Shown here: positions 1 to 64,000 of the stretch, one piece after another
Numbering within the stretch: the first letter of the stretch is position 1
Layout: every line of letters begins with the position of its first letter
From: Candidatus Yanofskybacteria bacterium
GTDB taxonomy: Bacteria; Patescibacteriota; Minisyncoccia; 2-02-FULL-40-12; IGHO2-01-FULL-4-A
Assembly: GCA_016185545.1 (NCBI GenBank)
Contig: JACPNJ010000005.1
Location: 4,549 to 68,548, forward strand
DNA length: 64,000 nucleotides
Direction of reading: 5' to 3'
Program-made: the position numbers and the translations under genes
The notes under the pieces: model-generated
Seen by the model: only the letters and a program-made list of their open reading frames with translations
Told to the model about the DNA's origin: nothing
The model's database searches: none

Positions 1-1
1 G

Positions 2-1180
2 AAACAAAAAAATTTTTCAGAAGTATATTTACACCTGTTTTTAGACGGCAAAGATTCGGGTTTGCAAGAGTCGCCTGAATTATTGGGTAAATTGAACGTA
101 GAAATACAGGCTAACGGAATTGGCAAAATCGCTACTCTTATCGGCCGTAACTTTGCTATGGATCGCGATAATAATTGGGAATTGACCAAAAGTGCCTATG
201 AACTTTTGGTTTCGACTGTTGGCAAAACAAGCGACGATGTGTTGGCAACCATAAAAGAACATTATGTTTTGGGCGGGAACGATTCAAATATGTTGGCGAT
301 AATTGCCGGCAATTCAAATTTTACTGGCATATCGGATGATGATTCTTTAATTTTCTTCAATTTTCGCGAGGATAGCGTTAGGCAAATTCTTAAACCATTC
401 ATTGAGCCGAATTTTTCATGGTTTCCCATAAAAGTTTTTAAAAATATCTATGTTTGCACCATGACTAAATATTTGGAACCGCTGGCTGGCGGTTTGATTG
501 TACACGTAGCATTTGTTCCGCCTACGGTCATGAACGGTTTAGCTGAAATTTTAGAAATCAGCGGTAAAAAACAGTTACATATTGCCGAAACAGAAAAATA
601 TGGCCATGCAACTTTTTTCTTCAATGGCTTAAGATTGGATAAATATGCCAACGAAACGGATATTGCCATAGAATCCAATAAAGATAATCTGAGGAATCCG
701 GAAATGAAAAGTCAGGAAATAGCCATGAAAGTTGTTGAAGAGCTGAATAGTGACGTTTATGATTTTATTGTTATTAATTTTGCCAATGCTGATATCTTGG
801 CGCATACCGGCGATTTTGCCGCCGTGGTTAAGGGCGTGGAAGCAATCGATAATGCGCTGGGTTTGATTTATAATGTGGCTATTGTACAAAAAGATGGCAT
901 AATGATTGTTGCAGCCGACCATGGCAATGCCGAATCGCTCGTGTATCGTGGCAGTGGCGAAGCAGAAACCCGTCATGATGACAATCCGGTGCCGTTTTAT
1001 TTAGTAGGACGAAAATACCAAACAAACAAAATGCCAGAACAAATTGCGCTGGAAACAGGCGAGGTGTCTGGCATTCTCGCCGATATCGCCCCGACAATTC
1101 TGGAATTAATGGATATTCCCCAACCTCCCGAAATGACCGGCAAAAGTTTGTTATCAATACTGACTTTTTCCTCGTCTTAA
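2..1180 (+). CDS. gpmI: 2,3-bisphosphoglycerate-independent phosphoglycerate mutase, 5'-truncated at window edge
   Basis: Motifs GIGKIATLIGRNFAMDRD and ADHGNAE match iPGM. The frame is open upstream to position 2 (..HLFLDGKDS..), so the gene begins outside the window. Confidence 0.85.
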   Translation, partial: KQKNFSEVYLHLFLDGKDSGLQESPELLGKLNVEIQANGIGKIATLIGRNFAMDRDNNWELTKSAYELLVSTVGKTSDDVLATIKEHYVLGGNDSNMLAIIAGNSNFTGISDDDSLIFFNFREDSVRQILKPFIEPNFSWFPIKVFKNIYVCTMTKYLEPLAGGLIVHVAFVPPTVMNGLAEILEISGKKQLHIAETEKYGHATFFFNGLRLDKYANETDIAIESNKDNLRNPEMKSQEIAMKVVEELNSDVYDFIVINFANADILAHTGDFAAVVKGVEAIDNALGLIYNVAIVQKDGIMIVAADHGNAESLVYRGSGEAETRHDDNPVPFYLVGRKYQTNKMPEQIALETGEVSGILADIAPTILELMDIPQPPEMTGKSLLSILTFSSS

Positions 1181-2332
1181 AACTTTACTCGCTATACTGC
1201 GTGACAAAATGCCACCGCCTAAAACTTCTTGGCCACGGTAAAAGACGGCTGATTGGCCGGGAGTGAGAGCTTTGGCATGCTTTTTAAATTTAACCAGTTT
1301 TTTTGAAACAGTAGCCGGTATTGATTTGCTGCGATATCTGATTTTAATTTGGCAATTCAATGGTAACTTTGGTATTTTACTAACCCAACTTATTTTTTCT
1401 ATTTTTGATGTCGGGTTTTTTATATTTAATTTTGAAGGCGTATTAGTAACATAGATAATATTTTTTTGGATATTCTTACTTACGACAAAATACGGTCCTT
1501 TGCCGTCTTTGATGTCTAGTCCATGCCGCTGGCCTATGGTGTAGTAATAAGCGCCATCGTGGCGTCCGATAATTTTGTCCGTATCAATATGTATGATCTT
1601 CCCCAGTCCGGATTTAATATATTTTTTTAAAAATTTTTTCATGTCCAACTGTCCGATAAAACATACGCCCTGGCTGTCTTTTTTGTCGTGATTCGGTAAT
1701 CCGAACTTTTTAGCCAGTTTTCTGACCCCAGGTTTGGTATAATCCCCTATCGGAAAAATGCAATGTTTTAGCTGGTCTTGCGTAAGTGTCCACAAGAAAT
1801 AAGATTGGTCTTTATTCGAATCTTTGGCAATCAGTAACTGGTAACTGGTAACTGGTAACTGGTTTTTCGAACGCCTAATTACTAATTTAGGATTACTAAT
1901 TACGTTTCTTAATCGCACATAGTGACCAGTAGCAATACAATCCGCTCCTTCAACCAGCGCTTTTTTCAAAAATAAGCCAAATTTGATTTCTTTATTACAC
2001 ATAACATCGGGGTTGGGTGTAATTCCAGATCTATAAGAGTCAATCATATATCGTACTACCTCTTTTTCGTATTCTTTTGAAAAATCCCAGGTTTTGAAAG
2101 GAATGCCAAGCTTGGCGCATACTTTCATAGCATCCTGCCTGTCTTGCTGCCACAGACACGAACTGTTAACTGGCGGAGTCCAGGGTTTAAAAAAAACACC
2201 AGTCACTTTGTGACCTTGTTTTTTTAGTAATGCCGCAGCGACTGAAGAATCAACGCCCCCGCTCATTGCTACGAAGACTTTAGGTTTAAGAGTGGTATTT
2301 AATTGTTTGTGTTTAGTCCAGATTCTTGCCAT
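1154..2332 (-). CDS. mnmA: tRNA-specific 2-thiouridylase MnmA
   Basis: PP-loop VAMSGGVDSSVAA, central ATGHY, DSNKDQSYFLW. Carries an extra ~14 aa relative to E. coli MnmA that includes a heptamer tandem array. Confidence 0.9.
   Translation of the reverse strand: MARIWTKHKQLNTTLKPKVFVAMSGGVDSSVAAALLKKQGHKVTGVFFKPWTPPVNSSCLWQQDRQDAMKVCAKLGIPFKTWDFSKEYEKEVVRYMIDSYRSGITPNPDVMCNKEIKFGLFLKKALVEGADCIATGHYVRLRNVISNPKLVIRRSKNQLPVTSYQLLIAKDSNKDQSYFLWTLTQDQLKHCIFPIGDYTKPGVRKLAKKFGLPNHDKKDSQGVCFIGQLDMKKFLKKYIKSGLGKIIHIDTDKIIGRHDGAYYYTIGQRHGLDIKDGKGPYFVVSKNIQKNIIYVTNTPSKLNIKNPTSKIEKISWVSKIPKLPLNCQIKIRYRSKSIPATVSKKLVKFKKHAKALTPGQSAVFYRGQEVLGGGILSRSIASKVLRRGKSQY
1835..1862. repeat. Heptamer tandem array (taactgg)x4 inside the mnmA coding sequence
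   Basis: Four perfect head-to-tail copies; encodes ..QLPVTSYQLL.. in an insertion relative to other MnmA proteins. Confidence 0.9.
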
Positions 2333-2344
2333 ATTCTTTTCGTT

Positions 2345-2824
2345 TTAATTTAGCATCCAAATCGCATAGTTCAAGTACATCGCAAAACTGACCCAGAGAA
2401 TATATGGCAAAAGAAGCCAGGCAGCTGGTTTAGATATTTTTACAAAAGTGATAATCGTGGCGAGGATAGCGAGCCAGAGGAATATGATCTCAATAAACGC
2501 ACCGCCAGGACTGTGTAGTCCGAAAAAGATAATCGACCAAAGCGTATTCAAAACCAGCTGGCCGAGGAATATGCCGAGAGCGATTTTTACATCTCTGCGA
2601 TCCAGTCCTTTTTTCCAGACTAGGAACGCCGCGATGCCCATAAGCGCAAATAGTGTCGTCCAGACAGGACCAAACACCCACGCCGGAGGATTAAGAGCTG
2701 GCTTCACCAGTTCGGTATACCAGCTTGATTGAACCGCCGGCATCGTGAAAACTGCACCAATAATCCCCGCCGCTTCTGAAACGCCTATGGAGACTATTAA
2801 TTTGAAAAAGTTATTGATACTCAT
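2345..2824 (-). CDS. tspO: TspO/MBR family tryptophan-rich sensory protein
   Basis: Five TM helices; PPAWVFGPVWTTLFALMG signature. Confidence 0.85.
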   Translation of the reverse strand: MSINNFFKLIVSIGVSEAAGIIGAVFTMPAVQSSWYTELVKPALNPPAWVFGPVWTTLFALMGIAAFLVWKKGLDRRDVKIALGIFLGQLVLNTLWSIIFFGLHSPGGAFIEIIFLWLAILATIITFVKISKPAAWLLLPYILWVSFAMYLNYAIWMLN

Positions 2825-2962
2825 ATGTAATATTTTAACAAATTTTCTCGTCTATACCCATGACGACTTGAATTATCCCCAGATCATTGATTTCTCATCC
2901 CGAACCTGCTAACATGGAAATGTGGGTGATAAAGCCCTGTTTCTAAAGGTTTTGTACCAAAA

Positions 2963-3001
2963 GAGCGTGTCCTAGGTCTAGGGCCCGCTCTTTTGGTTTT
3001 T
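2963..3001 (+). terminator. Hairpin plus T-run (ccaaaagagcg..cgctcttttgg tttttt); possible end of a small + strand transcript
   Basis: Perfect 11-bp stem followed by a U-run on the + strand; no + strand CDS lies upstream. Confidence 0.4.
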
Positions 3002-3224
3002 ACCATATCTTGTAGAGGTACTTTTTATCAATCACCCTTTTCAAATCCTTATTCTTGCCGGTAAAATAATCTTTAATTGCTCCGCTTACAAGGTCGGATA
3101 ATTGCATCGAGTTTACATATTCGGAATTAACATGCGTGATGTGTTTTATCCGCTTAATCGTTTTGGTATTAACACGCCCGAATAAGTATTCGTCAAAACT
3201 GCTGAAATAATCGCCGTTATACAT
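3000..3224 (-). CDS. hypothetical small protein (possible Fic-like remnant, second fragment)
   Basis: ORF only; follows the Fic-like fragment in a different frame. Confidence 0.3.
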   Translation of the reverse strand: MYNGDYFSSFDEYLFGRVNTKTIKRIKHITHVNSEYVNSMQLSDLVSGAIKDYFTGKNKDLKRVIDKKYLYKIW

Positions 3225-3240
3225 TCTCCTGTCGGCTCGA

Positions 3241-3510
3241 TCAATTATGACTTCCGACTACGCGTGCGAGATTTTTCGCTTCAAAGAGCTCGCGCTCGGA
3301 AACGAACCGATCAAGATCGATCTGGAGAAGAATTTTTTCCGTCTCTTCCAGCGAAAGCGTACTGTTCTCGATAGCGTTAGAGTTGTACACCTGCTCCGGA
3401 ATTTCCGCCTCCGAGACCATCTTGAGCAATGATTCCTTCCCTGGTAGGACTTGGTAATAGCGCTCGCGAAGTTCGATTATTTTTTTGTATATGTTTAGCG
3501 TTCTGGCCAT
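3241..3510 (-). CDS. Fic/DOC-like N-terminal fragment (hypothetical)
   Basis: NSNAIENSTLSLEETEKIL resembles the Fic N-terminal S/T-x-x-IEG-N motif; no HPFx[DE]GNGR catalytic motif is present. Confidence 0.35.
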   Translation of the reverse strand: MARTLNIYKKIIELRERYYQVLPGKESLLKMVSEAEIPEQVYNSNAIENSTLSLEETEKILLQIDLDRFVSERELFEAKNLARVVGSHN

Positions 3511-3729
3511 ATAAGTTAAGTATAGTAAAGTTAACTCTTATTGTCAAATAACCGTGAATTATACCGAAAAATCTACTTATTTCACGATATTGCGTTAGAA
3601 AAGTCCTGATTTTGAGCAGTTGTATCACTGTAGTGCACAAAATCGGGACTTTTTGTGCAGTACACTATGCTAAAAATCCCTTTTTTGCATAGTGCAGTAT
3701 GGAAACTATGCAAAATAGTTTTAATTTGA

Positions 3730-4998
3730 TCAGTTCACGTAAATATTAGCAAACAAATCTAAACTCTTGATGGCTTGAAATTTCTTTATGTAATTTAAGG
3801 TTTCTTGACGTAAAACTTTTGTTGATGCGGGTAATCGAAACTGGCCGCTGATCCATGTCAGGCCGAATTTGTTGATAGAACTTGCAACTCTGCTTGGACC
3901 ACCATTATAAGTTGCGGCTAGCATTTCCTCGGTGATACCCAGTGACTGTACGATATCACGGCGCGTGATCTTGCCGGTTATGTCTTTTTTGTGGCTGTCA
4001 AAAAACAAAACCATTGCTTTGATTGCATTTACGTGGTTGGCCATGCCGGCATTATAATTTTTAATCAGTTTTGCCTGCGGATATTTTGCAACCATCAAAT
4101 CGTATGTTGATTTAATAAATTGAGCCATACCGGAAGCACCGGCCGGAGAACCGGTATAACGGTAAGCATAATTTTGATTAGCGCCAATAACTGTCAGTAC
4201 GCGTTCTGACAATTCTTTGCCGCCATCAGTGGCCGCATTAAAACTATCGGGATCTATATGTTCAATTAAAATTATATTACTGATAAAATCCCTGCTGATA
4301 TTTGCGGTAATAGGAATACGCGTATTTGAAAGCGAGGTTACTACTTTTTCGTCTAATTCAGTAAAGGCTTGATTAATACTCTTTGCCAAATACTTTTTGC
4401 CGGCCTCTATTATTTCTGGCGATTGAATCCTGCCTGAATATGGAGCGTAAATTATATCAGTATATTGTTTGGCTGATTTTTCCGGCAGTCCTATGAGATG
4501 CGAACTCAGGAGCGGGTATTTATTGGCAACTACCACAAATTCAGGGTGCTCTGGAAACTCGTAGTCCGTATTAAAACTGTTCCACCAGTTCACTTTCACG
4601 CCAATCCCCTGCACGTCCTGCACGACATCGCATGTCGTGCAGGGTAAAATGGTGATAATTCCGGTTTTTTTGAAGTTTTTAATCTCATCCTCGCTGACCC
4701 ATACCATATGTTCAAAAATTTCCCCTGTATTTTTATTAAGAATAGCCAGTGTAATTTGTTTGCGGAGCGCATCATATTTTAGTGGCGGTGATTTTTTTAA
4801 TAATTCAATTCCCTCTCGGATATTTTGCGTAGTTATCAATTGAGTTGCTTGGTCCGCGTAAAATATCATGTCAGATTCATTTACAACCGTCAATTCCCTG
4901 GCATAATCAAGATTAATTAAAGTTAAAAATCCGGTTGATATTACCGTAAGCAATAAAAAATAAAAATATCCTGATTTTAACCAGGTTTGCGGTTTCAA
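3730..4998 (-). CDS. membrane-anchored SLT-domain lytic transglycosylase-like protein
   Basis: N-terminal TM helix; GSPAGASGMAQFI resembles the SLT GLMQ motif. Confidence 0.6.
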   Translation of the reverse strand: MKPQTWLKSGYFYFLLLTVISTGFLTLINLDYARELTVVNESDMIFYADQATQLITTQNIREGIELLKKSPPLKYDALRKQITLAILNKNTGEIFEHMVWVSEDEIKNFKKTGIITILPCTTCDVVQDVQGIGVKVNWWNSFNTDYEFPEHPEFVVVANKYPLLSSHLIGLPEKSAKQYTDIIYAPYSGRIQSPEIIEAGKKYLAKSINQAFTELDEKVVTSLSNTRIPITANISRDFISNIILIEHIDPDSFNAATDGGKELSERVLTVIGANQNYAYRYTGSPAGASGMAQFIKSTYDLMVAKYPQAKLIKNYNAGMANHVNAIKAMVLFFDSHKKDITGKITRRDIVQSLGITEEMLAATYNGGPSRVASSINKFGLTWISGQFRLPASTKVLRQETLNYIKKFQAIKSLDLFANIYVN

Positions 4999-5001
4999 AA
5001 T

Positions 5002-6300
5002 TTATAAATTTTGTTCTATGACAGTTGCCTTATTCAATACGGCATTGGCGTAATAATTACAGATGCGCGATGAACACTTCGTACTGCCGCCGATATAAGC
5101 TTTTGCGGCGCCCTTCTCAGCGATACGCGTTTGGGCCGTAGCTCCGCCATTGGCAAGTTTAATTGCGGATGCCATAAATGCATCTTCTATATTCCACGGG
5201 TTTGGTGGACGATGTCCGGTTAATTCTGCTACCCGATCTTCATATGCCAACCAGGTGGTTGATATGAATTGAGCCGGTCCTAATGCTCCGCCGCAACCGT
5301 AGTTTGGTTCGCGTGATACTTTAACAGCATCGGGATTTAATCCTAGCTTGCTTGTAATTTCCAAAAATGCTGCTTTCTCCGTTTCGGCGCGGCTGGATTT
5401 GCCAAGTTTAATGTAACAATTGTACATATCGGTTAACCAATTTCCCGTCCCGACATTACGGCCAAGACCGGATTCTACCTCAAGTATGGCTATTAAAAAC
5501 GCCGGCCTTATGCCTACGCGTATTGCCGCCAGCTGACCGAATTTAATCGCTTCCTCCACGCTTACGCCATTTTGCTGCAAATAAAATACCTGTTCTTTTA
5601 TACGTTCAATATCTTGCTTAGATTGCTTTACTAATTGCTGGAATTTAGTCTCTTGTCCTTTTGTTTCTTTTAAAAACAGGTCTTTGCTTTTTTTGGCATT
5701 ATCCAAATTTCTTTTTTCCGATTGCTGTAAGCCGTTTAATTTTTCCAATTCAGCCTTTTTATCCAAAAGATTGTCTTTTTTTTGTTCCAGGTCTGTTTTG
5801 AGATCTTTGATGCCGATAATGGTAGTCCGCAGATTGTTTTGAGTATCTTGCAAATTTTTTAAATTATCAAAAAAGTTGGAAAGAGTCGCGTGCTTAAAAA
5901 GTACTTGGGTGAGATTTTCCTGATCAGCTTGATAAAGTATCTTGATATATTTAGCGAGCGCTTCTTTGTGAGTATCAAGCTTGCTCTGGGTAATTTCAAT
6001 CTGCTCCTGTGTATTAACAGTTTCAATATTTGTTTGCTCAATGGCAATTCCAATGCTCCTAATTTCAAGCTGGACCTTTTTTATCTGGACGTTAAGGCTA
6101 CCGATTTCACCAGCTAAAGTTCTTGCTTTCTGGCTGTTTTCATCAATTTGCCCCTGGTATGTGTCTATCTGTTTCTGTAGTTCCTCAATCTGTTTGTTGC
6201 GCGCGTCAATTTCTTCCTGTAATCCGGCAGAAGTGTCGGAAACAGGCAAAATAAAAACTACGATCAAAAAAAAGATTGTAAAAATAATAACCCGCTTCAT
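5002..6300 (-). CDS. secreted coiled-coil protein with C-terminal family-3 lytic transglycosylase domain
   Basis: Signal peptide, long Q/E/K-rich coiled coil, EVESGLGRN catalytic Glu region and GALGPAQFISTTW (MltB/SLT_2-like). Confidence 0.65.
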   Translation of the reverse strand: MKRVIIFTIFFLIVVFILPVSDTSAGLQEEIDARNKQIEELQKQIDTYQGQIDENSQKARTLAGEIGSLNVQIKKVQLEIRSIGIAIEQTNIETVNTQEQIEITQSKLDTHKEALAKYIKILYQADQENLTQVLFKHATLSNFFDNLKNLQDTQNNLRTTIIGIKDLKTDLEQKKDNLLDKKAELEKLNGLQQSEKRNLDNAKKSKDLFLKETKGQETKFQQLVKQSKQDIERIKEQVFYLQQNGVSVEEAIKFGQLAAIRVGIRPAFLIAILEVESGLGRNVGTGNWLTDMYNCYIKLGKSSRAETEKAAFLEITSKLGLNPDAVKVSREPNYGCGGALGPAQFISTTWLAYEDRVAELTGHRPPNPWNIEDAFMASAIKLANGGATAQTRIAEKGAAKAYIGGSTKCSSRICNYYANAVLNKATVIEQNL

Positions 6301-6453
6301 CCCGTAAGAAGTAGTGACAACTGCATGTAAGTTTTACTTACAATTGCCGTACTAGCGTTATTAAAGTAAGGCCTTGCCCTGTAATCCCGTTAGGGCTACT
6401 TCTAACGGGACTCATGTGGGTTATTATAACAAATTCTGATTATTATTAAATCT

Positions 6454-6930
6454 TTACGGGTTGATGACTATCTGACCTTTTATAGATGGGTTTAGGTGGT
6501 CGTGCCAGGGGCAAGTTTTGGCTTCGTTAAACTTGAAAGAATAGGACTCGCCGTTATTTAAACCGTGGAGAGCGTCAAAACCGGGGCAAATCTGGTGTGT
6601 CGGGTGTACTCCTGATGCCGGCCAATGCAGAGTACTATTGCTATTAACGAATTTAACCGTATCACCGGCTTTAATAGTAACTATGTTAGGAGTAGCCGTT
6701 CCATTGGCAAAATTGATAATCATAGTTTGGCTTTTGGGAGTAATACTTACTGTGGGGCTGACTGTCGCGGTAGTATTGTCAGTTACCGAAACTGTCGGGC
6801 TTGGACTAATGCTTGCACTGGCCGTTGGTGATTCAGTTTGTTCCGGCGCAATCGCCGTTTTGTTTTTAAACGCCGCGACTGCCGCTATAATACCGGCTAC
6901 AATAATAAAAATTAGTAACGCCTTTTTCAT
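6454..6930 (-). CDS. membrane-anchored cupredoxin-like protein with S/T/P-rich linker
   Basis: N-terminal TM, PT-rich linker, TIKAGDTVKFVN..HWP..CPWHDH plastocyanin-like pattern. Confidence 0.5.
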   Translation of the reverse strand: MKKALLIFIIVAGIIAAVAAFKNKTAIAPEQTESPTASASISPSPTVSVTDNTTATVSPTVSITPKSQTMIINFANGTATPNIVTIKAGDTVKFVNSNSTLHWPASGVHPTHQICPGFDALHGLNNGESYSFKFNEAKTCPWHDHLNPSIKGQIVINP

Positions 6931-7098
6931 GGAATCAATATATGCTATGCATAATAATGCCGTGGTTAAAATTATTTACCCCGGTATTAATTTTGCGGCT
7001 AGCACATTGATAAAGCACTCATATTATTTTTTTTTAAATTGTAGCATAAAAATAATATTATTGGAAAGTATTATCAAAAATGATAATCTAATTTACAA

Positions 7099-8427
7099 AT
7101 GGTAGGTAAACTCAAAAACTATTTTTTCGGGTCTATATTCCGTCGTGGAGCGACGCTTTTGACTTTTTTAACATTAGGTAGTTATGTACTCGGTCTGGTA
7201 CGGGATATGCTATTTGCCCGGGTTTTCGGCGCTTCGCGCCTGCTTGATGTTTATTATGCCTCCTTTATTATTCCTGATTTTCTTCTCAACATTTTTGTTG
7301 CCGGTGCTTTAACGGCGGCGTTTGTACCAATATTCACATATCTTTACGCTCGTAACGAAAATGTGGAAGCCGAAAAAGTTGCGACCACAATGCTGGTTGC
7401 CGCACCTTTAATTCTGCTGATATTAGCCATACCAGTTTTTATTTTTATGCCGCGTTTGGCCGATGTTGTTGCTCCCGGTTTCGCGTTCGAGGACAAAGAA
7501 TTGCTAGTTCTGATGGCTCGTATCTTGCTTCTATCCCCCATAATTTTTGCCGTTTCTAACACGCTTGGCAATATTTTAATATCTTTTGAGAGATTTTGGG
7601 GTTATGGTTTAGCACCAATTTTTTACAATCTAGGCATTATTATTGGTATTCCTCTCGCCAGAATATTTGGGCCGCTAGGTTTGATTGAAGGCGTAGTCAT
7701 TGGGGCATTACTGCATCTTGCCGTTCGCTGGGCCGATATCGCTAAAAATCGGATACGTTGGCGTTTTCCGGTCCAATGGCGCCATCCTGAATTCCGCAAA
7801 ATTCTTAAACTGATGATTCCGCGCATGGCCGGTCAGCCGATTGAACAAATTACTTTTTTTATTTTTACCAATATCGCTTCAACACTGACGGTCGGCTCAA
7901 TTGTGGTGTTAAGTTTTGCCCGTAACTTCCAAAGCGTTCCGGTGAGCTTATTCGGCATCGCGTTTTCTACAGCGGTTTTCTCTTCTCTTGCCAAAAAAGC
8001 AGCCCTAGGCGATAGAGCCGGCTTCTTGCATCATTTGCGCGAAACGGCTAAAGCTTTAGGGATCATGACCGGCTTATCCGCATTATTTTTCTTTTTTTTC
8101 GGGGAATGGATCGTGCGCCTTCTTCTTGGCGGCGGCCGCTTTGTTGAATCTGATGTAATACGTACCGGCCAGCTTCTTGCCGTTTTTGCCTTCGCTATCC
8201 CAGCCGAGAGTTTCATGCACCTTATTGCTCGCTCTTTCTATGCCCTTAAAGACACTTGGACTCCGCTTCTTGTTACTCTGCCCGGTTTGATCCTGATAGC
8301 CGTTTTAGCCAAGCTCTTACTGCCGCTCATGTCTCTTAACGCTTTACCGTTTAGTTTTTTTGTCGGCCTTACGCTTGAGGTGGTAATTTTAACTTTTATA
8401 CTTCTGCGTAAATTACGCAGATTATAG
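7099..8427 (+). CDS. murJ: lipid II flippase MurJ/MviN family
   Basis: GLVRDMLFARVFGAS..DVYYASFIIPDFLLNIFVAGALTAAFVPIF matches the MurJ N-terminus; polytopic membrane protein. Confidence 0.85.
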   Translation: MVGKLKNYFFGSIFRRGATLLTFLTLGSYVLGLVRDMLFARVFGASRLLDVYYASFIIPDFLLNIFVAGALTAAFVPIFTYLYARNENVEAEKVATTMLVAAPLILLILAIPVFIFMPRLADVVAPGFAFEDKELLVLMARILLLSPIIFAVSNTLGNILISFERFWGYGLAPIFYNLGIIIGIPLARIFGPLGLIEGVVIGALLHLAVRWADIAKNRIRWRFPVQWRHPEFRKILKLMIPRMAGQPIEQITFFIFTNIASTLTVGSIVVLSFARNFQSVPVSLFGIAFSTAVFSSLAKKAALGDRAGFLHHLRETAKALGIMTGLSALFFFFFGEWIVRLLLGGGRFVESDVIRTGQLLAVFAFAIPAESFMHLIARSFYALKDTWTPLLVTLPGLILIAVLAKLLLPLMSLNALPFSFFVGLTLEVVILTFILLRKLRRL

Positions 8428-8449
8428 AGGTCGATCCCTATAGCAATCT

Positions 8450-9205
8450 CTAATTAGAGTAAACAACCACGATAGTTTTAGCGCCAGTTTTAATATATTC
8501 TTCCGGATTGGCAACTGGCCAACCGTCGCCGCCAGTCGGGGCATCATGAATGGCATTAAATAAAACCTTGTCATCATAGACATAATTCTGGCCCCGCTTT
8601 GTTCCAACATCATTGGTGATAAAATCACCATTCTTAGTGATACCTTTGATTATAAGCATATGATAAACTGGCCCCGGCTGGCGATAATATGGATTTGCAG
8701 CCAATCGTCCGGCCAGCGGCACAATAACCGGTCTACCGGCGGCCATAACGTGCGACTTGATGTCTTCTGCAGAAACATTCGTCAGAACATCAACCCTTTT
8801 GTAACCGAAATATTCACGCAACATAATTGCGGTTTCTTTTGCCGTAGTGTGAAAATAATAACCAAACCTCTTTTTTTGCCAATCAACTAAATTTAGAATT
8901 TCTTTATCAACTGTTTCCGGCGTAGCCAGCTCATTTTTATAAAATTTATCCACTAAAATCGATGAGGTTTCTTCGCAGGCCTCTTGATAAGGAAGCTCCC
9001 AGTTGCCGAAAGGCGCTTGGGGTAAAAACGGTACGTCTAAATTTATGCCCGCAAACGGCCTTATCGTTCCTGATTGAATTGTTATGGGTGGTAGGTTCTT
9101 TTTTTTCCATTCTAAGGCAAAATCCCGTATATTATTACGGAAAAAAACCATAAACAATAAAACCGCAATAAACGCAATGCTAAAAATAAATAATCCCCTT
9201 TTCAT
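8450..9205 (-). CDS. C39-like peptidase domain protein (membrane-anchored)
   Basis: N-terminal TM; YQEACEETSSILV resembles the Peptidase_C39_2 active-site Cys region. Confidence 0.5.
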   Translation of the reverse strand: MKRGLFIFSIAFIAVLLFMVFFRNNIRDFALEWKKKNLPPITIQSGTIRPFAGINLDVPFLPQAPFGNWELPYQEACEETSSILVDKFYKNELATPETVDKEILNLVDWQKKRFGYYFHTTAKETAIMLREYFGYKRVDVLTNVSAEDIKSHVMAAGRPVIVPLAGRLAANPYYRQPGPVYHMLIIKGITKNGDFITNDVGTKRGQNYVYDDKVLFNAIHDAPTGGDGWPVANPEEYIKTGAKTIVVVYSN

Positions 9206-9210
9206 TAAAA

Positions 9211-10185
9211 CTAAAGATTTTTTTTGAAATCTTCAATCATTAAGATGTCTTTTGGGTCTATGCCGTAATATTTAGCAAGGAAGTGCGAGGTCCACATGGC
9301 AGTTAAGATACCGGCAAGAGATTTGTGCCAAAGAGATGGACCAGTTAAATCAATTGGTAAAACCATAAATCCCCTATCTTCAAAAATTTTCTTTGTTGCC
9401 GTAATTCTTTTTTGTATTTGAGGTTTATCATCGGGGTCGTTAAGAAAAATAAAAGAGAATTTTTGATTTAATTTGCCATCAAAAATTTTAGAATCAAACC
9501 CGGCCATTTCATTATGATTCAATTCTGGTACGAAATTATAAAACGCCGGAAGTTTTACCGTTTCGTTAAAATTGATTTTCCAATATCTTGCCAGTCCGGC
9601 ATTTATTCCGGAAGAATAAATGAGGGGTATCCTATTTTGCAATTTTTCTGCCAATTCTCTGCCTATCCGTTCATAATCATCAACATCGAGCAATCTTGTT
9701 TCACTGTTAATAATTTTATTAAGTATCATCTCTTCGCCCAGTGCCTTCAAAGTTGCATTGATGCTGTAGCCGATTGCAAATCGCGGGTTGCCGTCAATTT
9801 TGGGAATCTGGATGTAGGGCATTTTTTTTTCTTGAGCTATTTCCAATAACTTGCCGGAAGCGGCTATTACGATGAAAGGCAAGCCGTGTACTCGCGCCTC
9901 TTGTAATGCACTGTTCGTCTCTTCCGTATTGCCGGAATAAGAACTTGCAATAACTAAATAATTTTTTAATTGTGTTTCATCTATTTCTGGCAAACCATAA
10001 TCTCTATGGATAATAAGGTCAAGCTTCGGTTTCCAGCTCTTTATAATTCCCGCCGCCAAATTAGATCCGCCCATACCGCAAACGATAAACCTGTTGCGTT
10101 TCTGAAAATTGCCGGCATTTTCTATAAATGGTTCATATTCAAATTGTTTGCTGAAATTTTTAACAATGTCTTCTAGCATAATCAT
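9211..10185 (-). CDS. SIS-domain bifunctional phosphoglucose/phosphomannose isomerase
   Basis: CGMGGSNLAAGII SIS motif; overall length and pattern fit the archaeal-type PGI/PMI family. Confidence 0.7.
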   Translation of the reverse strand: MIMLEDIVKNFSKQFEYEPFIENAGNFQKRNRFIVCGMGGSNLAAGIIKSWKPKLDLIIHRDYGLPEIDETQLKNYLVIASSYSGNTEETNSALQEARVHGLPFIVIAASGKLLEIAQEKKMPYIQIPKIDGNPRFAIGYSINATLKALGEEMILNKIINSETRLLDVDDYERIGRELAEKLQNRIPLIYSSGINAGLARYWKINFNETVKLPAFYNFVPELNHNEMAGFDSKIFDGKLNQKFSFIFLNDPDDKPQIQKRITATKKIFEDRGFMVLPIDLTGPSLWHKSLAGILTAMWTSHFLAKYYGIDPKDILMIEDFKKNL

Positions 10186-10284
10186 ATTTTAACAGTAGAA
10201 ATTCTCTAACGCAAACCGCGGCTGTTCAGTCGCGGTTTGCTGATCATAAACTAGTTACCAGTTACTAATTGCTAACCGCCAGTT

Positions 10285-11913
<1,629 letters not shown>

Positions 11914-11920
11914 TTAAAAA

Positions 11921-12045
11921 TTCGAATATCAAAATTCGAAATTCGAAACAAATTCGAAACGTTTTAAACATTCGAATTTTGGTCATTTGATATTGTTTCG
12001 GATTTCGTGATTCGGATTCCGAGTTTTATTAGAAATTAGAAATTA
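11921..12045. repeat. MITE-like element with (aaattcgaa)n left arm and (ttcggattt)n right arm, in the groES-groEL spacer
   Basis: Imperfect inverted arms; a closely related copy lies in frame inside uvrC (25919-26035) and shares a 22-nt identical core, attcgaatatcaaaattcgaaa. Confidence 0.5.
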
Positions 12046-12059
12046 AGCAATTATCGAAT

Positions 12060-12347
12060 TCATTCGATAATTGCAAGTATATTCTCCTCTTTAGCTATCA
12101 AATACTCTTTACCGTCGATCTTAATTTCATCTGGTCCGTATTTGGTAAATAAAACCTTATCGCCTTTTTTAACATTCAACGATACTTTTTTGCCGTTTTC
12201 ATCTATGCGTCCCGAGCCCACGGCGATCACACGGCCTTTTTCTGGCCGCTCTTTATCAATAGTTTCGGGCAATATTATTCCGCCCTTCTTTTTTTCTTCA
12301 TAGAGCGGCTCTATCAGAACACGATCAGCTAACGGTTTAATACGCAT
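12060..12347 (-). CDS. groES: co-chaperonin GroES
   Basis: MRIKPLADRVLIEP...GGIILPE...VIAVG. Confidence 0.95.
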   Translation of the reverse strand: MRIKPLADRVLIEPLYEEKKKGGIILPETIDKERPEKGRVIAVGSGRIDENGKKVSLNVKKGDKVLFTKYGPDEIKIDGKEYLIAKEENILAIIE

Positions 12348-12360
12348 ACAAATAAGGTGC

Positions 12361-12431
12361 TAGGGACTAGGGACTAGTTGCTAGCTTTAAATCCGAAACC
12401 TAGAACCTAAAACCTAAAACCTAGAACCTGG
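12361..12431. repeat. Heptamer tandem arrays (tagggac x2.4; aacctag/aacctaa x5) in the groES upstream region
   Basis: Direct head-to-tail 7-mers between the CIRCE element and the groES start. Confidence 0.85.
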
Positions 12432-12434
12432 TTT

Positions 12435-12461
12435 TTAGCACTTTCAGCCCAAGAGTGCCAA
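12435..12461. promoter_or_regulatory. CIRCE-like HrcA operator (TTAGCACTT-N9-GAGTGCCAA)
   Basis: Matches the CIRCE consensus TTAGCACTC-N9-GAGTGCTAA at 16 of 18 positions, upstream of groES. Confidence 0.7.
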
Positions 12462-12487
12462 TACACCATATTTGCAAAAAACAAAAA

Positions 12488-12506
12488 CCCCGTCAAGAGC
12501 GGGGCT
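12488..12506 (-). terminator. rho-independent terminator of the protease gene
   Basis: On the minus strand: ccccgctcttgacgggg followed by tttttgtttttt. Confidence 0.6.
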
Positions 12507-12513
12507 TGTGGCA

Positions 12514-14340
12514 TCAAAAAGGCCAAAACTTCCTTTTTTTCTTCTGTTGCGTCTGTTGGGATTCGGTTTGGGGCGGCATCAATGTTAAAACCAAATACTT
12601 GTTTCCTTTTATCAAATAATTTTTGCTTGGCAGGTTAATTTTAGACAAAATTTCTATAATTGGCGCTTTAGTCGGTTGAGCTTTCCAGCCGTCGGTTAAA
12701 TTATTACTGTCCATTTTTTCCATACCTTCTTTATTCGATATTACGGCCGGCGTTTTATTTCCATCGAGTGTCGGCGCTATTTTCGTTAATAGCGGAGTAT
12801 CCGGATCACTGCCATATCCACTGCCCAAAGAAATAACTAGCGCGGTCAGTTTATCGGGTTTTGGAATGTCTTCTCCATCCATAAAATACAAATAGAGCGC
12901 GTTTCTATCAGATACGCTGTTAAGCAAATTAACCGTACTTCCGTTTGAGCCCAAGCCGGATAAAATTTTAGAAGCGATTTCGCCGCCGTTAGCAATTCCC
13001 AGTTTTTTACCAAGATATTTTTTATCAACAGTTATATTGAAAGTATTCGTAAAAAATTCTCCGTTTCCAGCAAGTAAATTGATTTTTAAATCAAGGCCAT
13101 TCTTATTTTCCGTTATGCTTTCTATTTCTGCCTTTTTAAATTCAAGGATTTCATATTTTGGCCGGGCGCTTAATATCACCGCAATGTTTTTAATGTTTGA
13201 GATTACCGCGCTTTTGCTGAAAGTATCAATTAAGTCACCAACGGCCGATAATTCTTCGGAAGAACCAGCAAAATAAATTTGCGTCAAACCGGAGATGTCT
13301 ATACGAACTTGGGCCTCAGTATCCAATACATTATCAATTAAACGTTCCGTGCCGGATAATGTTCTGGAAATATTCGTGCCCATATTCGGCGTATAAGCAA
13401 AGAGATATTCTCTTGTCAAAGTCCCTCTAAAATTATTTTCTATGCTTATTGTCAACGGGATAAACGGCGGTGTTACCCCAAATTTTGCGACTTGACCAAA
13501 TGGGCTATTAAAAATTACCGTTCCCAGCATTGGCCCAGTTTTTTTCAATAATTTTTGTGATAATGCAAAGCTTGGCATTGTGGTTATGACCTCGGCCTTC
13601 CAGAAAGGAACACTCACGATGCCGCTTTGACTCAATCCCGAATGTCCAAGAGAATAGAAAATCCCTGAGTTTTTAGAATCAACCAAAGTTACGGTACCGC
13701 CAGGGCCGATACAAAAATCAGAATTGTCATCCCAAACTTCACAAGCCATGTAACTTTCCCCGGCTTTTAGTTGGCGCACATTATGGGGCATGGCAAAGCC
13801 CTTTCTAAAAAATCCCGCATTCGGTAAACTATCTAAAAAATTATTTAAAGAATCCAAAGCGGTAGTTCTAAAATTAACCATTAGTTCGATAGGTGTAACT
13901 AGGGCTTGGGGCTTTTTCAAAAACTGGCCTGTTATTGCTAATGCCCCGATTATTTTATCATCAATGTAAAGTGGACTGCCTGACATACCGCCGAAAACAT
14001 TGCCGTCTTTGATAATTTCCACGCCATTTTCATCCGTTGGGCCGCCGGATAGAGTTACGACGAAGTATTTGGCAAAACCAAAATCCAAGATTCCCGAAAC
14101 CTTAAAATTAAATCTCTCGGGTTCTTCGCCCCTAAAAACCGTCAAGCCATAACCCATATCGCCGCGCTTAATTTGATTAAATGGCAAAATTTCTTGTGCA
14201 TTCGCCGCTTCCAAAAAAGGTAAAAGAATAATTAAGAATACTAACAAAAAAAATATACCGAAACGAAATAAACTTGTCCGAATAGACATCGGCTCATGCA
14301 CGGGCGACCAGAATCTCAAAAAACGGCCAAATTGCGACAT
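12514..14340 (-). CDS. membrane-anchored trypsin-like serine peptidase
   Basis: N-terminal TM; GGMSGSPLY (GDSGGP-like Ser motif); long C-terminal extension. Confidence 0.6.
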   Translation of the reverse strand: MSQFGRFLRFWSPVHEPMSIRTSLFRFGIFFLLVFLIILLPFLEAANAQEILPFNQIKRGDMGYGLTVFRGEEPERFNFKVSGILDFGFAKYFVVTLSGGPTDENGVEIIKDGNVFGGMSGSPLYIDDKIIGALAITGQFLKKPQALVTPIELMVNFRTTALDSLNNFLDSLPNAGFFRKGFAMPHNVRQLKAGESYMACEVWDDNSDFCIGPGGTVTLVDSKNSGIFYSLGHSGLSQSGIVSVPFWKAEVITTMPSFALSQKLLKKTGPMLGTVIFNSPFGQVAKFGVTPPFIPLTISIENNFRGTLTREYLFAYTPNMGTNISRTLSGTERLIDNVLDTEAQVRIDISGLTQIYFAGSSEELSAVGDLIDTFSKSAVISNIKNIAVILSARPKYEILEFKKAEIESITENKNGLDLKINLLAGNGEFFTNTFNITVDKKYLGKKLGIANGGEIASKILSGLGSNGSTVNLLNSVSDRNALYLYFMDGEDIPKPDKLTALVISLGSGYGSDPDTPLLTKIAPTLDGNKTPAVISNKEGMEKMDSNNLTDGWKAQPTKAPIIEILSKINLPSKNYLIKGNKYLVLTLMPPQTESQQTQQKKKRKFWPF

Positions 14341-14417
14341 AAAAACTCCCTTAAAATTTAAATGTACTTTATTAATAGACTACTCTTGAAAGAAATTTTT
14401 GTCCAATTTCGGAGAAT

Positions 14418-15419
14418 CTACTGCGTGGTCAACCCGGAGTCTTTTTCTATTGCCAGTTGTGGTAAATTTAGTTTTAGCATTCGCTCGTTGTAATCCTTAA
14501 TTATTCGCATCTCTATTGAATGCGGATGAAATTCCAGCTGTTCATCAGTAAAAATCACACGCCCGCCAGTCTGATGACTCACGGGGTTGTGCGCGATGCG
14601 CCGCGATTGATAATGGCCAAACCATTTTTCCAAAACTCTAGCAATGCCGAAGTTATCAAGTAACCATTCAGTCAACTTCACCAAGAATTGAGAAGTTGAG
14701 CTTCTCAAACGAAGCTCAACTTCTTTATTTTCAATATCCCACTCGCAAACATAATCAAGCACCCAACCATTGGCTTTCTTGAAGTCATCTATTAATTCAC
14801 TATCACTGACAAAAATTGGCACGAGATTGGCATAGGTTTGGGCATTATAAATACTTTTGTGGGGAATACTCAGCGATTTATCTGTTATGTAATGGTTGAG
14901 GCAGATTTTATTAGGCGCAATCTTGTCATTGCCACGGCGACGCACGCGCAGGAGTGATAATAAGCCGGTTATGAAAAAGCGTGTCAGCCAGATTCGGCCA
15001 TGTTTAATAATGACTAAAACGTCCAGGTCGCTTAGCTCATCCATATTTCTCATGGCTAATGACCCTGAAGCAAAAACCACTTTTACATATGGTACTAAGT
15101 GTAGCCACCAAACGGCACGCTTGGTAATCTGCCATTTTCGTTGAGCGATTTTTTCACGCTTTATTCGCAATGGCACCAGATATTCCCGGTCAAATAGAAA
15201 ATAGTAACCCTCGCGTAAGCCAATGACTCCCTCCAAAATTAATTGGTCAAGTTCTCGAGAGACAGTGGACAGTGGACAGTAGACAGTGGACAGTAGGCTA
15301 ATGCCTAGATGTTGAAAATTTATCAAGTAATTAAAAACTTCTTCCATTTTCAACGGGAAATCAAAAACATCGTAATAGGTAAGGGTTGCCAGGATATTTT
15401 TTTTAAATTCGGACACCAT
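14418..15419 (-). CDS. nucleotidyltransferase-domain protein (hypothetical)
   Basis: GSLAMRNMDELSDLDVLV Pol-beta-type NTase motif; contains two in-frame repeat insertions. Confidence 0.5.
   Translation of the reverse strand: MVSEFKKNILATLTYYDVFDFPLKMEEVFNYLINFQHLGISLLSTVYCPLSTVSRELDQLILEGVIGLREGYYFLFDREYLVPLRIKREKIAQRKWQITKRAVWWLHLVPYVKVVFASGSLAMRNMDELSDLDVLVIIKHGRIWLTRFFITGLLSLLRVRRRGNDKIAPNKICLNHYITDKSLSIPHKSIYNAQTYANLVPIFVSDSELIDDFKKANGWVLDYVCEWDIENKEVELRLRSSTSQFLVKLTEWLLDNFGIARVLEKWFGHYQSRRIAHNPVSHQTGGRVIFTDEQLEFHPHSIEMRIIKDYNERMLKLNLPQLAIEKDSGLTTQ
14691..14724. repeat. In-frame palindromic element agaagttgagcttctcaaacgaagctcaacttct
   Basis: Near-perfect 14-bp arms; same family as the elements in murC and trpS; encodes EVELRLRSSTS. 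Confidence 0.8.
15261..15295. repeat. Heptamer tandem array (gacagtg/gacagta)x5 inside the NTase coding sequence
   Basis: Five head-to-tail 7-mers encoding STVYCPLSTV. Confidence 0.9.
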
Positions 15420-15561
15420 TAAAACATTAGCAAATATGCGTTACAAAAACAAAAACTGTTTTAGCGAGTAATCCGATCCTGTTTTTGGAATCAAATTAAA
15501 AAGCCCGCTATTTGCGGACTTGTTATCTAATCACTAAGGGACTAATCACCATAAACTAGTT

Positions 15562-15846
15562 TCAGCTCTGGCACTTGGGCTTGCATTCGCACATATATCT
15601 TTTACAGTGGTTAGTGCATTTGGGGTCTTCACCTTGCGGTTTGCAGTTAGGATATTTTGGGTCATTTGGATTGGCATTTCCCCAGCATGTGCAGTTGGGT
15701 TTCTGGCCGTCTTTTGTAAAATTATGACATTTGGCCTTTCCATCCTGTGGCGGAGTGGGCGCCGGTCCTTCTTGGGAAAGAGCCAGACCAAAGAAAAGAA
15801 ATGAAGCCGCAACCAAAATCAAAGTTTGCCGTTTAGCATGTTTCAT
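15562..15846 (-). CDS. small secreted cysteine-rich protein (10 Cys)
   Basis: Signal peptide, AGGAGG-type RBS 8 nt upstream, C-x-C spacing pattern; no family recognised. Confidence 0.5.
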   Translation of the reverse strand: MKHAKRQTLILVAASFLFFGLALSQEGPAPTPPQDGKAKCHNFTKDGQKPNCTCWGNANPNDPKYPNCKPQGEDPKCTNHCKRYMCECKPKCQS

Positions 15847-15926
15847 ACATCCTCCTTTTTGTAAAAGAAACTATTGAAATAAGTTTAGCAATACCCGGCT
15901 GCCTGGTCAAATCGCTGGTGGGTAAA

Positions 15927-17033
15927 TCAAATCCTCCAAATCGTTATCAGCAACAACATTATTGCTGGTATGGCCAGTATTTCCCACCAGATATCCCGGC
16001 TCTCGTCTGAAGCAACCAGGCGTGGCGAGAAATTACGATTTGAATTTACGGTATTTTTAAGAAAATTCTGCGCATCGCGGACGCTAGCGGCAGAATCAAT
16101 AACATATGACTCTCCGCCGGTTTTGGCGGCAATTTCATTGAGCGCTCGCATTTCGAGTTTTGTTTCAGCAGCTTTTTTAGTTTCTTTAACTGTTTTATCC
16201 GGATTCTTGGGGTCGTAGGCTTCTATGATGATTTTTTTGCTTCCTTGGGTACCAATGCCAACTGAATAAATTTTTATTTTTCTTTTTTTTAATTCTTCAA
16301 TCCCCAATCTAAGGTCAGCGCTTTCCGTATCGTGGCCATCGCTGAATAAAAACACAATCCTGTTATTTTTAAACCAAGGAATTCCTAACATCTTGGCTTT
16401 TTTTTCAAAAAAACTGTCTTTATCTATAACTTTGGATATATATTCAATCGTATTTGCAAGGTTCGTGTTCAGTTGCGAATCTTCCCAATAAACCTGAGGG
16501 TGCGAGACTTCCATGATTTGAGACCTGAAAATGTTAAAATCTTCAGAAAACGGCATTCGCCAAAAAGAATGGGTTCCAAAAACTAATAAAGTTACACGAT
16601 CCCCGGTTCCCATTGTTTTGCTATCAATAAATTCAGCAATTACCGATTTTATGACATCCAGCCGTGTTTTGCCGTCTATATCATCGACTTTTGTTGAAAA
16701 TGAACTGTCAATTATAAACCCGACATCTATACTGCCGCCGGGAATTAATTTCATTCCTTTGTTTATTTTTGGACCAGCCAGAGCGACCACTGATAAAGTG
16801 CAAATCATCAGTGCCGCGACCCAGACAGCATCTTTACCGAAAAGTCGGTATCTGGAATATTTAGATTTGGGCGGACGATTAATTAACTTTATAACCAAGA
16901 TAAGTATCAGTACTGCGGCAAGGGCCCATATGATGTTCAAAAAAATAAAATAAACCGGCTCTGAAAAATACAAATTTTCAAACCAATGCCTGATACTGCT
17001 GTTCATCATGCGGCTACCCCCCTCTTTTGGCAT
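15927..17033 (-). CDS. VWA-domain membrane protein (BatA-like)
   Basis: N-terminal TM; MIDAS motif DSSFS in VGFIIDSSFSTKVDD. Confidence 0.7.
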   Translation of the reverse strand: MPKEGGSRMMNSSIRHWFENLYFSEPVYFIFLNIIWALAAVLILILVIKLINRPPKSKYSRYRLFGKDAVWVAALMICTLSVVALAGPKINKGMKLIPGGSIDVGFIIDSSFSTKVDDIDGKTRLDVIKSVIAEFIDSKTMGTGDRVTLLVFGTHSFWRMPFSEDFNIFRSQIMEVSHPQVYWEDSQLNTNLANTIEYISKVIDKDSFFEKKAKMLGIPWFKNNRIVFLFSDGHDTESADLRLGIEELKKRKIKIYSVGIGTQGSKKIIIEAYDPKNPDKTVKETKKAAETKLEMRALNEIAAKTGGESYVIDSAASVRDAQNFLKNTVNSNRNFSPRLVASDESRDIWWEILAIPAIMLLLITIWRI

Positions 17034-17775
17034 CCGGGTTTGGGCTTTGGCTTGGCTTATCGCCGCCTTTTTTATCCAAATCCAGAGTTCCTTTGCCTTC
17101 GGGACCCTCGCCTTTATCGCCTTTCGGTCCTTTGTCTTTGCCGCCTTCGCCTAAAACAACTTTGATTTTGATGGGTTTAGGGCCGAGAGCGCGAGCCATA
17201 GCCGATGGGTCGGCAGTAAGGTCGTAATTCCATTTCGGCGGAAGGGTTGAAGCGGGATCGTTTTTAATAACCCACTCATAGTCATCTTTGGTTGAAGCTG
17301 CCATTTCTATGGACTGTTTCTGATCGGCTGTTCTGGTTTTTTCATCTTTATTTTTATCCAGTGATTTCTCAAAAATACCTTGAGCGATTCGCCATCTGCA
17401 GTTGGCTCGCATATAACGTCCCCAATAACTGTCATCATCTTTGAGTTCATTCAGTATTTTTTCACATCTACCATGACCGGTTAAGTAATCATAAGCAGAT
17501 TGGTAATGTTGAGCGTTTTTGAAAAAACGTTCATTAATCACACCGTCTAGTCCCAACGGTCGGAGTTTCTTATTGAGTTCGTAAAAATATTGAAGGTTTT
17601 GCAGGTAATCTCTGGCGGCTAATTGGTCGCTGCGGGTAATCGCGCCGCTAAAAGCGTCCTGGGTTTCATAAAATTGGCTGACCCTGTAAAAAACAATGGT
17701 CAATAAAGAAAAAACAGCCAATACGATAACTGCCAAGAAAACACGGGGAATCGTAAACCATTTTGCTTTTTCCAC
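17014..17775 (-). CDS. hypothetical membrane protein in the Bat-like operon
   Basis: N-terminal TM; G/K/D-rich low-complexity C-terminus. Confidence 0.4.
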   Translation of the reverse strand: MEKAKWFTIPRVFLAVIVLAVFSLLTIVFYRVSQFYETQDAFSGAITRSDQLAARDYLQNLQYFYELNKKLRPLGLDGVINERFFKNAQHYQSAYDYLTGHGRCEKILNELKDDDSYWGRYMRANCRWRIAQGIFEKSLDKNKDEKTRTADQKQSIEMAASTKDDYEWVIKNDPASTLPPKWNYDLTADPSAMARALGPKPIKIKVVLGEGGKDKGPKGDKGEGPEGKGTLDLDKKGGDKPSQSPNPDAKRGG

Positions 17776-17973
17776 GGTTTGTCTCCTTTGGGCGACCCGA
17801 TCTGTGGTTTAGCCCTTCCATTCAATTGTAAAAGTCCTTTGCTGTCAGGCTATAACCAAATAAAACATTTGTCCACCCCGTACGAGGCAGAGGCACGCTG
17901 TATGCCCTCGCGGCCTCGTTCGGGGTCCAGCATATTATTGGCAGGAAATTAAAAAGCAGCTTTTGCTGCTTAT

Positions 17974-19152
17974 TTAAACTACCCTGTGGAATTTCAAAAA
18001 TATCACTCTAGCCAGAATTGCAAGGGTGTAGAGCAAAAACGAAGCAACTAACGGCAGACGGTAAATGTGCTGTTCGGTGGTGTAGTTTTTGACTTCTACG
18101 ACTGCGGCGTGAAGGCGGTCAAGCCGCTGGCGTATTTGGTCCAGTGATGAACGATTGGTTGCGATAAAATATTCACCGCCGTATTGCTTTACTTGTTTTA
18201 ACAATTGTTCCGGCAGTTTTAGTTGCGGCGAATTTTCGCCGTGAATCTTTTTTTCTGATTCTTTATCGGGATCAATAAACACCAGATATGGAGTAATACC
18301 CCGCTTTTTCAGTTCCTTAAACTTCGTCTCAGGGTCGCGGTCGGACGCGCCGTCAGTCGCAATTATGACTGATCTTCTTTTAATGGATGGATTCTTTTTA
18401 GCTTCTTCGGTAATTTTGGGATCGCCTTTTTCGTCAAAAAGCTTGATAACTGTCCCGAGTCCTAGAAAAAGATCGGACTCGCCGCCAAACAGCTCCGGCA
18501 TAAAGTCGTTAACAATAAAAATCCCCTTGTACATTTCGATTGTCGGCGTAGCAGGATCAGCAATGACTAATGGGCCGTCATCTACATTAAAAAGAAAACC
18601 CTTAACATCTGTCGTAAAATCCGCAACACGGTATGGATTGGTTGCGTAAATTATAAAAGCGGCCCTGTCATTTTTATCCTTGCGTTCGGCAATAAGCTTC
18701 AAAATGAAATCTCGTATAATTTCGGCTCTGCTTATTTGCTGGTTTTTAAACTTAAAACCCATTGAAGCCGAAACGTCTTCAAGATAGATAATTTCCCGCG
18801 ATTGTGTGGATTTATTCTGATGGCTCGACAAGACATATGGGTCAGCAATTGCAATCAGAAGTAATCCTGATGCTAAAACAACAAACATTATCGGGATAAA
18901 TCCCAAAATCTTGTACCAGAATCCCGGCTTATCCCGCTGTTTAAAATAGTGACCGGAGTGTTCATAAAAACTCTTTTCGTGTTCCGGATGAAAATAACGC
19001 CACAAGATTTTTAGCAAAAAGGCCGCTCCCAGCAGTATCGCGGCCCAGATTGCAAAACCCGCCTGCTTAAATTGAACCGCCGACCAATCGGTATTAAAAA
19101 AATTGGCCAGATTAAATTCAATCAGCTCACGAAGTGTGCCTAGTAAGTTCAT
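17974..19152 (-). CDS. VWA-domain membrane protein (BatB-like)
   Basis: Two N-terminal TMs; IIYLEDVSASMGF MIDAS motif. Confidence 0.65.
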   Translation of the reverse strand: MNLLGTLRELIEFNLANFFNTDWSAVQFKQAGFAIWAAILLGAAFLLKILWRYFHPEHEKSFYEHSGHYFKQRDKPGFWYKILGFIPIMFVVLASGLLLIAIADPYVLSSHQNKSTQSREIIYLEDVSASMGFKFKNQQISRAEIIRDFILKLIAERKDKNDRAAFIIYATNPYRVADFTTDVKGFLFNVDDGPLVIADPATPTIEMYKGIFIVNDFMPELFGGESDLFLGLGTVIKLFDEKGDPKITEEAKKNPSIKRRSVIIATDGASDRDPETKFKELKKRGITPYLVFIDPDKESEKKIHGENSPQLKLPEQLLKQVKQYGGEYFIATNRSSLDQIRQRLDRLHAAVVEVKNYTTEQHIYRLPLVASFLLYTLAILARVIFLKFHRVV

Positions 19153-20258
19153 CTGGCCCTCCGTGGTAATTTAGTAAACCACGCGGCTAATTTTTGCCAT
19201 CCCCGCTGTTTATTAAACAGCCAAATTTTCCAATCATCCAAATCGTCGACGTATTTCCTCATGGTAATTATTTCATTGGTTAGGCCGCTCTTGTTTTCTT
19301 CATGATGCAAAATATTTTCATGATATTCCAACCAGTTAGTTAGAATGACCAGCAATTCCCTTCCTCTTTCTTCTGATATTAGCGAAATCTTGCCTTTGAT
19401 TTCCTCGTAGGTAAACTCGCCCCTCCTAAGATCGGGAATATACAGTAAGAAAAACTTGCGTAGTTCATTACAAATTGCAGCTCTTGTTTCGCGTAATATT
19501 TGGTTGTCAGAATTTTCCGCAAGGCCCGCTTGCAACCAGAAAAGTTTATTGCTCAAGAATATCCGGGCGTATTTGGGCGCAAGCTGCTCTTCCTGTTCGT
19601 GGATTGCCTGGCCAGTAGTTTTTGTTTTGCCCGTTTTTCTTGCGGCATAGATAGCCGGCTTCCTAAACAGCCAAAAAAGAATCATGCTCGTGAGCAAGGC
19701 TAATCCGCCGATTAAACCTTTCCACAAATTTTCTTGACCCCTAAATGACCCAAAATCTACCCTATCCATAATATCATCGGCACCCTTGGTCAGAACGCTA
19801 TCATAGCGCAATATAATGCCGGGGGCTTTGACTTCTTTGGCTTCCGCTCCCTCATCAGACCTGCCCGGTTCTTGTTTTATGTAGTGAAAGGTCTGTTCAG
19901 AAATTTCTACTTCGCCTTTCTTCTCGTCAATATATCTGAGGTAATAAACGAGATCGGCGTAGTTCTCCTTTTTATATTTGCGTTCATTTATTTTTATGAG
20001 TTTTCGGCCTTTAACCGGATCTAGTTCAAAATGGTCGCCAAAAGACATATCCTCCGGTTCGGCCATTTCAAAAAGCGGTTTATACCCATCCAGCCAGCGA
20101 ACGGTATATGTTAGTTTGATTTCTTCCCAATTAGTAAAAACTGTCCTGTTGCTTATTGGTTGGTCGATAATGACTGGCATTTCTTCCTGCGCCATAGCCT
20201 GAATAATTATCGCCAGCCAAATGGCAATTAGCAACGTGAATTTTTTATGCTTTCTCAT
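19149..20258 (-). CDS. hypothetical secreted/membrane protein in the Bat-like operon
   Basis: Signal peptide plus an internal TM helix; no recognised motif. Confidence 0.4.
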   Translation of the reverse strand: MRKHKKFTLLIAIWLAIIIQAMAQEEMPVIIDQPISNRTVFTNWEEIKLTYTVRWLDGYKPLFEMAEPEDMSFGDHFELDPVKGRKLIKINERKYKKENYADLVYYLRYIDEKKGEVEISEQTFHYIKQEPGRSDEGAEAKEVKAPGIILRYDSVLTKGADDIMDRVDFGSFRGQENLWKGLIGGLALLTSMILFWLFRKPAIYAARKTGKTKTTGQAIHEQEEQLAPKYARIFLSNKLFWLQAGLAENSDNQILRETRAAICNELRKFFLLYIPDLRRGEFTYEEIKGKISLISEERGRELLVILTNWLEYHENILHHEENKSGLTNEIITMRKYVDDLDDWKIWLFNKQRGWQKLAAWFTKLPRRAR

Positions 20259-20433
20259 TGTCTTATTCCTTAATTGTCAAAGTCCTTTGTTGTAGCAAGA
20301 ATAAAACAGCTAATTTTCATAGTCAAGAGCTTCCCAAAATACAAAAGCAAGTTTTTGTATTTTGCTCATTCTCGGTAAAATAAAGCCCGACTAATAGTCG
20401 GGTTATTTAGACCCGCTCTTTTTAAGAGCGGCA

Positions 20434-21372
20434 CTATCTACGAACTGATTTTCTCTGGGATAAAAATTGAGCCAAATTATTAAAATGATCGCTAAAGTTT
20501 AGAACAACAGAGTCAACACCGGATCTTCCCAACTTTTCACGAAGTTCCTCGGTTTTTTTTAGAAATGTCCGTCTGACATCGGCTGCTCGGTCAGCTTTGA
20601 TTTTTTGGATAACGCCCGTCTCGGCATCCCGTACCGCAACTGTTCCTCTGCCACGTTGCCACAAGAATTCGTTGGGGTCGTCAAGAAATACGGCAATGAC
20701 ATTCCAGTTATGTTTGGCTGACAGAAACTCAAGCATCTGGTAATTAATCTCCGATTGGCCGCTGGTCACATCTATAAAATCAGAAAGTATTACTATGGAA
20801 CAATGGCGTTTGAGCCGTGCCGCTAAAAGTTCAAGAGCGGCGCTTAAATTTGATCTTCTTCTGCCAAATTTATTTTTTTTCTTCAATATCTCAAATTCTT
20901 CGGCCTTCTCAACAGCCAGTTTTACCGCATAAAATATCTGTCCGGAACCGAATTTGGGCGGCAAATAAAATTCAATGCCGTCAGAAACACAAAGTATTCC
21001 GACAGGATCATGAAAATAATTAGCGGCAAATCCCAACGCCCCGATGAGATGAAGCAGGAGTCTGAACTTATTTGCCTTTTGGTCAATTTCTACAAAAATG
21101 GAAGGTGAAATATCAACTACTAAAATTACAGGCGTACTTTTGAATTCCGGGTGTTCTAATTTATAAATCTTCTTGGGCCAACTAAGCAAACTTAATTGCC
21201 AGTCAATGTTGTCAACCGAATCTCCGTGGCGCCACTTGGTTATATCAAGTAAATCATAGCCCGCTCCTTGAAGCGGGCTTTTATGTTCCCCAATCTGTAT
21301 GTTACGGGCTTTACCGCGGTAAGTTTCCTGTTTTATTTGGATCAATTCTTCAAAAATTTCCCTTATTTCCAT
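20434..21372 (-). CDS. DUF58 family protein (MoxR partner)
   Basis: VILVVDISPSIF VWA-like core; directly downstream of moxR with overlapping stop/start. Confidence 0.7.
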   Translation of the reverse strand: MEIREIFEELIQIKQETYRGKARNIQIGEHKSPLQGAGYDLLDITKWRHGDSVDNIDWQLSLLSWPKKIYKLEHPEFKSTPVILVVDISPSIFVEIDQKANKFRLLLHLIGALGFAANYFHDPVGILCVSDGIEFYLPPKFGSGQIFYAVKLAVEKAEEFEILKKKNKFGRRRSNLSAALELLAARLKRHCSIVILSDFIDVTSGQSEINYQMLEFLSAKHNWNVIAVFLDDPNEFLWQRGRGTVAVRDAETGVIQKIKADRAADVRRTFLKKTEELREKLGRSGVDSVVLNFSDHFNNLAQFLSQRKSVRR

Positions 21373-22505
21373 GGCGGTTTCTCCGTTTTTTTGAGAATCT
21401 CTTCAAAGACCTCTTCTTTCGTGGTTTTAAATTCTTTGCCCGGTTTAAGAATAAGCCGGTGAACGATAACATTTTTGGCTACAGCCTTGACATGTTCTGG
21501 TCTCACCTCATTGCTGCCGGCAAAAAACGTTTCGGACCGAGCTACGGCTTCAAGGTGATAATTGACTCTCGGACTTGCCCCTACTTGAACATATTCTTTT
21601 AAAAACCGACCCAACTCCGATTCCGTATCAGTTACCCTCGGATCGGGGTCGGTATTGCGCAGCAATTTAGTGATGTATTTATCTGCTAATGCGGACAACT
21701 TAATATTATGATGAATCCAATCGGCGCAAGCCGAGATTTCATACAAATCCGTTACCGGCTGAATGGACTTACCCTCAACATTTTCGGCTCTAATTTTGCG
21801 TTCTTCTTCCTCTGGCGGACGATCAATGGGAATAAACATTGAAATTCTGTCCAAAACAGCCATTGGATTGGGAAAGGCTCCTGCTTCATCGTCAAGAATA
21901 TTTTGCGTTAGCAAAACCATAAAAAATCGCTCGCCCTCCACATCGTCATACTTGCCGCTTAAAGGGAAAAGCGGCAATCTTTTCATGGCAAATTCTTCGG
22001 CCAGATACTCATTTTTCGGAGTAATTGAATGCTCTTCCATTGCTTCAATGAGCGCTGAGCCTGTTTGAGGACGCATTCTATTAGCTTCATCCACAAAAAA
22101 CAAATGATTAAAAATTGGTCCGGGCTTAAATTGAATAGTCCTATTTCCTTTTAAATCTTCAACTATAGTCGGAGAACCGATGATATCTTGGGGCATTAGG
22201 TCAGGAGTTCCCTGAATTCTTCTCTCCTGAGCCTTCACAGCAAAAGAAATTGATTGTATAAGAGCGGTTTTACCAATCCCGGTGGATCCGGCAAACATAA
22301 TATTGGGCGGAGCTAATTTCATTGAACGGGTTAATTTGTCATTGTAGGGCAAACGCATAAAAAGCGAGCGCACTAATAACTCCGCCGGTCTTTCCAAACC
22401 AAATAGCCATGTAGTGGTCTCGGCGCGGATTTTTTGTTCAATTTTTCGAATATAATTAGGGGTAATATCTTCACGCGCAATGACTGGGCGTTTGTTTTGT
22501 TCCAT
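21363..22505 (-). CDS. MoxR-like AAA+ ATPase
   Basis: Walker A GSTGIGKT; VDEANRMRPQTGSALIEAMEEHSIT matches the MoxR AAA_3 sensor region. Confidence 0.85.
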   Translation of the reverse strand: MEQNKRPVIAREDITPNYIRKIEQKIRAETTTWLFGLERPAELLVRSLFMRLPYNDKLTRSMKLAPPNIMFAGSTGIGKTALIQSISFAVKAQERRIQGTPDLMPQDIIGSPTIVEDLKGNRTIQFKPGPIFNHLFFVDEANRMRPQTGSALIEAMEEHSITPKNEYLAEEFAMKRLPLFPLSGKYDDVEGERFFMVLLTQNILDDEAGAFPNPMAVLDRISMFIPIDRPPEEEERKIRAENVEGKSIQPVTDLYEISACADWIHHNIKLSALADKYITKLLRNTDPDPRVTDTESELGRFLKEYVQVGASPRVNYHLEAVARSETFFAGSNEVRPEHVKAVAKNVIVHRLILKPGKEFKTTKEEVFEEILKKTEKPPWK

Positions 22506-22643
22506 GAATTTATCCTCAAAAATTATAAAAGTGCTTGATTAGCTGGATAGTAATTGAAACGATAAAACCAGTCAACCCACCCTTGAAAAATAAAACCTGA
22601 CCACGGGTCAGGAGATTTTAAAAATTATTTTTTAAGGGCGGGG

Positions 22644-23528
22644 TTATTTAATATCCGCAAGCAAGGGTATCAGTTTTTCAAGCTCGGAAGCGGGAACGAT
22701 ATTCAATTCATCAAAAGGACGGGGTTTTAATCCTGACTTTGTAAGCACGGGCTCGCCTTGCACTATACAATTTTCTGTTCGCGGGACGCAATCCTTGGGG
22801 AGCTGATTTGCATTAATACCGACAACCTCACCCCGCTCATTAACCGTGGGGCCACCACTTAAACCGCCAAAAGTAAATAAATGATTTTTTGCCATTTTTA
22901 AATTTATGTAATTATTTGAAATTTCAGATATATCTTCAGAAAATTCATCGCTTAGATCTTTATTTTTTATCGGAAGATTTAGAGAAATTATATCGGCCTC
23001 AATACTTTCATAAACCAAGATTTGCGGTTCGCCAATTAACCCGTAATATACTTCATATATGAGGATTATTTTATTGTTGCCGGTAAGCTGTTTTGGATGT
23101 GGATGGATGCCTTTTACAAAAACCTTATCGCCTATTTTAGCTTGGCTTAACCCGTACGCTTCCGGAAAAGTTGTCGGATCAAAATTACCTTGAATTTTAA
23201 CAACCGCAACATCAGTTATTGGCGGAAGTTGTACCAGAAAACCATCATATACCCTGCCGTTGAAAAATACTTTTGCTTGCCCGTCGCTTTCATTGCCCAC
23301 AAAATGCTTGGCTGAAGCAAACAGCCCACGCTCTCTGTCAATCAAGAAAGCCGATGCCAAAATATGCGGCGCGCAGTTCCGCTCCCTTATGAATAGCGCC
23401 TCTTTGGCTGAAAAATTTTGCGGGAAACGATCCGTATTTTGGCAATCATTTGATAAATTTGGCGGCCCGCAACCAAGAACAAATAACGAAAAAACAAATA
23501 ATCCAAAAAGTGCAATCGGCAGCTTCAT
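22644..23528 (-). CDS. lipoprotein, trypsin-like serine protease
   Basis: Lipobox LFVLGCG; FGGLSGGPTVN serine protease motif. Confidence 0.55.
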   Translation of the reverse strand: MKLPIALFGLFVFSLFVLGCGPPNLSNDCQNTDRFPQNFSAKEALFIRERNCAPHILASAFLIDRERGLFASAKHFVGNESDGQAKVFFNGRVYDGFLVQLPPITDVAVVKIQGNFDPTTFPEAYGLSQAKIGDKVFVKGIHPHPKQLTGNNKIILIYEVYYGLIGEPQILVYESIEADIISLNLPIKNKDLSDEFSEDISEISNNYINLKMAKNHLFTFGGLSGGPTVNERGEVVGINANQLPKDCVPRTENCIVQGEPVLTKSGLKPRPFDELNIVPASELEKLIPLLADIK

Positions 23529-23546
23529 TACATTCTCCTCAATTTT

Positions 23547-24749
23547 TTATGATTCTAAAACTTTCTTGATCTTGGGCAGTGCCCAATAAATATCCTCCCG
23601 CCCGATATTTAATGGCGGATTAAAACGTAAAACATTGTGGCTGGCGCCTAAAAGAATGCCTTCAGCCATAAATTTTCTGATTAGGTTTTCGGTTTTGACA
23701 TTTTCAACCAATTCAACGCCAATCATTAATCCTCTGCCGCGAACTTCTTTAATATACCGACGGCTAATATTCCGCAAACCTTGTTTTAAAATTAAGCCCA
23801 GATCATACGCGTTATCGCTTAATTCCTCTTCTTCTAAAATTTTCATCGCTTCCAACGCAGCAACACAACTTAACGGATTACCGGCAAAGGTACTGCCATC
23901 ATCGCCTTTTTTGATTACATCCATAATCTCAGCCCGGCCAACTACTGCTGAAACGGGCTCCACACCACCGCTAAAACCTTTGCCCACAATAAAAATATCC
24001 GGCTGTACTTTTACTCTTTCGCAACTTAAATTGTGCCCGGTTCTGCCAAAACCGGTTTGGATTTCGTCAGCAATGAAAAGCACTCCGTTTTCTCTGCAAA
24101 TTTCACTAACTAAAGGTAAATAGCGTGACGGCGGCACAATGACTCCACCTTCGCCCTGAATCGGTTCAACTATAAAAGCGGCCGTGTTTTTAGTAATTGC
24201 CTGTTCAAGCGCTCCAATATCGCCAAAAGGAATCTGTATAAATCCCGGCAAGAACGGCCCGAAATTGTATTTATATTGCTGATTTGTCATTAAAGAAAGA
24301 GCGCCATAGGTACGGCCGTGAAAACTCCCGATACAGGAAATAATCTCGGCCTTTTTTTCATCTATGCCCTTTGTTTCATATCCCCACTTGCGGGCAATCT
24401 TAATTGCTTTTTCAACCGCCTCATGTCCGCCGAGGGCTGGTAAAATCTTGCCAGTTTCTCCAAAACCGCAGAAGTGAACCAGTTTTTCGCTAAACAATGC
24501 CAGGGCTTCGGTAGGCGTGGTTCTGGAAACAAGCCCCAGCTTGTCCAGTTGTTTTTTAATTGCGGCTATAATCCGCGGATGGCAATGACCAATATTAAGA
24601 ACAGCATAAGATCCTAAAAAATCAAAATATTTATTGCCATCAACATCCCATAGCCAAGCCCCACTGCCGTGGTCAGCAATTAGTTGCGGCTCATAATTAG
24701 CCACCAAATGTTTATTCAATTTACTTAAAATTGTTAAGGAACGTTCCAT
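23547..24749 (-). CDS. class III aminotransferase (ornithine/acetylornithine aminotransferase-like)
   Basis: Pattern matches class III aminotransferases (e.g. GFGETGKILPALGGHEAVEKAI, IADEIQTGFGRTG, VGKGFSGG). Confidence 0.8.
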   Translation of the reverse strand: MERSLTILSKLNKHLVANYEPQLIADHGSGAWLWDVDGNKYFDFLGSYAVLNIGHCHPRIIAAIKKQLDKLGLVSRTTPTEALALFSEKLVHFCGFGETGKILPALGGHEAVEKAIKIARKWGYETKGIDEKKAEIISCIGSFHGRTYGALSLMTNQQYKYNFGPFLPGFIQIPFGDIGALEQAITKNTAAFIVEPIQGEGGVIVPPSRYLPLVSEICRENGVLFIADEIQTGFGRTGHNLSCERVKVQPDIFIVGKGFSGGVEPVSAVVGRAEIMDVIKKGDDGSTFAGNPLSCVAALEAMKILEEEELSDNAYDLGLILKQGLRNISRRYIKEVRGRGLMIGVELVENVKTENLIRKFMAEGILLGASHNVLRFNPPLNIGREDIYWALPKIKKVLES

Positions 24750-24915
24750 TTTTTCTCTCCCATCTGATTTTTATCATTCAACCAAATTAACCAAGCGCAT
24801 TTGAAAATTACAGAAAAAATGGTAGGATGTCAATCCCGAACGAGACAGCCTTTGCAAACAACAAGAAAGGGTTACAACGCCTATCTAATCGGGATTATTA
24901 AAGTAAATTATTAAT

Positions 24916-24957
24916 AGGCACGGAAACGATTTACATATGTAAATCGTTTCCGTGCCT
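24916..24957. promoter_or_regulatory. 42-bp perfect palindrome in the divergent promoter region upstream of uvrC
   Basis: aggcacggaaacgatttacat|atgtaaatcgtttccgtgcct; ends 8 bp before the uvrC ATG. Confidence 0.5.
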
Positions 24958-24965
24958 CGTACGGG

Positions 24966-26393
24966 ATGAAAATTAATCCCAAAATCGTGCCCAAAACACC
25001 GGGTGTTTATTTTTTCCGTGATAAACATGGGCAAATTTTGTATATCGGCAAAGCGGTTAACTTAAAAAATCGCTTGGCCAGCTATTTTAAATCTCAACTT
25101 GGCGGTCGGACCGCTAAGTTGATGGAAAAAGCCATAAGAGTTAATTGGCAAAAGACTGATTCCGAAATAGAAGCCCTGATTTTAGAATCACAACTTATTA
25201 AAAAATATCGTCCGCCGTTCAACGTAATGCTGCGTGATGATAAACAGTATTTTTTTGTTGGATTCACGAAAGATGTGTTTCCACGCATCTTCTTGACTCA
25301 TCAACCGTTTGATTGTCGACGCTTAAAAAATTCAAAATCTAAATTTCAAAATTCAAATAATCTAAAACCTGATTTCGTTGGTCCATTCACTGATGGAAAT
25401 GCGCTAAGGATAACCTTGCGACTTCTGCGCCGCATATTTCCCTATTGCACTTGCAAGCAAAAGCATAATAATTATTGTTTGAATTATCATATTGGGAAAT
25501 GTTTGGGGTTTTGCTGTCTGAAAGATCAGAATCTAGAATCTAGAAAGCAGAATCTAGAATCATATAAGAAAAATGCCAGGGCGATAAAAGATATATTGAC
25601 AGGCAAGCGAAGCAGTTTGATAAAAAGATTTAAAAAAGAAATGCTGGAACTTGGCAAAAAACATGATTTTGAAAAAGCGATTGAATTACGCGATAAAATT
25701 ACGAAACTGAAAAAAGTTTTTGAGAATGCCCGCATCATTCTAGATTCCAAAAACAGGTCTACAGACAAAGATGCTTTAAAAAACTTAGCCAAAATTATCG
25801 GCACAAAATATATCCCAAAGCGAATAGAGGGTTATGATATTTCTAATATCCAAGGCGAATTTGCTACTGGTGCAATGGTCGTTTTTGTTAACGGCCGGCC
25901 TGATAAAAGCCAATACCGTAGGTTTAAAATTCGAAATTCGAATATCAAAATTCGAAACAAATCCAAAATTCAAAATTCAAAATCACAAAAGGTTTCGGAT
26001 TTCAGATTTCATGCTTCGGATTTCCGCTCTGTCGGAGATACGGCAATGTTGCGTGAAATATTAACTCGTCGGTTTAATCATCCGGAATGGCCACGGCCGG
26101 ATTTAATAATCGTAGACGGCGGTAGGGCACAACTAAATGTTGCAGCTAAAATAATCTATGGACATCGCAAGACCATAGGTCTTGCGATGACGGAAAATCT
26201 GATTCCGATTGTTGCTTTGACCAAAAACGATAAACACCGAGGAAGCCACATTTATGTTGGCGCTAAAAAAGCGGCTGTACCGTTGAAACAGTTACCATCG
26301 GCGGTTAGAAATCTGATTCTTCAAGTTGATTCAGAGACCCACAGGTTCGCGATTAGTTATTACAAAAAATTGCACAGAAAATTGGGCAAATAA
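24966..26393 (+). CDS. uvrC: excinuclease ABC subunit C, short form lacking the C-terminal (HhH)2
   Basis: GIY-YIG (GVYFFRDKHGQILYIGKAVNLKNR), Cys cluster, UVR domain, RIEGYDISNIQG/IIVDGGRAQL endonuclease domain; ends at 475 aa. Confidence 0.85.
   Translation: MKINPKIVPKTPGVYFFRDKHGQILYIGKAVNLKNRLASYFKSQLGGRTAKLMEKAIRVNWQKTDSEIEALILESQLIKKYRPPFNVMLRDDKQYFFVGFTKDVFPRIFLTHQPFDCRRLKNSKSKFQNSNNLKPDFVGPFTDGNALRITLRLLRRIFPYCTCKQKHNNYCLNYHIGKCLGFCCLKDQNLESRKQNLESYKKNARAIKDILTGKRSSLIKRFKKEMLELGKKHDFEKAIELRDKITKLKKVFENARIILDSKNRSTDKDALKNLAKIIGTKYIPKRIEGYDISNIQGEFATGAMVVFVNGRPDKSQYRRFKIRNSNIKIRNKSKIQNSKSQKVSDFRFHASDFRSVGDTAMLREILTRRFNHPEWPRPDLIIVDGGRAQLNVAAKIIYGHRKTIGLAMTENLIPIVALTKNDKHRGSHIYVGAKKAAVPLKQLPSAVRNLILQVDSETHRFAISYYKKLHRKLGK
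25528..25562. repeat. Heptamer array (agaatct-like x5) inside uvrC
   Basis: agaatct agaatct agaaagc agaatct agaatca; encodes QNLESRKQNLES. Confidence 0.8.
25919..26035. repeat. MITE-like aattcga/ttcggatt element inserted in frame in uvrC
   Basis: Same family as 11921-12045; encodes RNSNIKIRNKSKIQNSKSQKVSDFRFHASDFRS, which is absent from E. coli UvrC at this position. Confidence 0.5.
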
Positions 26394-26399
26394 AAAATG

Positions 26400-26850
26400 G
26401 CTCGGGTTTAGCATTTGCCTTCGCCGAACCATTTCCGCTCCAAGATCCTTTCTTTGTCTCGGCGCACAATGTTGCGCCGGTCTGGAGGGTTAATTTTTGC
26501 CCCACATCCTAAAGCTATGCGGAGCACCTTTCGCCAATGTAAACCCTACCATAATTTCAAACCGCATGGCAAAGTTCGGGAATTGGCGAAATTTATGCCT
26601 GACCGGCCGCCTGCTTCTCCGCCATCAGTTGCCTGATAGCCGCCTCCACACGGACACTCACTCGCGGCTTTTGCCGCCGCGGGAAACGGAAACATGGCGA
26701 GGGGCCCTTGTTTTGGCTATTGGTACCGGGAATAACCTTTGTCTTTGTTCCCTTTCTTCGTTCGGTACGACTTCCCAATGCCTTTCTGATTTTGCGCCGA
26801 TTTATGTTCACTTTTTACCTCCATAACCAGATTCGCACCATGCTTACATT
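26400..26850 (-). other. GC-rich (~55%) island with a strong minus-strand promoter; small basic ORF (72 aa, GTG start with GGAGG RBS) or ncRNA
   Basis: Promoter TTGACT-17-TAATAT on the minus strand at about 26858-26886; overlapping ORFs on both strands; composition unlike its neighbours. Confidence 0.3.
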
Positions 26851-26925
26851 ATATTACACCTAATATAATTAAAAGTCAAGGTTTGCATAAAACGGATGAA
26901 GTGATATACTAAAAATTGCCTTAAT

Positions 26926-27261
26926 ATGGCTATTTTTATAAGGTTTTTTGCTAGTATTCTGGGTTTGTATCTAGCTAATCTCTGGGTAAGCGGTTTTAGC
27001 GTAATTGATGGCTGGCAGTCATATCTGATTTCCGGTTTAGTGCTTGGTTTACTGAATTTGATAATCCGCCCTATTTTGAAAATTATCACTTTTCCGTTAA
27101 TTATAGTTTCGCTGGGCCTTTTCCTGATCGTAATTAATGCCATAATCTTGTGGCTTACAGCCCAACTGACCGGTTATATTGTTATAGAAAACTATGTCGC
27201 TCTTTTATGGGCAACATTAGTAATAGCAGCAATAAATTTTATAGCGCATTGGGTCAAATAA
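26926..27261 (+). CDS. Phage_holin_4_2 (DUF360) family membrane protein
   Basis: LVLGLLNLIIRPILKIITFPLIIVSLGLFLIVINAIILWL matches the four-TM holin-like family. Confidence 0.65.
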   Translation: MAIFIRFFASILGLYLANLWVSGFSVIDGWQSYLISGLVLGLLNLIIRPILKIITFPLIIVSLGLFLIVINAIILWLTAQLTGYIVIENYVALLWATLVIAAINFIAHWVK

Positions 27262-27267
27262 AAATTT

Positions 27268-27477
27268 ATGTTAATAACAATCATCCAGCTAATTCTCGCC
27301 GTTCTCCTGATTGCGGCCATTTTACTCCAACAGCGTGGCACAGGACTTTCCGGCGCTTTTGGCGGCGAGGGCAGTGTTTATTCAACGCGCCGCGGTATTG
27401 AAAAAATACTTTTTACTTCCACCATAGTGATAGCGGTTTTATTTTTTGGCACTTCCGTTGGCAGACTCTTGTTCTAG
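27268..27477 (+). CDS. secG: preprotein translocase subunit SecG
   Basis: ILLQQRGTGLSGAFGGEG between two TM helices. Confidence 0.75.
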   Translation: MLITIIQLILAVLLIAAILLQQRGTGLSGAFGGEGSVYSTRRGIEKILFTSTIVIAVLFFGTSVGRLLF

Positions 27478-27516
27478 TTTGCAGTCCACAGTTGTCAGTA
27501 AACAGTTAATATCTTT

Positions 27517-27548
27517 TATAAACTGTGAACTGTAAACTGTGAACTTTT
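27517..27548. repeat. Heptamer array (aactgtg/aactgta) downstream of secG
   Basis: aactgtg aactgta aactgtg aactttt. Confidence 0.8.
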
Positions 27549-27662
27549 CTAATTAATAACGATTATAATCAATTAGATAATTTTTTCTCGTCTCCCAAGA
27601 ATACAAAAAACGACAAGCATATCAGTAAGATAAAGCGAAAATGGTTTCAATTATTTGAACTA

Positions 27663-29396
27663 TTGCCCACGAAACAGCAATTACGGTATCTGCCGAAAGT
27701 GCTGTCTAAAAAAGAACGGGATTTGATTGTTTTTTTATTTTTTATTACTATCGGTGCTTTAATAGCCATGCCCGTCGCAGGTTATTATCACTTTACCAAA
27801 CCGGCGCCTGATTTTGGCGGGAGCTTAATTGAAGGCCTAGTGGGTACACCACAGCGCATCAATCCCCTGCTTGTCCAAAATAATGATGCGGAAAAAGATT
27901 TAACAGGCTTAGTTTATAGCGGCTTATTACGATATAACGGTCAAGGTAAAATTGAAAACGGTCTTGCCGAATCTTACGAAATATCAGAAGATGGTCTGAT
28001 TTATATTTTTAAACTGCGAAATAATCTTTTGTGGCATGACAGACAGCCACTCACTGCCGATGATGTAATTTTTAGCGTTATTACCGCTCAGAATTCCGAT
28101 TACGGCAGTACGCAAAGGATTGTTTGGCAGGGAGTTGAAGTAAGTAAGGCTGACGACCGAACAATAATATTTAAACTAAAAAACAAATATGCGCAGTTTT
28201 TAAGTAATGCTACGATGGGGATAATACCCAAACATATATGGGAAAAAATAAAACCGTCTAGTTTTGACCTTTCGGATTTCAATATAAAGCCGGTTGGTTC
28301 CGGACCATACAAGTTTTCCAAGGTCAGACGCGATACTGCCGGAAACATAAAATCTTTTGAATTAGCGGCGTTTGAAAAATATTATGCCGGCAAGCCCTAT
28401 ATCTCTAAAATTATATTCAAATTCTATCAGTCTGAAAATGATATGATAACCGCATATAACAACAATGAAATTGAGGGTTTGGGATTCATTTCGCCGCAAA
28501 ATTTAAATTCTTTCAGGTTCCTCGGTCAATTAAAAATTTTAAAATTACGATTGCCGCGATATTTCGCCGTATTTTTTAACCAGAACCGCAGCAAACAACT
28601 TTCCGATAAGAATGTACGGCTTGCCATAAATTATGCCACCAATAAAAACGGCCTTGTGGACAAAATATTAAACGGCTATGGCACAGCAGTTGATTCCCCA
28701 ATGTTATTCGGAATTATAAATCCGTCCGGCCAAATTGCTAAACAAGAGTTTGGCATTGAGTTAGCAAATAAAACTTTGGAAGATGCTAACTGGTCATATC
28801 CGGCAAGCTCTTCGGATAATCATAGAATCCGTGAAAAGGTTCTGCCGCCGCCAAAAAATAAAAAAAATCAGCCCGGCGAACCGCTTAAACTGGAAATTAA
28901 ACTCACAACTTCCGATTGGCCGGAACTTATAGCCGTCGGTAACGAAATTAAAAGACAGTGGGAAACAGTAGGTGTGGCGGTAAATTTAGAGGTTTTGCCT
29001 TTGCCGGAATTACAGCGTGTAATTAAAGAAAGGAATTATGACGCATTGCTTTTTGGAGAAGTACTTGCTCTTGATCCAGACCCATTTAGTTTTTGGCATT
29101 CATCGCAGAAACGTGATCCCGGTCTTAATTTGGCATTGTACGACAATAAGGACGCTGATAAGCTGTTAGAAGATGCTCGCCAAACACTTGTTTATTCGGC
29201 ACGACTGGCTAAATATGACGAATTTCAAAAAATTGTAGCCAACGAAATTCCCGCGGTATTTCTTTATAGTCCCGATTATTTATACGCCCAGCCGGTAAAA
29301 ATTAAAGGTAATAATAATAAATTGATTTCAATGCCTTCTGGCCGTTTTGATACTGTAAACAAATGGTATATAGAGACAAAAAGAGTTACGAGGTAG
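27663..29396 (+). CDS. ABC transporter substrate-binding protein, family 5 (peptide/nickel-type), membrane-anchored
   Basis: N-terminal TM; length and pattern fit SBP_bac_5. Confidence 0.7.
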   Translation: MPTKQQLRYLPKVLSKKERDLIVFLFFITIGALIAMPVAGYYHFTKPAPDFGGSLIEGLVGTPQRINPLLVQNNDAEKDLTGLVYSGLLRYNGQGKIENGLAESYEISEDGLIYIFKLRNNLLWHDRQPLTADDVIFSVITAQNSDYGSTQRIVWQGVEVSKADDRTIIFKLKNKYAQFLSNATMGIIPKHIWEKIKPSSFDLSDFNIKPVGSGPYKFSKVRRDTAGNIKSFELAAFEKYYAGKPYISKIIFKFYQSENDMITAYNNNEIEGLGFISPQNLNSFRFLGQLKILKLRLPRYFAVFFNQNRSKQLSDKNVRLAINYATNKNGLVDKILNGYGTAVDSPMLFGIINPSGQIAKQEFGIELANKTLEDANWSYPASSSDNHRIREKVLPPPKNKKNQPGEPLKLEIKLTTSDWPELIAVGNEIKRQWETVGVAVNLEVLPLPELQRVIKERNYDALLFGEVLALDPDPFSFWHSSQKRDPGLNLALYDNKDADKLLEDARQTLVYSARLAKYDEFQKIVANEIPAVFLYSPDYLYAQPVKIKGNNNKLISMPSGRFDTVNKWYIETKRVTR

Positions 29397-29429
29397 TAAT
29401 TGTTATTCAGTAACTGAAAACTAAAACTA

Positions 29430-29458
29430 TTGACTCCAACCGCTAGTTTTGCTATAAT
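29430..29458 (+). promoter_or_regulatory. consensus sigma70 promoter (TTGACT-17-TATAAT) upstream of tRNA-Leu
   Basis: Exact consensus hexamers with 17-bp spacing. Confidence 0.55.
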
Positions 29459-29547
29459 GGAATTTCATAGTAGTGATGCATCTCTTATCGGGGACAGCGA
29501 CGTGTCTTACTGTCTAACTCTTGTGTTTTTATTACGCGCATACCCCT

Positions 29548-29631
29548 GCTCGGGTGGTGAAATTGGCAGACACGTTAGCTTCAGGAGCTAATGGGAGCAA
29601 TCCCGTGGGAGTTCAAATCTCCCCCCGAGCA
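29548..29631 (+). tRNA. tRNA-Leu (anticodon CAG), type II with long variable arm
   Basis: Acceptor GCTCGGG/CCCGAGC, anticodon arm TTAGC-ttCAGga-GCTAA, variable-arm hairpin GGGAgcaaTCCC, T-arm GGGAG-ttcaaat-CTCCC; CCA not encoded. Confidence 0.85.
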
Positions 29632-29980
29632 CAATTGAACGAAGTGAAATTGGGAGTGGGGAGCAACACGCCTGCGCGTGTTGCGTGGAGATGAGAACGC
29701 CGGAGCGATGTTTGACGAGCAATCGGTGAGTCAAACCGCGAGGAGGTGGCTAGACTAAATTAGCGGAAGCTAATTTAAGTCAAAGCCAAATCTCCCCCCG
29801 AGCACAATTGAACGAAGTGAAATTGGGAGTGGGGAGCAACACGCCTGCGCGTGTTGCGTGGAGATGAGAACGCCGGAGCGATGTTTGACGAGCAATCGGC
29901 GAGTCAAACCGCGAGGAGGTGGCTAGACTAAATTAGCGGAAGCTAATTTAAGTCAAAGCCAAATCTCCCCCCGAGCACAA
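29615..29980. repeat. Tandem 173-bp direct repeats (2 full copies plus a 20-bp partial) beginning inside the tRNA-Leu 3' end
   Basis: Units at 29615-29787 and 29788-29960 differ by 1 nt; the partial copy at 29961-29980 abuts the ATG of the downstream ORF. Confidence 0.85.
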
Positions 29981-29981
29981 A

Positions 29982-30482
29982 ATGAATAGTAAAAAAAAGC
30001 TTAATGTCAAAATTATTTGGAACGAATCATACCTAAAATCTATTAAAAATAGTGTTGGTTCCAACATATTTAGAAATTTTTACGCTAATGTCGATGGTAA
30101 AAAGATGGATATCAGAAAAGACGGTCAGCTATCCTGCTCTGCGTTTGTTTCTTCTATTCTTTATCTTCATAAATTAATCTATGATATCCATGCAACAGTT
30201 GAGGGTTTAGTTAAGGATATGGAATTGTTCGGATGGAAAAAGATCGACAAACCGAGACCTGGCGCAGTTCTTTTGTGGGAACCTAAACTGCCAAAAAATC
30301 ACAATGATAAAATGTACTTGCGTCACGATCACATTGGTTTTTATGTCGATAACGACAAGGCAATAAGCAATAGGTATGAAAAACGGCAACCAGTTTTGCA
30401 TCACTGGACATTCGGTGTTAGAAACGGCCGGCCGATGCGCAAGGTAGAACAAATATTTTGGAACACAAAATTAAATAAATGA
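29982..30482 (+). CDS. hypothetical protein (possible Cys/His hydrolase)
   Basis: DGQLSCSAFVSSIL and RHDHIGFYV suggest a papain-like Cys/His pair; no RBS; weak call. Confidence 0.35.
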   Translation: MNSKKKLNVKIIWNESYLKSIKNSVGSNIFRNFYANVDGKKMDIRKDGQLSCSAFVSSILYLHKLIYDIHATVEGLVKDMELFGWKKIDKPRPGAVLLWEPKLPKNHNDKMYLRHDHIGFYVDNDKAISNRYEKRQPVLHHWTFGVRNGRPMRKVEQIFWNTKLNK

Positions 30483-32374
30483 TAACTGAAGAAAATAAGG
30501 TGCAATTAACGTCAGCTAAAACTCCAGCTGACAAACAATCAAATACACAACGGCTGGAATCTCAACAAATGAGGCCCAGACGCAGCCGCGCGCCACGTTA
30601 TAAAGATCGGCGTGATTTGCCGCGTTCGCGGCGGCTTGCGCCCATTGAACGTCCCCAGCGTCAAGAAAGTACCGGTGCGTTAGATGAAACTATTAAAATT
30701 ATTCCTCTTGGAGGTCTCGGCGAGGTCGGACGCAATATGTGCGTCCTGGAATATAAAAACGACATTATGATAATTGACGTCGGCTTTGGTTTTCCGGAAG
30801 AAGATATGCCCGGTATTGATTACACTTTGCCCAATATCGCCTATCTGGATGGCAAGCAAGACAGGATACGGGGCATAGTCTTAACCCACGGACACATGGA
30901 CCATATTGGCGGAATTCCCTATCTGATTAATCGACTTGGAAATCCGACCATTTACGCCATGAATCTCACCCGCGGCTTAGCCATTAAGCGTCATCAGGAG
31001 TTTCCACATCTGCCGGAACTGGACATTAATCTCGTACACACTGGTGAAATAATTCATCTTGGTGCATTTGAAATTGAATTTTTCCATGTTAATCATAATA
31101 TTCCAGATGACACTGCACTCATTATTACTACGCCAGCCGGCCGGATCGTGCATACGGCTGACTTCAAATTTGATCCTGAACCGCTTAATGAGAAACCAGC
31201 AGATTTAAACTTCATCAAGAGCATCGGTGATCGCGGAGTATCATTACTGATGTCAGACTCTACTGGTGCTGAGAAAGACGGCAAATCAATATCGGAAAGC
31301 GTAATTCAGGAAAATTTGGAGAAAATTTTTGAAGAATCAAGCGGCGGTGGCATGATACTCGCGGCAACCTTTTCATCTATCATCAATCGCATCCAACAAT
31401 TAATAACCTTGTCAGAAAAATACGGCCGTAAAGTAGTATTTGACGGTTTCAGTCTCAAGAGCAACGTGGAAATCGCTAAGGAATTCAACCAGATAAGCAT
31501 TAAAAAAGAAACACAGATACCGATAACTGAAATAGATCGATACCCGCGTTCCAAAATTACTCTTATAGGCACCGGCGCTCAAGGTGAGGACAGGGCAGTT
31601 TTGATGCGCATTGCTTCCGGCGAACATCGCCACGTCCGGCTTCAAAAAAAAGATGCGATTATTTTCTCGTCCTCGGTAATTCCCGGAAATGAGCGAACAG
31701 TTCAACGGCTTAAAGATCTGCTTTATCGTATGGGGGCGAGAGTTTATGATTATAACATGATGGACATCCATGCCAGCGGTCACGCCTATAGAGACGACCT
31801 CAAACAAATGATGCGGCTGATACGGCCAAAGGCGCTAATGCCCATACATGGCCAATATTCCATGATGGTCAACCATGGCTATCTTGGTGGGCAAGAGGGC
31901 ATAAAAGAAGAGAATATTATAATCGCCGATAATGGTTCTATAATTCACATATCGGACCCAAAATTTACCGACCAGAAAGCTCCGATTAATTGGTGGTTTG
32001 ATAAAAAAACTGTCCCTTCGGACAGTGTTATGGTAGATGGCCTCGGCATCGGAGATATCGGCAATGTGGTTTTGCGTGATAGGCAGGTATTGGCCGAGGA
32101 TGGTATGTTTGTGATCGTGGCTCTGATTGATTCCAAAACCGGCCGCGTGCGCGGCAGTCCCGATATCATTTCACGCGGTTTTGTATATCTCAAAGAAAAC
32201 AAAGAATTGCTGATGCAAGTCCGCAAAAAGGTTAGGTTTGTCATAGAGCGCAAAACCACGCGCCCCATAAACTGGGTGGATTTGAAGGATTTGCTACGCG
32301 ACGAAATCGGGTTGTTTCTGTTCCAAAAAACAGAACGCAGACCCATGGTTTTGCCTGTAGTAATTGAAATTTAA
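30479..32374 (+). CDS. rnj: ribonuclease J (metallo-beta-lactamase/beta-CASP)
   Basis: HGHMDHIGG motif and beta-CASP region; basic N-terminal extension. Confidence 0.9.
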   Translation: MITEENKVQLTSAKTPADKQSNTQRLESQQMRPRRSRAPRYKDRRDLPRSRRLAPIERPQRQESTGALDETIKIIPLGGLGEVGRNMCVLEYKNDIMIIDVGFGFPEEDMPGIDYTLPNIAYLDGKQDRIRGIVLTHGHMDHIGGIPYLINRLGNPTIYAMNLTRGLAIKRHQEFPHLPELDINLVHTGEIIHLGAFEIEFFHVNHNIPDDTALIITTPAGRIVHTADFKFDPEPLNEKPADLNFIKSIGDRGVSLLMSDSTGAEKDGKSISESVIQENLEKIFEESSGGGMILAATFSSIINRIQQLITLSEKYGRKVVFDGFSLKSNVEIAKEFNQISIKKETQIPITEIDRYPRSKITLIGTGAQGEDRAVLMRIASGEHRHVRLQKKDAIIFSSSVIPGNERTVQRLKDLLYRMGARVYDYNMMDIHASGHAYRDDLKQMMRLIRPKALMPIHGQYSMMVNHGYLGGQEGIKEENIIIADNGSIIHISDPKFTDQKAPINWWFDKKTVPSDSVMVDGLGIGDIGNVVLRDRQVLAEDGMFVIVALIDSKTGRVRGSPDIISRGFVYLKENKELLMQVRKKVRFVIERKTTRPINWVDLKDLLRDEIGLFLFQKTERRPMVLPVVIEI

Positions 32375-32379
32375 TCAAC

Positions 32380-32703
32380 ATGATTGCTATTGAAGATTTT
32401 AAAAAACTTAACATCGTGATTGGAACTGTTGAAAGCGTTGAGGATATTGATGGCAGTGAGAAATTATATAAACTGACAGTTAATATCGGCGCAGAAACGC
32501 GGCAAATTATTGCCGGCTTAAAACCGTCATATTCCTCCGTTGAACTTGTCGGCAAACAGGTTTTAATTTTGGAAAACCTTGAACCACGCGATTTGATAGG
32601 TCTTGAATCACAAGGAATGGTATTGGCGGCTTCGGATGAAACCGGTAAACCCATTATAATCAGACCAGAAAAACCAGTAGCCAACGGTTCAGTAATCAAG
32701 TAA
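32380..32703 (+). CDS. tRNA-binding domain protein (CsaA/Trbp111-like)
   Basis: OB-fold pattern GTVESVEDIDGSEKLYKLTVNIG. Confidence 0.75.
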   Translation: MIAIEDFKKLNIVIGTVESVEDIDGSEKLYKLTVNIGAETRQIIAGLKPSYSSVELVGKQVLILENLEPRDLIGLESQGMVLAASDETGKPIIIRPEKPVANGSVIK

Positions 32704-32726
32704 AATGATAATTGGATAATAAAACT

Positions 32727-32895
32727 TTACGCGTTTGGCCCAAGTTCGAGGCAGATATGAGGAGCGAACCGAAGCGTACTAGAAGTACGTTGAGGGAGCA
32801 CCGGAATATCTAACGAGGAAATTGGGCAAACCCGAAGGGCTTTGAGCCACGTTGAGCCCACAAGGTTTGGGACTCCGTGGCGAAAAGCGTGTAAG
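32727..32895 (+). promoter_or_regulatory. structured leader motif, copy 1 (5' leader of trpS)
   Basis: About 165 nt conserved with an inverted copy at 53740-53905, including a compensatory stem (cgtac-tagaa-gtacg versus cgtag-taaaa-ctacg). Confidence 0.45.
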
Positions 32896-32901
32896 TTATT
32901 T

Positions 32902-33927
32902 ATGGCTGACAGAATTTTTTCAGGAATACGCCCGTCAGGCAAGTTGCATCTGGGTAACTATCTGGGAGCAATAAAAAACTGGATAGAATTACAAAATTCG
33001 CCGGATACTGAACGGGCAATTTTTGCTGTAGTTGATTATCACGGCATTACCACGCCGTTTGACCCCGAAACCTATCGCCAACAAACCCTGGATACAGTTT
33101 TAGATTTTCTTGCCATAGGAATTGACCCCAAAAAATCACTTCTAATTCGCCAGTCCCATATTCCAGAGCATACCGAACTTGCCTGGATTTTTAATACAAT
33201 CACGCCGGTCAGCTGGTTAGAGCGGCTACCGACTTACAAAGAAAAACTGGAAGAAAGCGGCAAAAAATATAATCATGTTGGTCTGCTTGATTATCCTGTT
33301 CTTATGGCAGCTGATATTTTGATTTATAAATCAAATCTTGTGCCAATTGGCGATGATCAAAAAGCCCACATAGACATAACCAATGAAATCGCCAAGAAAT
33401 TTAATCACATGTTCGGCGAAACCTTTGAACCGGTCAAAGCATACAAGGCCGAGGGCGAGCGTATTAAGTCACTTCAGGACTCGGCTAAAAAAATGTCCAA
33501 ATCGGGTGACGAAGGTATTGCTCTCATTGATTTTCCTGATGTAATCCGTGAAAAAATAAAAAAAGCCGTAACTGATTCTGGCCATGAAGTTATATTTGAT
33601 CCCGATAAAAAACCGGCTATTTCTAACTTAATTACAATCTATCATTTGCTAATTAAAGAGGTTCAACCTCGAGAACCCAAAGAGGTTGAACCTCTAAAAT
33701 TTGGCATCAGAGAAATTGAGAAAAAATACAGCGGCAAAACTTATATTGAATTCAAAAATGACCTCGCGGAAATTATAGTGAATTTTCTCAAGCCATTTCA
33801 GGAAAAACGCAAAGAGTTAGAACAAGATATGACTTATGTTGAGGATGTCTTGACAGAAAGTGAAGAAAAAGCTAAACTTATTGCAAGTAGTACTTTGACA
33901 GAAATCAAACAAAAAATGGGGTTATAA
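32902..33927 (+). CDS. trpS: tryptophan--tRNA ligase
   Basis: MADRIFSGIRPSGKLHLGNYLGAI (HIGH-like), KMSKS. The six-frame ORF starts at 32842, but the conserved N-terminus starts at the 32902 ATG. Confidence 0.9.
   Translation: MADRIFSGIRPSGKLHLGNYLGAIKNWIELQNSPDTERAIFAVVDYHGITTPFDPETYRQQTLDTVLDFLAIGIDPKKSLLIRQSHIPEHTELAWIFNTITPVSWLERLPTYKEKLEESGKKYNHVGLLDYPVLMAADILIYKSNLVPIGDDQKAHIDITNEIAKKFNHMFGETFEPVKAYKAEGERIKSLQDSAKKMSKSGDEGIALIDFPDVIREKIKKAVTDSGHEVIFDPDKKPAISNLITIYHLLIKEVQPREPKEVEPLKFGIREIEKKYSGKTYIEFKNDLAEIIVNFLKPFQEKRKELEQDMTYVEDVLTESEEKAKLIASSTLTEIKQKMGL
33657..33695. repeat. In-frame palindromic element agaggttcaacctcgagaacccaaagaggttgaacctct inside trpS
   Basis: Perfect 13-bp arms around a 9-nt centre; encodes KEVQPREPKEVEP; same family as the murC and NTase copies. 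Confidence 0.8.
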
Positions 33928-34054
33928 GGAAAGCGATGAAAATGCTATTACTAATCCTGCTGGTCTGGGTCATTGTGTCAATTCCGGTTGGTTTAATCAG
34001 CGGAAAATTACTTTCCAGAAACAAGAAATACTACCCGCCGGTAAAAAAATAAAC

Positions 34055-35368
34055 TCACAGCGATCCTTTTATTTCCGAAAGCTTCTCTTCGAGAAGCTTT
34101 TTTGTTTTTGCTTCCACCACTAACCGCAAAACTGGTTCGGTATTTGACGGCCTGAAATTGAACCACCAATCGGGATATTCCACCATTATCCCATCCAGTT
34201 CATCAATTTTCCCGTCTTTATATTTTTCCTTAAGTTTTACGAAAACTTGTTCCTTGTTCCATGTTTCATGTTTTGCGATATTAATTTCTCCGGAATTAAA
34301 CCAAGTTCTAAATTGTTCGGTTAATTCCCGAATATTCTTCCCGCTCTTATTTATTATTTTTAACAGCCGCAACATAACTAGAAATGGCATTTCATTGTAG
34401 TTGGTCTCTTTGAAATAAATATGACCCGATAATTCACCACCGATATCAGCATCGTATTTTACTATATTTTCCCGTATAAAAGTCCTGCCATTTTTGGAAT
34501 GAATCGCCTTAATTCCCCACTCTTTAAATTTTTCCAGCACTCCCCTTGAAAATCTCCAATCGTATATTACTTTGGGTTTTGTCCAAAATTTAATACCGCT
34601 TTGTACCAATAAACCGATAACGTATTCGGAATGTATCGGTTTCGCCGCGGAATCAAAAATATAAATTCTGTCGGCGTCTTCGTCAAAGCCAAAAGATAAA
34701 TCGTATTGCTCGTTTATGCTTATAATGCCGGTTTTTTTAACCAATGACTCAAGCTCGTCGGCGATAGTGGCTTGCGGTTCTATCTTTACTCTTACGGCAT
34801 TTGAATCGCGAACATTCCAGGATGATTTTTTAATTATAAAATCAGTATAGGAGTCAATGAGTTTTTGCCGGTCTTGTTTAATTAACTTACCGCCGTACCT
34901 GGATACTTCAAAGTTTTTATTTTCAGTTAAAATAACTTTAATTTTTTCCAAACCGGAATTCAGCCCCACAATAACACCACCCTCGCCGAAAACTTTGAAT
35001 CCTCCGTACTGCGGGCCGAGATGTGAAGCCGTCAGCATAACTCCGCCATTAACGCCAAGTTTTTTAAGGGCAAAATTAAAAAGCGGGGTTGAGGCCAATC
35101 CTATAAATTCAACATCCGCGCCAACGCTTGTAATGCCCTTGACCAGCGCTTGGGCCAGTTTTTCTGAAAATTGGCGGCTGCCATAGCCTATAAGAAATAT
35201 CCGTTTGTTGATGTATTTGACCAGCGCTTGGCCGAGTTTGAATGCAAAATCCTCATCAAAATCACGGCCGTAAATGCCGCGGATATCATAGGCTCTAAAG
35301 ATTTCCGGATTAAAGTTCACTGCGCAGAAATTGTTGAATAATCTAGCATATGCTAGATTATTCAACAA
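34055..35368 (-). CDS. phosphoglucomutase/phosphomannomutase family protein
   Basis: GFDEDADR Mg-binding, GGELSGHIYF sugar-binding and RPSNTEP phosphate-binding motifs. The start is uncertain: the six-frame TTG start lies in a palindrome, and GTG at 35320 is an alternative. Confidence 0.8.
   Translation of the reverse strand: MLNNLAYARLFNNFCAVNFNPEIFRAYDIRGIYGRDFDEDFAFKLGQALVKYINKRIFLIGYGSRQFSEKLAQALVKGITSVGADVEFIGLASTPLFNFALKKLGVNGGVMLTASHLGPQYGGFKVFGEGGVIVGLNSGLEKIKVILTENKNFEVSRYGGKLIKQDRQKLIDSYTDFIIKKSSWNVRDSNAVRVKIEPQATIADELESLVKKTGIISINEQYDLSFGFDEDADRIYIFDSAAKPIHSEYVIGLLVQSGIKFWTKPKVIYDWRFSRGVLEKFKEWGIKAIHSKNGRTFIRENIVKYDADIGGELSGHIYFKETNYNEMPFLVMLRLLKIINKSGKNIRELTEQFRTWFNSGEINIAKHETWNKEQVFVKLKEKYKDGKIDELDGIMVEYPDWWFNFRPSNTEPVLRLVVEAKTKKLLEEKLSEIKGSL
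35331..35368. promoter_or_regulatory. 38-bp perfect palindrome between the divergent pmm-like and murC genes
   Basis: ttgttgaataatctagcat|atgctagattattcaacaa; overlaps the annotated TTG-start N-terminus of the pmm ORF. Confidence 0.45.
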
Positions 35369-35406
35369 TTTGTTAAATTAGGCTAAATTGTTATATTGGT
35401 AACATT

Positions 35407-36795
35407 ATGATGAAAATACTGGAAAGACTCAGACATATTCATATGATCGGCATTAAGGGCACGGGAATGTCTGCCCTGGCTGTTAATTTTAAGCATATGA
35501 ATATCGAGGTTACCGGTTCTGATTTTGATGAAAAATTTTTTACGGACACTTTGCTTAAAAAGCAGGACATTAAAATCAAAACGCCATTTGCTGCGGCTAA
35601 CATACCAAAAAATACCCAACTGGTCATCACCTCTACCGCTTATGATAACAAAAATCAGGAAATCCAAGAAGTCAGACGCCGTAACTTGCCGCTTTTGACT
35701 TACCCGCAAGCATTGGGCCTTTTAACGCGCGAATTGTCGTCAGTTGCAATCTGCGGCAGCCATGGCAAAACCACTACATCAGGCGCTCTGGGATTCCTGC
35801 TTAGCAAAACTGTTTATAATCCGATTATAAATGTCGGCTCCATTGTGCCGCAATTGCTAAAATATAAAGCGCAAAAAACCAAATTATTGGTTTTTGAAGC
35901 TGATGAATATCAGAATAAGTTTGAGTATTTTTACCCTAAAATTGTCATACTAACCAACATTGATTACGATCACCCTGATTACTTTAAAACCTCGGCGCAT
36001 TATAAATTGACGTTTAAAAATTTTATCAAAAGAATTCCCCAAGACGGGTTATTGATTTATTGCGCCGATGATAAAAACTGCAGAGATGTCGCCCAATCGG
36101 CTCAATGTAAAAAAATAAACTACGGATTCTCTAAATATGCGGATTGTCAAATAAATATTAACCGGATAACTCCGGCTAAAATGACTTTTTCAACCCACTT
36201 AGAAGTTGAACTTCTCAAACTGAGAAGTTCAACTTCTAAGTGGCAATCTAAGCTTATCGGTAATCATAACGCCCTCAATCTTACTGCGGCGGCGCTTTGC
36301 GCCGCCGCTCTAGATGTGCCAACCAAACAAATAAAAAAAGCTATTACGAACTTCGTTGGCACCAAGCGGCGTCTGGAAATAACCCGCCGTCTACGCATCA
36401 ATGGACACCATTGCTTAGTTATTGACGATTTTGGTCATCACCCGACGGAAATTAAAGCCACAATCGCCACGCTTAAAACCGCTCATCCCGATAAAACACT
36501 TTGGACCGTTTTCCAACCGCATACTTTCAGCCGTACCGAAGCTTTATTCAATGATTTCTCCAAATGTTTCGACAAGTCGGATAAAACCATAGTCCTGGAC
36601 ATCTATGCCTCAAAGAGAGAAACTAAAGGAAAAATACATTCAAAAGACTTAGTTAAAAAAATAGGCTCGTCTGGCGTTTTTTACAAACCAAGCATTGAAT
36701 TAGCCGCCAAATTTCTTAAAACTAAAATAAAAACCCCGAGCATTATCTTAACGCTCGGAGCTAGCGAAGTCTGGCGTCTAGCTAAACTTTTATAA
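35407..36795 (+). CDS. murC: UDP-N-acetylmuramate--L-alanine ligase
   Basis: GIKGTGMSALA, ICGSHGKTTT, DEYQNKF. Confidence 0.9.
   Translation: MMKILERLRHIHMIGIKGTGMSALAVNFKHMNIEVTGSDFDEKFFTDTLLKKQDIKIKTPFAAANIPKNTQLVITSTAYDNKNQEIQEVRRRNLPLLTYPQALGLLTRELSSVAICGSHGKTTTSGALGFLLSKTVYNPIINVGSIVPQLLKYKAQKTKLLVFEADEYQNKFEYFYPKIVILTNIDYDHPDYFKTSAHYKLTFKNFIKRIPQDGLLIYCADDKNCRDVAQSAQCKKINYGFSKYADCQININRITPAKMTFSTHLEVELLKLRSSTSKWQSKLIGNHNALNLTAAALCAAALDVPTKQIKKAITNFVGTKRRLEITRRLRINGHHCLVIDDFGHHPTEIKATIATLKTAHPDKTLWTVFQPHTFSRTEALFNDFSKCFDKSDKTIVLDIYASKRETKGKIHSKDLVKKIGSSGVFYKPSIELAAKFLKTKIKTPSIILTLGASEVWRLAKLL
36201..36237. repeat. In-frame palindromic element agaagttgaacttctcaaactgagaagttcaacttct inside murC
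   Basis: Perfect 16-bp arms; encodes LEVELLKLRSSTSK. Confidence 0.85.
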
Positions 36796-36796
36796 T

Positions 36797-37888
36797 ATGC
36801 TAAGTATCGGCATCGTCGGGTTGCCGAATGTGGGCAAATCCACGCTCTTCAAGGCCCTGACGAAAAAACAAGTTGATATTCAGAATTATCCCTTTACAAC
36901 CATAGACCCGAATGTGGGCGTGGTTGGCGTACCTGATAAACGGCTTGAATTGTTAGCCAGAATGTCTCATTCGGCTAAGATTGTACCGACTGCTATTGAG
37001 TTTATTGATATTGCCGGACTTGTTAAGGGCGCGGCTCAAGGCGAGGGGTTGGGAAACAAATTTCTTGCCAATATTCGCGAAGTTGATGCTATTGCCGAAA
37101 TAGTCAGAGTTTTTGAAGATGAAAAAATTACTCACGTTCACAAACGTATTGATCCGGCCAATGATATTGAGGTTATAAACACCGAGTTGATTCTGGCTGA
37201 TTTGGAAACAGTCAATAAACGGCTTGAAAAAACTAAGGGGAATGACGAAAAAACAAAAATTGAACTGAATGCGCTGAACAAATTAAAACTAGGCCTGCAA
37301 TCAGGCATTTTGGCAGTTGATATAAATCTTGATAAAAAAGAACTGCCGCTGGTAAAAGAATTAAATCTTCTGACCAACAAAAAATTTATTTATGTGCCGA
37401 ATATTTCAGAAAAACAGTTGAAAAATGATTGGCAGTTTAATGTCGAGCTTAAAAAAACAATCGGCAGCAATGAATTTACTGTTTTATCCAGTACTTTTGA
37501 ACTCTTGCTCTCGGAATCAACGCCAGAAGAACAAAAAAATTACCTTGACGACATGGGCCTGAAAGAAAGCGGCTTGGATAATTTAATTAAAAAAGCTTAT
37601 TCTGCTTTGGATCTGATAACTTTCCTGACCACCGGTGAGGACGAGACGCGCGCCTGGACGGCGCGCGCCGGTTCCCCCATTCCGCAAGCCGCCCGCGCTA
37701 TCCATACCGATTTTGAACAAAAATTCATCCGTGCCGAGGTTATCAATTGGCAAGAGTTGCTTGCGGCCGGCTCCCGTTCGACTGACTCAGGGCAGGCCTG
37801 GGGCAACGCGCGCCAGACCGGCAAAATTCATACCGTCGGCAAGGATTACATTATCCAGGATGGCGATGTTATAGAAATTAAGATATGA
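36797..37888 (+). CDS. ychF: ribosome-binding ATPase YchF (Obg-family GTPase)
   Basis: GIVGLPNVGKSTLF, TGS-like C-terminus; a locally GC-rich segment at about 37620-37830. Confidence 0.9.
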   Translation: MLSIGIVGLPNVGKSTLFKALTKKQVDIQNYPFTTIDPNVGVVGVPDKRLELLARMSHSAKIVPTAIEFIDIAGLVKGAAQGEGLGNKFLANIREVDAIAEIVRVFEDEKITHVHKRIDPANDIEVINTELILADLETVNKRLEKTKGNDEKTKIELNALNKLKLGLQSGILAVDINLDKKELPLVKELNLLTNKKFIYVPNISEKQLKNDWQFNVELKKTIGSNEFTVLSSTFELLLSESTPEEQKNYLDDMGLKESGLDNLIKKAYSALDLITFLTTGEDETRAWTARAGSPIPQAARAIHTDFEQKFIRAEVINWQELLAAGSRSTDSGQAWGNARQTGKIHTVGKDYIIQDGDVIEIKI

Positions 37889-37906
37889 TACAAATCAATA
37901 AGAACT

Positions 37907-38494
37907 TTGAAAATATCCGGGGCTATTATGAACTTTGATAACTTATCTAGTGAGGAATTAAAAAAATTACTCACCATGGGTCGAACATCCGGTAAAAGAA
38001 TGGCTTTTGAATTTTGGCTCAAGCACATAGAACTAATCGCTCCCAGGGAAACTGGCATAGGCAAAGACCAGCAGCATTACACGGCAAGATTCTTAACACG
38101 GTTTTCTCTGGTTTCAACCACACATTCAATGTTCCACTTTCCTACTTTCATGAGTTTGGCGCAAATTTATGACGAATTCGTGCAGGATATTGAAAACCAG
38201 TATTCACCGGAACCCATGGAAATAGCCGGTTACCAAACTTTACTGCTTGGCGGGTTTTATCTGAAAGCCGCAAGTAAACATTACAACATGGAAGACATAC
38301 GAAAAATGGGCGAATTATTTTTCACCCGCGGAGCAATCGGCAAAAGAAAATCCGTAATCAAAAAAATGGCTCATAATTTTAGCCGATGGCAAAATACGCT
38401 TTGTTATCTTGAATGGTATTTAAGAAATGAAAGATTAGTCATTCAAAAAGCAGAAAAACCCGACGAGCCCCTCATCAAAATCATCCCCCGCTAG
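37907..38494 (+). CDS. hypothetical protein adjacent to the DGR
   Basis: ORF only; its stop overlaps the RT stop by 4 bp (convergent). Confidence 0.35.
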   Translation: MKISGAIMNFDNLSSEELKKLLTMGRTSGKRMAFEFWLKHIELIAPRETGIGKDQQHYTARFLTRFSLVSTTHSMFHFPTFMSLAQIYDEFVQDIENQYSPEPMEIAGYQTLLLGGFYLKAASKHYNMEDIRKMGELFFTRGAIGKRKSVIKKMAHNFSRWQNTLCYLEWYLRNERLVIQKAEKPDEPLIKIIPR

Positions 38495-39501
38495 GGGGAT
38501 TTATATTTTAAAATTTCGGCTTTTAGTTCGTTGGAATTTCCGTGGCTCAAAAGGCCTAGATACGATTCTATTGCCGCAATGTCAGGATTTGATTTAAGTT
38601 TTTTTAACATTCTTCTCTTTGTTGTTGTTCTCAATATTCTGTGGTCTGGAAAATTCACCCACCCCAGAAAATCAACACCCGAATTAATGGTTTTTATGAA
38701 AATTTTACCGGGATGTAATTCTAGTTTAAGATTTTCGGATAAAAAAATCTGAATAGGGTTGATTATACCTTTAAGCCAGGCTTTGTAGGGTGAAATTATT
38801 ACAAAGTCGTCTGAATATCTGACATAGTATTTAGCCTTGAGTTTGTGCTTAACAAACTGGTCAAACTTGTTCATATAGATATTTACGAAAAGCTGTGATG
38901 TTAAGTTACCAAGCGGCAAGCCAACGCCTATTTTCTTGGACGAGAAACTTTTAATGATTTGGTTAAGAAGCCACAAAATATCCTTGTCCGGTATGTTCTC
39001 AACCAAAATTTTTTTCAGTACTTCATGGTCAATATTTTTAAAGAATTTCTTGATATCACACTTTAATATCCAACAAGTGCGAGTATTGTTTTTATTGGCT
39101 TTGTGGGCAAAACTCCTGAAACGGTTTATTGCTTTATGAGTTCCTTTGCCGACTCTGCACGAGAATGAATCGGGAATAAACACTCGGTCAAGGAACGGAC
39201 AAAGTTGCCTACAGACGGCATGGTGAATCAAACGGTCCCTTACTGGCGATTTGTGTATTTGCCTTGGTTTGGGGTCATTGATACGAAAAGATTGATATTT
39301 GCCGTGCTTATAAGTTTTGCCCATCAATTCATGGTGAAGTTCGATAATATTGTCCATCAAATTCATACTGAATTTTTGGACATCTTTCTTTTTGCGCTTT
39401 CCTTTCAAAAATTCTTGCCAAGAATGAAGCAGATTGTCTATACTTACAACATCGTAAAAACAAACACAAAAACCACCTTTATGCCCCCCCCCCAACAACA
39501 A
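38491..39501 (-). CDS. diversity-generating retroelement reverse transcriptase
   Basis: N-terminal IDNLLHSWQEFLKGKRKKKDV, SFSCRVGKGTHKAINR, DGR-specific GLPLGNLTSQLFVNIYMN, YVRYSDDFVI (YxDD). The start is ambiguous: TTG in the given frame, or an ATG if the G-tract is 9 long. Confidence 0.85.
   Translation of the reverse strand: MLLGGGHKGGFCVCFYDVVSIDNLLHSWQEFLKGKRKKKDVQKFSMNLMDNIIELHHELMGKTYKHGKYQSFRINDPKPRQIHKSPVRDRLIHHAVCRQLCPFLDRVFIPDSFSCRVGKGTHKAINRFRSFAHKANKNNTRTCWILKCDIKKFFKNIDHEVLKKILVENIPDKDILWLLNQIIKSFSSKKIGVGLPLGNLTSQLFVNIYMNKFDQFVKHKLKAKYYVRYSDDFVIISPYKAWLKGIINPIQIFLSENLKLELHPGKIFIKTINSGVDFLGWVNFPDHRILRTTTKRRMLKKLKSNPDIAAIESYLGLLSHGNSNELKAEILKYKSP
39484..39493. repeat. C10 (+ strand) / G10 homopolymer at the overlapping 5' ends of RT and avd
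   Basis: Read directly from the sequence. A 9-nt tract would give avd an ATG start at 39481 and RT an ATG start at 39517. Confidence 0.9.
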
Positions 39502-39502
39502 T

Positions 39503-39850
39503 TTGTCGATTATTCATGGTTTTATTGAATTATACAAAGTCTGGCAAAAAATATTTCCCCACTTTCCGACCACCTCCAGACACACGCTCGGATACAGAAT
39601 AGATAATCTTCTCGTGGAAATAGCTGAATTATTGTTTCTGGCGCAATTTGCAACCGGCAATCTTAAGTTATCTCTGGTTGAAAAAACATCACAGAAACTA
39701 GATACGATAAAATTCCTGTTAAGGTTGGCTTGGGAAGTTGAATCTATGGAAGAAAAGAAATATATAATTTTGTCTGAATATCTGCAAAACATTGGGAAAC
39801 AACTTGGCGGTTGGATAAAATATATAAGAAAAGAAAACTCTCCGCGTTGA
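39503..39850 (+). CDS. avd: DGR accessory variability determinant (Avd), four-helix-bundle type
   Basis: C-terminal GKQLGGWIKYIRKEN resembles bAvd ..GRILGSWIARVNRK; IKFLLRLAWEVE resembles bAvd LRFWLRFLA; 115 aa. It lies on the strand opposite to RT, TR and the target gene. Confidence 0.7.
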   Translation: MSIIHGFIELYKVWQKIFPHFPTTSRHTLGYRIDNLLVEIAELLFLAQFATGNLKLSLVEKTSQKLDTIKFLLRLAWEVESMEEKKYIILSEYLQNIGKQLGGWIKYIRKENSPR

Positions 39851-39866
39851 GCAGAGAGAAACAGAG

Positions 39867-40007
39867 ATAGTTTCGAGGCAGAACGAACACGAAGCGATAG
39901 TCAGAATCAAAGACGTTGTCGGGATTGCCGTAATACGCGTTCAACCAAGGTTCGCCATCGTTACGATTCACATCGAACACGTTCAGGTTGCCGTCGGAGT
40001 CAGTAAT
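39867..40007 (-). repeat. DGR template repeat (TR), template strand minus
   Basis: Aligns to 40261-40401 at an offset of 394 bp. All 16-17 mismatches are T on the + strand, which is A on the TR coding strand; there are no other mismatches in 133 bp. Confidence 0.85.
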
Positions 40008-40197
40008 GTATGGCATACCGTCTATACCACCACCCCTTGAGTTTTCTCAGGGTTGAATCTAATTTGATATCTAAATCATACCCTAGTACACCACACCAAG
40101 TATGTCTGTTTTTTTTTGAGGCCGCTCAAAGCCTTCTAATTTTGACCGTGAGCATGTCGCCGTATCTATAATATAACTTATTTCCGAAATAAAAAAG

Positions 40198-40230
40198 GGT
40201 CAGTCAATGATAAAAATATTGACCGACCCA
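40198..40230 (-). terminator. hairpin plus U-run downstream of the VR/target gene
   Basis: Minus strand: gggtcggtcaat..attgactgaccc followed by ttttttatttcgg. Confidence 0.5.
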
Positions 40231-40260
40231 GAAACCAAGCAACAAGAATCTGAGAGATCC

Positions 40261-40401
40261 TTACTTGCGAGGCAGAACGAACACGAAGCGATAGACAGAA
40301 ACAAAGACGCTGTCGGGACAGCCGCAAAACGCGCCCAACCAAGGTTCGCCATCGAAACGATTCACAACGAACACGCGCAGGCTGCCGTCGGAGTCAGTAA
40401 G
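40261..40401 (-). repeat. DGR variable repeat (VR) at the 3' end of the target gene
   Basis: See the TR entry. The TR-encoded peptide has Asn (AAY) where the VR peptide has S/R/F/G/C/K, and TR Asp/Tyr codons also vary. Confidence 0.85.
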
Positions 40402-40914
40402 TGGCTCCATGGCAACTACGAGACACTCTCCATCGGGCTGATCCTTGTACTGATCGCGCAGTGCCGGACCAACTTCGTTTGGACAGAGTTGACCGCCGAC
40501 CTCAACTATCCTGGCACAGATGTCATCATACCGGGTACTCTTCTTGAAACCGAGTTCAGCAACCGACATGACACACAAATCCACTTCAATCTCTGCCTGC
40601 GAGATGGAGATTTTGTGGAGAATCTGCTGTGCCCAATCACCGATTCGGGTAGTACCTCCACGCTTCAGGGCACTCGCGTAAGCCTTCGGGGTCTTGTGAA
40701 GGCCCAGTCTGATGGTCCCCCAAACCTTCAGCACTGGCAAAAGCCCAAGAAACTTCTGGAAGACATCTCTGACAGGCAAAGTATTTGACTTGATTGCCCG
40801 AGCCAGGTCTGATAGATACCCGCTGTGCAGTGTGTTCATCTCCTCACCGGAGAGCTTCTGCTGATCCAGCAGATTAAGTGTCTGCTGGGCATGACCAAAA
40901 GTTGCATTGCTCAT
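40261..40914 (-). CDS. DGR target protein (217 aa) with C-terminal variable region
   Basis: AGGAGG RBS; GC content higher than its surroundings; C-terminus ..DGEPWLGAFCGCPDSVFVSVYRFVFVLPRK is VR-encoded; no signal peptide. Confidence 0.8.
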   Translation of the reverse strand: MSNATFGHAQQTLNLLDQQKLSGEEMNTLHSGYLSDLARAIKSNTLPVRDVFQKFLGLLPVLKVWGTIRLGLHKTPKAYASALKRGGTTRIGDWAQQILHKISISQAEIEVDLCVMSVAELGFKKSTRYDDICARIVEVGGQLCPNEVGPALRDQYKDQPDGECLVVAMEPLTDSDGSLRVFVVNRFDGEPWLGAFCGCPDSVFVSVYRFVFVLPRK

Positions 40915-41118
40915 AGTTTCCTCCTATTGAGCGCTATTCCCTTGCGGGATAGCAGAAATTGGCTGCCTGATTGCAGCCCCCAAACTCTTAAATAGATTCG
41001 GGATTGGGGGCTACAATCAGTAAAAATGACATTCAAAAAAACCTTTTATACCTTAATTATACACCCAAAAGCACAGAAAAGTCAATAGCACGAAAAACCT
41101 TGAAAAATAGGGTTAAGT

Positions 41119-41973
41119 TTAAATTTTTCCCACCGATCCAAAGAGCTCCAGATATTTTTTAATCATTCTCTTCATCTCTTCATAAGAGGACTTGAGGTAT
41201 TTGTAGGGCGTGGTTTCTTTGGGTTCTTTTTCAAGTTCTTCATGCAATGTATCATGATAAGCCACGCGGAGCTCGGTGTTAATGTGGACATTGGCGATAC
41301 CGTTTTGTATCGCCATTTTTATTTCTTCAGCCGGTAAGCCCGAAGCACCATGCAGCACAAGCGGCACTACAGGTATGGCTTGAACTATTTTTTTTAGATG
41401 CCCAATGTCTAAATGCTCTTCCTGATTAGTAACGATTCCGTGGATATTGCCGAAAGCTACGGCAAGCCGGTCAACACCAGTGCGCGTGACAAAATCGCGC
41501 GCCTGCTCCGGTTGAGTATAATCCGCCGGACTTATTTCTATTTTCTCCTGAACTTCCGAACTGCCACGCAAATATCCCAATTCTCCCTCAACCTCTAAGT
41601 TAAAGGATTGGGCGTAATCAACAACTTTTTTGGTTAGAACTATGTTTTCTTCGTATGAATGTTTTGATGCATCTATAAGTACTGAATCATAACCGGCATT
41701 AACGACGGCTTTGGTTGTTTCCCAACTTTTATGATGGTCGGCATTCAGGAAAACCGCGTGGCCATTTTTCTGATATGATTTAACCAAAGCCACCGCCTGT
41801 TCCCTGCCGACAAAATCCGCTTCGCTTTCCGAGGTCCCGACCATAATCGGCGATTTCAGCTCCATCGCCGCCTCAACAAACGCCTTGAGCTGGTCTGCCG
41901 TAGAAAAATTAAAATGCCCCAGCGCCCATTTGTCCGCCACCGCTTCATTAAAATACTGTTTTAAGGTTTTCAT
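41119..41973 (-). CDS. fba: class II fructose/tagatose-bisphosphate aldolase
   Basis: VLHGASG, NADHHKS, GELGYL metal-ligand pattern. Confidence 0.85.
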   Translation of the reverse strand: MKTLKQYFNEAVADKWALGHFNFSTADQLKAFVEAAMELKSPIMVGTSESEADFVGREQAVALVKSYQKNGHAVFLNADHHKSWETTKAVVNAGYDSVLIDASKHSYEENIVLTKKVVDYAQSFNLEVEGELGYLRGSSEVQEKIEISPADYTQPEQARDFVTRTGVDRLAVAFGNIHGIVTNQEEHLDIGHLKKIVQAIPVVPLVLHGASGLPAEEIKMAIQNGIANVHINTELRVAYHDTLHEELEKEPKETTPYKYLKSSYEEMKRMIKKYLELFGSVGKI

Positions 41974-41983
41974 AAATTCAGAT

Positions 41984-42186
41984 TGACATCTGATTTTCTT
42001 ACAACATCATGTCTTCCTGTAAATCTTCCTCGTTGAGCTATGGATTCCTTAAAATATGCGGTTATCCATTCCCCCTCCGCCTACTGGCTACGGGGCCCGC
42101 ATATTTCTTAAGGAATCATATACGCTCAACTCGTTGATTTACTAGTCGGCAGATGAATGACGAAAATCAGATATCAATCTTATTTT
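41984..42186. mobile_element. MITE-like ~200-bp element (left copy) with 19-bp terminal inverted repeats
   Basis: Left end agattgacatctgattttc versus RC of right end agattgatatctgattttc (18/19); internal long palindrome; inverted homologue at 44515-44700. Confidence 0.5.
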
Positions 42187-42370
42187 ATTAGCCGTGAACT
42201 ACAAGCGAGTCATAATACATTTTGGGACTTTTTGGGGCAGGCCCCAGCATGGTTTTGTCATAGGCCTTGCGCCTTGACAAATGGGGCTGCTCCAACAAGA
42301 TGAGCCGAACTCGCTGGGCTCGGCGAAGTTTCCAAAAGGTATTATGACGAGCTGTTAAACGAATGGCGAT

Positions 42371-43630
42371 TTACAATTTGATTAATCCATCTATTATATT
42401 CTCTTCTACCAACTCCTCAATTTTATCACGCCCCAGATATTCAATAAAAATCTTATTCCAAAGCGCCTCTTGCTGGTGATAAAGATATTTAATTTCGCCT
42501 TTTTTGACTAAAGACATGACCAGATCTATCAAGTCAAAGCTTACCAATTCATCGTTTGTCGGACCGCTTATGCCATCATGGAAAAAATCGCCGACAAAAT
42601 CCAATCCTTGCCAAAAACCGAACGTCCTGCCCTCCACGCCAAGCAATGTGGCAATTTTACCCAAGTCGCCTTCGGCCTTATACCAGTGTTCCGCCTCCGG
42701 ATTAAAATGCGGTTCCATCAGCCTAAAATCATCCGGGTCGTCCTTGGCCAAATATCTTTGCACGATTCGCAAACTGTTTTCATCCGGCAATGGCGCTTCG
42801 TTTACATCCCCACGCAAAAGCGATTTTAATTTAACAGTAAAGTTCTTTTCGTTGGAAAATTTCCTGAATAACTTAGAATAAAACGGCACCTCGTTGAGAT
42901 AGTGAAGAATTAATGTAAATAATCGTAGCGTTTCGCCCGGCGTGTCAATCTTAAGCGGAATTATAAAAATCACGCCGAATTCTTTCAAATGGCTGACATT
43001 GTGATATTTTTTTTCTAAAAATTTCTCGGCGACATCAAGCCATTGCGGTTCAAGTATTTTCAACACAACCCCTCGCTCCTCAAAGTCGTCAGCCGTTAAA
43101 TCATCGTAGGCCTTATCAAAAAATTCATGCATCCATTTTTGGTCTTGTGCGAACCGAAGCGAACTGAAGACCGATTCAAAGCCCTGTTTTTCAACTAATT
43201 CGGAAGCAGTTTGATATTCAAAATGTTTCAGAAGATTTTGCGGCGGAAATTCTTCAAGCATTTGAACGGCTTTATCTTTTTTTATAAAAAAACCCTCTGC
43301 TGGCTGATTGAGTTTAAGCGCTATATCGCAAAGCTGTCCGCAAACTGATGACATTTTAGAAAGATCGGGTTTGCCCAAAAAATTATAAAGATGCTCATCC
43401 ATATGCTCAATGCGCTTAGCAAGAATGTTATAAACATCCTTGGCATGGCATATATCAACTGACAGTCCCAGTTCTTCCAGCGTTCTCCCGATTAAAATCC
43501 TATTTTCCTCGGCTACGCGTTCAATAACGCCGGATTTGCCGGTCAGTTTATCCATTTTTTTCTCCAAACCCAAAAGCACCTCAGGTTTGGTGCGCAAGAT
43601 ACGGGCAAGTTTTGTATGAGCTTCAGACAT
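42371..43630 (-). CDS. hypothetical protein (419 aa)
   Basis: ORF only; lies between the inverted MITE-like copies. Confidence 0.4.
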   Translation of the reverse strand: MSEAHTKLARILRTKPEVLLGLEKKMDKLTGKSGVIERVAEENRILIGRTLEELGLSVDICHAKDVYNILAKRIEHMDEHLYNFLGKPDLSKMSSVCGQLCDIALKLNQPAEGFFIKKDKAVQMLEEFPPQNLLKHFEYQTASELVEKQGFESVFSSLRFAQDQKWMHEFFDKAYDDLTADDFEERGVVLKILEPQWLDVAEKFLEKKYHNVSHLKEFGVIFIIPLKIDTPGETLRLFTLILHYLNEVPFYSKLFRKFSNEKNFTVKLKSLLRGDVNEAPLPDENSLRIVQRYLAKDDPDDFRLMEPHFNPEAEHWYKAEGDLGKIATLLGVEGRTFGFWQGLDFVGDFFHDGISGPTNDELVSFDLIDLVMSLVKKGEIKYLYHQQEALWNKIFIEYLGRDKIEELVEENIIDGLIKL

Positions 43631-43671
43631 AAATTTGGTTGACTAAATTTTGGGTTTTGCTAGGGTTACGA

Positions 43672-43880
43672 TGCGGTGGGAGTGGCTCAGCGCAAGACCT
43701 AATCTCACCAGTTAGAGTCTTCGGGGTGCAAATCCCCGCACTTCCACCGCCTTAAGAGATATCAACAAGTGAAACTTTGACATTAAATTACTATTTTGCT
43801 AGACTTTTAGTAACTGGTGAGATTAGAATTTTGTACTGAGTTAAGGTTCGCCAACTCCCGCCTCGGCGGGTTTTTGGTTT
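43672..43880 (+). ncRNA. candidate structured sRNA ending in a rho-independent terminator
   Basis: -35 TTGACT at 43639; closed 5' domain gcggtgg..ccaccgc; long-range pairing of cctaatctcaccagttag with taactggtgagattag; terminator cccgcctcggcggg followed by tttttggtttt. Confidence 0.35.
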
Positions 43881-43931
43881 TGTTATAAATATAGCAAAAT
43901 AAGGGGTTTTTAACAATTTTGCAATAAACAC

Positions 43932-43961
43932 TTGACAATGCCTAGGCGATTTTGCTATACT
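43932..43961 (+). promoter_or_regulatory. near-consensus sigma70 promoter (TTGACA-18-TATACT) for the GC-rich ncRNA
   Basis: Hexamers read directly from the sequence. Confidence 0.55.
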
Positions 43962-43967
43962 TAAGAC

Positions 43968-44502
43968 AGGCTGGAGTGTGGGTGAAAGGTGCTGTTACCT
44001 TGACACACCTGACGCTTTCGGAGGCTGGCTGCGTTTCGCTCATGTTTCCTAAGACAGGCCGGAATTGTTGGCTAATCCGACCCCACACTCTCAACCCAGC
44101 TCTTTATACCAGAATCACGAACCCCGCTCCACACTCCGCCTTTATTGCGGAACTCAAGTAAGTCATTTGGAGCTAGTCCTGACAAGTTCAGGGCAAAAAG
44201 GTTCGCATTAAGTTTCGATTTTGCTGGTTGTGTGCCTTGAGGTTCCCTCACCCCATGGAATCGTGAACTGGAAAATTCACGAAGAGACACACACGATTGG
44301 CCGCCTAACCAGCATTTTGGCGGCTTACGGCACTCTGCCGTAGTTTACCCCACGTTGGCCAAGCTAGCGACAGGGGAATACCGCCCAGTCCTGCCATGAG
44401 GGTGGCTAGTGGTTGTTCCAGCAACCATGACAAGGACTCGAACCTACTAGGGGCAAAGTAGGCGTGCCGGATGCTATCACGATAGGCCGGCTTTTTTATT
44501 TT
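43968..44502 (+). ncRNA. candidate ~530-nt GC-rich structured ncRNA of unknown class
   Basis: GC well above flanking DNA; no credible ORF; internal complementary segments (ggagtgtgg / ccacactcc); ends in a hairpin plus ttttttattttt. Confidence 0.45.
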
Positions 44503-44514
44503 TAATTGGACATA

Positions 44515-44700
44515 GCAAGCCCCTTAGTTTTTCGTCATTCGTCTGCCGACTAACAAATTGCCGAGTTGAGCGTATATTGTTCCGCTGAAATATGCGGGTC
44601 GCGAAGCAGGAATGGATAACCGCATATTTCTAGGAACAATAGCTCAACGAATGCAATTTGTAGGAAGGCATGACGTTGTAAGAAAAATTAAGGGGCGAGC
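44515..44700. mobile_element. MITE-like element (right copy, inverted and diverged)
   Basis: Its reverse complement aligns along the whole length of 41984-42186. Confidence 0.45.
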
Positions 44701-44764
44701 GATGTTTTTGAAAAAACTTACTACTAAACTTATATACATTTGCACCGATGTGCTCAGTATTTCG

Positions 44765-45757
44765 TCACCTTCGTTCCTTAACCTCAACTAACGGCCATGT
44801 GCCCCAGTCACCTTTTTTAAGTATCCCCTCCTTACTCCCCACCTTCGTTACCACCGACGAGGAATTCGCCGTGGCAAACTGCATCGCTTTCTTAATGTCT
44901 CCGCTCCTCATATATTCTGCTACAAATCCTGAATTATAGGCATCTCCTGCTCCAGTCCGTTCAATGATCGGCGAGTCCGGCACCCCGGCAGAATAAAAAA
45001 CATCTTTGGCAAAAACTTTTGAGCCATTGTGTCCATCGGTCAATATAACCATGCCGCAACAGGTCAGTGATAACTTTTTTAATGTTTCCTCAACTTCTTC
45101 GGGTTTCGTACCGACCAACTGCGCGCCTTCTTCTTTATTCACCGCGAAAATATCAATATGCTTCAGGAGCGGCTCTAGTTTTTCAAAACCAAGTTCTAAT
45201 TCTTTGCCTCCGGGATTACAGGCAATTTTAATATTATTTTTTACAGCATGATTAACCAGCGCTTCAAATAAATCGTAATGCCCGCCAAGAGAATCAATAT
45301 AAAACCATTTAGCCTTTAATTTGCTAAAAGGTATATTTTTTACATCAAAATGCTGGCCCTCGCCCTTGTAGCTTAAAATTGTCCTCTCAGCATTAGGATT
45401 CATTAAAATCACGGAATAAGCAGTGCTGTCGTCACCATGAACCTGAAATAATGGTTCTATTTTTTCTTTTTTAAGTTCTTCGATTATCTCTTTGCCGGTC
45501 ATATCGTTACCAATAACCCCGACACAGGCAGCTTTAAATCCTTGCCGCCCAAACGTAACCGCTGAATTTGTTCCCCCGCCACCAGTAGTAAAAACAATTT
45601 CTTTTATACTAAGCTTGGAACCAAGCGAAAAACATTGTTCAACGCCAGTCGGCGAATCGGCATGTTTGCGCAATTCAACACCCTCCATTTTGAGAAAAAC
45701 GTCTCTAGTCGCCGAACCGATTGTAATAATGTCATACATAGAAAATTCAAAACTCAA
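44765..45757 (-). CDS. PfkB-family carbohydrate kinase (ribokinase-like)
   Basis: ERTGAGDAYNSGF DTxGAGD motif; GG dipeptide near the N-terminus. Confidence 0.8.
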   Translation of the reverse strand: MSFEFSMYDIITIGSATRDVFLKMEGVELRKHADSPTGVEQCFSLGSKLSIKEIVFTTGGGGTNSAVTFGRQGFKAACVGVIGNDMTGKEIIEELKKEKIEPLFQVHGDDSTAYSVILMNPNAERTILSYKGEGQHFDVKNIPFSKLKAKWFYIDSLGGHYDLFEALVNHAVKNNIKIACNPGGKELELGFEKLEPLLKHIDIFAVNKEEGAQLVGTKPEEVEETLKKLSLTCCGMVILTDGHNGSKVFAKDVFYSAGVPDSPIIERTGAGDAYNSGFVAEYMRSGDIKKAMQFATANSSSVVTKVGSKEGILKKGDWGTWPLVEVKERR

Positions 45758-45803
45758 ATTATAAATTTTAAAACAGTTTTATACTTTGAATTTTAGATTT
45801 CAT

Positions 45804-46466
45804 TTAAAATTTAAAATTTGAATTTGGTTGATTGTCAGTAGCAGCTTGCAATTTTTGAATTGCCGCTTTGATATCCTTGCTCTCCCAAATATAACTTCCT
45901 GCTACCAACATGCTTGCCCCTGCCTCAATCAGTTTAGGTGCCGTCTCCGGTGTCACCCCTCCATCTACTTCAATCGGCTTATCAGGATAATAAAAATGAA
46001 AATCTTTTATTTTTTCCACAACCGATTCCACAAATTCGCCTCCGTAAAACCCGGGCTCAACAGTCATAAAATGCACAAAATCAACTTGATCAATGTACGG
46101 TCCAATTTTATTGACCGGGGTTTGGGGATTGACCGCAATACCTATTGTTTTATCCGCCTCTTTGACCGCATCTATTACTTCTTGAGCCTTATTTGTTGCT
46201 TCAATATGGAAAATAAATTTGTCAGCTGGGGTTTCAAGCCAGCGGACAATGTGATTCTCGGGTTTTGAAACCATCAAATGAACCCCGATTTTTAAATTTG
46301 TATCCAACGACTCCACTTCTTCAAATCCCAGCATTGTCATATTAGGCACAAAAATCCCATCGGCAATATCAAGGTGAATACGTTCAACATGCGTTTCAAC
46401 TGCCAAAATTTTACTTAGCAATTCCTCTTTAGTTTTAACCAGAATTGAAGGTATTACCTCTGTCAT
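45804..46466 (-). CDS. rpe: ribulose-phosphate 3-epimerase
   Basis: IHLDIADGIFVPN, GIAVNP, VDGG. Confidence 0.85.
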   Translation of the reverse strand: MTEVIPSILVKTKEELLSKILAVETHVERIHLDIADGIFVPNMTMLGFEEVESLDTNLKIGVHLMVSKPENHIVRWLETPADKFIFHIEATNKAQEVIDAVKEADKTIGIAVNPQTPVNKIGPYIDQVDFVHFMTVEPGFYGGEFVESVVEKIKDFHFYYPDKPIEVDGGVTPETAPKLIEAGASMLVAGSYIWESKDIKAAIQKLQAATDNQPNSNFKF

Positions 46467-47455
46467 TTTATCAAATTTGGCGGGGTTCTGCCCTCTAGCG
46501 CCTCTATTATATTTGTCGCGGCAAGTTCTGCCATTTTATTGCGCGTTTCTCGCGTTGCCGAGGCAATGTGCGGCGTCAGAATTATGTTTTCTAACTTTTT
46601 CAATTCCGGCGTAATTTCCGGCTCGTATTCAAAAACATCAATGGCCGCTCCTCTTATTACCCCATTTTTTAATGCCGCCGCAAGCGCTTTTTCGTCAACT
46701 ATCGGCCCACGGGAAGTATTAATCAAATATGCCGACGGTTTCATTTTCTTGAACCGTTCTTCGTTGATAAAATGGCGGGTAGAGTCCAATAACGGCACGT
46801 GGATTGATACAAAATCGCATTGAGGCAATAATTCATCAACATTAGAAACATAAACCGCGCCGTATTCTTTTTCAAAATCAGGATTTTGTTTGGGGTCGTA
46901 ATACAAAACTTTCATGCCGAATCCTTTGACCGCGTGATATGCCACTCGTGAACCGATACGACCAAGACCAAGCACACCGAGAGTTTTGCCGGAAACATCC
47001 GTGCCAAGCAATAATTCTGGCCCCCAAGCCTTATATTTATCGGCGCGCGAGAATCTATCGGCTTCAGCAATGCGATGGGCAATAGAGAGCACTAAAGCAA
47101 AGGTATGTTCGGCTACAGTGTCAGTCAGGACGCCGGGGGTGTTAGTTACCATAACTCCTTTCTGTTTGGCCGCCCCAACATCAACATTATCAAAGCCAAC
47201 CGCGTAATTGGCAATTACTTTTAATGTTGGCAAACCGGCATCAATCACTTCGACGGTAATCTGATCAGTTAGAACCGAAAGCAAGGCATCGAAGGGTTTT
47301 CCTTCGCCCTGAGCTTGTTGAAGAACGGCAATCATTTCTTCCTGGGTTGCCGCCCGCTCCAGTGCCGCTTCGTTTACAACAACTTCGTAGCCCTTATCGT
47401 GCAGAATCTTGAGCCCAGCTTCTGGGATTGGTCTTGTGATAAATATTTTCGGCAT
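46463..47455 (-). CDS. D-isomer-specific 2-hydroxyacid dehydrogenase (glyoxylate/hydroxypyruvate reductase-like)
   Basis: GVLGLGRIGSRVA NAD-binding motif; catalytic R/E/H pattern. Confidence 0.85.
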   Translation of the reverse strand: MPKIFITRPIPEAGLKILHDKGYEVVVNEAALERAATQEEMIAVLQQAQGEGKPFDALLSVLTDQITVEVIDAGLPTLKVIANYAVGFDNVDVGAAKQKGVMVTNTPGVLTDTVAEHTFALVLSIAHRIAEADRFSRADKYKAWGPELLLGTDVSGKTLGVLGLGRIGSRVAYHAVKGFGMKVLYYDPKQNPDFEKEYGAVYVSNVDELLPQCDFVSIHVPLLDSTRHFINEERFKKMKPSAYLINTSRGPIVDEKALAAALKNGVIRGAAIDVFEYEPEITPELKKLENIILTPHIASATRETRNKMAELAATNIIEALEGRTPPNLIK

Positions 47456-47462
47456 ATCTTGA

Positions 47463-47705
47463 TTATAACTTTTTTAAAATTTTATTTAAATCTTTCGCCC
47501 CAACTTCAAGGTCTTCAAAAATCGCTTTGAGAGTTCGCCTGTTGATATCTTTAGCACCGTGATTAGGAATAGTAGTTTGCCGACTGTCTGTGTCGCGTCG
47601 CCAGATTTCGTGGCTACCCTTAGCAGTTCTGGCCAAATAAAAACCAAGATGCTTGGCCACCTTGGCTATTTTTCGGTAGTTAATGGCTGGAAATTCTTTG
47701 CTCAT
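47463..47705 (-). CDS. hicA: type II toxin HicA (mRNA interferase)
   Basis: KHLGFYLARTAKGSHEIWRR..TIPNHG..DINRRTLKAI matches HicA. Confidence 0.75.
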   Translation of the reverse strand: MSKEFPAINYRKIAKVAKHLGFYLARTAKGSHEIWRRDTDSRQTTIPNHGAKDINRRTLKAIFEDLEVGAKDLNKILKKL

Positions 47706-47959
47706 TTGAAAGCCATCGGCAACGGTATGTTAATTCTCGGCTCATCGCTTATCTCAATGCTGGACATATTCTCATTGTGTTCTCTTTTTACTTCTACATG
47801 TTTCTCAATAACATCTTGTAAATTATCTATCGCCTCACCTAAAGTTTTGCCCTCGGCATGGGCACCTTGTACAATATCAGTAAATGCAAAATATCCGCCT
47901 ATCGTCGGTTCAACAGTAATTGGAAAAATCTTGTATTGTGATTTAAAAACTTTTTTCAT
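47702..47959 (-). CDS. hicB: type II antitoxin HicB (UPF0150)
   Basis: YKIFPITVEPTIGGYFAFTDIVQGAHAEGKTLGEAIDNLQDVIE; overlaps hicA by 4 bp. Confidence 0.7.
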   Translation of the reverse strand: MKKVFKSQYKIFPITVEPTIGGYFAFTDIVQGAHAEGKTLGEAIDNLQDVIEKHVEVKREHNENMSSIEISDEPRINIPLPMAFK

Positions 47960-48127
47960 ATCTTTACTTTAAATAATAGCATACGTACCCATTATATTTC
48001 AACTATTGACAAAATACCATATCAAGGCCTTGCAGAATTTGGGGCTTTCGTTGTTGGTCTTGGCGCCCTATTTGCTCTTGAGATAACGGGATCGTTCTTA
48101 ACTAGTCGCTCCAACTAGACACCCGGA

Positions 48128-48160
48128 AAAGACCCCGGACAAGCGTGCAATCAGCACGCT
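48128..48160. terminator. palindromic hairpin downstream of rpiB (gacaagcgtgc..gcacgcttgtc) with a T-run on the + side
   Basis: Perfect 11-bp stem. Confidence 0.5.
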
Positions 48161-48163
48161 TGT

Positions 48164-48604
48164 CTATTTTTCTAAATCTTTTATTTTGCTTACTCTTCTT
48201 ACGTGTCTTTCAGCGTTGGAAAACTTGGTTTCTAAAAATACTTTTACGGTATTTTGGACTCGATTTTCGTCAATATAATCCGCTGATATGGCTAAAACGT
48301 TCAAATCCTCATCGTTCACCGAGGCACGCGCTTGTTCCGGCGTCATTGCGGTTCCAGCACGTATGCCCTTTATTTTATTAGCCGCAATCGCAACTCCGAT
48401 ACCTGAACCGCAAATCAAGATGCCTTTGCTGTCTAGATTGGCAATAACTTTTTCCGCTACCGCTTTGGCGAAATCAGGATAATCATCGTCTTTGTTATAT
48501 TCATGCGCTCCCATATCATCGTACTCAAATTTCCAATCTGAAAGCCAAGATTTAATCTTTTCCTTTAGCTCATATCCGCGATGATCGGCACCTATATATA
48601 TCAT
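48164..48604 (-). CDS. rpiB: ribose-5-phosphate isomerase B
   Basis: ILICGSGIGVAIAANK. Confidence 0.85.
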   Translation of the reverse strand: MIYIGADHRGYELKEKIKSWLSDWKFEYDDMGAHEYNKDDDYPDFAKAVAEKVIANLDSKGILICGSGIGVAIAANKIKGIRAGTAMTPEQARASVNDEDLNVLAISADYIDENRVQNTVKVFLETKFSNAERHVRRVSKIKDLEK

Positions 48605-48677
48605 TTTAATTTATTTAAGCGCCATAAAGCCACGGTAAACTTTTAGTTGGTGGCTTATAGCTTATAATTATTATATC

Positions 48678-50093
48678 ATGAATCTTATGAAAAAACATAT
48701 ACTGTTGATTATAATTATTGTTGCCAGTTTGGCAACGCATTTTTTGTTTTTCGGACAGCCGCGTGAAACGGTTTTTGATGAAGTACATTTCGGTAAATTC
48801 ATTTCGGGATATTTTACTCATGAGTATTTTTTTGACATTCATCCGCCGCTTGGCAAATTGATAATCTCCGGCATGGGTTATGCTGCTGATTTTGAACCGG
48901 GTTTTAATTTCGCCGAAATCGGCCAAAAATTCCCTGATAACGCATATATGTGGTTGCGGCTCTTGCCGACAATCGCCGGCACGCTTCTGCCAATTGTTAT
49001 TTATTTTTTAATTCTTGAATTAGGCATGTCGCGCCTAGCGGCATTCGCCGGCGGAATGCTAGTTATCCTTGAAAATGCTCTTTTGGTCCAATCACGTATT
49101 ATTTTACTTGACTCATTTTTGCTTTTATTCGGCTTTTTAGCTTTTCTTTTTTATCTTCTTCACCGTCATATTGCACGACATCGCATGTCGTGCAATTGGG
49201 TATATTTGCTTTTAAGCGGGATTTTTGGCGCATTGGCGGTTTCAGTCAAATGGACTGGCGCCACATTCTTAGCAATTATCGTAATCTTATACTTCATTGA
49301 TTTGCTTAAATCACAACAAAAACTCAAGGTCATGGTACGAGATTTAGGTTTTCTTGTTATTTTGCCGCTTATCATCTATTTTTCCGTTTTCGCTTTGCAT
49401 TTTTCTCTTTTATCAAAATCCGGTCCCGGTGATGCCTTTATGAGTCCCGAGTTCCGCAAAACCCTTGTTGGCAGTGCTGACAGCGCCAATGCTGATTTGA
49501 GACCACTCAATGTTTTCCAGAAATTCAACGAGTTAAATCTTCAAATGTATAAATCAAATGCCACGTTAACAGCCGGCCATCCCTATTCCAGCAAATGGTA
49601 CACCTGGCCATTTATGATTAGGCCGATATATTATTGGAACGATTCTGCAAGCGAGCAGCAGTCACGCATATATTTTTTAGGTAATCCGGTTATCTGGTGG
49701 ATATCAACAGCGGCTATATTTTATTTGCTCTTAAACGCCGCGTATTCAATATTTCGACTTGCGATTTTGAAAGTATTAAAAAAATTCCATGATTTTTCGA
49801 ATTACAAGATTAAGACATTATCGGTCTTGCTAGTCGGAGTATATCTGTTTAATCTTTTGCCATTCATCAGTATCAAACGAGCCATGTTTTTATATCACTA
49901 TATGGTTGGTTTGATTTTTGCCATAATCACTTTGGTTTATCTGATAGATCAAACTAAAAATAAAAAAAGGATCTTTATGATCCTTTTGGCTGCAAGTTTT
50001 GCCGCATTTATTTTTTTCGCCCCTCTTTCTTACGGCCTACCGCTTACTGAAAGAGCTTACAATTTCCGTGTCTGGTTACCAACCTGGTTATAA
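48678..50093 (+). CDS. GT39/PMT-like dolichyl-phosphate-mannose protein mannosyltransferase family membrane protein
   Basis: TVFDEVHFGKF..HPPLGK loop-1 motif; polytopic. Confidence 0.7.
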   Translation: MNLMKKHILLIIIIVASLATHFLFFGQPRETVFDEVHFGKFISGYFTHEYFFDIHPPLGKLIISGMGYAADFEPGFNFAEIGQKFPDNAYMWLRLLPTIAGTLLPIVIYFLILELGMSRLAAFAGGMLVILENALLVQSRIILLDSFLLLFGFLAFLFYLLHRHIARHRMSCNWVYLLLSGIFGALAVSVKWTGATFLAIIVILYFIDLLKSQQKLKVMVRDLGFLVILPLIIYFSVFALHFSLLSKSGPGDAFMSPEFRKTLVGSADSANADLRPLNVFQKFNELNLQMYKSNATLTAGHPYSSKWYTWPFMIRPIYYWNDSASEQQSRIYFLGNPVIWWISTAAIFYLLLNAAYSIFRLAILKVLKKFHDFSNYKIKTLSVLLVGVYLFNLLPFISIKRAMFLYHYMVGLIFAIITLVYLIDQTKNKKRIFMILLAASFAAFIFFAPLSYGLPLTERAYNFRVWLPTWL

Positions 50094-50125
50094 TATGATA
50101 ATTTTCTATATCTCATAATTTGCCT

Positions 50126-50671
50126 CTATTTATGAGGTACAGAAACCGGTACTGGCACAAGTTCATTTGATTGGCTGGAAGGATTTTTCAGCCAATTTTT
50201 AATTTTTTGCCAGACTTGAGACTTTTTAAACGGCGGCTGGTCAATAGAAATAAAACATGCCCATGCCCACATAAGTATATGAGAAGCGAATATGAGTACG
50301 GTTTTATTGGAGTACATGTACATAAAAAACACAAAGAGGCTCAAGAATAACCACCACAGCCGTTGCATAAGCATCTCTATATGCAAAACTGCACTCTTTA
50401 CGCCCTCGTGTCTTTCAACAAGTAATCGCTTTTTATAACTTGCGGTGAGCTTAAAAAATACAGTAAAAAGAATCAACGGCATTATTATGAAATATTTAAC
50501 ACCGCTAAAAATTAAAAAATGTAGAAAAGATTCCAATTGAGACAACCCGAGCATTAATATGGCCAAAAAGAAATTATCCAAACCGGTTAACCAGTTAAAA
50601 TCTTTGGCTATTTTGTTGAAGAACTTGAGCATTTGCTTATCAATCCATAAAATCAATAAAATCAAACGCAT
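50126..50671 (-). CDS. hypothetical membrane protein
   Basis: Several TM helices; no recognised motif. Confidence 0.35.
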   Translation of the reverse strand: MRLILLILWIDKQMLKFFNKIAKDFNWLTGLDNFFLAILMLGLSQLESFLHFLIFSGVKYFIIMPLILFTVFFKLTASYKKRLLVERHEGVKSAVLHIEMLMQRLWWLFLSLFVFFMYMYSNKTVLIFASHILMWAWACFISIDQPPFKKSQVWQKIKNWLKNPSSQSNELVPVPVSVPHK

Positions 50672-50705
50672 ATACGCCTCCTAAATATATTTCACGGGTT
50701 ATTTT

Positions 50706-51323
50706 TTAAAAATCTATAACTTTTGCTTTTTTATAATACTCCTCCAATACCTCCCAATTCAGATTTTTCCAAAACACAGCAATGTATGCCTTGCGGTCAC
50801 TGCCGTGATCTATGAAATATGCATGCTCATAGACATCAAGCGCAATTATCGGAATACAACCCCAAACGGCATGGTCGTGAGTATCGCCGTTGTATTGTTT
50901 GAGTCGCTTCTCATGCAGGTCCCAGGCCAGCACCGTCCAGCCACGAGCGGCCATGGCGCATTCGCCGAAGTATTTCTGGAAATTCTCCGCCGAGCCCCAT
51001 TTCTCTGATATTGCCGCCGCGAGCTCGGGCGCTTTTTTATAATCCCCATCTCCGCCAAGTGCGCCAAAAAACCATTCATGCAAATAAACACCATTTACAG
51101 CAAATGTCTCGCCGAGTTTCAATGCGCGGAGCTTGCTATAAGTCGTATTCCCGCCGGGCGCAGTACCGGCAATAATTTCATTCCGTAGCTTCCCGAGTTC
51201 ATCTCCTATCTCATTGGCTTTATCAACATAGCCCTTATAGAGCTTACCGTGGTGGATTTCGTTAGTTTTTGTGGATATGCCATCTAATTCTTTATCAAAC
51301 GGCAATGGTTTGAGTTCGTACAC
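50706..51323 (-). CDS. sod: Fe/Mn superoxide dismutase
   Basis: HHGKLY, ALDVYEHAYF. Confidence 0.9.
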   Translation of the reverse strand: MYELKPLPFDKELDGISTKTNEIHHGKLYKGYVDKANEIGDELGKLRNEIIAGTAPGGNTTYSKLRALKLGETFAVNGVYLHEWFFGALGGDGDYKKAPELAAAISEKWGSAENFQKYFGECAMAARGWTVLAWDLHEKRLKQYNGDTHDHAVWGCIPIIALDVYEHAYFIDHGSDRKAYIAVFWKNLNWEVLEEYYKKAKVIDF

Positions 51324-51324
51324 A

Positions 51325-51395
51325 GGTTATAGGTTATAGGTTATAGGTTATAGCTTTATTGCATCTATAATCTATAAGCTATTACCTATCAGCTA
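51325..51395. repeat. Two heptamer arrays (ggttata x4; ctatNNN x5) between sod and grx
   Basis: Read directly from the sequence. Confidence 0.85.
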
Positions 51396-51400
51396 TCACC

Positions 51401-51637
51401 TCATTTAATTCCCAGCAGTTGGTCAATCTTCCCGCGGTCAAAACCAATAACAATCTGACCGTCTATCATAATAACCGGTACGCCCATCTGATGGGTCTTG
51501 TCTATCATTTCTTGGCGCTTGATCGGATCCTCTGCCACATCATGCTCGGTATACTCCACATCATTCTTCTTGAAGTATTCCTTAACCATCTTGCAATATG
51601 CGCACCATGGGGTTGTATAAATTTCTACTTTTGCCAT
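51401..51637 (-). CDS. glutaredoxin-like protein (CxxC)
   Basis: MAKVEIYTTPWCAYCKMVKEYF; the start is probably the internal ATG. Confidence 0.7.
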   Translation of the reverse strand: MAKVEIYTTPWCAYCKMVKEYFKKNDVEYTEHDVAEDPIKRQEMIDKTHQMGVPVIMIDGQIVIGFDRGKIDQLLGIK

Positions 51638-51706
51638 AAAGCTATCATAACACAAAAATAATCCACAGCAAATTTGATTTAAAAAATCGAGCGTTTGCTC
51701 GATTAA

Positions 51707-51919
51707 TTAACGGCCCTTCATTCTTTTGAAGGCATAAAAACCAATATATGTACCAAATGACACAAATAAAGCACTGCCCAAAAGAGTAACCGCAATCATC
51801 AGAAAAGAAATATCAACTAAAGAAAAATCATTGTAAATGCTTTTGAGCAATAATATTCCTAAAATACCAGACAAAAAAGCAAGAAACAGTAAAAACAGGT
51901 TTAGAATATGCTTCTTCAT
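51707..51919 (-). CDS. small two-TM membrane protein
   Basis: RBS aaaggagga; preceded by the cccgttagaagt palindromic leader motif. Confidence 0.4.
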   Translation of the reverse strand: MKKHILNLFLLFLAFLSGILGILLLKSIYNDFSLVDISFLMIAVTLLGSALFVSFGTYIGFYAFKRMKGR

Positions 51920-52039
51920 TTCGTCCTCCTTTCATCCCGTTAGAAGTCGCTACTTCGTAGTCTTATACACAGGTTACAACTACACAACAAGACCTTAAAT
52001 TATCTTCTAGCTATGACCGCGAATCCGCTAGGACGACTT

Positions 52040-52840
52040 CTAACGGGATTCATAATCTTCGTAAAAAATTTCTCTAATCTCGTGTCTGTTACTAATTACG
52101 GTAACAAATCCGAATAATTTTGCTGTATAGATATATTCAGCCCAAATATAATCTACGGCAAAACGTCCCTCAATTAACTTAGCGGTAGCAACAAAATTAA
52201 GTTTAAATAGCCGGGCACTACCAATAATTTTAGAAATGCTGGCTTCTGATAATAGGTGGCCGGCAATTTTTTTAAAACTTAAGCCGTTTTGACTAATCCA
52301 TATTTCCCCGGCCATTCGATTAAAAGCTCCGTCTTTATCGTTCAATTCCGAGAGTTTTTCCCTGGGACGGCCGTATGTCGGGCTAGCCTTGGGTCTGAAA
52401 TTAAAAACCCAACATCTCGTCCCTTCCAGATTTTCGTTTCTCGCAAAGACAAAATCGTACCTTTCCAAAAGTTCAACACCAATGCTGATAATTTCATCCT
52501 TTTTCTTAAATCTGGAATTGGTTACGGTCAGTCCATCTTTTTCTGTCAGTTTTTTATAAAGTTCGCCATTCTTTTTTTCAACCCAAAAACGTTCTTCTTT
52601 AATTTCAGAAATTACACCATTTTTTAAGGTTTTGGTTATCAACCGTTCGCGGTGAATATAATTATCACCGATATAGAGGGAATCGGCTTCTGACTTCTCA
52701 ATGAATTTAGCTACTATTTCATTAAAATCAGGTTCTTTTTGCGCATATGCAGGGCGAGTGATTGTGAAACACAAAAAATATATGGCAATACTTATGCCAA
52801 ATTTGGTCATTTTCACCCGGCCCTCCTTTTTAATGTTCAA
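52040..52840 (-). CDS. secreted hypothetical protein
   Basis: Signal peptide; its stop codon lies inside the tcccgttagaag motif. Confidence 0.4.
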   Translation of the reverse strand: MNIKKEGRVKMTKFGISIAIYFLCFTITRPAYAQKEPDFNEIVAKFIEKSEADSLYIGDNYIHRERLITKTLKNGVISEIKEERFWVEKKNGELYKKLTEKDGLTVTNSRFKKKDEIISIGVELLERYDFVFARNENLEGTRCWVFNFRPKASPTYGRPREKLSELNDKDGAFNRMAGEIWISQNGLSFKKIAGHLLSEASISKIIGSARLFKLNFVATAKLIEGRFAVDYIWAEYIYTAKLFGFVTVISNRHEIREIFYEDYESR

Positions 52841-52876
52841 AAGTCACAAACTAATTAATAACAATAAATTATTAGA

Positions 52877-53305
52877 TTGTCAATTAAAAATGCCGATAAA
52901 ATTGGGGGTATAATTAAAGGGGTGGGATTTATTCTTAAATTTTTACTTATTTTTTTAGTGATCGCTATTGCGGGTGGTTTTTTGATAAACCAAATTCCAT
53001 CTTGGAAACAGCGGGTAATAGAAGTTGTAAATCCGGCTGCAAAAGAGGCACGTCTTTTGGGAGAACTTACAGCCAGTTTAGAGGAACTTGATAAAAATAT
53101 CGGCGATGGTGAGAATAAGGGCGTACTGGATAAATCTCGGGGCATTTTGCAAAACATTACTGATTTGAACCAGAAAAATTCTGGTATAATCAGACAGCAA
53201 GTTGGTAAGATTATAGATGCGCTTATTGACCGCACACCATATCCGGCAGATCATTTACGGACACCTCCAATAAATACACCGGCCATCTGTGAACCAGCAA
53301 AATAG
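52877..53305 (+). CDS. hypothetical membrane-anchored protein
   Basis: N-terminal TM helix. Confidence 0.35.
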   Translation: MSIKNADKIGGIIKGVGFILKFLLIFLVIAIAGGFLINQIPSWKQRVIEVVNPAAKEARLLGELTASLEELDKNIGDGENKGVLDKSRGILQNITDLNQKNSGIIRQQVGKIIDALIDRTPYPADHLRTPPINTPAICEPAK

Positions 53306-53375
53306 AACCCTGAAACATGAATACAAAAAAAAGCAAGCCCATAAGAGAGCCTGCTTTTTTTTGAGTAGCTGATAA

Positions 53376-53714
53376 TTAGTAATCCCTGCCACCACCACCG
53401 TAACCGCCTCGGCCACCGCTGTAGCCGCCACGGCCACCAAACCCGCCGGTGCGCGGAGCGCGCGGCGCCATCGGTCTGGCTTCATTTACGACAATCTGTC
53501 TGCCGTCCAAATCTTGGCCATTGAACATTTCAACAGCTTTGGCGGCTTCTTCATCCGTGGACATTTCCACGAAACCGAAGCCCTTGGAACGACCGGACAT
53601 CTTGTCGGTGATAACCATCGCTGATTCTACCGTTCCGGCTTGGGAAAAGTGCTGTTTCAGCTGGTCATCAGTCGTGTTGTAGGACAAACTGCCTACATAT
53701 AACTTCTTAGCCAT
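53376..53714 (-). CDS. RRM-type RNA-binding protein with glycine-rich tail
   Basis: MAKKLYVGSLSYNTTDDQL (RNP2), KGFGFVEM (RNP1), RGG/GGY tail. The six-frame ORF starts at 53753, but the conserved start is the 53714 ATG. Confidence 0.85.
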   Translation of the reverse strand: MAKKLYVGSLSYNTTDDQLKQHFSQAGTVESAMVITDKMSGRSKGFGFVEMSTDEEAAKAVEMFNGQDLDGRQIVVNEARPMAPRAPRTGGFGGRGGYSGGRGGYGGGGRDY

Positions 53715-53739
53715 TTCACCGCGAAATATGTGCGCTTTC

Positions 53740-53905
53740 GTTGTGAAGCCCAAAATTGTTTAGGGCTTTGCGCAACTCAAGCCACGAGGGTTTGCCCAAT
53801 TTCTTCGTTGGGTGTTCCGGTACTCCCTCAACGTAGTTTTACTACGCCTCGGTTCGTTCCTCATACCCGCCTCGAACTTGGCCAAACGCACAAATTTCGT
53901 AAATT
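53740..53905 (-). promoter_or_regulatory. structured leader motif, copy 2 (5' leader of the RRM protein gene)
   Basis: Reverse complement matches 32727-32895. Confidence 0.45.
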
Positions 53906-54040
53906 TTTGTAGGAAGACCTATTCTCGAGATCCGCTTAGCTTATGGAGAACACTAGGTTTCCTACGGCTAAATGGCTAACACTGAGAACACACACCTACA
54001 ATAGATTAAGTGTAACAAAATGCTATTTTGAAGTCAAATT

Positions 54041-54226
54041 TTAACTTAGCCCGAAAAAATGCTTTATTCTTAATTTCGTCCTGTTCCACCATGGCCATTT
54101 GTCACCGAAAAGCATGTCAACACCGATTAACAACAAAACTGAACCGGGTGTAAACGGGGTTAATAAAATTATGAAGCCTAAAATTATAAAAATTGTTCCC
54201 CAGAATTTTCTATGGCGTTTAATCAT
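54041..54226 (-). CDS. small membrane protein
   Basis: Two TM helices. Confidence 0.3.
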   Translation of the reverse strand: MIKRHRKFWGTIFIILGFIILLTPFTPGSVLLLIGVDMLFGDKWPWWNRTKLRIKHFFGLS

Positions 54227-54244
54227 TGAGATGGTTTCAAAACC

Positions 54245-55093
54245 CTAATTTACGCAGGCATTAAAAATTTTCACTTGGTCATTATATTGGGAAACTAGGT
54301 TTTTAAGCTGGGCGATCAGGTCGTTGATTTGAACAACGATGGCATTGTATTCAGCTACTTTTTGATTGTACTGCTCGCGATTCACCCTTCCCTTTAATTG
54401 TTCAAGCTCGGTTAAAATGGTATCTGCCTGAACTTTTAATTCCGCGATTTGCAATTCAAGTGTGTTTATTTGACCCTTAAGCGTTTCATTCGTCTGCGGG
54501 CAAGCCGATAACGGCAATGCAAATGCCTGCACGGCCAACCATGTTTGCCGACCATCAAAAGTTCCCCTTGCCACAGCAACCCCAATTTCACGAAAACGCG
54601 AATTCAAAATGTTAGCCCGATGGCCGGGGCTATCCATCCACGCCTGCACCAACGCCTGGTCATTCTCATAATTGCCAAGCGCAAGATTTTCACCCACCGC
54701 AATGAATTGGTAGCCAACGCCGTCAAGCAGGGTACTGATATTGCCACCGGTCGGTGAAATATGCTCAAAATATTGGCGGGCAAACATATCTTGCACTTTG
54801 AGCCGCGCTGCAGTATTTAACTGCGGGTCTTCTACAAGAGTCGGCAAACCGGCGTTGGCACGGTGTATATTGGTCCACTTCATCACGCCGCCGCGCGTCA
54901 GATATGCCTCCTTCGACTCCCGCATTGCCCGAAGCGGTGGCGGGGTCAGGATTTCTTTTTTAACGTTTTCCAATACGATATCGGCTGATTCTGTTATATC
55001 GGATAATCGGGAAGCTAATTTATCCCTGACCAAAAACAAACCGACCATGGCAATGGCTATGACCGTAATTGAAATTGTGAGTTTTTTATTCAA
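54245..55093 (-). CDS. CAP (SCP/PR-1) domain protein with C-terminal coiled coil
   Basis: GHRANIL, YFEHISP; N-terminal TM helix. Confidence 0.65.
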   Translation of the reverse strand: MNKKLTISITVIAIAMVGLFLVRDKLASRLSDITESADIVLENVKKEILTPPPLRAMRESKEAYLTRGGVMKWTNIHRANAGLPTLVEDPQLNTAARLKVQDMFARQYFEHISPTGGNISTLLDGVGYQFIAVGENLALGNYENDQALVQAWMDSPGHRANILNSRFREIGVAVARGTFDGRQTWLAVQAFALPLSACPQTNETLKGQINTLELQIAELKVQADTILTELEQLKGRVNREQYNQKVAEYNAIVVQINDLIAQLKNLVSQYNDQVKIFNACVN

Positions 55094-55125
55094 ACCTTTA
55101 TTATAGCAAATAAAAAAAGAGGGTA

Positions 55126-55830
55126 TTAATCCTCTCCTAGAATTTTCAAAATATAATCTCTCTCCACTATTAATTCCTCCGGTTTTAAAACCCCCTCAAC
55201 GATAATCGGCACATTGGGATCGCGTATGCTTTTTATGATTTCCGCCTGCTGGGTTTGAAATAACGGCTCATGATAACCAGTGTAGCCGCTTAAATGTACC
55301 TGGGCTATTTTATCGCCGAGTTTTTCATAAAATTCGGCGGTTAGAGTTATGCTTGGGTCGTTGGTATAGGCGTGGTTTACATCCAAAACCATCTTAAAAT
55401 CTTCAAACTGCCCGGCTAATTCGGCTATATCCTCAACTGATTTGAATGTTTTCTTCCGCTTGTCCATATTTTCAAAAGCGACAGGAAATGAAGGGCAGGT
55501 TTCAAAAACGGAAAAGTCCTCAACTGTATCCGGATGAAAAACAACGAGGTCAAATGGTCTTATTCGATGTACTCTGGCTATTTTTATAAATATTAAATCC
55601 GTTTGGACATTGTAGCCGTATTCGGCTACAGGCGCGTGCAAGCTCACATAATCAAAACCGCTCAAATCATTCCAACCGATACGGGTTATTTCTCGTTCAA
55701 AAACATTCAATTTCACTAAACCAAGTTCAACAACAGATTGTCCCGAATCACGCAAAAAGCTTAAACGGTCTTTTTCATCCGCAATAGATTTATAAAGACA
55801 ACCAGTTGAAAATCCCAATCTTATACCCAT
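55126..55830 (-). CDS. hypothetical protein (possible TIM-barrel sugar-phosphate isomerase/epimerase-like)
   Basis: Weak resemblance only. Confidence 0.3.
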   Translation of the reverse strand: MGIRLGFSTGCLYKSIADEKDRLSFLRDSGQSVVELGLVKLNVFEREITRIGWNDLSGFDYVSLHAPVAEYGYNVQTDLIFIKIARVHRIRPFDLVVFHPDTVEDFSVFETCPSFPVAFENMDKRKKTFKSVEDIAELAGQFEDFKMVLDVNHAYTNDPSITLTAEFYEKLGDKIAQVHLSGYTGYHEPLFQTQQAEIIKSIRDPNVPIIVEGVLKPEELIVERDYILKILGED

Positions 55831-55911
55831 TCAAACCTACTTTTTAATTTTCAAGTTGCCAATTGGTAAAGTATAAAATATTACTGGCTAAATGTCAAAT
55901 AGAGTACAGGT

Positions 55912-56133
55912 TCAGCGGTTTATCCTGATAATTTTATTACGCGAGATGTGGCCGGATACAATGGCGACATCCGATGGCATTACGCCAAAATATCCGGCAA
56001 GCAGTTTGATGATGGCGGCATTGGCCCTACCCTGAACCGGGGGCTCTTTGACGGACACGGCAAAATGTTCGTCATCAAGTTTTTCAATTTTATTTTCTTT
56101 GGCGCCAGGTTTCGCTTTTAGGTTAATTAACAT
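55912..56133 (-). CDS. DUF167/YggU family protein
   Basis: Length and VSVKEPPVQGRANAAIIKLLAGYFGV pattern. Confidence 0.55.
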   Translation of the reverse strand: MLINLKAKPGAKENKIEKLDDEHFAVSVKEPPVQGRANAAIIKLLAGYFGVMPSDVAIVSGHISRNKIIRINR

Positions 56134-56136
56134 GCG

Positions 56137-56544
56137 TTATTCCGTAGTTTTACCGTCAAAATGCTCTTCCGCATCGGCCATAGCATCCGCCTTAGTGGTA
56201 TGAATTATAGCGTCTTGATGATTGGGCGGGGAATAAATGGTATAGAGTTTCATATCCTCGGTTTCCGAGGTATTGATGATATTATGCTCAGTACCGGCTG
56301 GCACTACAATGGCGGAACCGTCACCTATCTCATGCTCTTCGCCATTCAGCACGGTCTTGCCGCTCCCCTTCTCCACGCGAATAAATTGATCCAACTGGTG
56401 AACTTCTGTGCCGATATCTTCTTTCGGCTTCAAACTCATCAAAACTAATTGGCTATTCTTGGCCGTATACAATACTTTCCTAAAATTACCATTCTCCAAC
56501 GTATCTTTTTCTATGTTTGTTACGTATGCCATAATGTTTATCAC
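56137..56544 (-). CDS. cupin domain protein
   Basis: VHQLDQFIRVEKGSGKTVLNGEEHEIGDGSAIVVPAGTEHNIIN cupin motif. Confidence 0.6.
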   Translation of the reverse strand: MINIMAYVTNIEKDTLENGNFRKVLYTAKNSQLVLMSLKPKEDIGTEVHQLDQFIRVEKGSGKTVLNGEEHEIGDGSAIVVPAGTEHNIINTSETEDMKLYTIYSPPNHQDAIIHTTKADAMADAEEHFDGKTTE

Positions 56545-56639
56545 CGCATCGTTAGATTAAAACGATCCGGCGAATTTAAAATTATTATTCTAATTATAAT
56601 ACAATTTATATAATTTTCCAAACAATACGATTAGGGGTC

Positions 56640-58430
56640 TTAGGAGTCACGCCGTGCTTTGGAGCGGTCAAGCTTAGTCAGGTACTGCTTGCGAAGGCGC
56701 ACGCTTTTAGGAGTTATCTCAAGGTATTCATCCTCAGCCATTAACTCAAGCCCGCGTTCTATGGTCAGTTCAAGCGGCGGCGTAAGGTCAATCGCCTCAT
56801 CGGAGCCTGAAGCGCGCACATTAGTAAGCTGCTTGCCTTTGGTAGGGTTAACATACATTTCTTCGCCTTTAGAGGTATTGCCGATGACCATACCCTCGTA
56901 AACTTCGGTAGCCGGCCCAATATAAAGAACGCCTCGTTCCTGAAGACCCCACAATGAATAGCCAAGGGCTTTGCCATTTGCCATTGATATCATGGAACCA
57001 ACTGCCCGCTTGCGTATCTCGCCGGCATATGGCTTAAATCCAATAACCCGAGAAGACATGATTCCCTCGCCTTTTGTGTCTATGACAAACTGATTGCGAT
57101 AACCTAACAATCCACGCGTCGGCCCCTCAAATGAAAGCCGCATCAGCTCATGAGAATGCGCCAAGTTTGTCATCACAAACCCCCGCGTACCCAATCGCTC
57201 AATGATCAAGCCCTGATATTCAGCAGGAATATCTATAATTACCTCCTCAAACGGCTCTGACTTCACTCCTTTTTCTTCATGGATAATTACCTGCGGCTGT
57301 GAAACTTGTATTTCGTAACCAGCGCGGCGCATATTCTCAAGCAAAATAGCGATATGGAGTTCCCCGCGACCGCGGACAGAGAAACTATCAGTTGAATCAA
57401 AATTCACTTGAAGCCCGACATTTACTTCCAGCTCGCGCTCAAGATACTCGCGTAACTGACGAGAAGTTACAAATTTGCCCTCACGGCCGCCAAACGGCGA
57501 ATTGTTAATTAAAAAAGTGAGGGCGATAGTCGGCTCATCAATCGCTATGGCCGGCAACGGCTCTACTTCCATATCAGTAGTAACAGTTTCACCGATATCA
57601 ATATCGGCAAGTCCGGCGACCAAAACGATGTCACCAGCGCCAGCCTCGGAAATATCCACTTTTTTAAGGCCATCAAAAGTAAAAAGCTTGGTAATTTTAC
57701 CGGAACGTGTATCACCGTTTGGTTTTTTTATAAATACGCTTTGATTCGCCTTAGCCGAACCTTCGTATACGCGTGCGACGGCAAGCCGGCCCACGAAGTT
57801 ATCATAACCGAGATTGAATGGCTGCATCCGAAGCGGCTTGGTCTCCAATTCTACGGATGAAGCGCAAGGCACATGGGCAAGAATAGCATCCAAAAGCGGG
57901 GCAAGATTATCGGATTCGTCATTTATATTAAATTTTGCGATTCCGAGACGGCCAATGGTATAAACGACTGGAAAATTAGATTGCTGATTATTAGCACCCA
58001 GTTCAAGAAAAAGTTCTAACACCTGTTCTTCACAGCGGCGCGGATTAGCGGCTAGTTTATCTATTTTATTTATAATAACTATCGGTTTGAGTCCGAGTTC
58101 AAGAGATTTTTTTAGTACAAATCTAGTTTGCGGCATAGGTCCCTCTTGGGCGTCAACAACTAATAGCACTGAATCAATAGAACGCAAGACTCGTTCAACT
58201 TCCGAACCGAAATCGGCATGGCCGGGAGTATCCACGATATTTATTTTGGTTCCCTTATATGAAATAGCCGCGTTTTTTGAATAAATCGTAATACCGCGCT
58301 CCAGTTCAAGCGCATTTGAATCCATTGATACTCCCTCGGTAAGGGCCCCCGTCTGACGCATCAGCGCGTCAGTTAAAGTTGTTTTGCCATGGTCTACATG
58401 GGCTATTATGGCTATGTTTCTAATCTGCAT
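56640..58430 (-). CDS. typA: translational GTPase TypA/BipA
   Basis: IRNIAIIAHVDHGKTTLTDALM, DTPGHADF, NKIDK. The six-frame ORF extends to 58514, but the conserved N-terminus begins at MQIRN. Confidence 0.9.
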   Translation of the reverse strand: MQIRNIAIIAHVDHGKTTLTDALMRQTGALTEGVSMDSNALELERGITIYSKNAAISYKGTKINIVDTPGHADFGSEVERVLRSIDSVLLVVDAQEGPMPQTRFVLKKSLELGLKPIVIINKIDKLAANPRRCEEQVLELFLELGANNQQSNFPVVYTIGRLGIAKFNINDESDNLAPLLDAILAHVPCASSVELETKPLRMQPFNLGYDNFVGRLAVARVYEGSAKANQSVFIKKPNGDTRSGKITKLFTFDGLKKVDISEAGAGDIVLVAGLADIDIGETVTTDMEVEPLPAIAIDEPTIALTFLINNSPFGGREGKFVTSRQLREYLERELEVNVGLQVNFDSTDSFSVRGRGELHIAILLENMRRAGYEIQVSQPQVIIHEEKGVKSEPFEEVIIDIPAEYQGLIIERLGTRGFVMTNLAHSHELMRLSFEGPTRGLLGYRNQFVIDTKGEGIMSSRVIGFKPYAGEIRKRAVGSMISMANGKALGYSLWGLQERGVLYIGPATEVYEGMVIGNTSKGEEMYVNPTKGKQLTNVRASGSDEAIDLTPPLELTIERGLELMAEDEYLEITPKSVRLRKQYLTKLDRSKARRDS

Positions 58431-58518
58431 AATATTATTTAACAAAAATGGGCATTGCGCCCGATATTTGAAACTTTCTCTATAAGATTCACATACACTT
58501 TCCATTAAGTGCATCTAA

Positions 58519-58755
58519 CTAGATATCGGAATTAGAAGAAAGCCAATCAACCAGCCTCTTACGATGCCGATCAACTGACCACGCATCTTTATGCTTAAAA
58601 AGCGTAGGATGCGCATCCTGAAATTTTTTCAATATCGCAACCGAAGCGCGGGGAAAACCTGCCGGAATATTTTTATTATAGGATTCTAAAAACACCGGAA
58701 GGGTAACCGGCGCTTCATTTTGCTCTTTTTGTTCCTTATCCTTTTTATTCCTCAT
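58519..58755 (-). CDS. hypothetical small protein
   Basis: ORF only. Confidence 0.3.
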   Translation of the reverse strand: MRNKKDKEQKEQNEAPVTLPVFLESYNKNIPAGFPRASVAILKKFQDAHPTLFKHKDAWSVDRHRKRLVDWLSSNSDI

Positions 58756-58863
58756 ATCTTAAATTCATTTCAATGATACAACGAATCAATTCATAAATCA
58801 AGATCCAGCACAAAATTAAATTAAAAAGTAAAAGCCCTGCACAAATTACATGCAGGGCTCCAG

Positions 58864-59100
58864 CTATCTGGTGTTGCTACTTTCGAGCAGAGCCGCAGGA
58901 AAGTTGCTGCCCCAGTTGCTGCTGAGCCAGTAGTAGCCGCGACCCCACACCCCGCCGCTGAAATGCAGACAACAGATACACGGTTCCTCACCGGCGTCGA
59001 AGTAAGGCGTGGCCAAGAAGAAGATATAACGAGTCTTGCCATTCTCGTCCTTCTTCCAGTCCTCTGGGATGAGGTGAGGGTTGTCACAGAAGGTTCGCAT
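58864..59100 (-). CDS. GC-rich small ORF (78 aa) followed by a terminator hairpin
   Basis: The hairpin agccctgca..tgcagggct lies downstream; the composition is unlike its neighbours; W/G/Y-rich. Confidence 0.3.
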   Translation of the reverse strand: MRTFCDNPHLIPEDWKKDENGKTRYIFFLATPYFDAGEEPCICCLHFSGGVWGRGYYWLSSNWGSNFPAALLESSNTR

Positions 59101-59375
59101 TAAGCACGGTTTTAGAACCTATCTTGGAATATCTCTCGTCCGTCTTATCCTTATGCACTAATTCTTTGTGGGGTATTTCTCTTTTGGGTCTAGTTATTTT
59201 CATGGTTTAAGAGTATCTATTTTCCACGAAAAAGCAAAGACCCCATTAGGGGTCGATTTGCTTAGAAAGGTATTATTATAACAAATCCTTCAATTGCGGT
59301 TACTTGAGTTCCATGCCAGCGCATGCAGGCCCATGTCCTATTCACCCACCTAAATTTTTAAAATTCCAGATAAAG

Positions 59376-59446
59376 CTGCGAGGCCTGGACTCGAACCAGG
59401 ATACTGGGATTCAAAGTCCCATGTCCTACCTTTAGACGACCTCGCA
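59376..59446 (-). tRNA. tRNA-Gln (anticodon UUG)
   Basis: Acceptor UGCGAGG/CCUCGCA with U1:A72 and discriminator G, anticodon arm TGGGA-ctTTGaa-TCCCA, T-arm CCTGG-ttcgagt-CCAGG. Confidence 0.8.
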
Positions 59447-59488
59447 GCTTTATCGACAATTATTTTTTCAAAAACTTAGACGGGTAAT

Positions 59489-60175
59489 CTAGGCAACTCC
59501 GCAATTTTTACAAATACCTTCTATCCAACCGGCTATTTTCCTGTTTAAATCGGCACTTTTTTTGACATTAACCCTTAATAAACCGAAATAATCAATGCCG
59601 GTATTTTTTCTATATTTGGATAATTTATTTTTCTTAAAGTATGTTTTGTTAATTTTTGCTTCCACAATATTTTCCCAGTAATCTATAACGTTTGCAACAT
59701 TATTTTTGGAATTTTCATGAATGTATATTTCATAACCAATTTCTTCTAATTTTATACCTACGGATTCTTTCAACCATTTTAAAAATATCCTAATCATAAG
59801 CGGGTCTGAATTATTGAAAGAAACCTGCTGGCTAACGCTGTGTTTTTTTTCTTTGGTTCCCTCGGCCCAATAAAGGACACTGCCAATTAACCAGAGATCT
59901 TTTTTAGAGATTCGCCCAACATCCGCTATGGCAGATTCCCTGATTATTTTAGTCTTTTCAACCCTGTTTTGGTGTACTTTAATCCAACCTCTCTTCATGG
60001 CATCTAATTTCTTCTGTGTGAGTCTCTGTTTTTGTTCCCTGGAAAGATTAACTGATTTTAGCCATAGCGAAAGCGTTGATTTGGCCACTGGGACTTTTTT
60101 TAAAATTTCTGAATACGAAAAACCTCGCTTTCTCATGCCAATTGCCGCTCCCCTTTCTTTTGGTTTAATTACCAT
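59489..60175 (-). CDS. HTH-domain hypothetical protein next to tRNA-Gln
   Basis: GMRKRGFSYSEILKKVPVAKSTLSLWLK is resolvase/sigma-region-4-like HTH; the C-terminal domain is unassigned. Confidence 0.4.
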   Translation of the reverse strand: MVIKPKERGAAIGMRKRGFSYSEILKKVPVAKSTLSLWLKSVNLSREQKQRLTQKKLDAMKRGWIKVHQNRVEKTKIIRESAIADVGRISKKDLWLIGSVLYWAEGTKEKKHSVSQQVSFNNSDPLMIRIFLKWLKESVGIKLEEIGYEIYIHENSKNNVANVIDYWENIVEAKINKTYFKKNKLSKYRKNTGIDYFGLLRVNVKKSADLNRKIAGWIEGICKNCGVA

Positions 60176-60329
60176 TGAACCACGGATTTATACTCCTATT
60201 ATAGACTGCGTGGTTCACCAAATCAATTCTCTCATGTTGATAATTGCGAATTTGGCCCAAAAAATACAAGCATGATGCCACTTCATCACCCCGCAATTTC
60301 ATAAATTTTATCATAAAAATCAGCTTGAT

Positions 60330-61505
60330 TCAAGCTGATTTTTTACTGACTATTACGGAAAAGAGAAGGGCGGCGAAAAGAGAAAGCACCAACCCATAAA
60401 TAAACGGTAGAGTTTGGTTGACGTTCCATAGGAGTCCGGCAATTAGGCCGGCGGGGATGGCGGCAAGACCGGTAAATGTTTCAAAAGTACCCAAAGCGGT
60501 ACCACGTATTTCAACTCCAGATAGGTCGCAAACGAATGACTTTTGGCTAATATTTACCGTCGCTCTGAAAAGTCCATAGAGTGCGAATAGAATAAATAAA
60601 AAGATGAATGTCCAAGTACGGTCCGGCTGCCATAAAGAAATCGCGCCGAAACCAAAAAAAACAACGGCCAGTAAAATATAACTAGAGATTATAACCTTGC
60701 GCCGTCCGAATTTATCAGACCACGAACCGGCCAGAGTGGAAAAACCAGTATCAAAAATGCTGAAGAAAATATACAAAAGAAGGGTAGATGAGAGCGCTTT
60801 TTTAAAATTTAAATCACCAAAAAGCGTCTGGGTTTTGAGAATCATGAAAGCGTAACTGAAATTAGCTAGAGCGAAAACAGAAGCCACAAGTATAAATTTT
60901 TTCAACTGGGAAGACAGGCCCTCAAAGCCAATCGCTTTTTTCGCAATTTTTAATTGCTCCGGCACTTTCACGAAAATAATCGGCACCACCGCGAAAAGCG
61001 CGATGACGGCTGAAATTAAAAATATCTTGGAAAGGGCAAGGTCAAAATAAAAAACAAAAATTAAAACTGCCAGAGAGCCCAAAATGGCGCCGGCGCTGTC
61101 CATCGCCCGCTGAATCCCAAATCCTCTGCCCCGCCGCTCATGGGACAACGACTCTGATAAAATCGCGTCGCGTGGCGCGTCTCTGAAACCCTTGCCAATC
61201 CGCTCAATAGGTCTTACGGCCAAAATCTGCCGCCAAGATGAAGAAAGCGGATACAAAAACTTGGCTACAGCGGAAAAGGCATAACCGGCAAAAACAAAAG
61301 TTCTGTATTTTTTGGTTTTATCGGCCCAGCGGCCGGATATAACCTTAAAAACAGCCGCTACGGCATCACCGATGCCAAAAGCCAAACCGATTGCCACACC
61401 CGCCCCGCCTAGTGATTGTATAAAAAACGGCAAAATCGGAAAAACCATCTCGCTTGAAAAATCAGCTAGTAATGAAGTTAATCCCAAAAGAATTACATTT
61501 AACAT
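60330..61505 (-). CDS. MFS transporter
   Basis: Twelve predicted TM helices; GRWADK-type loop motif. Confidence 0.8.
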   Translation of the reverse strand: MLNVILLGLTSLLADFSSEMVFPILPFFIQSLGGAGVAIGLAFGIGDAVAAVFKVISGRWADKTKKYRTFVFAGYAFSAVAKFLYPLSSSWRQILAVRPIERIGKGFRDAPRDAILSESLSHERRGRGFGIQRAMDSAGAILGSLAVLIFVFYFDLALSKIFLISAVIALFAVVPIIFVKVPEQLKIAKKAIGFEGLSSQLKKFILVASVFALANFSYAFMILKTQTLFGDLNFKKALSSTLLLYIFFSIFDTGFSTLAGSWSDKFGRRKVIISSYILLAVVFFGFGAISLWQPDRTWTFIFLFILFALYGLFRATVNISQKSFVCDLSGVEIRGTALGTFETFTGLAAIPAGLIAGLLWNVNQTLPFIYGLVLSLFAALLFSVIVSKKSA

Positions 61506-61564
61506 AAGTAAATTATGCCTTAAATTATTAAAAAATCAAATAAAAAAGCCGCGGCTTGTCGGCT

Positions 61565-62299
61565 TTACTTGGATCCGTTCTGGGATTTCTCTTCTAGTAT
61601 GTTCAGGGTTTGCGTCGCAATATGCTTCACCATGGTCACTTCGTCCATGTGAGTCGTATCTACCAAAAATAGCTGTTTATAATCCGGAGAAAGTGCATTA
61701 TAGGCGCTCTTATAACGTTCTATCAGCGTACGCACGATTTGCGGACTTGTCGTTTCGCCAAGCTTGCGGCTTAAAGCTATTCTCAACTCTCTTTCGGCAG
61801 CTATGCCGGGATCGCAAATCATAAAATACGCGGCATCTATTTTATCCGTCCAAAATCGCAATAGAAAAAAATCTTGTATCATCTTTTTTTCTTTATCGGT
61901 CAACTTATTTTTTTCTGCCCAATACATCATCCAGCAAAAAGCATCAAAAATACAACGATCAAAAATAACTACATCATAAGGGTGTCCTGCGCTAAAATCT
62001 ATGAGCTGAGTAAGGGCGTATATGCCGGTTCTGATATTATAAAGGGGCGTGCTTCTACCGATATGGCGGATAACCTCTGCTCCTTCTTGAGGCCTCAACA
62101 CCCTGAATCCTTGCCTGCGCAAAAACTTATCCAATTCGGTAATAGTAGTGGTTTTACCTGATGACGGCGAACCGGTAAATTCCAGGAAAAATGGCCTTGG
62201 CAAGAATTGATCGTCATAACGCAGATGACTTTTGAGATAAGCAAGAATTTTTTGCGCTTTTTCTTCAAAAACATTTTCCTGCTTTAACAACTCGGGCAT
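61565..62299 (-). CDS. P-loop NTPase (nucleoside/nucleotide kinase-like), hypothetical
   Basis: Walker A FTGSPSSGKTT. Confidence 0.45.
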   Translation of the reverse strand: MPELLKQENVFEEKAQKILAYLKSHLRYDDQFLPRPFFLEFTGSPSSGKTTTITELDKFLRRQGFRVLRPQEGAEVIRHIGRSTPLYNIRTGIYALTQLIDFSAGHPYDVVIFDRCIFDAFCWMMYWAEKNKLTDKEKKMIQDFFLLRFWTDKIDAAYFMICDPGIAAERELRIALSRKLGETTSPQIVRTLIERYKSAYNALSPDYKQLFLVDTTHMDEVTMVKHIATQTLNILEEKSQNGSK

Positions 62300-62385
62300 A
62301 GTTAACTCCTATTTTAAAAATGCTTTCGTAGGAATATACTAAACAAATAGAATACCACTGTAAACCTAGACTTTTTTTAAAAAAT

Positions 62386-62955
62386 ATGACCAAACCAATA
62401 AATAAAATAATCGGTTTTGATTTAGACGGCGTTATCCTTAATCACACCCCCAACAAGCTGAACTTAGCAAAAAGTTTCGGTTGGAAATTAAGTCCAGAAC
62501 AAACCCACTCAGAAATAATCAGAACCATTATGCCGAAGCATGCGCTGGATCAACTGAAACTTACCCTATATGATGATCCGGAAGTATCATTAAAATCACC
62601 GGTAACAAGGGGGGCTAGAAGCACATTGTCGGAAATAAAAAATAAATACTCCTACTTTTTGATATCCAGGCGGAAAAAACCGGAAATAGCTATTAGAATC
62701 CTGAAAATTAAAAAACTGTGGCCCGAGTTTTTTAATGAGAACAATACATTTTTTGTTTCCAAACCAAAAGATAAAAATAAAATCGGCAAGAAACTAGGCA
62801 TCACTCACTATGTTGATGACGAACTAAGGGTTCTTGAAAAGCTTACTGACATTAAAAATAAAATACTTTTTGACCCATATAATTCATTTCCTTATGCTAC
62901 TAATTTTATAAAAGTAAAATCATGGAAAGAACTTTTTGGTTTAATCAACAGTTAG
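62386..62955 (+). CDS. HAD-superfamily hydrolase (5'-nucleotidase-like)
   Basis: Motif I IGFDLDGVI. Confidence 0.5.
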   Translation: MTKPINKIIGFDLDGVILNHTPNKLNLAKSFGWKLSPEQTHSEIIRTIMPKHALDQLKLTLYDDPEVSLKSPVTRGARSTLSEIKNKYSYFLISRRKKPEIAIRILKIKKLWPEFFNENNTFFVSKPKDKNKIGKKLGITHYVDDELRVLEKLTDIKNKILFDPYNSFPYATNFIKVKSWKELFGLINS

Positions 62956-63000
62956 ACTTAAAATAAAACATCCCGATACCGGGATGTTTTATTTTAAGTC
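62955..63000. terminator. 46-bp palindromic bidirectional terminator between convergent genes
   Basis: gacttaaaataaaacatcccg-atac-cgggatgttttattttaagtc. Confidence 0.6.
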
Positions 63001-63011
63001 TAGTATGCTGT

Positions 63012-63956
63012 TTATTGTTGATTACTATTAGTCGACAAATCTTCGTAAGGATGTTCAAGCTCGTAGCGATGCGTATACCACCGATACAGTATCCAACCGA
63101 CGGGCATGGGAAGCCAGAATGTGAAAGCGCGCAAGAGTAATGTCATGGCAAAAGCCGGCTGGGCCGGCACGCCAAAAGATATGAGAATCAGGGTCATGCC
63201 GCCTTCAAAAACACCGAGCCCGCCCGGAACAAAAGCAACCATGGACAAAAACTTAGTCAAGGTAAAAGTAATAAATGCCACCGAGAAACTGATTTTTGAA
63301 TCTAAGGCAAAAGACAAAAAATACAGTGTAAAAACACTGGCCAGTAAAATCATATTTTGCCAAAAAAATGCCAGCCAGAAAGGCCTGGCTCTTTTCTTTA
63401 GCTCTCCGAAATTAAAAGTTTCCTTGAACTGGTCTATAATCATTGCCACATGACTAGCATGATCAGCTCCGTTGTCTTTGTTATCGTCACCATTGCCGTT
63501 CTTTTTTTTGCGTCGGTTTTCAAAATAGGCATGTATTTTGTTAATCATCCATCGGGCAAATTTACCGCGTTTTCTTTTTTGTAAGGCTAAAAACCAAGAA
63601 AGAGCAATTACCGCGAAAAAAGCAAAAGCATAAATAAAAAATCTAGCTTCCGGATGTTGTCCCATAATGCCGTTTCGGAACATCATTACAGACGAAATTA
63701 CAAAAAAAACGCCGAAAGCCATATACAAAGTGGCAAGCTCCAAAAGCGCCCGTCCGATGCCTTCAGCCACGGTTAAACCGAATTTTTTAAGATAGTGAAC
63801 AAAAAATGCCTGCCCCGAGAAACCGGCTGATGGCAAGGCTTGATTAAGAAATTGTATGACAAAAGTTACGGGAAAAAGCTCCCTTACGCCAACTTCAAGG
63901 TCTTTAACGCGTAAAACATCTCGGTAATTAAGGGCGACAAAGTAATAACTAATCAC
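63012..63956 (-). CDS. UPF0104/lysylphosphatidylglycerol-synthase-TM-region-like membrane protein
   Basis: Polytopic; weak resemblance to the MprF-type flippase domain; its N-terminus may extend past the window edge. Confidence 0.45.
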   Translation of the reverse strand: MISYYFVALNYRDVLRVKDLEVGVRELFPVTFVIQFLNQALPSAGFSGQAFFVHYLKKFGLTVAEGIGRALLELATLYMAFGVFFVISSVMMFRNGIMGQHPEARFFIYAFAFFAVIALSWFLALQKRKRGKFARWMINKIHAYFENRRKKKNGNGDDNKDNGADHASHVAMIIDQFKETFNFGELKKRARPFWLAFFWQNMILLASVFTLYFLSFALDSKISFSVAFITFTLTKFLSMVAFVPGGLGVFEGGMTLILISFGVPAQPAFAMTLLLRAFTFWLPMPVGWILYRWYTHRYELEHPYEDLSTNSNQQ

Positions 63957-64000
63957 CTGCGTGACAATGACGCCAAATAACCAAAAAAAATTGGAACGGA

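What the first reader, a model, noticed from the sequence alone, without database searches (positions are those of the whole stretch)
39503..39850. avd is inverted relative to RT, TR and target, and is convergent with TR transcription
On the minus strand the order is target(VR)-spacer-TR-[avd antisense]-RT. Canonical DGRs have avd, TR and RT co-directional. Here the TR-containing RNA would run antisense through avd before reaching RT. The RT and avd 5' ends overlap by ~37 bp if the ATG starts are real. This is an unusual cassette architecture, with possible antisense regulation of avd by the TR transcript.
Basis: partly seen in the sequence, partly recalled or inferred. Interest (0 to 1): 0.6.

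Follow-up and report, generated by a model that had tools for sequence, protein, structure and literature searches.

The report
Known DGR layout, hidden repeat switch
The backwards-facing avd gene is the normal layout of mutation-generating retroelements (DGRs) in Patescibacteria/CPR bacteria, not an oddity. Where avd and the reverse-transcriptase gene meet head to head there is a conserved, length-unstable G/C run that probably switches the mutator on and off.

Summary
ORF 39503-39850 (+) is a genuine Avd (Pfam, NCBIfam and PHROG hits; predicted fold matches Bordetella phage Avd). RT, TR and target/VR lie on the minus strand, and 16 of 17 TR/VR differences are at TR adenines.

The layout is not unusual. 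It is architecture B3, TR-(avd)-RT, of Wu et al. 2018, which covers 90% of CPR DGRs. All 73 RT relatives with enough upstream DNA share it.

Right after the TR, across the avd stop codon, sits a conserved stem-loop plus U-run. It matches the Avd-binding stem-loop known from the Bordetella phage DGR RNA and could also terminate transcription.

I found no published report of one feature. The avd/RT junction carries a simple-sequence repeat, C10/G10 at 39484-39493 in the window. Such a repeat is present in 71 of 74 relatives, as G7-14, (GA)n, (GT)n, (CT)n or (TTGG)n. Its length differs between otherwise identical contigs.

Seven of seven repeat-less relatives have an uninterrupted ATG-started avd ORF that abuts or overlaps the RT start. 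Only 19 of 71 repeat-bearing loci are in frame. At tract length 10 both of the window's ATG-started ORFs are off by one base. At 9 both are in frame and overlap by 37 bp.

Likely function: slipped-strand phase variation of Avd and RT.

The parts
40261..40914 (-). DGR target gene (217 aa, no family match); promoter-like site 41085-41056 lies upstream
   Evidence: The ORF is listed. It has no Pfam, NCBIfam, PHROG or PDB sequence match. The promoter-like site is TTGACT-18-TATAAT, 11/12.
40262..40400 (-). Variable repeat (VR), the last 139 nt of the target ORF
   Evidence: Aligns with the TR with 17 mismatches, 16 of them opposite TR adenines.
40187..40229 (-). 12-bp hairpin plus U-run about 30 nt after the target stop codon. 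It looks like the target-gene terminator and may double as the inverted repeat found downstream of the IMH (the invariant VR 3' end that marks the homing site).
   Evidence: Present in both the MFE and the centroid fold. Sequence read.
39868..40006 (-). Template repeat (TR), 139 nt with 31 adenines
   Evidence: 29 of the 31 adenines fall at codon positions 1 or 2. The last 27 nt before the divergent end are invariant, as expected of an IMH-like segment.
39828..39858 (-). Stem-loop CTCTCTGC-TCAAC-GCGGAGAG followed by TTTTCTTTTC. It starts 9 nt after the TR and spans the avd stop codon. It is a candidate Avd-binding stem-loop of the DGR RNA and/or an intrinsic terminator.
   Evidence: A hairpin lies within 60 nt after the TR in 93/116 relatives against 56/348 random windows. 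Hairpin plus T-run occurs in 121/163 loci, against 33/420 random windows and 6/163 on the opposite strand. Handa et al. preprint.
39503..39850 (+). avd core ORF starting at the conserved TTG. The alternative ATG start at 39481 is in frame only if the tract is 9 or 12.
   Evidence: TTG at this codon is conserved in the window's subclade and enriched clade-wide (41/99 against 21% background).
39484..39493 (.). Simple-sequence repeat: C10 on the avd strand, G10 on the RT strand. It lies at the head-to-head avd/RT junction and is the putative phase-variation tract.
   Evidence: It is the only G/C run of 7 or more in the 64-kb window. The position is conserved in 71/74 junctions. Length polymorphism is shown.
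39481..39517 (.). Potential 37-bp head-to-head overlap of the ATG-started avd ORF (ATG 39481-83, +) and the ATG-started RT ORF (ATG 39517-15, -). Each Met codon is the antisense of a His codon of the other gene. Both are out of frame at tract length 10 and in frame at 9.
   Evidence: (three-frame translations). The same Met/His antisense rule holds in repeat-less relatives.
38491..39501 (-). DGR reverse transcriptase. The only in-frame canonical starts are three TTG codons (39501, 39498, 39495) directly 5' of the G-run, so the tract is translated as Gly-Gly-Gly.
   Evidence: It is 57-68% identical to the RTs of 80 CPR loci.
39415..39444 (+). Promoter-like site TTGCCA-18-TATACT inside the RT 5' coding region. 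It is a candidate avd promoter and would place the C-run in the avd leader or N-terminal region.
   Evidence: 10/12 match. It is not conserved as a motif in relatives, so support is weak.

Best explanation
This is a complete, recently active diversity-generating retroelement (DGR) of the Patescibacteria/CPR type. Its cassette order on the minus strand is target(VR) - TR - (avd on the opposite strand) - RT. That is the already described architecture B3 and the norm for this clade.

Immediately 3' of the TR, overlapping the avd stop codon, the TR-sense RNA can form a conserved stem-loop followed by a U-run. This is best read as the counterpart of the Avd-binding stem-loop of the Bordetella DGR RNA. 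It may also end or attenuate the TR transcript.

avd and RT are expressed divergently from 5' ends that abut or overlap, so there is no true intergenic region. At that junction lies a hypermutable simple-sequence repeat, C10/G10 in the window.

Comparison with relatives indicates three things:
- The real avd ORF begins at an ATG upstream of the tract, which is the antisense of a His codon at the RT N-terminus.
- The tract lies inside the avd N-terminal extension.
- In the window's subclade, where RT has lost its own downstream ATG, the tract also lies inside the RT N-terminus.

Slipped-strand changes of tract length therefore shift the reading frame and switch Avd, and here RT too, on and off. 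This would gate mutagenic retrohoming stochastically within a population.

As assembled (length 10), both ATG-started ORFs are one base out of frame and only weak TTG starts remain, so the element is in a low or off state. Length 9 would put both in frame.

Shown:
- the gene identities, the architecture and its universality in the clade;
- the presence, position, length variability and frame statistics of the tract.

Inferred:
- that the upstream ATGs are the functional starts;
- that length changes occur reversibly within populations;
- that they control DGR activity.
For: Avd identity and DGR completeness:
- Avd is supported.
- TR/VR adenine specificity is 16/17.

Architecture:
- B3 is described in Wu et al. 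2018.
- avd is inverted in 73/73 relatives.
- A TR was detected just before the avd stop in 116/156 loci; in 115 of those 116 the VR lies upstream on the same strand.

Stem-loop:
-.
- Avd-binding stem-loops just 3' of the TR were predicted in 207/278 DGRs, CPR included.

The repeat is conserved at one position:
- 64/74 junctions carry G7-G14. Seven more carry (GT)8, (GT)10, (AG)16, (GA)12, (GA)6, (CT)10 or (TTGG)10 at the same spot.
- Unit sizes are 1, 2 or 4 nt, never 3.
- Only 4 G/C runs of 8 or more occur elsewhere in 583 kb of these loci, and none in the rest of the window.

The repeat is unstable in length:
- 3 of 19 contig pairs that are at least 99.5% identical over 600 nt of flanks differ in tract length, against 1 gap in 11,216 flank nt (Fisher p = 2e-5).
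- 11 of 14 pairs differ at 80-91% identity.
- L128 (G8, in frame) and L168 (G9, out of frame) are the same strain from two JGI samples with adjacent accession numbers.

The repeat lies in coding sequence:
- The codon at Avd HMM position 1 is an ordinary Leu codon (TTA, CTN) in 54% of loci.
- 59/172 loci have no canonical start between the tract and the avd core.
- All 7 repeat-less B3 loci (L203-206, L021, L032, L047) have an uninterrupted ATG-started avd ORF that abuts the RT start, overlaps it by 15-21 nt, or begins 2 nt from it. Only 19/71 repeat-bearing loci are in frame (Fisher p = 2.5e-4).
- 14 loci, the window among them, have no RT start codon after the tract although the frame is open through it. 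Six have an in-frame upstream start. Eight have an ATG-started ORF only in another frame.

Control:
- 33 phage DGRs with co-directional avd have no such repeat.
Against: - No read-level data, so within-population heterogeneity and reversibility are not shown.
- Tract-length differences between contigs could partly be homopolymer sequencing or assembly error. Some contigs have 2-6x coverage.
- The window's own strain shows no polymorphism. The only other contig, L081, also has G10 and may come from the same project.
- The upstream ATGs are antisense to conserved His codons, so they could be by-products.
- The stop-free status of the RT leader in the relevant antisense frame is not specific: 85% against 76% and 22% for the other two frames.
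- The in-frame fraction among repeat-bearing loci (27%) is what random phase would give. The frames alone therefore do not prove the extended ORF is used.
- TTG is enriched at Avd position 1, so in about 46% of loci, the window included, avd may start after the tract and be independent of it.
- The state one base longer than in-frame is over-represented (82 of 154). This hints at frameshifting or transcriptional slippage rather than DNA-level switching.
- No conserved promoter elements were found next to the tract, so transcription start sites are unknown.
- Paul et al. 2017, the main paper on CPR DGRs, could not be read. Prior description of the tract cannot be fully excluded.
Confidence: 0.55

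Rival explanations
1. First reader's model. The cassette is an unusual architecture in which one long TR-containing transcript runs antisense through all of avd to reach RT, and by doing so regulates avd.
For: - The geometry allows it: TR, avd (antisense) and RT are contiguous on the minus strand.
- No convincing RT promoter was found at the junction.
- In the Bordetella phage the DGR RNA needs about 140 nt downstream of the TR. Here that stretch would be antisense to the 3' third of avd.
Against: - The architecture is the clade norm, B3, so it is not unusual.
- A conserved GC-rich stem-loop followed by a U-run, the form of an intrinsic terminator, stands between the TR and the avd body in 74-80% of relatives and in the window.
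- No long-range duplex of the kind the Bordetella phage RNA forms to stop cDNA synthesis (its 'cPRT Stop' element) was found. Pairing between the 60 nt upstream of the TR and the 160 nt downstream was no better than in shuffled sequence.
- No data bear on regulation.
Confidence: 0.2
2. The repeat is functional but acts outside coding sequence. It lies in the shared promoter or leader region. Its length tunes transcription (promoter geometry, as with the (TA)n tract between hifA and hifB of Haemophilus) or leader structure, and so sets Avd and RT levels without any frame effect.
For: - In 154/172 loci RT has its own ATG about 20-25 nt after the tract, so for RT the tract is a leader or promoter element.
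- TTG, ATG or GTG at Avd position 1 in about 46% of loci would put the tract 5-12 nt upstream of the avd start.
- The in-frame fraction equals random expectation.
Against: - No -35/-10 pair brackets the tract: 3 and 7 of 172 loci at 8/12 or better.
- Information content next to the tract is below 0.6 bit.
- Tracts of 24-40 bp, (GA)12, (AG)16 and (TTGG)10, cannot fit a promoter spacer.
- Unit sizes are never 3 nt.
- Repeat-less relatives are 7/7 in frame from an upstream ATG.
- 59/172 avd genes and 14 RT genes have no start after the tract.
Confidence: 0.2
3. The tract is decoded by programmed slippage rather than switched at the DNA level. RNA polymerase slippage on the long homopolymer, or +1 ribosomal frameshifting on CCC-C, yields a constant low dose of in-frame Avd or RT from an out-of-frame gene.
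For: - The state one base longer than in-frame is the commonest: 82 of 154 loci against 34 in frame and 38 in the third phase.
- From general knowledge, runs of 9 or more identical bases are prone to transcriptional slippage, and CCC-C is a classic +1 frameshift site.
Against: - The excess is weaker in the unbiased genome set (28:15:22). The larger set is phylogenetically clustered.
- Di- and tetranucleotide repeats replace the homopolymer in 7 loci. That fits DNA slippage better than ribosomal frameshifting on proline codons.
- Tract length does differ between near-identical contigs.
Confidence: 0.15
4. The repeat has no function. It is a mutational by-product of the head-to-head junction, or an assembly or sequencing artefact, and avd and RT start at the TTG codons.
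For: - Function is not demonstrated.
- Homopolymers are error-prone in short-read data.
- The window's ORFs can be read with TTG starts without invoking the tract.
Against: - An unselected repeat would decay by point mutation. Here it persists at one position across RTs only 57-68% identical, from many CPR lineages and independent projects.
- The background rate is about 4e-4 per 60 nt.
- Five different repeat types occupy the same site.
- The three clade members that lost the repeat are all locked in frame.
Confidence: 0.05
5. The inverted avd is a local misassembly, or the ORF is not avd.
For: None found.
Against: - Three HMM libraries and the predicted fold identify Avd.
- An independent contig is identical across the region.
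- 73/73 relatives share the orientation.
Confidence: 0.01

Closest known systems
DGR cassette architecture B3, TR-(avd)-RT (Wu et al. 2018, NAR 46:11, PMC5758913); CPR-restricted DGR clade 2 of Roux et al. 2021 (PMC8144416)
   Same: - Same order and strands: target/VR, TR, avd on the reverse strand, RT.
- Relatives are all Patescibacteria/CPR genomes assembled from metagenomes.
- There is a single adjacent target, and the target protein has no recognisable domain.
   Different: Nothing differs at the level of gene order. The papers I could read do not mention the head-to-head ORF overlap or the junction repeat.
Bordetella phage BPP-1 DGR (mtd-avd-TR-brt)
   Same: - The Avd fold matches (TM 0.84-0.87 to 4DWL).
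- There is an RT, adenine-specific TR/VR differences and an invariant 3' (IMH-like) segment.
- A stem-loop lies just 3' of the TR, where BPP-1 has its Avd-binding stem-loop (nt 3-33 of the segment downstream of the TR).
   Different: - avd is co-directional and upstream of the TR in BPP-1.
- The roughly 140-nt functional RNA 3' of the TR is non-coding there. Here the same stretch is antisense to the avd 3' end.
- No counterpart of the BPP-1 duplex between sequences upstream and downstream of the TR ('cPRT Stop') could be detected.
- BPP-1 has no junction repeat, and 33 phage DGRs with co-directional avd also lack one.
Simple-sequence contingency loci. From general knowledge: poly-G tracts in Campylobacter jejuni, poly-G/C and tetranucleotide tracts in Neisseria and Haemophilus, and the (TA)n tract between the divergent hifA and hifB genes.
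   Same: - The repeat is uninterrupted and lies at the 5' end of genes.
- Unit sizes are not multiples of three.
- Length differs between near-identical sequences.
- In-frame and out-of-frame alleles coexist among relatives.
- One tract is shared by two divergent genes, as at hifA/hifB.
   Different: - The controlled genes are not surface structures or restriction-modification enzymes. They are the machinery of a targeted hypermutation system.
- In the window's subclade one tract would lie in the coding sequence of two overlapping divergent ORFs at once.
- Switching itself has not been observed.
Repeat-less B3 DGRs found here (IMG/VR loci L203-L206; CPR loci L021, L032, L047)
   Same: - Same architecture, with TR/VR pairs showing adenine-specific differences (checked in L203-L206 only).
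- In five of the seven loci (L203, L205, L021, L032, L047) the avd and RT ORFs overlap head to head and each Met codon is the antisense of the other gene's His codon. In L206 the two start codons abut and in L204 they are 2 nt apart.
   Different: They have no repeat, and avd is one continuous in-frame ORF. In effect they are locked on.

Membership tests
Diversity-generating retroelement (DGR) | Reverse transcriptase gene next to a template repeat | tested here: met
   RVT_1 at 80.5 bits. 57-68% identity to the RTs of 80 CPR DGR loci. The LGNLTSQ and YSDD motifs are visible in the translation; motif significance rests on general knowledge. NCBIfam gave no RT hit above its cut-off; the best partial hit was the group II intron RT.
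Diversity-generating retroelement (DGR) | TR/VR pair that differs almost only at TR adenines | tested here: met
   139-nt repeat with 17 differences, 16 at TR adenines; 16 of 31 adenines changed.
Diversity-generating retroelement (DGR) | VR lies at the 3' end of a protein-coding target gene | tested here: met
   VR 40262-40400 ends at the stop codon of ORF 40261-40914.
Diversity-generating retroelement (DGR) | Invariant 3' segment (IMH / IMH*) that bounds mutagenesis | tested here: inconclusive
   The last variable adenine is at TR position 106. Positions 107-133 are identical in TR and VR, and the ends then diverge. This is consistent with IMH / IMH*, but function cannot be tested.
Diversity-generating retroelement (DGR) | Avd accessory protein (four-helix bundle) | tested here: met
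   Pfam bAvd above cut-off. NCBIfam DivGenRetAVD full-length alignment but below cut-off. PHROG 3206. Fold match to 4DWL and 8UB7 Avd chains. Sequence and profile searches of the PDB did not reach 4DWL.
Diversity-generating retroelement (DGR) | Ongoing mutagenic retrohoming | not testable with these tools
   This needs population-level read data or an experiment. The only other contigs with this target (L081, L082) were fetched by exact protein identity, so they say nothing about it.
Cassette architecture B3, TR-(avd)-RT (Wu et al. 2018) | Order TR, then avd on the opposite strand, then RT, with no other accessory gene | tested here: met
   The same holds in 73/73 relatives. A TR directly before the avd stop was detected in 116/156 loci; in 115 of those 116 the VR lies upstream on the same strand.
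Cassette architecture B3, TR-(avd)-RT (Wu et al. 2018) | Host from the Candidate Phyla Radiation / Patescibacteria | tested here: met
   The titles of the 80 closest genome records overwhelmingly name CPR/Patescibacteria lineages; some say only 'bacterium' and a few carry other binning labels. The window's own taxon is inferred from this and from its small-genome gene context.
Simple-sequence contingency locus (slipped-strand phase variation) | Uninterrupted repeat long enough to be unstable | tested here: met
   C10/G10 at 39484-39493. Relatives carry G7-G14 or 6-16 copies of 2- or 4-nt units.
Simple-sequence contingency locus (slipped-strand phase variation) | Repeat placed so that a length change alters expression (inside an ORF's 5' part, or in a promoter) | tested here: met
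   In the window the tract lies between RT's only in-frame starts and the RT core, and between the ATG at 39481 and the avd core. In relatives, 59/172 avd genes and 14 RT genes have no start after the tract. Repeat-less loci are 7/7 in frame.
Simple-sequence contingency locus (slipped-strand phase variation) | Length polymorphism among otherwise identical sequences | tested here: met
   3 of 19 near-identical pairs differ only in the tract, p = 2e-5 against flank indels. This is shown for relatives, not for the window's own strain. Sequencing error cannot be excluded.
Simple-sequence contingency locus (slipped-strand phase variation) | Both in-frame and out-of-frame alleles among relatives | tested here: met
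   19 of 71 in frame. L128 is in frame and L168 out of frame in the same strain. Among the RT subclade, 6 are in frame and 8 are not.
Simple-sequence contingency locus (slipped-strand phase variation) | Reversible high-frequency switching within a clonal population, with a change in phenotype | not testable with these tools
   This needs reads, cultures or reporter constructs.
Avd-binding stem-loop of the DGR RNA (Handa et al., bioRxiv 10.1101/2023.10.23.563531) | Stem-loop of about 9-11 bp immediately 3' of the TR | tested here: met
   Window: 8-bp stem and 5-nt loop, starting 9 nt after the TR. Relatives: 93/116 have a stem of 6-12 bp starting 0-19 nt after the TR, against 16% of random windows.
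Avd-binding stem-loop of the DGR RNA (Handa et al., bioRxiv 10.1101/2023.10.23.563531) | Binds the Avd pentamer and is required for cDNA synthesis | not testable with these tools
   This is a biochemical property.
Intrinsic (Rho-independent) terminator | GC-rich hairpin directly followed by a U-run on the transcribed strand | tested here: met
   Present in 121/163 relatives against 8% of random windows and 4% on the opposite strand. 87/93 hairpins are followed by at least 6 T in 10 nt. The T-run may partly reflect the Lys-rich Avd C-terminus on the other strand.
Intrinsic (Rho-independent) terminator | Transcripts actually end there | not testable with these tools
   This needs 3' end mapping.

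The most novel reading that the evidence does not exclude
Across the CPR/Patescibacteria DGR clade, the hypermutation machinery is itself gated by a hypermutable simple-sequence repeat. The repeat is embedded in the overlapping 5' ends of the divergent avd and RT genes. Slipped-strand length changes switch Avd, and in some lineages RT as well, on and off. Only a changing subpopulation diversifies its target protein at any time, which amounts to a second-order contingency switch on a targeted mutator. In the window's subclade a single tract would sit in two antisense-overlapping ORFs and toggle both at once.
Probability: 0.5. Interest if true: 0.8.

Novelty: new variant of a known kind. Interest (0 to 1): 0.6.

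Why it matters
The inverted avd does not matter by itself: it is the documented norm for CPR DGRs. Two consequences of the layout do matter.

1. **A possible answer to how DGRs are regulated.** DGRs make very large numbers of protein variants, but how cells limit or time this risky activity is essentially unknown. A conserved contingency repeat in the accessory and RT genes would be a simple, heritable, stochastic on/off control. It is found in one of the DGR-richest and least tractable parts of the bacterial tree. It is also directly testable from existing metagenomes, by comparing tract-length heterogeneity with VR diversity.

2. **A constraint on the DGR RNA.** In this layout the RNA segment 3' of the TR, which is indispensable in the Bordetella system, has to share sequence with the avd coding region on the other strand. 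Either a much shorter DGR RNA suffices, or avd and the DGR RNA are antisense partners.

There is also a practical point. Gene callers will mis-annotate avd and RT starts, or call them pseudogenes, in most of these loci.

Tried and rejected
**Look-ups by exact protein**
- The window's Avd, RT, the 195-aa neighbouring ORF and YchF are not on record. Only the target protein fetched two identical contigs. No strain-level tract comparison was therefore possible for the window itself.

**Searches for solved or known relatives**
- Sequence and profile searches of the PDB with Avd did not reach 4DWL. The fold search did.
- The target protein has no Pfam, NCBIfam, PHROG or PDB match. Its single-sequence AlphaFold model has pLDDT 37 and is unusable.
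- Rfam found nothing relevant in 38.3-41.3 kb.

**Promoter hunting**
- No conserved -35/-10 elements flank the tract, and the tract is almost never inside a promoter-like spacer.
- A strong antisense promoter-like site, TTGATA-17-TATGAT, lies 150-190 nt inside RT in about half of relatives. It is the antisense of the conserved peptide HTYKHGxYQ and is absent from the window. I treat it as a coding by-product.

**Tests that turned out uninformative**
- 'The antisense frame of the RT leader is always open' looked striking (71/71). A proper three-frame test showed it is not specific: 85%, 76% and 22%.
- In the RT subclade the same tract change restores both the RT and the avd ATG frames. This is a mathematical consequence of both ATGs being codon-aligned antisense of the other gene's codons. 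It is not independent evidence.

**Search for a Bordetella-like long-range duplex (the phage's 'cPRT Stop' element)**
- RNAduplex and the longest contiguous helix between the 60 nt upstream of the TR and the 160 nt downstream were no better than shuffled sequence.

**Hypotheses rejected**
- Polypurine tract or G-quadruplex: rejected because (CT)n, (GT)n and (TTGG)n occupy the same site.

**Literature**
- Five searches for a DGR-linked homopolymer, repeat or phase variation found nothing relevant.
- Paul et al. 2017 (Nat Microbiol) is not held.
Full report
**1. The observation**

Gene identities:
- The ORF at 39503-39850 (+) encodes 115 aa.
  - It matches Pfam bAvd above its gathering cut-off (47 against 40 bits).
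  - It aligns end to end with NCBIfam's DGR Avd model (62.8 bits, below the 80-bit cut-off).
  - It hits PHROG 3206, 'Avd protein of DGR'.
- A single-sequence AlphaFold model is confident (pLDDT 91.5, four helices). Its best PDB matches are Bordetella phage Avd (4DWL, TM 0.84-0.87) and the Avd chains of the DGR ribonucleoprotein (8UB7).
- The RT (38491-39501, minus) is an RVT_1 protein.

TR and VR:
- A 139-nt repeat pair lies on the minus strand: TR 39868-40006 and VR 40262-40400.
- The VR forms the last codons of a 217-aa ORF (40261-40914).
- The copies differ at 17 positions, 16 of them TR adenines. 29 of the 31 TR adenines sit at codon positions 1 or 2.

So this is a complete DGR with signs of past activity, and avd is indeed inverted relative to everything else. 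An independent Logan contig is identical through the region.

**2. Is the layout unusual?**

No.
- Wu et al. 2018 (PMC5758913) define architecture B3 as 'TR-(avd)-RT', with parentheses meaning reverse strand. [quoted passage not shown]
- I fetched the 80 best RT relatives from species-representative genomes. Nearly all records with a named lineage are Patescibacteria/CPR genomes assembled from metagenomes, 57-68% identical.
- In all 73 with more than about 70 nt upstream of RT, avd lies immediately upstream on the opposite strand.
- A TR with adenine-specific mismatches sits 0-40 nt before the avd stop in most of the 116 loci (out of 156 tested) where one was detected; a few lie farther out. 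The VR lies upstream on the same strand in 115 of those 116.
- As a contrast, 33 phage DGRs from IMG/VR (RT about 30-35% identical) have the classical co-directional avd-TR-RT order.

The window is therefore an ordinary member of the CPR DGR clade, which is clade 2 of Roux et al. 2021.

**3. What lies between the TR and avd**

The structure:
- Nine nucleotides after the TR, the TR-sense strand forms CTCTCTGC-TCAAC-GCGGAGAG followed by TTTTCTTTTC (39858-39828).
- The avd stop codon (39848-39850) lies inside this stem-loop.
- The hairpin survives in both the MFE and the centroid folds of the whole VR-to-avd RNA.

Conservation in relatives:
- 93 of 116 have a 6-12-bp GC-containing hairpin starting 0-19 nt after the TR, against 16% of random windows.
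- Hairpin plus T-run occurs in 121/163 loci, against 8% of random windows and 4% on the avd-sense strand (p about 1e-57 and 1e-44).
- Stem sequences differ between loci while the position is kept.

Two readings are possible, and they are not exclusive:
- *Avd-binding stem-loop.* Handa et al. (bioRxiv 10.1101/2023.10.23.563531) show that in the Bordetella phage the first element 3' of the TR is an 11-bp stem-loop bound by all five Avd protomers. They predict such stem-loops 'just downstream of TR' in 207 of 278 Avd-containing DGRs, CPR included. The hairpin here fits that description.
- *Intrinsic terminator.* With its U-run it has that form, although the T-run is present in 115/116 loci and may partly reflect the Lys-rich Avd C-terminus encoded on the other strand.

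How far the DGR RNA extends is unresolved:
- In the Bordetella phage, about 140 nt 3' of the TR are needed for priming and processivity. Here that stretch would be antisense to the last third of avd.
- I could not find a counterpart of the phage's duplex between sequences upstream and downstream of the TR (its 'cPRT Stop' element).

Two further points:
- A separate strong hairpin plus U-run (40229-40187) follows the target gene. The TR may therefore be its own transcription unit.
- Whether the TR RNA stops at the hairpin, extends about 100 nt into antisense avd, or reaches RT cannot be decided from sequence.

**4. The avd/RT junction**

Start codons in the window:
- With in-frame canonical start codons the two ORFs are 1 nt apart: avd TTG at 39503, RT TTG at 39501.
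- Neither gene has an in-frame ATG at its 5' end.
- Between RT's TTG codons and the RT core lies G10 (C10 on the plus strand, 39484-39493). It is the only G/C run of 7 or more in the 64-kb window.

The same position in relatives, after stacking the junctions:
- 64 of 74 junctions carry G7-G14 on the RT-sense strand.
- Seven of the other ten carry another simple repeat at the same place: (GT)8, (GT)10, (AG)16, (GA)12, (GA)6, (CT)10 and (TTGG)10.
- Only L021, L032 and L047 have none.
- Elsewhere in 583 kb of these loci there are four G/C runs of 8 or more.
- Sequence next to the tract is poorly conserved, below 0.6 bit per position.

What is conserved is 'a simple repeat with a unit of 1, 2 or 4 nt', not a particular sequence. 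That excludes a specific binding site, a polypurine tract and a G-quadruplex. It is the signature of a contingency repeat.

**5. The tract is unstable on short time scales**

- Among 19 contig pairs at least 99.5% identical over 600 nt of flanks, three differ in tract length and nothing else: L048 G10 / L187 G11, L116 G9 / L161 G7 and L128 G8 / L168 G9. The members of each pair come from different samples.
- The flanks show one gap in 11,216 nt. That is a 180-fold excess in the tract (p = 2e-5).
- At 80-91% flank identity, 11 of 14 pairs differ.
- Caveat: homopolymer length is error-prone in low-coverage assemblies, and some identical pairs may be the same assembly deposited twice.

**6. Where the tract sits relative to coding sequence**

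*avd*
- The codon at Avd model position 1 (the window's TTG) is a Leu codon family across the clade: TTG 41, TTA 28, CTG 13, CTT 11, CTA 5, CTC 1, ATG 5, GTG 3.
  - It is thus an internal Leu in more than half the loci.
  - TTG is nonetheless enriched two-fold over background (p = 4e-6). It is invariant in the window's subclade, so it may serve as a secondary start there.
- 59 of 172 loci have no canonical start at all between the tract and the avd core.
- The outgroups settle where avd begins.
  - Four B3 DGRs from IMG/VR lack a repeat (L203-L206, RT 45-50% identical, TR/VR differing almost only at TR adenines). Each has one uninterrupted avd ORF that starts at an ATG abutting the RT start, lying inside it, or 2 nt from it.
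  - The three repeat-less members of the CPR clade do the same.
  - In L021 the first 21 nt of RT (ATGAAAATCAAATTGGTTCAT, MKIKLVH) are the exact reverse complement of the first 21 nt of avd (MNQFDFH). Each Met codon is the antisense of the other gene's His codon.
- Seven of seven repeat-less loci are therefore in frame. In only 19 of 71 repeat-bearing loci is an ATG-started ORF entering the tract in frame with avd (Fisher p = 2.5e-4).
- The repeat therefore lies inside what is, in its absence, the coding N-terminal extension of Avd. Its presence randomises the frame.
- L128 (G8) is in frame and its near-identical twin L168 (G9) is not.

*RT*
- 154 of 172 loci have an ATG (typically MKIQLxH) about 20-25 nt after the tract.
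- 14 loci of the unbiased set, including the window, have no canonical start after the tract, although the frame is open through it.
  - Six have an in-frame start before it.
  - Eight have an ATG-started ORF only in another frame.

**7. The window in this light**

- On the plus strand, ATG 39481-83 directly abuts the C-run. On the minus strand, ATG 39517-15 lies 24 nt before the G-run.
- They obey the same Met/His antisense rule as in relatives.
  - RT's His after Gly-Gly-Gly is the antisense of the avd ATG.
  - Avd's His5 is the antisense of the RT ATG.
- At tract length 10 both ATGs are one base out of frame.
- At length 9 they would give MPPPNNNLSIIHGF... (Avd) and MNNRQIVVGGGHKGGF... (RT), overlapping by 37 bp.
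- As assembled, RT can start only at TTG (reading the tract as GGG) and avd only at TTG 39503. Neither has a recognisable Shine-Dalgarno sequence. I read this as a low or off state.

**8. Mechanism proposed, and its rivals**

The best-supported explanation is slipped-strand phase variation. Tract length sets the reading frame of Avd throughout the clade, and of RT in the window's subclade. It thereby gates mutagenic retrohoming.

Points against, or still open:
- There is no read-level evidence of heterogeneity or reversibility.
- The in-frame fraction (27%) equals random expectation.
- The upstream ATGs could be by-products of conserved His codons.
- An apparently universal open antisense frame turned out not to be specific.
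- The state one base longer than in-frame is over-represented (82/154). This could instead mean transcriptional slippage or +1 frameshifting on CCC-C.
- A non-coding role in the promoter or leader remains possible for RT in most loci, although no promoter geometry supports it.

**9. Comparison with what is known, and novelty**

- The gene order is already known (B3).
- The stem-loop 3' of the TR matches a known DGR RNA element.
- Two features appear in none of the papers I could read or find: the head-to-head overlap of the avd and RT starts, and the conserved unstable repeat at that junction.
- I therefore rate the locus as a typical member of a known clade that exposes an apparently undescribed regulatory variant: a DGR coupled to a contingency repeat.

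**10. Verdict**

- The finding as written is correct in observation. It overstates the rarity of the layout and is unproven as to antisense regulation.
- The more interesting feature lies at its left edge, 39481-39517.

Noticed in passing
window 1834-1863, 12396-12429, 15261-15294, 25327-25983, 27521-27545, 51324-51353: There are several tandem heptanucleotide repeats of 4-9 copies, some perfect: GTAACTG x4.3, AAACCTA x4.9, GACAGTG x4.9, AAAATTC-type arrays and AGGTTAT x4.3. They lie in or just upstream of the 5' parts of ORFs. For example, AGGTTAT x4 abuts the 5' end of ORF 50709-51326 (-), and GACAGTG x5 lies near the 5' end of ORF 14421-15440 (-). A unit of 7 nt shifts the reading frame, so these may be further contingency repeats in this genome.
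   Followed up: partly
window 29548-29980: A 173-bp unit is repeated 2.1 times at 99% identity (29614-29980). It starts inside the 3' end of tRNA-Leu(CAG) at 29548-29632. This could be the scar of an integration event or a duplicated attachment site.
   Followed up: no
window 40187-40229 (minus strand): A strong 12-bp hairpin plus U-run lies about 30 nt after the target gene stop. Together with the hairpin after the TR, it brackets the TR in a roughly 400-nt unit with no recognisable sigma-70 promoter.
   Followed up: partly
window 38483-38500: The palindrome ATCCCCCGCTAGGGGGAT, with T-runs on both strands, lies between the convergent RT gene and ORF 37907-38494 (195 aa, no family match). It looks like a bidirectional terminator.
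   Followed up: no
relatives L001-L202, about 150-190 nt inside RT, avd-sense strand: A good sigma-70-like site, TTGATA-17-TATGAT (10/12), recurs in about half of the loci. It is the antisense of the conserved RT peptide HTYKHGxYQ. It may be a coding by-product or a conserved avd promoter embedded in RT. The window lacks it.
   Followed up: partly
relatives: RT start ATGAAAATTCAATTG: This exact 15-nt RT start (MKIQL) occurs in more than 120 metagenome contigs, including synonymous sites, although the RT proteins across the clade are only about 60% identical. That fits dual coding with the avd N-terminus on the other strand.
   Followed up: partly
all repeat-bearing junctions: The tract state one base longer than in-frame is the most frequent: 82 of 154 loci overall, and 28 against 15 and 22 in the unbiased set. 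This is unexplained. It might point to transcriptional slippage or +1 frameshifting on the C-run, or to expansion bias.
   Followed up: partly
L006 (JAUYOU010000022.1), junction: The avd-RT core distance is 212 nt instead of about 75-120 nt. A (GT)8 repeat and an extra AT-rich insert flanked by a CCCCGTTAGAAAT / ATTTCTAACGGGG inverted repeat are present. This may be a small insertion into the junction.
   Followed up: no
window 40261-40914: The DGR target protein has no detectable family, solved relative or usable single-sequence model. Its variable C-terminus (…DGEPWL.A…G.PD.VF.S.YRFVFVLPR) could not be assigned to a C-type lectin or any other fold.
   Followed up: partly

What the first reader, a model, noticed from the sequence alone, without database searches (positions are those of the whole stretch)
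41984..44700. Two inverted ~190-bp MITE-like elements flank a 2.3-kb segment containing a hypothetical gene and two ncRNA candidates
Element L (41984-42186) has 19-bp terminal inverted repeats (18/19 match) and a long internal palindrome. Element R (44515-44700) is its diverged reverse complement. They bracket the 42371-43630 ORF, a terminator-ended sRNA candidate and a 530-nt GC-rich ncRNA candidate. This is a composite transposon-like or invertible-segment-like arrangement, sitting directly next to the DGR target and fba.
Basis: seen in the sequence. Interest (0 to 1): 0.6.

Follow-up and report, generated by a model that had tools for sequence, protein, structure and literature searches.

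The report
Dispersed hairpin repeats, not a transposon
The two inverted ~200-bp elements are real, but they are two separately inserted copies of a hairpin-forming repeat scattered through the genomes of these tiny groundwater bacteria (Candidatus Yanofskybacteria), and the DNA between them is an ordinary conserved gene plus an unclassified RNA gene, not a mobile or invertible cassette.

Summary
L (41972-42188) and R (44507-44709) are inverted, diverged copies of one ~200-nt hairpin (blastn E 7e-31; fold z -9 and -10.5).

The composite-transposon or invertible-segment reading does not hold.
- The element is a dispersed family. There are 7 copies in 3 genomes and about 48 more in metagenomes.
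- L and R belong to different subfamilies, with only 71% core identity. R is 98% identical to a copy in unrelated flanks. L is an old insertion shared at the same fba-upstream site with two relatives, one of which provably lacks R.
- The bracketed ORF is an ancestral member of a conserved rpe-pfkB-ORF-fba operon.
- Four independent assemblies are colinear with the window.

The family has strong pair covariation. One strand folds better in 47 of 48 copies. Placement is orientation-specific: one end abuts the stop codon of a convergent gene in 21 of 25 cases. I read it as a new MITE/REP-like intergenic hairpin repeat of the Candidate Phyla Radiation (CPR); how it spreads is unknown.

The ~520-nt RNA is a real, conserved gene with its own promoter and terminator, and it matches no Rfam family. 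The small-RNA region is a window-specific block holding a tRNA-like RNA and a short RNA antisense to it.

The parts
41972..42188 (-). Element L. A ~215-nt hairpin repeat of the long-apex subfamily. The better-folding ('pattern') strand is the minus strand, co-directional with ORF419 and fba. Its 3' base lies 6 nt before the fba start codon.
   Evidence: Orthologous copies sit at the same site in L001/L009 and L031.
44507..44709 (+). Element R. A ~200-nt hairpin repeat of the short-apex subfamily. The pattern strand is the plus strand. It starts 25 nt after the ncRNA terminator and ends 58 nt before the pfkB stop codon.
   Evidence: It is 98.1% identical over a 159-bp core to L032, which sits in unrelated flanks. 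It is absent from the closest relative L001.
42204..42353 (.). A 150-bp GC-rich hairpin element from a second small repeat family. Its ends, AGCGAGTC...GACGAGCT, resemble the outer stems of the L/R family.
   Evidence: (I5)
42371..43630 (-). ORF419. A conserved hypothetical protein of Ca. Yanofskybacteria/Paceibacteria and an ancestral member of the rpe-pfkB-ORF419-fba operon. It is not cargo.
43676..43752 (+). tRNA-like RNA: a 9-bp acceptor-like stem, a long anticodon-like arm and a T-arm (CGGGG UGCAAAU CCCCG). A promoter-like TTGACT-N16-TAGGGT lies just upstream (read from the sequence).
   Evidence: (mascRNA model, 20 bits, below threshold). ARAGORN does not call it.
43811..43876 (+). Small RNA unit. 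Its first 16 nt are perfectly complementary to the anticodon-like arm of the tRNA-like RNA (43699-43714). It ends in an intrinsic terminator.
   Evidence: (I9). The block 43631-43930 has no counterpart in any relative.
43966..44492 (+). Unclassified structured ncRNA gene. It has a promoter (TTGACA-N18-TATACT, 43932-43961), a long-range P1 stem, a conserved ~110-nt core (44097-44210), a variable 3' extension and an intrinsic terminator.
   Evidence: No Rfam match.
41119..41973 (-). fba (class II fructose-bisphosphate aldolase), the left flank.
44765..45757 (-). pfkB-family sugar kinase, the right flank.

Best explanation
L and R are two independently acquired members of a dispersed, non-coding, ~200-bp hairpin repeat family of Candidatus Yanofskybacteria and related Paceibacteria (Patescibacteria, the Candidate Phyla Radiation). 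The family is closest in kind to bacterial MITEs and intergenic hairpin repeats such as Correia, ERIC and REP elements.

Shown:
- The family has many copies in several genomes and metagenomes.
- It has a modular anatomy: outer stem (T)AG(A)GCGAnC + ~7 variable bp, then a ~160-nt core TTTTTC...GAAAAA, then the complementary outer stem.
- Its base pairs covary.
- One strand folds markedly better than the other.
- Copies sit in the narrow gaps at the 3' ends of transcription units in a fixed orientation. The left end usually lies some 10-20 nt after the T-tract of a co-directional terminator. The right end usually lies 0-1 nt from the stop codon of a convergent gene.
- L is an old insertion upstream of fba, kept in two relatives with compensatory changes. 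R is absent from the closest relative and nearly identical to a copy elsewhere.
- The DNA between L and R is not a unit. ORF419 is an ancestral gene of the rpe-pfkB-ORF419-fba operon. The antisense ncRNA gene entered the pfkB/ORF419 junction in a subclade that mostly lacks both L and R.

Inferred:
- The element spreads as a non-autonomous mobile DNA with strand- or orientation-specific insertion.
- It is transcribed within 3'-UTR or intercistronic RNA, where the hairpin is kept by selection, plausibly as an RNA-end stabilising, processing or termination element.
- L has become the leader of fba.
- The two copies bracket the segment only because both gaps are the kind of site the family occupies.
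For: Dispersed family:
- A 22-base pattern from the apex finds 7 true copies in 3 species-representative MAGs (3, 2 and 2 copies) and 48 metagenome stretches, several contigs holding two.
- Different subfamilies: core identity between L and R is 71%. L is closest to L031 (88%) and L009 (86%); R is closest to L032. The R/L032 core is 98.1% identical over 159 bp with no flank similarity.

Timing:
- L001 (ORF419 92% identical) has L at the same site but no R.
- L002-L004 and L061-L072 have neither.

Synteny:
- pfkB-ORF419-fba is conserved in all 12 relatives examined. pfkB and ORF419 are only 2-107 bp apart in L063 and L066-L072.

Orientation of the segment:
- Four contigs from four sequencing runs are 100% identical to the window and colinear with it. 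One spans pfkB-R-ncRNA-ORF419.

Structure:
- 47 pairs, 95.6% of cells paired against 89.3% in shuffles and 36-49% in slid controls.
- 15 pairs show changes on both sides; 109 such cells against 31 expected; 0 of 500 shuffles reach these values.

Strand:
- The pattern strand is more stable in 47 of 48 copies, by 9.9 kcal/mol on average.

Placement:
- The downstream convergent gene's stop codon lies within 14 nt of the right end in 21 of 25 cases. No upstream co-directional gene ends within 22 nt of the left end, 0 of 28.

Non-coding:
- The short and long apex variants differ by 13 nt, so no frame is conserved.

Not a catalogued family or phage element:
- Not in Rfam and not in IMG/VR.

Analogy:
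- Transcribed MITEs are known to be cut by RNase III (Correia) or to change mRNA decay at 3' ends (ERIC), and a terminator-like repeat (SPRITE) is known (PMC10969869).
Against: - No autonomous partner and no transposase were found. No pair of such ends spaced 40 to 3,000 bp apart, other than the short elements themselves, occurs in the ~0.5 Mb held.
- No clear direct target-site duplication. TA is frequent at both ends but cannot be told apart from an extension of the palindrome.
- No empty site could be aligned.
- Copies with nearly identical cores (R and L032; L006, L007 and L008) have quite different yet self-complementary outer stems. Simple cut-or-copy transposition of the whole hairpin does not predict this.
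- Excess conservation of the apex is partly an artefact of the search pattern.
- Many of the 21 stop-codon cases share gene contexts; there are about 15 distinct ones.
- No expression data exist, so transcription and any RNA function are inferred.
- The G-U excess rests on few columns: 77 against 28 cells, but 16 against 13 pairs.
Confidence: 0.8

Rival explanations
1. Composite transposon or invertible segment. L and R act together as the ends of a 2.7-kb unit that moves as a block, or flips by recombination between the inverted copies.
For: Two inverted related elements bracket a gene and RNA genes. The ncRNA gene is also followed by a family copy in a different gene context in L038 and L041. 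Logan contigs break inside L and R, as expected at repeats.
Against: ORF419 is at this position, in this orientation, in all 12 relatives examined, mostly without L or R. L001 has L but not R. L and R are only 71-76% identical and the longest shared run is 21 nt. R is closer to about 25 copies elsewhere than to L. No recombinase or transposase domain is found in ORF419. Only one arrangement is seen in four assemblies.
Confidence: 0.03
2. The family is not mobile DNA at all. It is a multi-copy functional structured RNA, or cis-acting RNA element, kept by purifying selection. On this view the near-identical cores reflect function rather than recent movement, and the free-to-vary closing stem is ordinary covariation.
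For: There is strong covariation and strand asymmetry. The asymmetric apical bulge GGAAUGGAUAA is invariant across subfamilies. The orthologous L copies are about as conserved as the neighbouring coding DNA (83-87% for the L and fba-start region against 79-88% for ORF419), while other intergenic DNA is unalignable. Orientation relative to genes is fixed. Cores are 98-99% identical with unrelated outer stems.
Against: Copies occur in many unrelated gene contexts and are present or absent between close relatives. There are nested insertions (L011, L038, L041) and truncated copies. No promoter is evident in front of most copies. Apex conservation is inflated by how the copies were found. This reading is compatible with, rather than exclusive of, a mobile origin.
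Confidence: 0.25
3. REP-like single-strand DNA element. The hairpin forms in single-stranded DNA and is moved or maintained by an HUH-type enzyme (RAYT or IS200/IS605-like). This would explain the strand specificity and the lack of a direct target duplication.
For: The hairpin is strand-specific and insertion is orientation-specific. A conserved nTAG, often GTAG, lies just 5' of the palindrome, as in REPs. No direct target duplication is seen. G-T pairs also stabilise DNA hairpins (established knowledge).
Against: At ~200 bp the element is five to ten times the size of REPs. No Y1-transposase gene was looked for or seen. The whole element, not a subterminal part, is palindromic.
Confidence: 0.15
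4. Local inverted duplication. R, or L, was copied from its neighbour during a rearrangement of this locus.
For: The two copies are close, 2.3 kb apart, and inverted.
Against: R is 98% identical to a copy on an unrelated contig and 71% identical to L. The apex variants differ, long in L and short in R.
Confidence: 0.02

Closest known systems
Correia / NEMIS elements of Neisseria (a MITE)
   Same: Both are ~100-200 bp and non-coding, with inverted ends. There are tens of copies per genome, mostly intergenic and next to genes. They are co-transcribed as long hairpins that affect mRNA processing (PMC10969869). TA is frequent at both ends here.
   Different: Here the whole element is one covarying hairpin with a strongly favoured strand and a fixed orientation relative to the neighbouring genes. 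The outer stems differ between copies with identical cores. A TA duplication is not demonstrated. There is no sequence similarity. The host is a CPR bacterium.
ERIC/IRU and REP/BIME repeats of enterobacteria; SPRITE of pneumococcus
   Same: All are imperfect palindromes in transcribed intergenic or 3' regions, and they influence mRNA decay or termination (PMC10969869). The nTAG in front of the palindrome here recalls the GTAG of REPs. Many copies here are followed by a T-run.
   Different: Here the size is ~200 bp, against 20-40 bp for REP and ~127 bp for ERIC. No RAYT is known for it. The precise abutment to stop codons is not a described property of those families, to my knowledge.
Composite transposons and invertible (phase-variable) segments
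   Same: Two related elements in inverted orientation flank a few kilobases.
   Different: The flanked DNA is ancestral and fixed in orientation. The two elements are of different age and subfamily. There is no transposase or invertase.
Rfam RNA families, for the ~520-nt RNA and the tRNA-like RNA
   Same: The RNA has its own promoter and terminator, a conserved core and covarying stems, like the large 'ornate' bacterial ncRNAs. In L003 and L004 the 5' domain is tRNA-like (tRNA model, 24 bits, below the threshold of 29).
   Different: No family reaches its threshold, and none matches the ncRNA even at E of 10 or less. ARAGORN finds no tmRNA.

Membership tests
MITE (miniature inverted-repeat transposable element) | Small (about 50-500 bp) and non-coding | tested here: met
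   Copies are 187-280 bp. The apex variants differ by 13 nt, so no reading frame is conserved.
MITE (miniature inverted-repeat transposable element) | Terminal inverted repeats | tested here: met
   Outer stems of 12-18 bp are found in every copy, with a semi-conserved (T)AG(A)GCGAnC motif.
MITE (miniature inverted-repeat transposable element) | Many dispersed copies, polymorphic between related genomes | tested here: met
   About 55 copies in 3 MAGs and roughly 45 metagenome contigs. R is absent from L001, and L is absent from L002-L004 and L061-L072.
MITE (miniature inverted-repeat transposable element) | Direct target-site duplication flanking each copy | tested here: inconclusive
   TA is common at both ends but cannot be distinguished from the palindrome. 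No longer direct repeats were found and no empty site could be aligned.
MITE (miniature inverted-repeat transposable element) | A related autonomous insertion sequence with the same ends | tested here: not met
   No pair of AGCGAnC-type ends spaced 40 to 3,000 bp apart, other than the short elements themselves, is present in the window or the ~0.5 Mb of loci held. Whole genomes could not be searched.
REP/BIME with RAYT | A 20-40-nt imperfect palindrome preceded by GTAG, with a RAYT gene in the genome | tested here: not met
   The element is ~200 nt. The nTAG motif is present. Presence of a RAYT was not tested.
Composite transposon | The block between the two ends is absent or elsewhere in relatives, and moves as a unit | tested here: not met
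   ORF419 is syntenic in all 12 relatives examined. The two ends are of different age.
Site-specific invertible segment | An invertase or recombinase nearby, and both orientations present in the population | tested here: not met
   ORF419 has no recombinase domain. Four assemblies show one orientation. Raw reads were not available.
Any Rfam 15 family (for L/R, the small RNA region and the ~520-nt RNA) | A covariance-model score at or above the gathering threshold | tested here: not met
   Only two ordinary tRNAs pass in the window. Nothing passes in 41900-44800 or in the related loci.

The most novel reading that the evidence does not exclude
The hairpin family is not passive junk. It would be a previously unrecognised, strand-specific structured RNA (or single-strand DNA) module of CPR bacteria, with an almost invariant 160-nt core and a freely re-programmable closing stem, placed with single-nucleotide precision behind stop codons and behind terminators, and serving as a dedicated 3'-end or intercistronic control element. 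In the same reading, the neighbouring 270-590-nt RNA, with its exchangeable (sometimes tRNA-like) 5' domain, would be a new class of large bacterial ncRNA.
Probability: 0.2. Interest if true: 0.65.

Novelty: new member of a known kind. Interest (0 to 1): 0.35.

Why it matters
As a composite transposon or phase-variable switch this would have been notable in a tiny, streamlined CPR genome, but that reading fails.

What remains is modest but useful.
- I found no description of this small-repeat family, or of any MITE-like repeat in Patescibacteria, in four full-text literature searches.
- The family has unusually clean covariation, strand bias and stop-codon-adjacent placement. That makes it a good test case for whether such repeats are selected RNA elements or merely tolerated parasites.
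- The family also explains assembly breaks in these metagenome-assembled genomes (MAGs).
- The locus carries a conserved, strongly promoted, unclassified ncRNA family and a confident-fold protein of unknown function embedded in a sugar-phosphate operon. Both are worth cataloguing.

Tried and rejected
- **Insertion into pre-existing palindromes.** I considered that the complementary but variable outer stems mean insertion into the loop of an existing terminator or REP-like hairpin. A scan for 'empty' GCGAnC...GnTCGC hairpins found none among ~0.49 Mb, and the end motif is shared, so the stems belong to the element.
- **Autonomous partner.** I looked for pairs of the same ends spaced up to 3 kb apart. 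Only the short elements themselves turned up.
- **Target-site duplications from folded boundaries.** The minimum-energy folds run on into the flanks and gave nothing usable.
- **Strand inference from G-U against A-C counts.** This was inconclusive per pair. Comparing fold energies of the two strands was decisive.
- **Conserved peptide.** I considered a small peptide encoded in the apex (ATGGATAAC...). The frame is not conserved between apex variants.
- **Known RNA classes for the ~520-nt RNA.** I considered RNase P RNA, tmRNA (including the permuted form), SRP RNA, 6S RNA, a group I intron and GOLLD/ROOL. There is no Rfam hit even at E of 10 or less and no ARAGORN call. Resemblances to RNase P conserved regions seen by eye are superficial.
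- **RNA-protein pairing of ORF419 with the ncRNA.** Rejected. Most relatives have ORF419 without the RNA gene, and the RNA gene also occurs in another gene context.
- **Phage origin.** Neither the hairpin nor the ncRNA core occurs in IMG/VR.
- **Literature.** Searches found nothing on such repeats or RNAs in Patescibacteria.
Full report

Yes. L and R are joined by three inverted blocks of 36-55 nt at 81-86% complementarity. blastn gives 75.7% identity over 173 nt, E 7e-31. L has terminal inverted repeats at 41972-41998/42162-42188 (27 nt, 89%). Each element folds into a single long hairpin far more stable than shuffled controls: L at -89.5 kcal/mol, z -9.1, and R at -84.3 kcal/mol, z -10.6. 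A profile HMM of the family finds only these two copies in the 64-kb window. The content between them is as described:
- an ORF on the minus strand (42371-43630);
- a promoter-to-terminator small RNA unit;
- a GC-rich RNA unit of about 520 nt with a near-consensus promoter at 43932-43961 and a hairpin plus T-run at 44465-44492.

**2. What organism and what neighbourhood?**

The ORF's product is 100% identical to a hypothetical protein of a Candidatus Yanofskybacteria MAG. It has more than 2,600 homologues at 60-92% identity in Yanofskybacteria and Paceibacteria. The flanking genes are fba on one side and pfkB, rpe and a 2-hydroxyacid dehydrogenase on the other, all on the minus strand.

I fetched twelve distinct related loci through the ORF's homologues. 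In every one the order pfkB-ORF419-fba and the orientation are the same. In L063 and L066-L072, pfkB and ORF419 are only 2-107 bp apart, and in many loci ORF419 overlaps or abuts fba. The ancestral state is therefore a tight operon, and ORF419 is not cargo.

Only a subclade has 750-1,130 bp inserted between pfkB and ORF419: the window, L001, L002, L003/L004, L061/L062 and L065. That insert carries an RNA gene transcribed antisense to the operon.

**3. L and R are members of a dispersed family.**

I used a 22-base pattern from the apex of the hairpin.
- In the species-representative genome collection it finds seven true copies: three on three contigs of one Yanofskybacteria MAG, two in the MAG that holds L001, and two in a third MAG. 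It also gives one chance hit in a Clostridia contig.
- In metagenomes it finds 48 stretches, mostly Hainich groundwater and freshwater sediment. Several contigs hold two copies.
- In IMG/VR it finds none.

L and R fall in different subfamilies. L has the long apex and is closest to L031 (88%) and L009 (86%). Both are the orthologous copies directly upstream of fba in relatives. R has the short apex and is closest to L032. The R/L032 core is 98.1% identical over 159 bp, while the rest of that 2.4-kb contig has no similarity to the window. Core identity between L and R is 71%.

The closest relative, L001 (ORF419 92% identical), has L but no R. At the R position it and L002 carry a different GC-rich hairpin.

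**4. No sign of inversion or block mobility.**

Four contigs assembled independently from four sequencing runs are 100% identical to the window and colinear with it. One runs from inside pfkB through R and the RNA genes into ORF419 and up to the apex of L. The other contigs break inside R or at the apex of L, as expected at repeats and palindromes.

The longest identical run between L and R is 21 nt (alignment A1), which I take to be short for homologous recombination (my own assessment, not tested here). ORF419 has no recombinase or transposase domain, and indeed no Pfam, NCBIfam, PADLOC or PDB sequence hit. Raw reads were not available to me, so rare inversion in the population is not formally excluded.

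**5. Anatomy of the family.**

Thirty-seven copies align over 234 columns. The consensus is one hairpin of 47 pairs. Of all pair cells, 95.6% are standard pairs, against 89.3% after shuffling the partners and 36-49% when the partners are slid by one to three columns. Fifteen pairs change on both sides, giving 109 such cells against 31 expected. None of 500 shuffles reaches these values.

Two arm variants replace each other in a compensatory way: UCUGCC...GGCA with UCUCAACC...GGUUGA. The apex holds an invariant asymmetric bulge, GGAAUGGAUAA. Its invariance is partly due to the search pattern.

From outside to inside the unit reads:
- (T)AG(A)GCGAnC;
- about seven variable, pyrimidine-rich bases usually ending in TGA or TAA;
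- the core, TTTTTC ... GAAAAA;
- the complement of the variable bases;
- GnTCGC(n), often followed by CTA.

Copies whose cores are 98-99% identical can have entirely different outer stems that still pair. Examples are R against L032, and L006, L007 and L008 from one MAG. I could not explain this. Gene conversion of the cores, modular recombination, or an unusual insertion chemistry are all possible. A scan for empty outer-stem hairpins found none.

A second small element in the window (42204-42353) has the same kind of ends, AGCGAGTC...GACGAGCT, around a different interior, and it has relatives in L003 and L026. This fits several non-autonomous families sharing one type of end.

**6. Strand and placement.**

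Folded as RNA, one strand is more stable than its complement in 47 of 48 copies, by 9.9 kcal/mol on average. This is the strand carrying the search pattern: minus for L, plus for R. The hairpin therefore matters in single-stranded form on a particular strand, whether as RNA or as single-stranded DNA.

I oriented all copies on that strand and recorded the nearest genes.
- A convergent downstream gene ends within 14 nt of the right end in 21 of 25 cases, about 15 distinct gene contexts. Usually the reverse-complement stop codon comes 0-1 nt after ...GCG(n).
- No co-directional upstream gene ends closer than 22 nt, 0 of 28 cases.
- Many left flanks show that gene's own terminator T-tract some 10-20 nt before the element.
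- Many right ends are followed by a T-run.

The orientation relative to neighbouring genes is thus far from random. The window's R is typical in orientation: it sits 25 nt after the ncRNA terminator and faces the pfkB stop 58 nt away. L, together with its orthologues L009 and L031, is atypical. It lies inside the operon in the sense orientation, and its last paired base is 6 nt before the fba start codon.

The L orthologues differ by compensatory changes, GAUUCC/GGAAUC against GUUAC/GUAAC. The stretches that contain them (L plus the start of fba) are 83-87% identical between the window and these relatives, against 79-88% for ORF419, whereas neighbouring spacer DNA cannot be aligned. L therefore appears to be maintained, plausibly as the fba leader. 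Genes in this lineage lack Shine-Dalgarno sequences, so I draw no conclusion about sequestration of a ribosome-binding site.

**7. How it most likely works.**

Shown:
- a multi-copy, non-coding hairpin repeat whose presence varies between relatives;
- pair covariation;
- a preferred strand;
- fixed placement at the 3' ends of transcription units.

Inferred:
- It is a non-autonomous mobile element that inserts in an orientation-specific way into the short gaps at gene ends.
- It is transcribed as part of 3'-UTR or intercistronic RNA.
- Its hairpin is kept by selection because it affects RNA 3'-end stability, processing or termination.

This is the behaviour described for Correia, ERIC and SPRITE repeats (PMC10969869). 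Arguing against a simple MITE are the missing autonomous partner, the missing demonstrable target duplication and the outer-stem puzzle. Two alternatives remain open: a REP-like single-strand DNA mechanism, or a purely functional RNA family.

**8. The RNA genes.**

*The ~520-nt RNA (43966-44492, plus strand).* It belongs to a family found in the same position in L001, L002, L003/L004, L061/L062 and L065. It is also found in a different gene context in L038 and L041/L048. All members share:
- the promoter cacTTGACA...tgcTATACT;
- a long-range 5' stem whose sequence differs in every member but always pairs (read);
- a core of about 110 nt, containing AUCACGAACC, a small hairpin, CAAGUAAGU, a variable hairpin and AAAGGUUCG, with some compensatory changes;
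- a 3' extension of 40-270 nt;
- an intrinsic terminator.

The domain enclosed by the 5' stem is variable. In L003/L004 it is tRNA-like (tRNA model, 24 bits, below threshold). No Rfam family matches even at E of 10 or less. ARAGORN finds no tmRNA, and the core is absent from IMG/VR. With eight sequences the structure is only moderately supported.

In L038 and L041 a hairpin-family copy again lies downstream of this RNA gene. In the five loci syntenic with the window it does not. I therefore read the adjacency as use of the same kind of site rather than as linkage.

*The small-RNA region (43631-43930).* This block is unique to the window. It holds a tRNA-like RNA (43676-43752; z -3.1). It also holds a terminator-ended small RNA whose first 16 nt are perfectly antisense to the tRNA-like RNA's anticodon-like arm. 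Its function is unknown.

**9. ORF419.**

**10. Verdict.**

The elements are real and MITE-like. The composite or invertible reading is not supported. The family is a new member of a known kind of bacterial repeat, with some unusually sharp features that remain unexplained. The larger RNA candidate is a genuine, conserved, unclassified gene. Overall interest is moderate to low.

Noticed in passing
window 38491-40914: The DGR is complete in outline. It has a reverse transcriptase (38491-39501, minus strand, Pfam RVT_1) and a 139-nt repeat pair at 39868-40006 and 40262-40400 (88% identical). The second copy lies at the 3' end of ORF 40261-40914 (minus strand), as expected for a template and variable repeat. 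I found no link to L or R.
   Followed up: partly
window 42204-42353: A 150-bp GC-rich hairpin sits between ORF419 and L. Its ends, AGCGAGTC...GACGAGCT, resemble the outer stems of the L/R family. Related pieces occur in L003 (157-241, at the position R occupies in the window) and in L026 (946-1018). This is a second small repeat family.
   Followed up: partly
window 43631-43930: A 300-bp block absent from all relatives carries a tRNA-like RNA (43676-43752). About 60 nt downstream it carries a small terminator-ended RNA whose 5' 16 nt are perfectly complementary to the tRNA-like RNA's anticodon-like arm. Three promoters of the same design (TTGACn-N16-18-tgcTAnnnT) drive these two RNAs and the large ncRNA, and a fourth points toward ORF419.
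   Followed up: partly
window 14686-14729, 33651-33701, 36195-36243; also L014, L017, L038, L041 next to hairpin copies: Short perfect palindromes of the type GAAGTTGAACTTC / GAGGTTCAACCTC / CAAGGTTCAACCTTG recur. ARAGORN does not call them as tRNA. They may be a REP-like or terminator-like motif of this lineage.
   Followed up: no
window 29663-29950: There is a tandem duplication of about 173 bp immediately after tRNA-Leu (29548-29632). Two internal palindromes are each present twice (I14 and I15).
   Followed up: no
[not shown]
   Followed up: partly
window gene starts (43630, 45757, 46466, 47455, 41973) and relatives: No Shine-Dalgarno sequence precedes these genes. The start context is A/T-rich, for example AAATT-ATG.
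   Followed up: no
L041 9290-9520; L011 1520-1560; L038 and L041 inside the hairpin's left arm: Another ~200-nt hairpin, with ends GCAACCCCCTATC/GATAGGGGGTCGC, lies upstream of the ncRNA gene in L041. Several hairpin copies carry a nested ~35-40-nt mini-hairpin (CCCCAGTAGCAG...) inserted at the same point of the left arm.
   Followed up: no
L002 6285-6340: Upstream of fba in L002 there is a ~35-nt stretch (GGGATGAATGACGAAAAACAAAGGACTTGCC) resembling one arm plus outer stem of the hairpin family. It may be a remnant of a deleted L copy. It falls below the HMM threshold.
   Followed up: no

What the first reader, a model, noticed from the sequence alone, without database searches (positions are those of the whole stretch)
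43932..44502. About 530-nt GC-rich non-coding transcription unit with near-consensus promoter and intrinsic terminator; class unknown
A TTGACA-18-TATACT promoter lies at 43932-43961, and a hairpin plus ttttttattttt lies at 44466-44502. There is no credible ORF. GC content is well above the surroundings, as is typical of structured RNAs in AT-rich genomes. The unit has internal complementary blocks (ggagtgtgg near the 5' end pairs with ccacactcc twice). I could not match it to RNase P, tmRNA, SRP or 6S consensus elements.
Basis: partly seen in the sequence, partly recalled or inferred. Interest (0 to 1): 0.6.

Follow-up and report, generated by a model that had tools for sequence, protein, structure and literature searches.

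The report
Novel modular structured RNA in Yanofskybacteria
This is a real, separately transcribed non-coding RNA gene of about 536 nt in a groundwater CPR bacterium (Candidatus Yanofskybacteria); it matches no known RNA family, is built from conserved, swappable folded modules behind a 5' domain that is a tRNA look-alike in some relatives, and was found only in a handful of close relatives.

Summary
Window 43932-44503 (+) has a near-consensus extended -10 promoter, no credible ORF, 52% GC against 41% for the window, and a hairpin plus U-run terminator.

Homologous units lie at the same place, divergent from a conserved 419-aa gene and between it and pfkB, in about 10 related Yanofskybacteria. 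More distant Parcubacteria lack them, as do several relatives just as close.

The RNA is a mosaic:
- a 5' stem-enclosed domain that covaries in all members and is a tRNA look-alike in some (Rfam tRNA 50.7 bits in L097);
- a GCUCUUUU linker;
- a three-way-junction module, M2 (nine genomes; in eight, 91% paired, 10 pairs with double changes);
- a 3' module, M3, shared with only one other genome, with compensatory stems and two conserved, mutually complementary loops.

Rfam finds nothing at E<=10. RNase P, tmRNA, SRP, 6S, introns and GOLLD/ROOL are rejected.

Function is unknown. My best inference is a stable tRNA-linked structured RNA, possibly processed at the tRNA-like domain. It is a new, narrowly distributed RNA family of moderate to high interest.

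The parts
43932..43961 (+). Sigma-70-type promoter: TTGACA, 18-nt spacer, extended -10 TGCTATACT. The spacer contains the palindrome GCCTAGGC.
   Evidence: 11 of 12, TG present. The same -35, -10 and position occur in L005, L006, L010, L011, L012, L015, L017, L097, L098 and L100. The spacer is nearly identical in L015 and L100.
43968..44100 (+). 5' domain (P1). A long basal stem (43969-43982 with 44082-44100) encloses two arms. It is the counterpart of the tRNA-like module of relatives. The transcription start at about 43968 is inferred from the -10 position.
   Evidence: Fold. The basal stem covaries in 10 genomes. The homologous domain is Rfam tRNA at 50.7 bits in L097, 24.1 bits in L006, and ARAGORN 'tRNA-???' in L015. 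The window copy itself gives no tRNA hit.
44101..44117 (+). Conserved pyrimidine-rich linker, (G)CUCUUU..AGAAUCA. The family consensus is GCUCUUUU(A)ACAAGAUCAC.
   Evidence: Sequence comparison.
44111..44213 (+). Module M2, a three-way junction:
- helix A: 44118-44123 with 44200-44205;
- helix B: 44126-44130 with 44169-44173;
- hairpin D: 44136-44150;
- invariant unpaired motif CUCAAGUAAGUCAUU: 44151-44168;
- hairpin C: 44177-44193.
   Evidence: Alignments A1 and A4, RNAalifold and pair counts: 91% of cells paired, 10 pairs changed on both sides, covariation score 0.385 against 0.177 in shuffles (0 of 500 reach it). Single-sequence fold z = -3.55. Coordinates.
44129..44140 (+). Second copy of the 3' strand of the 5' stem (CCACACUCCGCC). 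It could pair with the 5' end (43969-43981) instead.
   Evidence: -29.8 kcal/mol, 0 of 300 shuffles as good in the window; 32/300 in L005 and 22/300 in L017; not significant in the other five; same-genome similarity is only slightly above cross-genome similarity (p about 0.04).
44214..44462 (+). Module M3, a multi-helix 3' domain:
- long-range helices 44234-44239 with 44431-44435, and 44245-44250 with 44397-44402;
- hairpin 44261-44282 (loop CUGGAA, 44268-44273);
- hairpin 44409-44428 (loop UUCCAG, 44416-44421);
- hairpins 44299-44324 and 44443-44462.
   Evidence: Homologous only to the 3' half of the L098 RNA. The two-sequence alignment shows 10 pairs changed on both sides. The two mutually complementary loops are unchanged while their stems covary. 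Coordinates.
44466..44503 (+). Intrinsic terminator: interrupted GC-rich hairpin (44466-44491) plus UUUUUUAUUUUU (44492-44503).
   Evidence: Every homologue ends in a GC-rich hairpin followed by U4-7 A/G U4-8.

Best explanation
Window 43968-44503 (+) is the gene for a stable, structured non-coding RNA. It has its own promoter and terminator and belongs to a previously undescribed family restricted to one lineage of Candidatus Yanofskybacteria.

The family is modular. Common to all members are the promoter, a 5' stem-enclosed domain and a CU-rich linker. In some members the 5' domain is an almost canonical tRNA cloverleaf with an abnormal anticodon loop; here it has degenerated into a three-way junction. 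These parts are followed by different combinations of folded modules. This genome carries M2 (a three-way junction with an invariant unpaired CAAGUAAG motif) and M3 (a large domain with two complementary loops).

Shown: the gene signals, conservation at a syntenic locus, compensatory changes in P1, M2 and M3, the absence of coding potential, and the lack of any known-family match.

Inferred (untested):
- the tRNA-like 5' domain serves as a handle for the tRNA-processing enzymes RNase P and RNase Z, or as a stabilising cap;
- the structured body, with or without that domain, then acts as a protein- or ligand-binding scaffold;
- the invariant single-stranded nucleotides of M2 are the binding or tertiary-contact site;
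- the M3 loops form an intra- or intermolecular kissing contact.
For: Gene signals.

Organism and synteny: the neighbouring protein is 100% identical to a Ca. Yanofskybacteria MAG protein. The order pfkB - [RNA, opposite strand] - 419-aa gene - fba is seen.

Homologues with the same promoter and terminator: L005, L006, L010, L011, L012, L015, L017, L097, L098, L100.

Structure and covariation: M2; the P1 stem; M3.

tRNA-like 5' modules. The L015 and L097 modules have different D-arm types (UCGUCCAGCGGUUAGGA against UAGCUCAGUGGCUAGAGC; read). That would fit selection for tRNA shape rather than simple decay of one ancestral tRNA, though it was not tested.

Not coding.

No known family.

Mosaic relationships.
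Against: - There are no expression or end-mapping data.
- The family is narrow and patchy. It was absent at this locus in several relatives just as close (L008/L019 at 73% protein identity, L018 at 72%, L099 at 74%, L101 at 75%) and in almost all of the more distant Parcubacteria loci.
- A model of M2 finds no other copy in 561 kb. An exact-pattern scan of JGI metagenomes found only two real members, both already known.
- The covariation rests on 8-9 related sequences, so relatedness inflates it. M3 rests on two sequences.
- The window's own 5' domain is not detectably tRNA-like, so tRNA-enzyme processing is least certain for this very copy.
- Rapid gain and loss of modules could also fit weak selection.
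Confidence: 0.6

Rival explanations
1. It is a highly diverged copy of a universal housekeeping RNA (RNase P RNA, tmRNA, SRP RNA or 6S RNA). Such RNAs are known to escape standard models in CPR bacteria.
For: CPR RNase P RNAs can fall below Rfam thresholds and carry large insertions or lack helices (PMC8172020). The unit has a strong stable-RNA-type promoter and contains GGGUGAAAGG, which I recall as resembling a conserved stretch of bacterial RNase P RNA.
Against: - No hit to any of these families at E<=10 when only 544 nt are searched, and ARAGORN is negative.
- No P4 sequences (GAAAGUCC / ACAGAAnCCGGCU), no tmRNA T-arm plus acceptor at the ends, and no SRP domain IV motif in any of 12 members.
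- GGGUGAAAGG sits in a non-conserved arm of the window copy only.
- The RNA is missing at this locus from similarly close relatives.
- Its modules differ between close relatives: L015 and L098 lack M2, and only L098 shares M3. An essential ribozyme or RNP core would not vary like this.
Confidence: 0.03
2. It is a relic: a decaying tRNA gene, with its promoter, plus scars of small elements that inserted at the tRNA 3' end. It is transcribed but has no function of its own.
For: - The 5' domain is tRNA-like in some genomes and degenerate in others.
- The 3' strand of the 5' stem is duplicated about 47 nt downstream in the window and in L005, like an attachment-site duplication.
- In this same genome, tRNA-Leu is followed by two tandem 173-nt units, each ending in a copy of the tRNA 3' end.
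- Distribution is patchy and modules turn over.
Against: - Compensatory changes maintain four helices of M2, the P1 stem and the M3 stems.
- Unpaired positions in M2 are invariant while flanking stems change.
- The promoter and terminator are retained in all members.
- GC content stays far above background in an AT-rich, streamlined genome.
Confidence: 0.12
3. It is a base-pairing regulatory RNA or RNA sponge. Its conserved single-stranded stretches (the CU-rich linker and the CAAGUAAG motif) would pair with mRNAs or other small RNAs, much as tRNA-linked 3' external transcribed spacers act as sponges.
For: It is a stand-alone unit with conserved unpaired motifs. The CU-rich linker would become a 5' end if the tRNA-like domain is cut off (inference). 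The best predicted target in the window overlaps the start codon of ORF 17974-19152 at -17.6 kcal/mol.
Against: That best target is no better than chance: 17 of 200 shuffled motifs do as well. At 350-580 nt, with elaborate conserved tertiary-type features, it is unlike typical seed-type small RNAs. No conserved complementary site was found in the neighbouring genes available.
Confidence: 0.15
4. It belongs to a mobile or selfish element, for example a non-autonomous integrative element or a satellite, bounded by the long inverted hairpin repeats at 41972-42188 and 44529-44686.
For: Two copies of a hairpin element of about 170-210 nt flank the 419-aa gene plus the RNA units in inverted orientation. 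Modules look shuffled between genomes. A DGR lies 4 kb away.
Against: - The RNA sits at the same chromosomal site in about 10 genomes, most of which lack the right-hand repeat.
- The enclosed 419-aa gene is a core Parcubacteria gene found in thousands of genomes in the same pfkB-fba context.
- There is no integrase or transposase.
- There are no matches in the phage or plasmid collections or in viral contigs.
Confidence: 0.05

Closest known systems
GOLLD and ROOL large ornate RNAs (Rfam RF01998, RF03087)
   Same: From my own knowledge of these families: several hundred nucleotides, GC-rich relative to the host, many helices, a variable part next to a conserved part, frequent physical association with tRNAs, function unknown. 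Loop-loop contacts drive their assembly into RNA-only complexes (PMC12286853, abstract seen). The CUGGAA/UUCCAG loops of M3 could act in a similar way.
   Different: No cmscan match even at E<=10. Chromosomal, syntenic and not in a prophage. No phage or viral matches. Far narrower distribution. Oligomerisation is untested.
tRNA-linked non-coding RNA precursors (MALAT1-mascRNA, gammaherpesvirus tRNA-miRNA TMERs, plant tRNA-snoRNA, E. coli 3'ETS-leuZ)
   Same: A tRNA or tRNA-like fold is joined in one transcript to another functional RNA. In those systems RNase P or RNase Z cuts at the tRNA-like fold and defines the ends of the partner RNA (established knowledge, from memory).
   Different: Those are eukaryotic or viral, or involve true tRNA operons. 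Here the tRNA-like module cannot decode (6-nt or 22-nt anticodon loops) and is degenerate in the window copy. Cleavage has not been shown.
tmRNA (SsrA)
   Same: A bacterial stable RNA that combines a tRNA-like domain with additional folded domains. It is of similar size and has its own promoter and terminator.
   Different: In tmRNA the tRNA-like domain is formed by the 5' and 3' ends. Here it is a contiguous 5' domain and the 3' end is a terminator. There is no G3:U70 pair (seen where the acceptor stem can be read, in L097, sequence), no conserved tag reading frame (indels are not multiples of three), and ARAGORN and Rfam are negative.
Bacterial Y RNA-like YrlA
   Same: A modular non-coding RNA with a tRNA-mimicking module attached to a protein-binding module (from memory).
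   Different: In YrlA the tRNA mimic is internal and permuted, and the 5'/3' ends form the Ro-binding stem. There is no Rfam match here, and no Ro (TROVE) gene was noted among the neighbouring genes examined (the rest of the window was not annotated).
Diverged RNase P RNA of CPR bacteria (PMC8172020)
   Same: A GC-rich stable RNA of CPR bacteria that standard annotation can miss.
   Different: No P4 or other universally conserved regions, no RF00010 hit at E<=10, and not universal even among close relatives.

Membership tests
RNase P RNA, bacterial type A/B (RF00010/RF00011) | Covariance-model match | tested here: not met
   No hit at gathering thresholds or at E<=10 on 1.2 kb and 544 nt. No hit in 11 homologous loci.
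RNase P RNA, bacterial type A/B (RF00010/RF00011) | P4 helix from the conserved GGAAAGUCC and ACAGAAnCCGGCUUA stretches | tested here: not met
   Motif scan of 12 members: none.
RNase P RNA, bacterial type A/B (RF00010/RF00011) | Essential, so present in all related genomes | tested here: not met
   Absent at the syntenic site in L008/L019, L018, L099, L101 and nearly all of about 70 other Parcubacteria loci. Whole genomes could not be scanned.
tmRNA | tRNA-like domain formed by paired 5' and 3' ends with a T-arm, detected by ARAGORN or Rfam | tested here: not met
   ARAGORN finds none in the window or in 9 loci. Rfam finds none. The 3' end is a terminator hairpin.
tmRNA | Conserved tag-peptide reading frame ending in a stop codon | tested here: not met
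   A short frame ends at the UAA of CAAGUAAG in the window, L005 and L097, but indels that are not multiples of three break it in L006, L010 and others (alignment).
SRP RNA / 6S RNA | Covariance-model match; SRP domain IV motifs | tested here: not met
Group I or group II intron (including tRNA introns of Patescibacteria, PMC13011429) | Intron covariance-model match, and exons that reconstitute a tRNA across the insertion | tested here: not met
   No Intron_gpI or gpII hit. Where tRNA-like, the 5' domain is closed within 72-88 nt and its anticodon loop carries at most 15 extra nt. No T-arm or acceptor lies at the 3' end.
GOLLD / ROOL / OLE / HEARO / raiA large RNAs | Covariance-model match | tested here: not met
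tRNA (for the 5' domain only) | Cloverleaf scoring above the Rfam tRNA gathering score, with a 7-nt anticodon loop | tested here: inconclusive
   L097 scores 50.7 bits (gathering score 29) but has a 22-nt anticodon loop. L006 scores 24.1 bits. L015 is ARAGORN 'tRNA-???' with a 6-nt loop. The window copy gives no hit. The module is tRNA-derived or tRNA-like, not a decoding tRNA.
tRNA-linked ncRNA precursor (works-like class, not a sequence family) | Cleavage by RNase P or RNase Z at the tRNA-like fold, releasing the partner RNA | not testable with these tools
   Needs end mapping or in vitro cleavage.

The most novel reading that the evidence does not exclude
The locus encodes a new class of 'cassette' RNA. 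A fixed promoter, a tRNA-like 5' handle and a linker drive lineage-specific combinations of independently folding RNA modules that are exchanged between related CPR genomes. The large M3-type body may assemble through its conserved complementary loops (CUGGAA/UUCCAG) into an RNA-only multimer, as GOLLD and ROOL do. Alternatively, the tRNA-like handles may have been captured repeatedly from different tRNA genes because tRNA shape is required for maturation or for recruiting a tRNA-binding partner.
Probability: 0.15. Interest if true: 0.8.

Novelty: new variant of a known kind. Interest (0 to 1): 0.6.

Why it matters
I found no published description of lineage-specific non-coding RNAs of CPR/Patescibacteria, which have tiny genomes with very little spare DNA (literature searches). 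A 350-580-nt, GC-rich, multi-domain RNA kept behind one of the strongest promoters in the window is therefore unlikely to be idle.

If confirmed it would add a new large structured RNA family. It would also be a bacterial example of a tRNA-like module fused to other functional RNA modules, and a natural case of RNA module shuffling among close relatives. Finally, it offers small, well-defined test objects for structure and ligand or protein-partner studies: the 100-nt M2 junction with its invariant loop, and the M3 kissing-loop pair.

Tried and rejected
- **Rfam.** Searched at gathering thresholds on the whole window, at E<=10 on 1.2 kb and on 544 nt, and on 11 homologous loci. Only tRNA hits to the 5' modules of L097 and L006; nothing else credible.
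- **ARAGORN** for tRNA and tmRNA. Only an aberrant tRNA-like call in L015.
- **Motif scan** for RNase P P4, the tmRNA T-arm and SRP domain IV. Negative.
- **nhmmer and covariance-model search of M2** over about 80 loci plus the window. Only the sequences used to build the model were found.
- **Exact-pattern scans.** JGI metagenomes gave two real hits, both already known, and two chance hits. Viral contigs gave none.
- **blastn** against the phage and plasmid collections. Nothing.
- **Coding potential.** The antisense 72-aa ORF, used as a protein query to fish for further copies, matched only itself. Pfam on five small ORFs found nothing.
- **Target prediction** for the invariant M2 motif. The best site is no better than shuffles.
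- **Alternative 5'-end/M2 helix as a family-wide switch.** Significant only in the window. I keep it as a feature of this copy, not of the family.
- **Extra small unit next to the RNA as SRP RNA,** tested on the L011 copy only (L020 and L097 carry similar units). No support even at very lax thresholds.
- **CsrB-like sponge idea.** A hand count gives about 10 GGA motifs in 536 nt, roughly the number expected from base composition. No tool run was made.
- **A role for the neighbouring 419-aa protein as an RNA partner.** It is far more widespread than the RNA. Its model resembles zincin-type metallohydrolases only weakly.
- **Literature searches** for CPR structured RNAs. No description of this RNA.

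Full report
**Observation**

- A TTGACA-18-TATACT promoter with an upstream TG lies at 43932-43961. It is the best promoter-like site in the surrounding 2.5 kb, at 11 of 12.
- The unit ends in an interrupted GC-rich hairpin (44466-44491) followed by UUUUUUAUUUUU (44492-44503).
- The longest ORFs are 69 aa and 72 aa. They have no Pfam match. The 72-aa one has no relative among 5.8 billion proteins.
- GC is 52.2% against 41.1% for the window, the 99.5th percentile.
- GGAGUGUGG near the 5' end is complementary to CCACACUC at 44083 and to CCACACUCC at 44129.
- Single-sequence folding energy is only mildly unusual and equal on both strands. It is not the evidence that matters.

**Known families**

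cmscan of all 4227 Rfam 15 families finds only two tRNAs in the 64-kb window, far from this unit. At E<=10 on 1.2 kb, and on the 544-nt unit alone, only chance-level hits appear. ARAGORN finds no tRNA or tmRNA here.

CPR RNase P RNAs are known to be diverged (PMC8172020), so I also looked for the P4 sequences, the tmRNA T-arm and SRP domain IV motifs in this RNA and 11 relatives. None was found.

**Organism and locus**

The divergent neighbour (42371-43630, minus strand, 419 aa) is 100% identical to a protein of a Candidatus Yanofskybacteria MAG. It has more than 2,600 relatives in Parcubacteria.

The local order is rpe - pfkB - [gap] - 419-aa gene - fba. The gap is 63-116 nt in several relatives (L008/L019, L101), and pfkB abuts or overlaps the 419-aa gene call in others (L018, L099). 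It is 730-1135 nt in the window and in a set of close relatives.

In those relatives the gap carries, on the strand opposite to the 419-aa gene:
- the same promoter, with its -35 box about 50 nt from the start codon where no extra unit is inserted;
- a GC-rich body of 340-580 nt;
- the same style of terminator.

The relatives are L005, L006, L010, L011, L012, L015, L017, L097, L098 and L100. L020 and L034 carry a promoter and terminator unit at the same place, but I could not align its body.

Promoter and terminator orientation fix the strand. G:U against A:C counts in the helices favour the plus strand only modestly.

**Architecture**

Pairwise comparison shows a mosaic.

- **P1.** All members begin with a stem-enclosed 5' domain. 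Its basal helix has a different sequence in every genome and stays complementary in all ten examined.
  - In L097 this domain is a tRNA by Rfam (50.7 bits, gathering score 29), with canonical D and T arms but a 22-nt anticodon loop.
  - In L006 it scores 24.1 bits.
  - In L015 ARAGORN calls a tRNA with a 6-nt anticodon loop.
  - In the window it is a 133-nt three-way junction with no detectable tRNA signal.
  - The L015 and L097 modules have different D-arm types (sequences). That might mean repeated capture, or selection for tRNA shape. I did not test this.
- **Linker.** P1 is followed by a conserved CU-rich linker (GCUCUUUU..AAGAUCAC).
- **M2.** Nine genomes, including the window (44111-44213), then carry module M2. 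It is a three-way junction with a nearly invariant closing helix (CGAACC/GGUUCG), a second helix, two hairpins and an invariant unpaired CAAGUAAG-containing stretch.
  - On the eight-sequence alignment, 91% of cells are paired and 10 of 23 pairs show changes on both sides.
  - The covariation score is 0.385 against 0.177 in shuffles (0 of 500 reach it).
  - Pairing collapses to 27-49% when partners are slid by 1-3 columns.
- **M3.** The window's 3' part (44214-44462) is shared only with L098, which lacks M2. Between these two sequences, 10 pairs changed on both sides. Two hairpin loops, CUGGAA and UUCCAG, stayed unchanged and complementary to each other while their stems covaried. This makes them a candidate kissing interaction.
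- **Other combinations.** L100 combines the 5' leader of L015, M2, and the 3' domain of L006.

**Distribution**

- nhmmer and a covariance model of M2 find no further copy in the window or in about 80 loci around the 419-aa gene from named Parcubacteria genomes.
- An exact-pattern scan of 241 million JGI metagenome records returned only two real hits, both already known.
- Viral contigs, phage records and plasmids gave nothing.

The family is therefore confined to one Yanofskybacteria lineage (neighbour protein identity of at least about 71%). It is patchy even there.

**The duplicated block**

In the window the 5' strand of P1 can pair either with the proximal closing strand or, over 12 bp with one bulge, with 44129-44140 inside M2. 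The second pairing would disrupt helix B and hairpin D. It beats all 300 shuffles here, is marginal in L005 and L017, and is absent in five others. Same-genome similarity of the two 3' blocks is only slightly above cross-genome similarity.

It may be a lineage-specific conformational switch, or the scar of a duplication of the tRNA-like 3' end. The second reading gains some weight from the tRNA-Leu locus of the same genome, where two tandem 173-nt units each end in a copy of the tRNA 3' end.

**Interpretation**

Shown:
- a conserved transcription unit;
- no coding potential;
- several helices maintained by compensatory change;
- invariant unpaired nucleotides;
- a tRNA-derived or tRNA-like 5' module in part of the family;
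- no relation to any curated RNA family.

Inferred:
- the RNA is stable and abundant, given its promoter quality, terminator and GC content;
- the tRNA-like domain acts as a handle for RNase P or RNase Z, or as a protective cap, as in other tRNA-linked non-coding RNAs;
- the body works as a folded scaffold for a protein, a ligand or self-association.

I put about 0.8 on 'genuine new structured RNA family', about 0.3 on the processing mechanism, and 0.6 on the explanation overall.

Rivals:
- a diverged housekeeping RNA (0.03), rejected on models, motifs, non-universality and module variability;
- a decaying tRNA gene with insertion scars (0.12), argued against by covariation and invariant loops;
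- a base-pairing regulator or sponge (0.15), for which target prediction is at chance level;
- a mobile-element RNA (0.05), argued against by the fixed syntenic site, the core gene enclosed by the flanking repeats, and the lack of mobile-element matches.

**Surroundings**

Between the 419-aa gene and this RNA, the window has two further small units with similar promoters.
- Unit 1 (about 43675-43750) folds as a tRNA-like cloverleaf with a 10-bp anticodon arm (z = -4.75).
- The start of unit 2 (43811-43826) is perfectly complementary over 16 nt to that arm.
- Neither unit occurs in the relatives, though L011, L020 and L097 have other small promoter-terminator units at the same spot.
- The L011 unit is not SRP RNA by Rfam.

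**Verdict**

It is a new, narrowly distributed, modular structured RNA with a tRNA-derived 5' module. Its function is unknown. Interest is moderate to high (0.6), mainly because lineage-specific RNAs of CPR bacteria appear undescribed in the literature I could search, and because of the unusual module mosaicism and tRNA linkage.

Noticed in passing
window 38491-40914: A diversity-generating retroelement. It has a reverse transcriptase (38491-39501, minus strand, Pfam RVT_1), a template repeat (39868-40006) and a variable repeat (40262-40400) at the 3' end of the target ORF 40261-40914 (minus strand). Of the 17 differences, 16 are at T on the plus strand, which is A on the coding strand. This is the classic adenine-mutagenesis signature.
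   Followed up: partly
window 41972-42188 and 44529-44686: Two inverted copies (76-85% identical) of a long, near-perfect hairpin element (fold z = -9 and -11). They flank the 419-aa gene plus the RNA units. The left copy is conserved in L005, and a related piece follows the RNA in L017/L094. They are MITE-like, or structured UTR elements.
   Followed up: partly
window 29430-29980: tRNA-Leu (29548-29632) sits behind a promoter of the same style and a leader of about 90 nt. It is followed by 2.1 tandem copies of a 173-nt unit (99% identical). Each unit ends in a copy of the tRNA 3' end (CAAATCTCCCCCCGAGCA) and carries pieces resembling the tRNA-Leu D arm and anticodon stem. This could be integration-site duplication or tandem tRNA-like pseudo-copies.
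   Followed up: partly
window 43639-43885: Two small promoter-led units lie upstream of the finding. Unit 1 (about 43675-43750) is tRNA-like, with a 10-bp anticodon arm and the loop CUCACCA (z = -4.75). Unit 2 (43806-43880) has its own terminator, and 43811-43826 near its start is perfectly complementary over 16 nt to that arm (43699-43714). They have no counterpart in the related genomes compared directly.
   Followed up: partly
[not shown]
   Followed up: partly
window 53715-54037 (minus strand): A promoter of the same style (54037 to 54009) is followed by a GC-rich leader of about 290 nt, ahead of a glycine-rich RRM-type RNA-binding protein gene (ATG at 53714, stop at about 53376). This may be a structured 5' UTR.
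   Followed up: no
L011 about 2810-3000, L020 about 2290-2500, L097 about 2290-2420 (minus strand of each locus): Extra small promoter-terminator units of about 110-150 nt lie between the 419-aa gene and the large RNA in some relatives. Those of L020 and L097 share CCCCCUCCU...GGAGGGG-U5. The L011 unit gave no SRP or other Rfam match.
   Followed up: partly
window 43938-43951: The promoter spacer contains a perfect 8-bp palindrome, GCCTAGGC. The spacer is almost identical in L015 and L100 and similar in L006 and L020, so it is more conserved than much of the RNA body. It may be an operator site.
   Followed up: no
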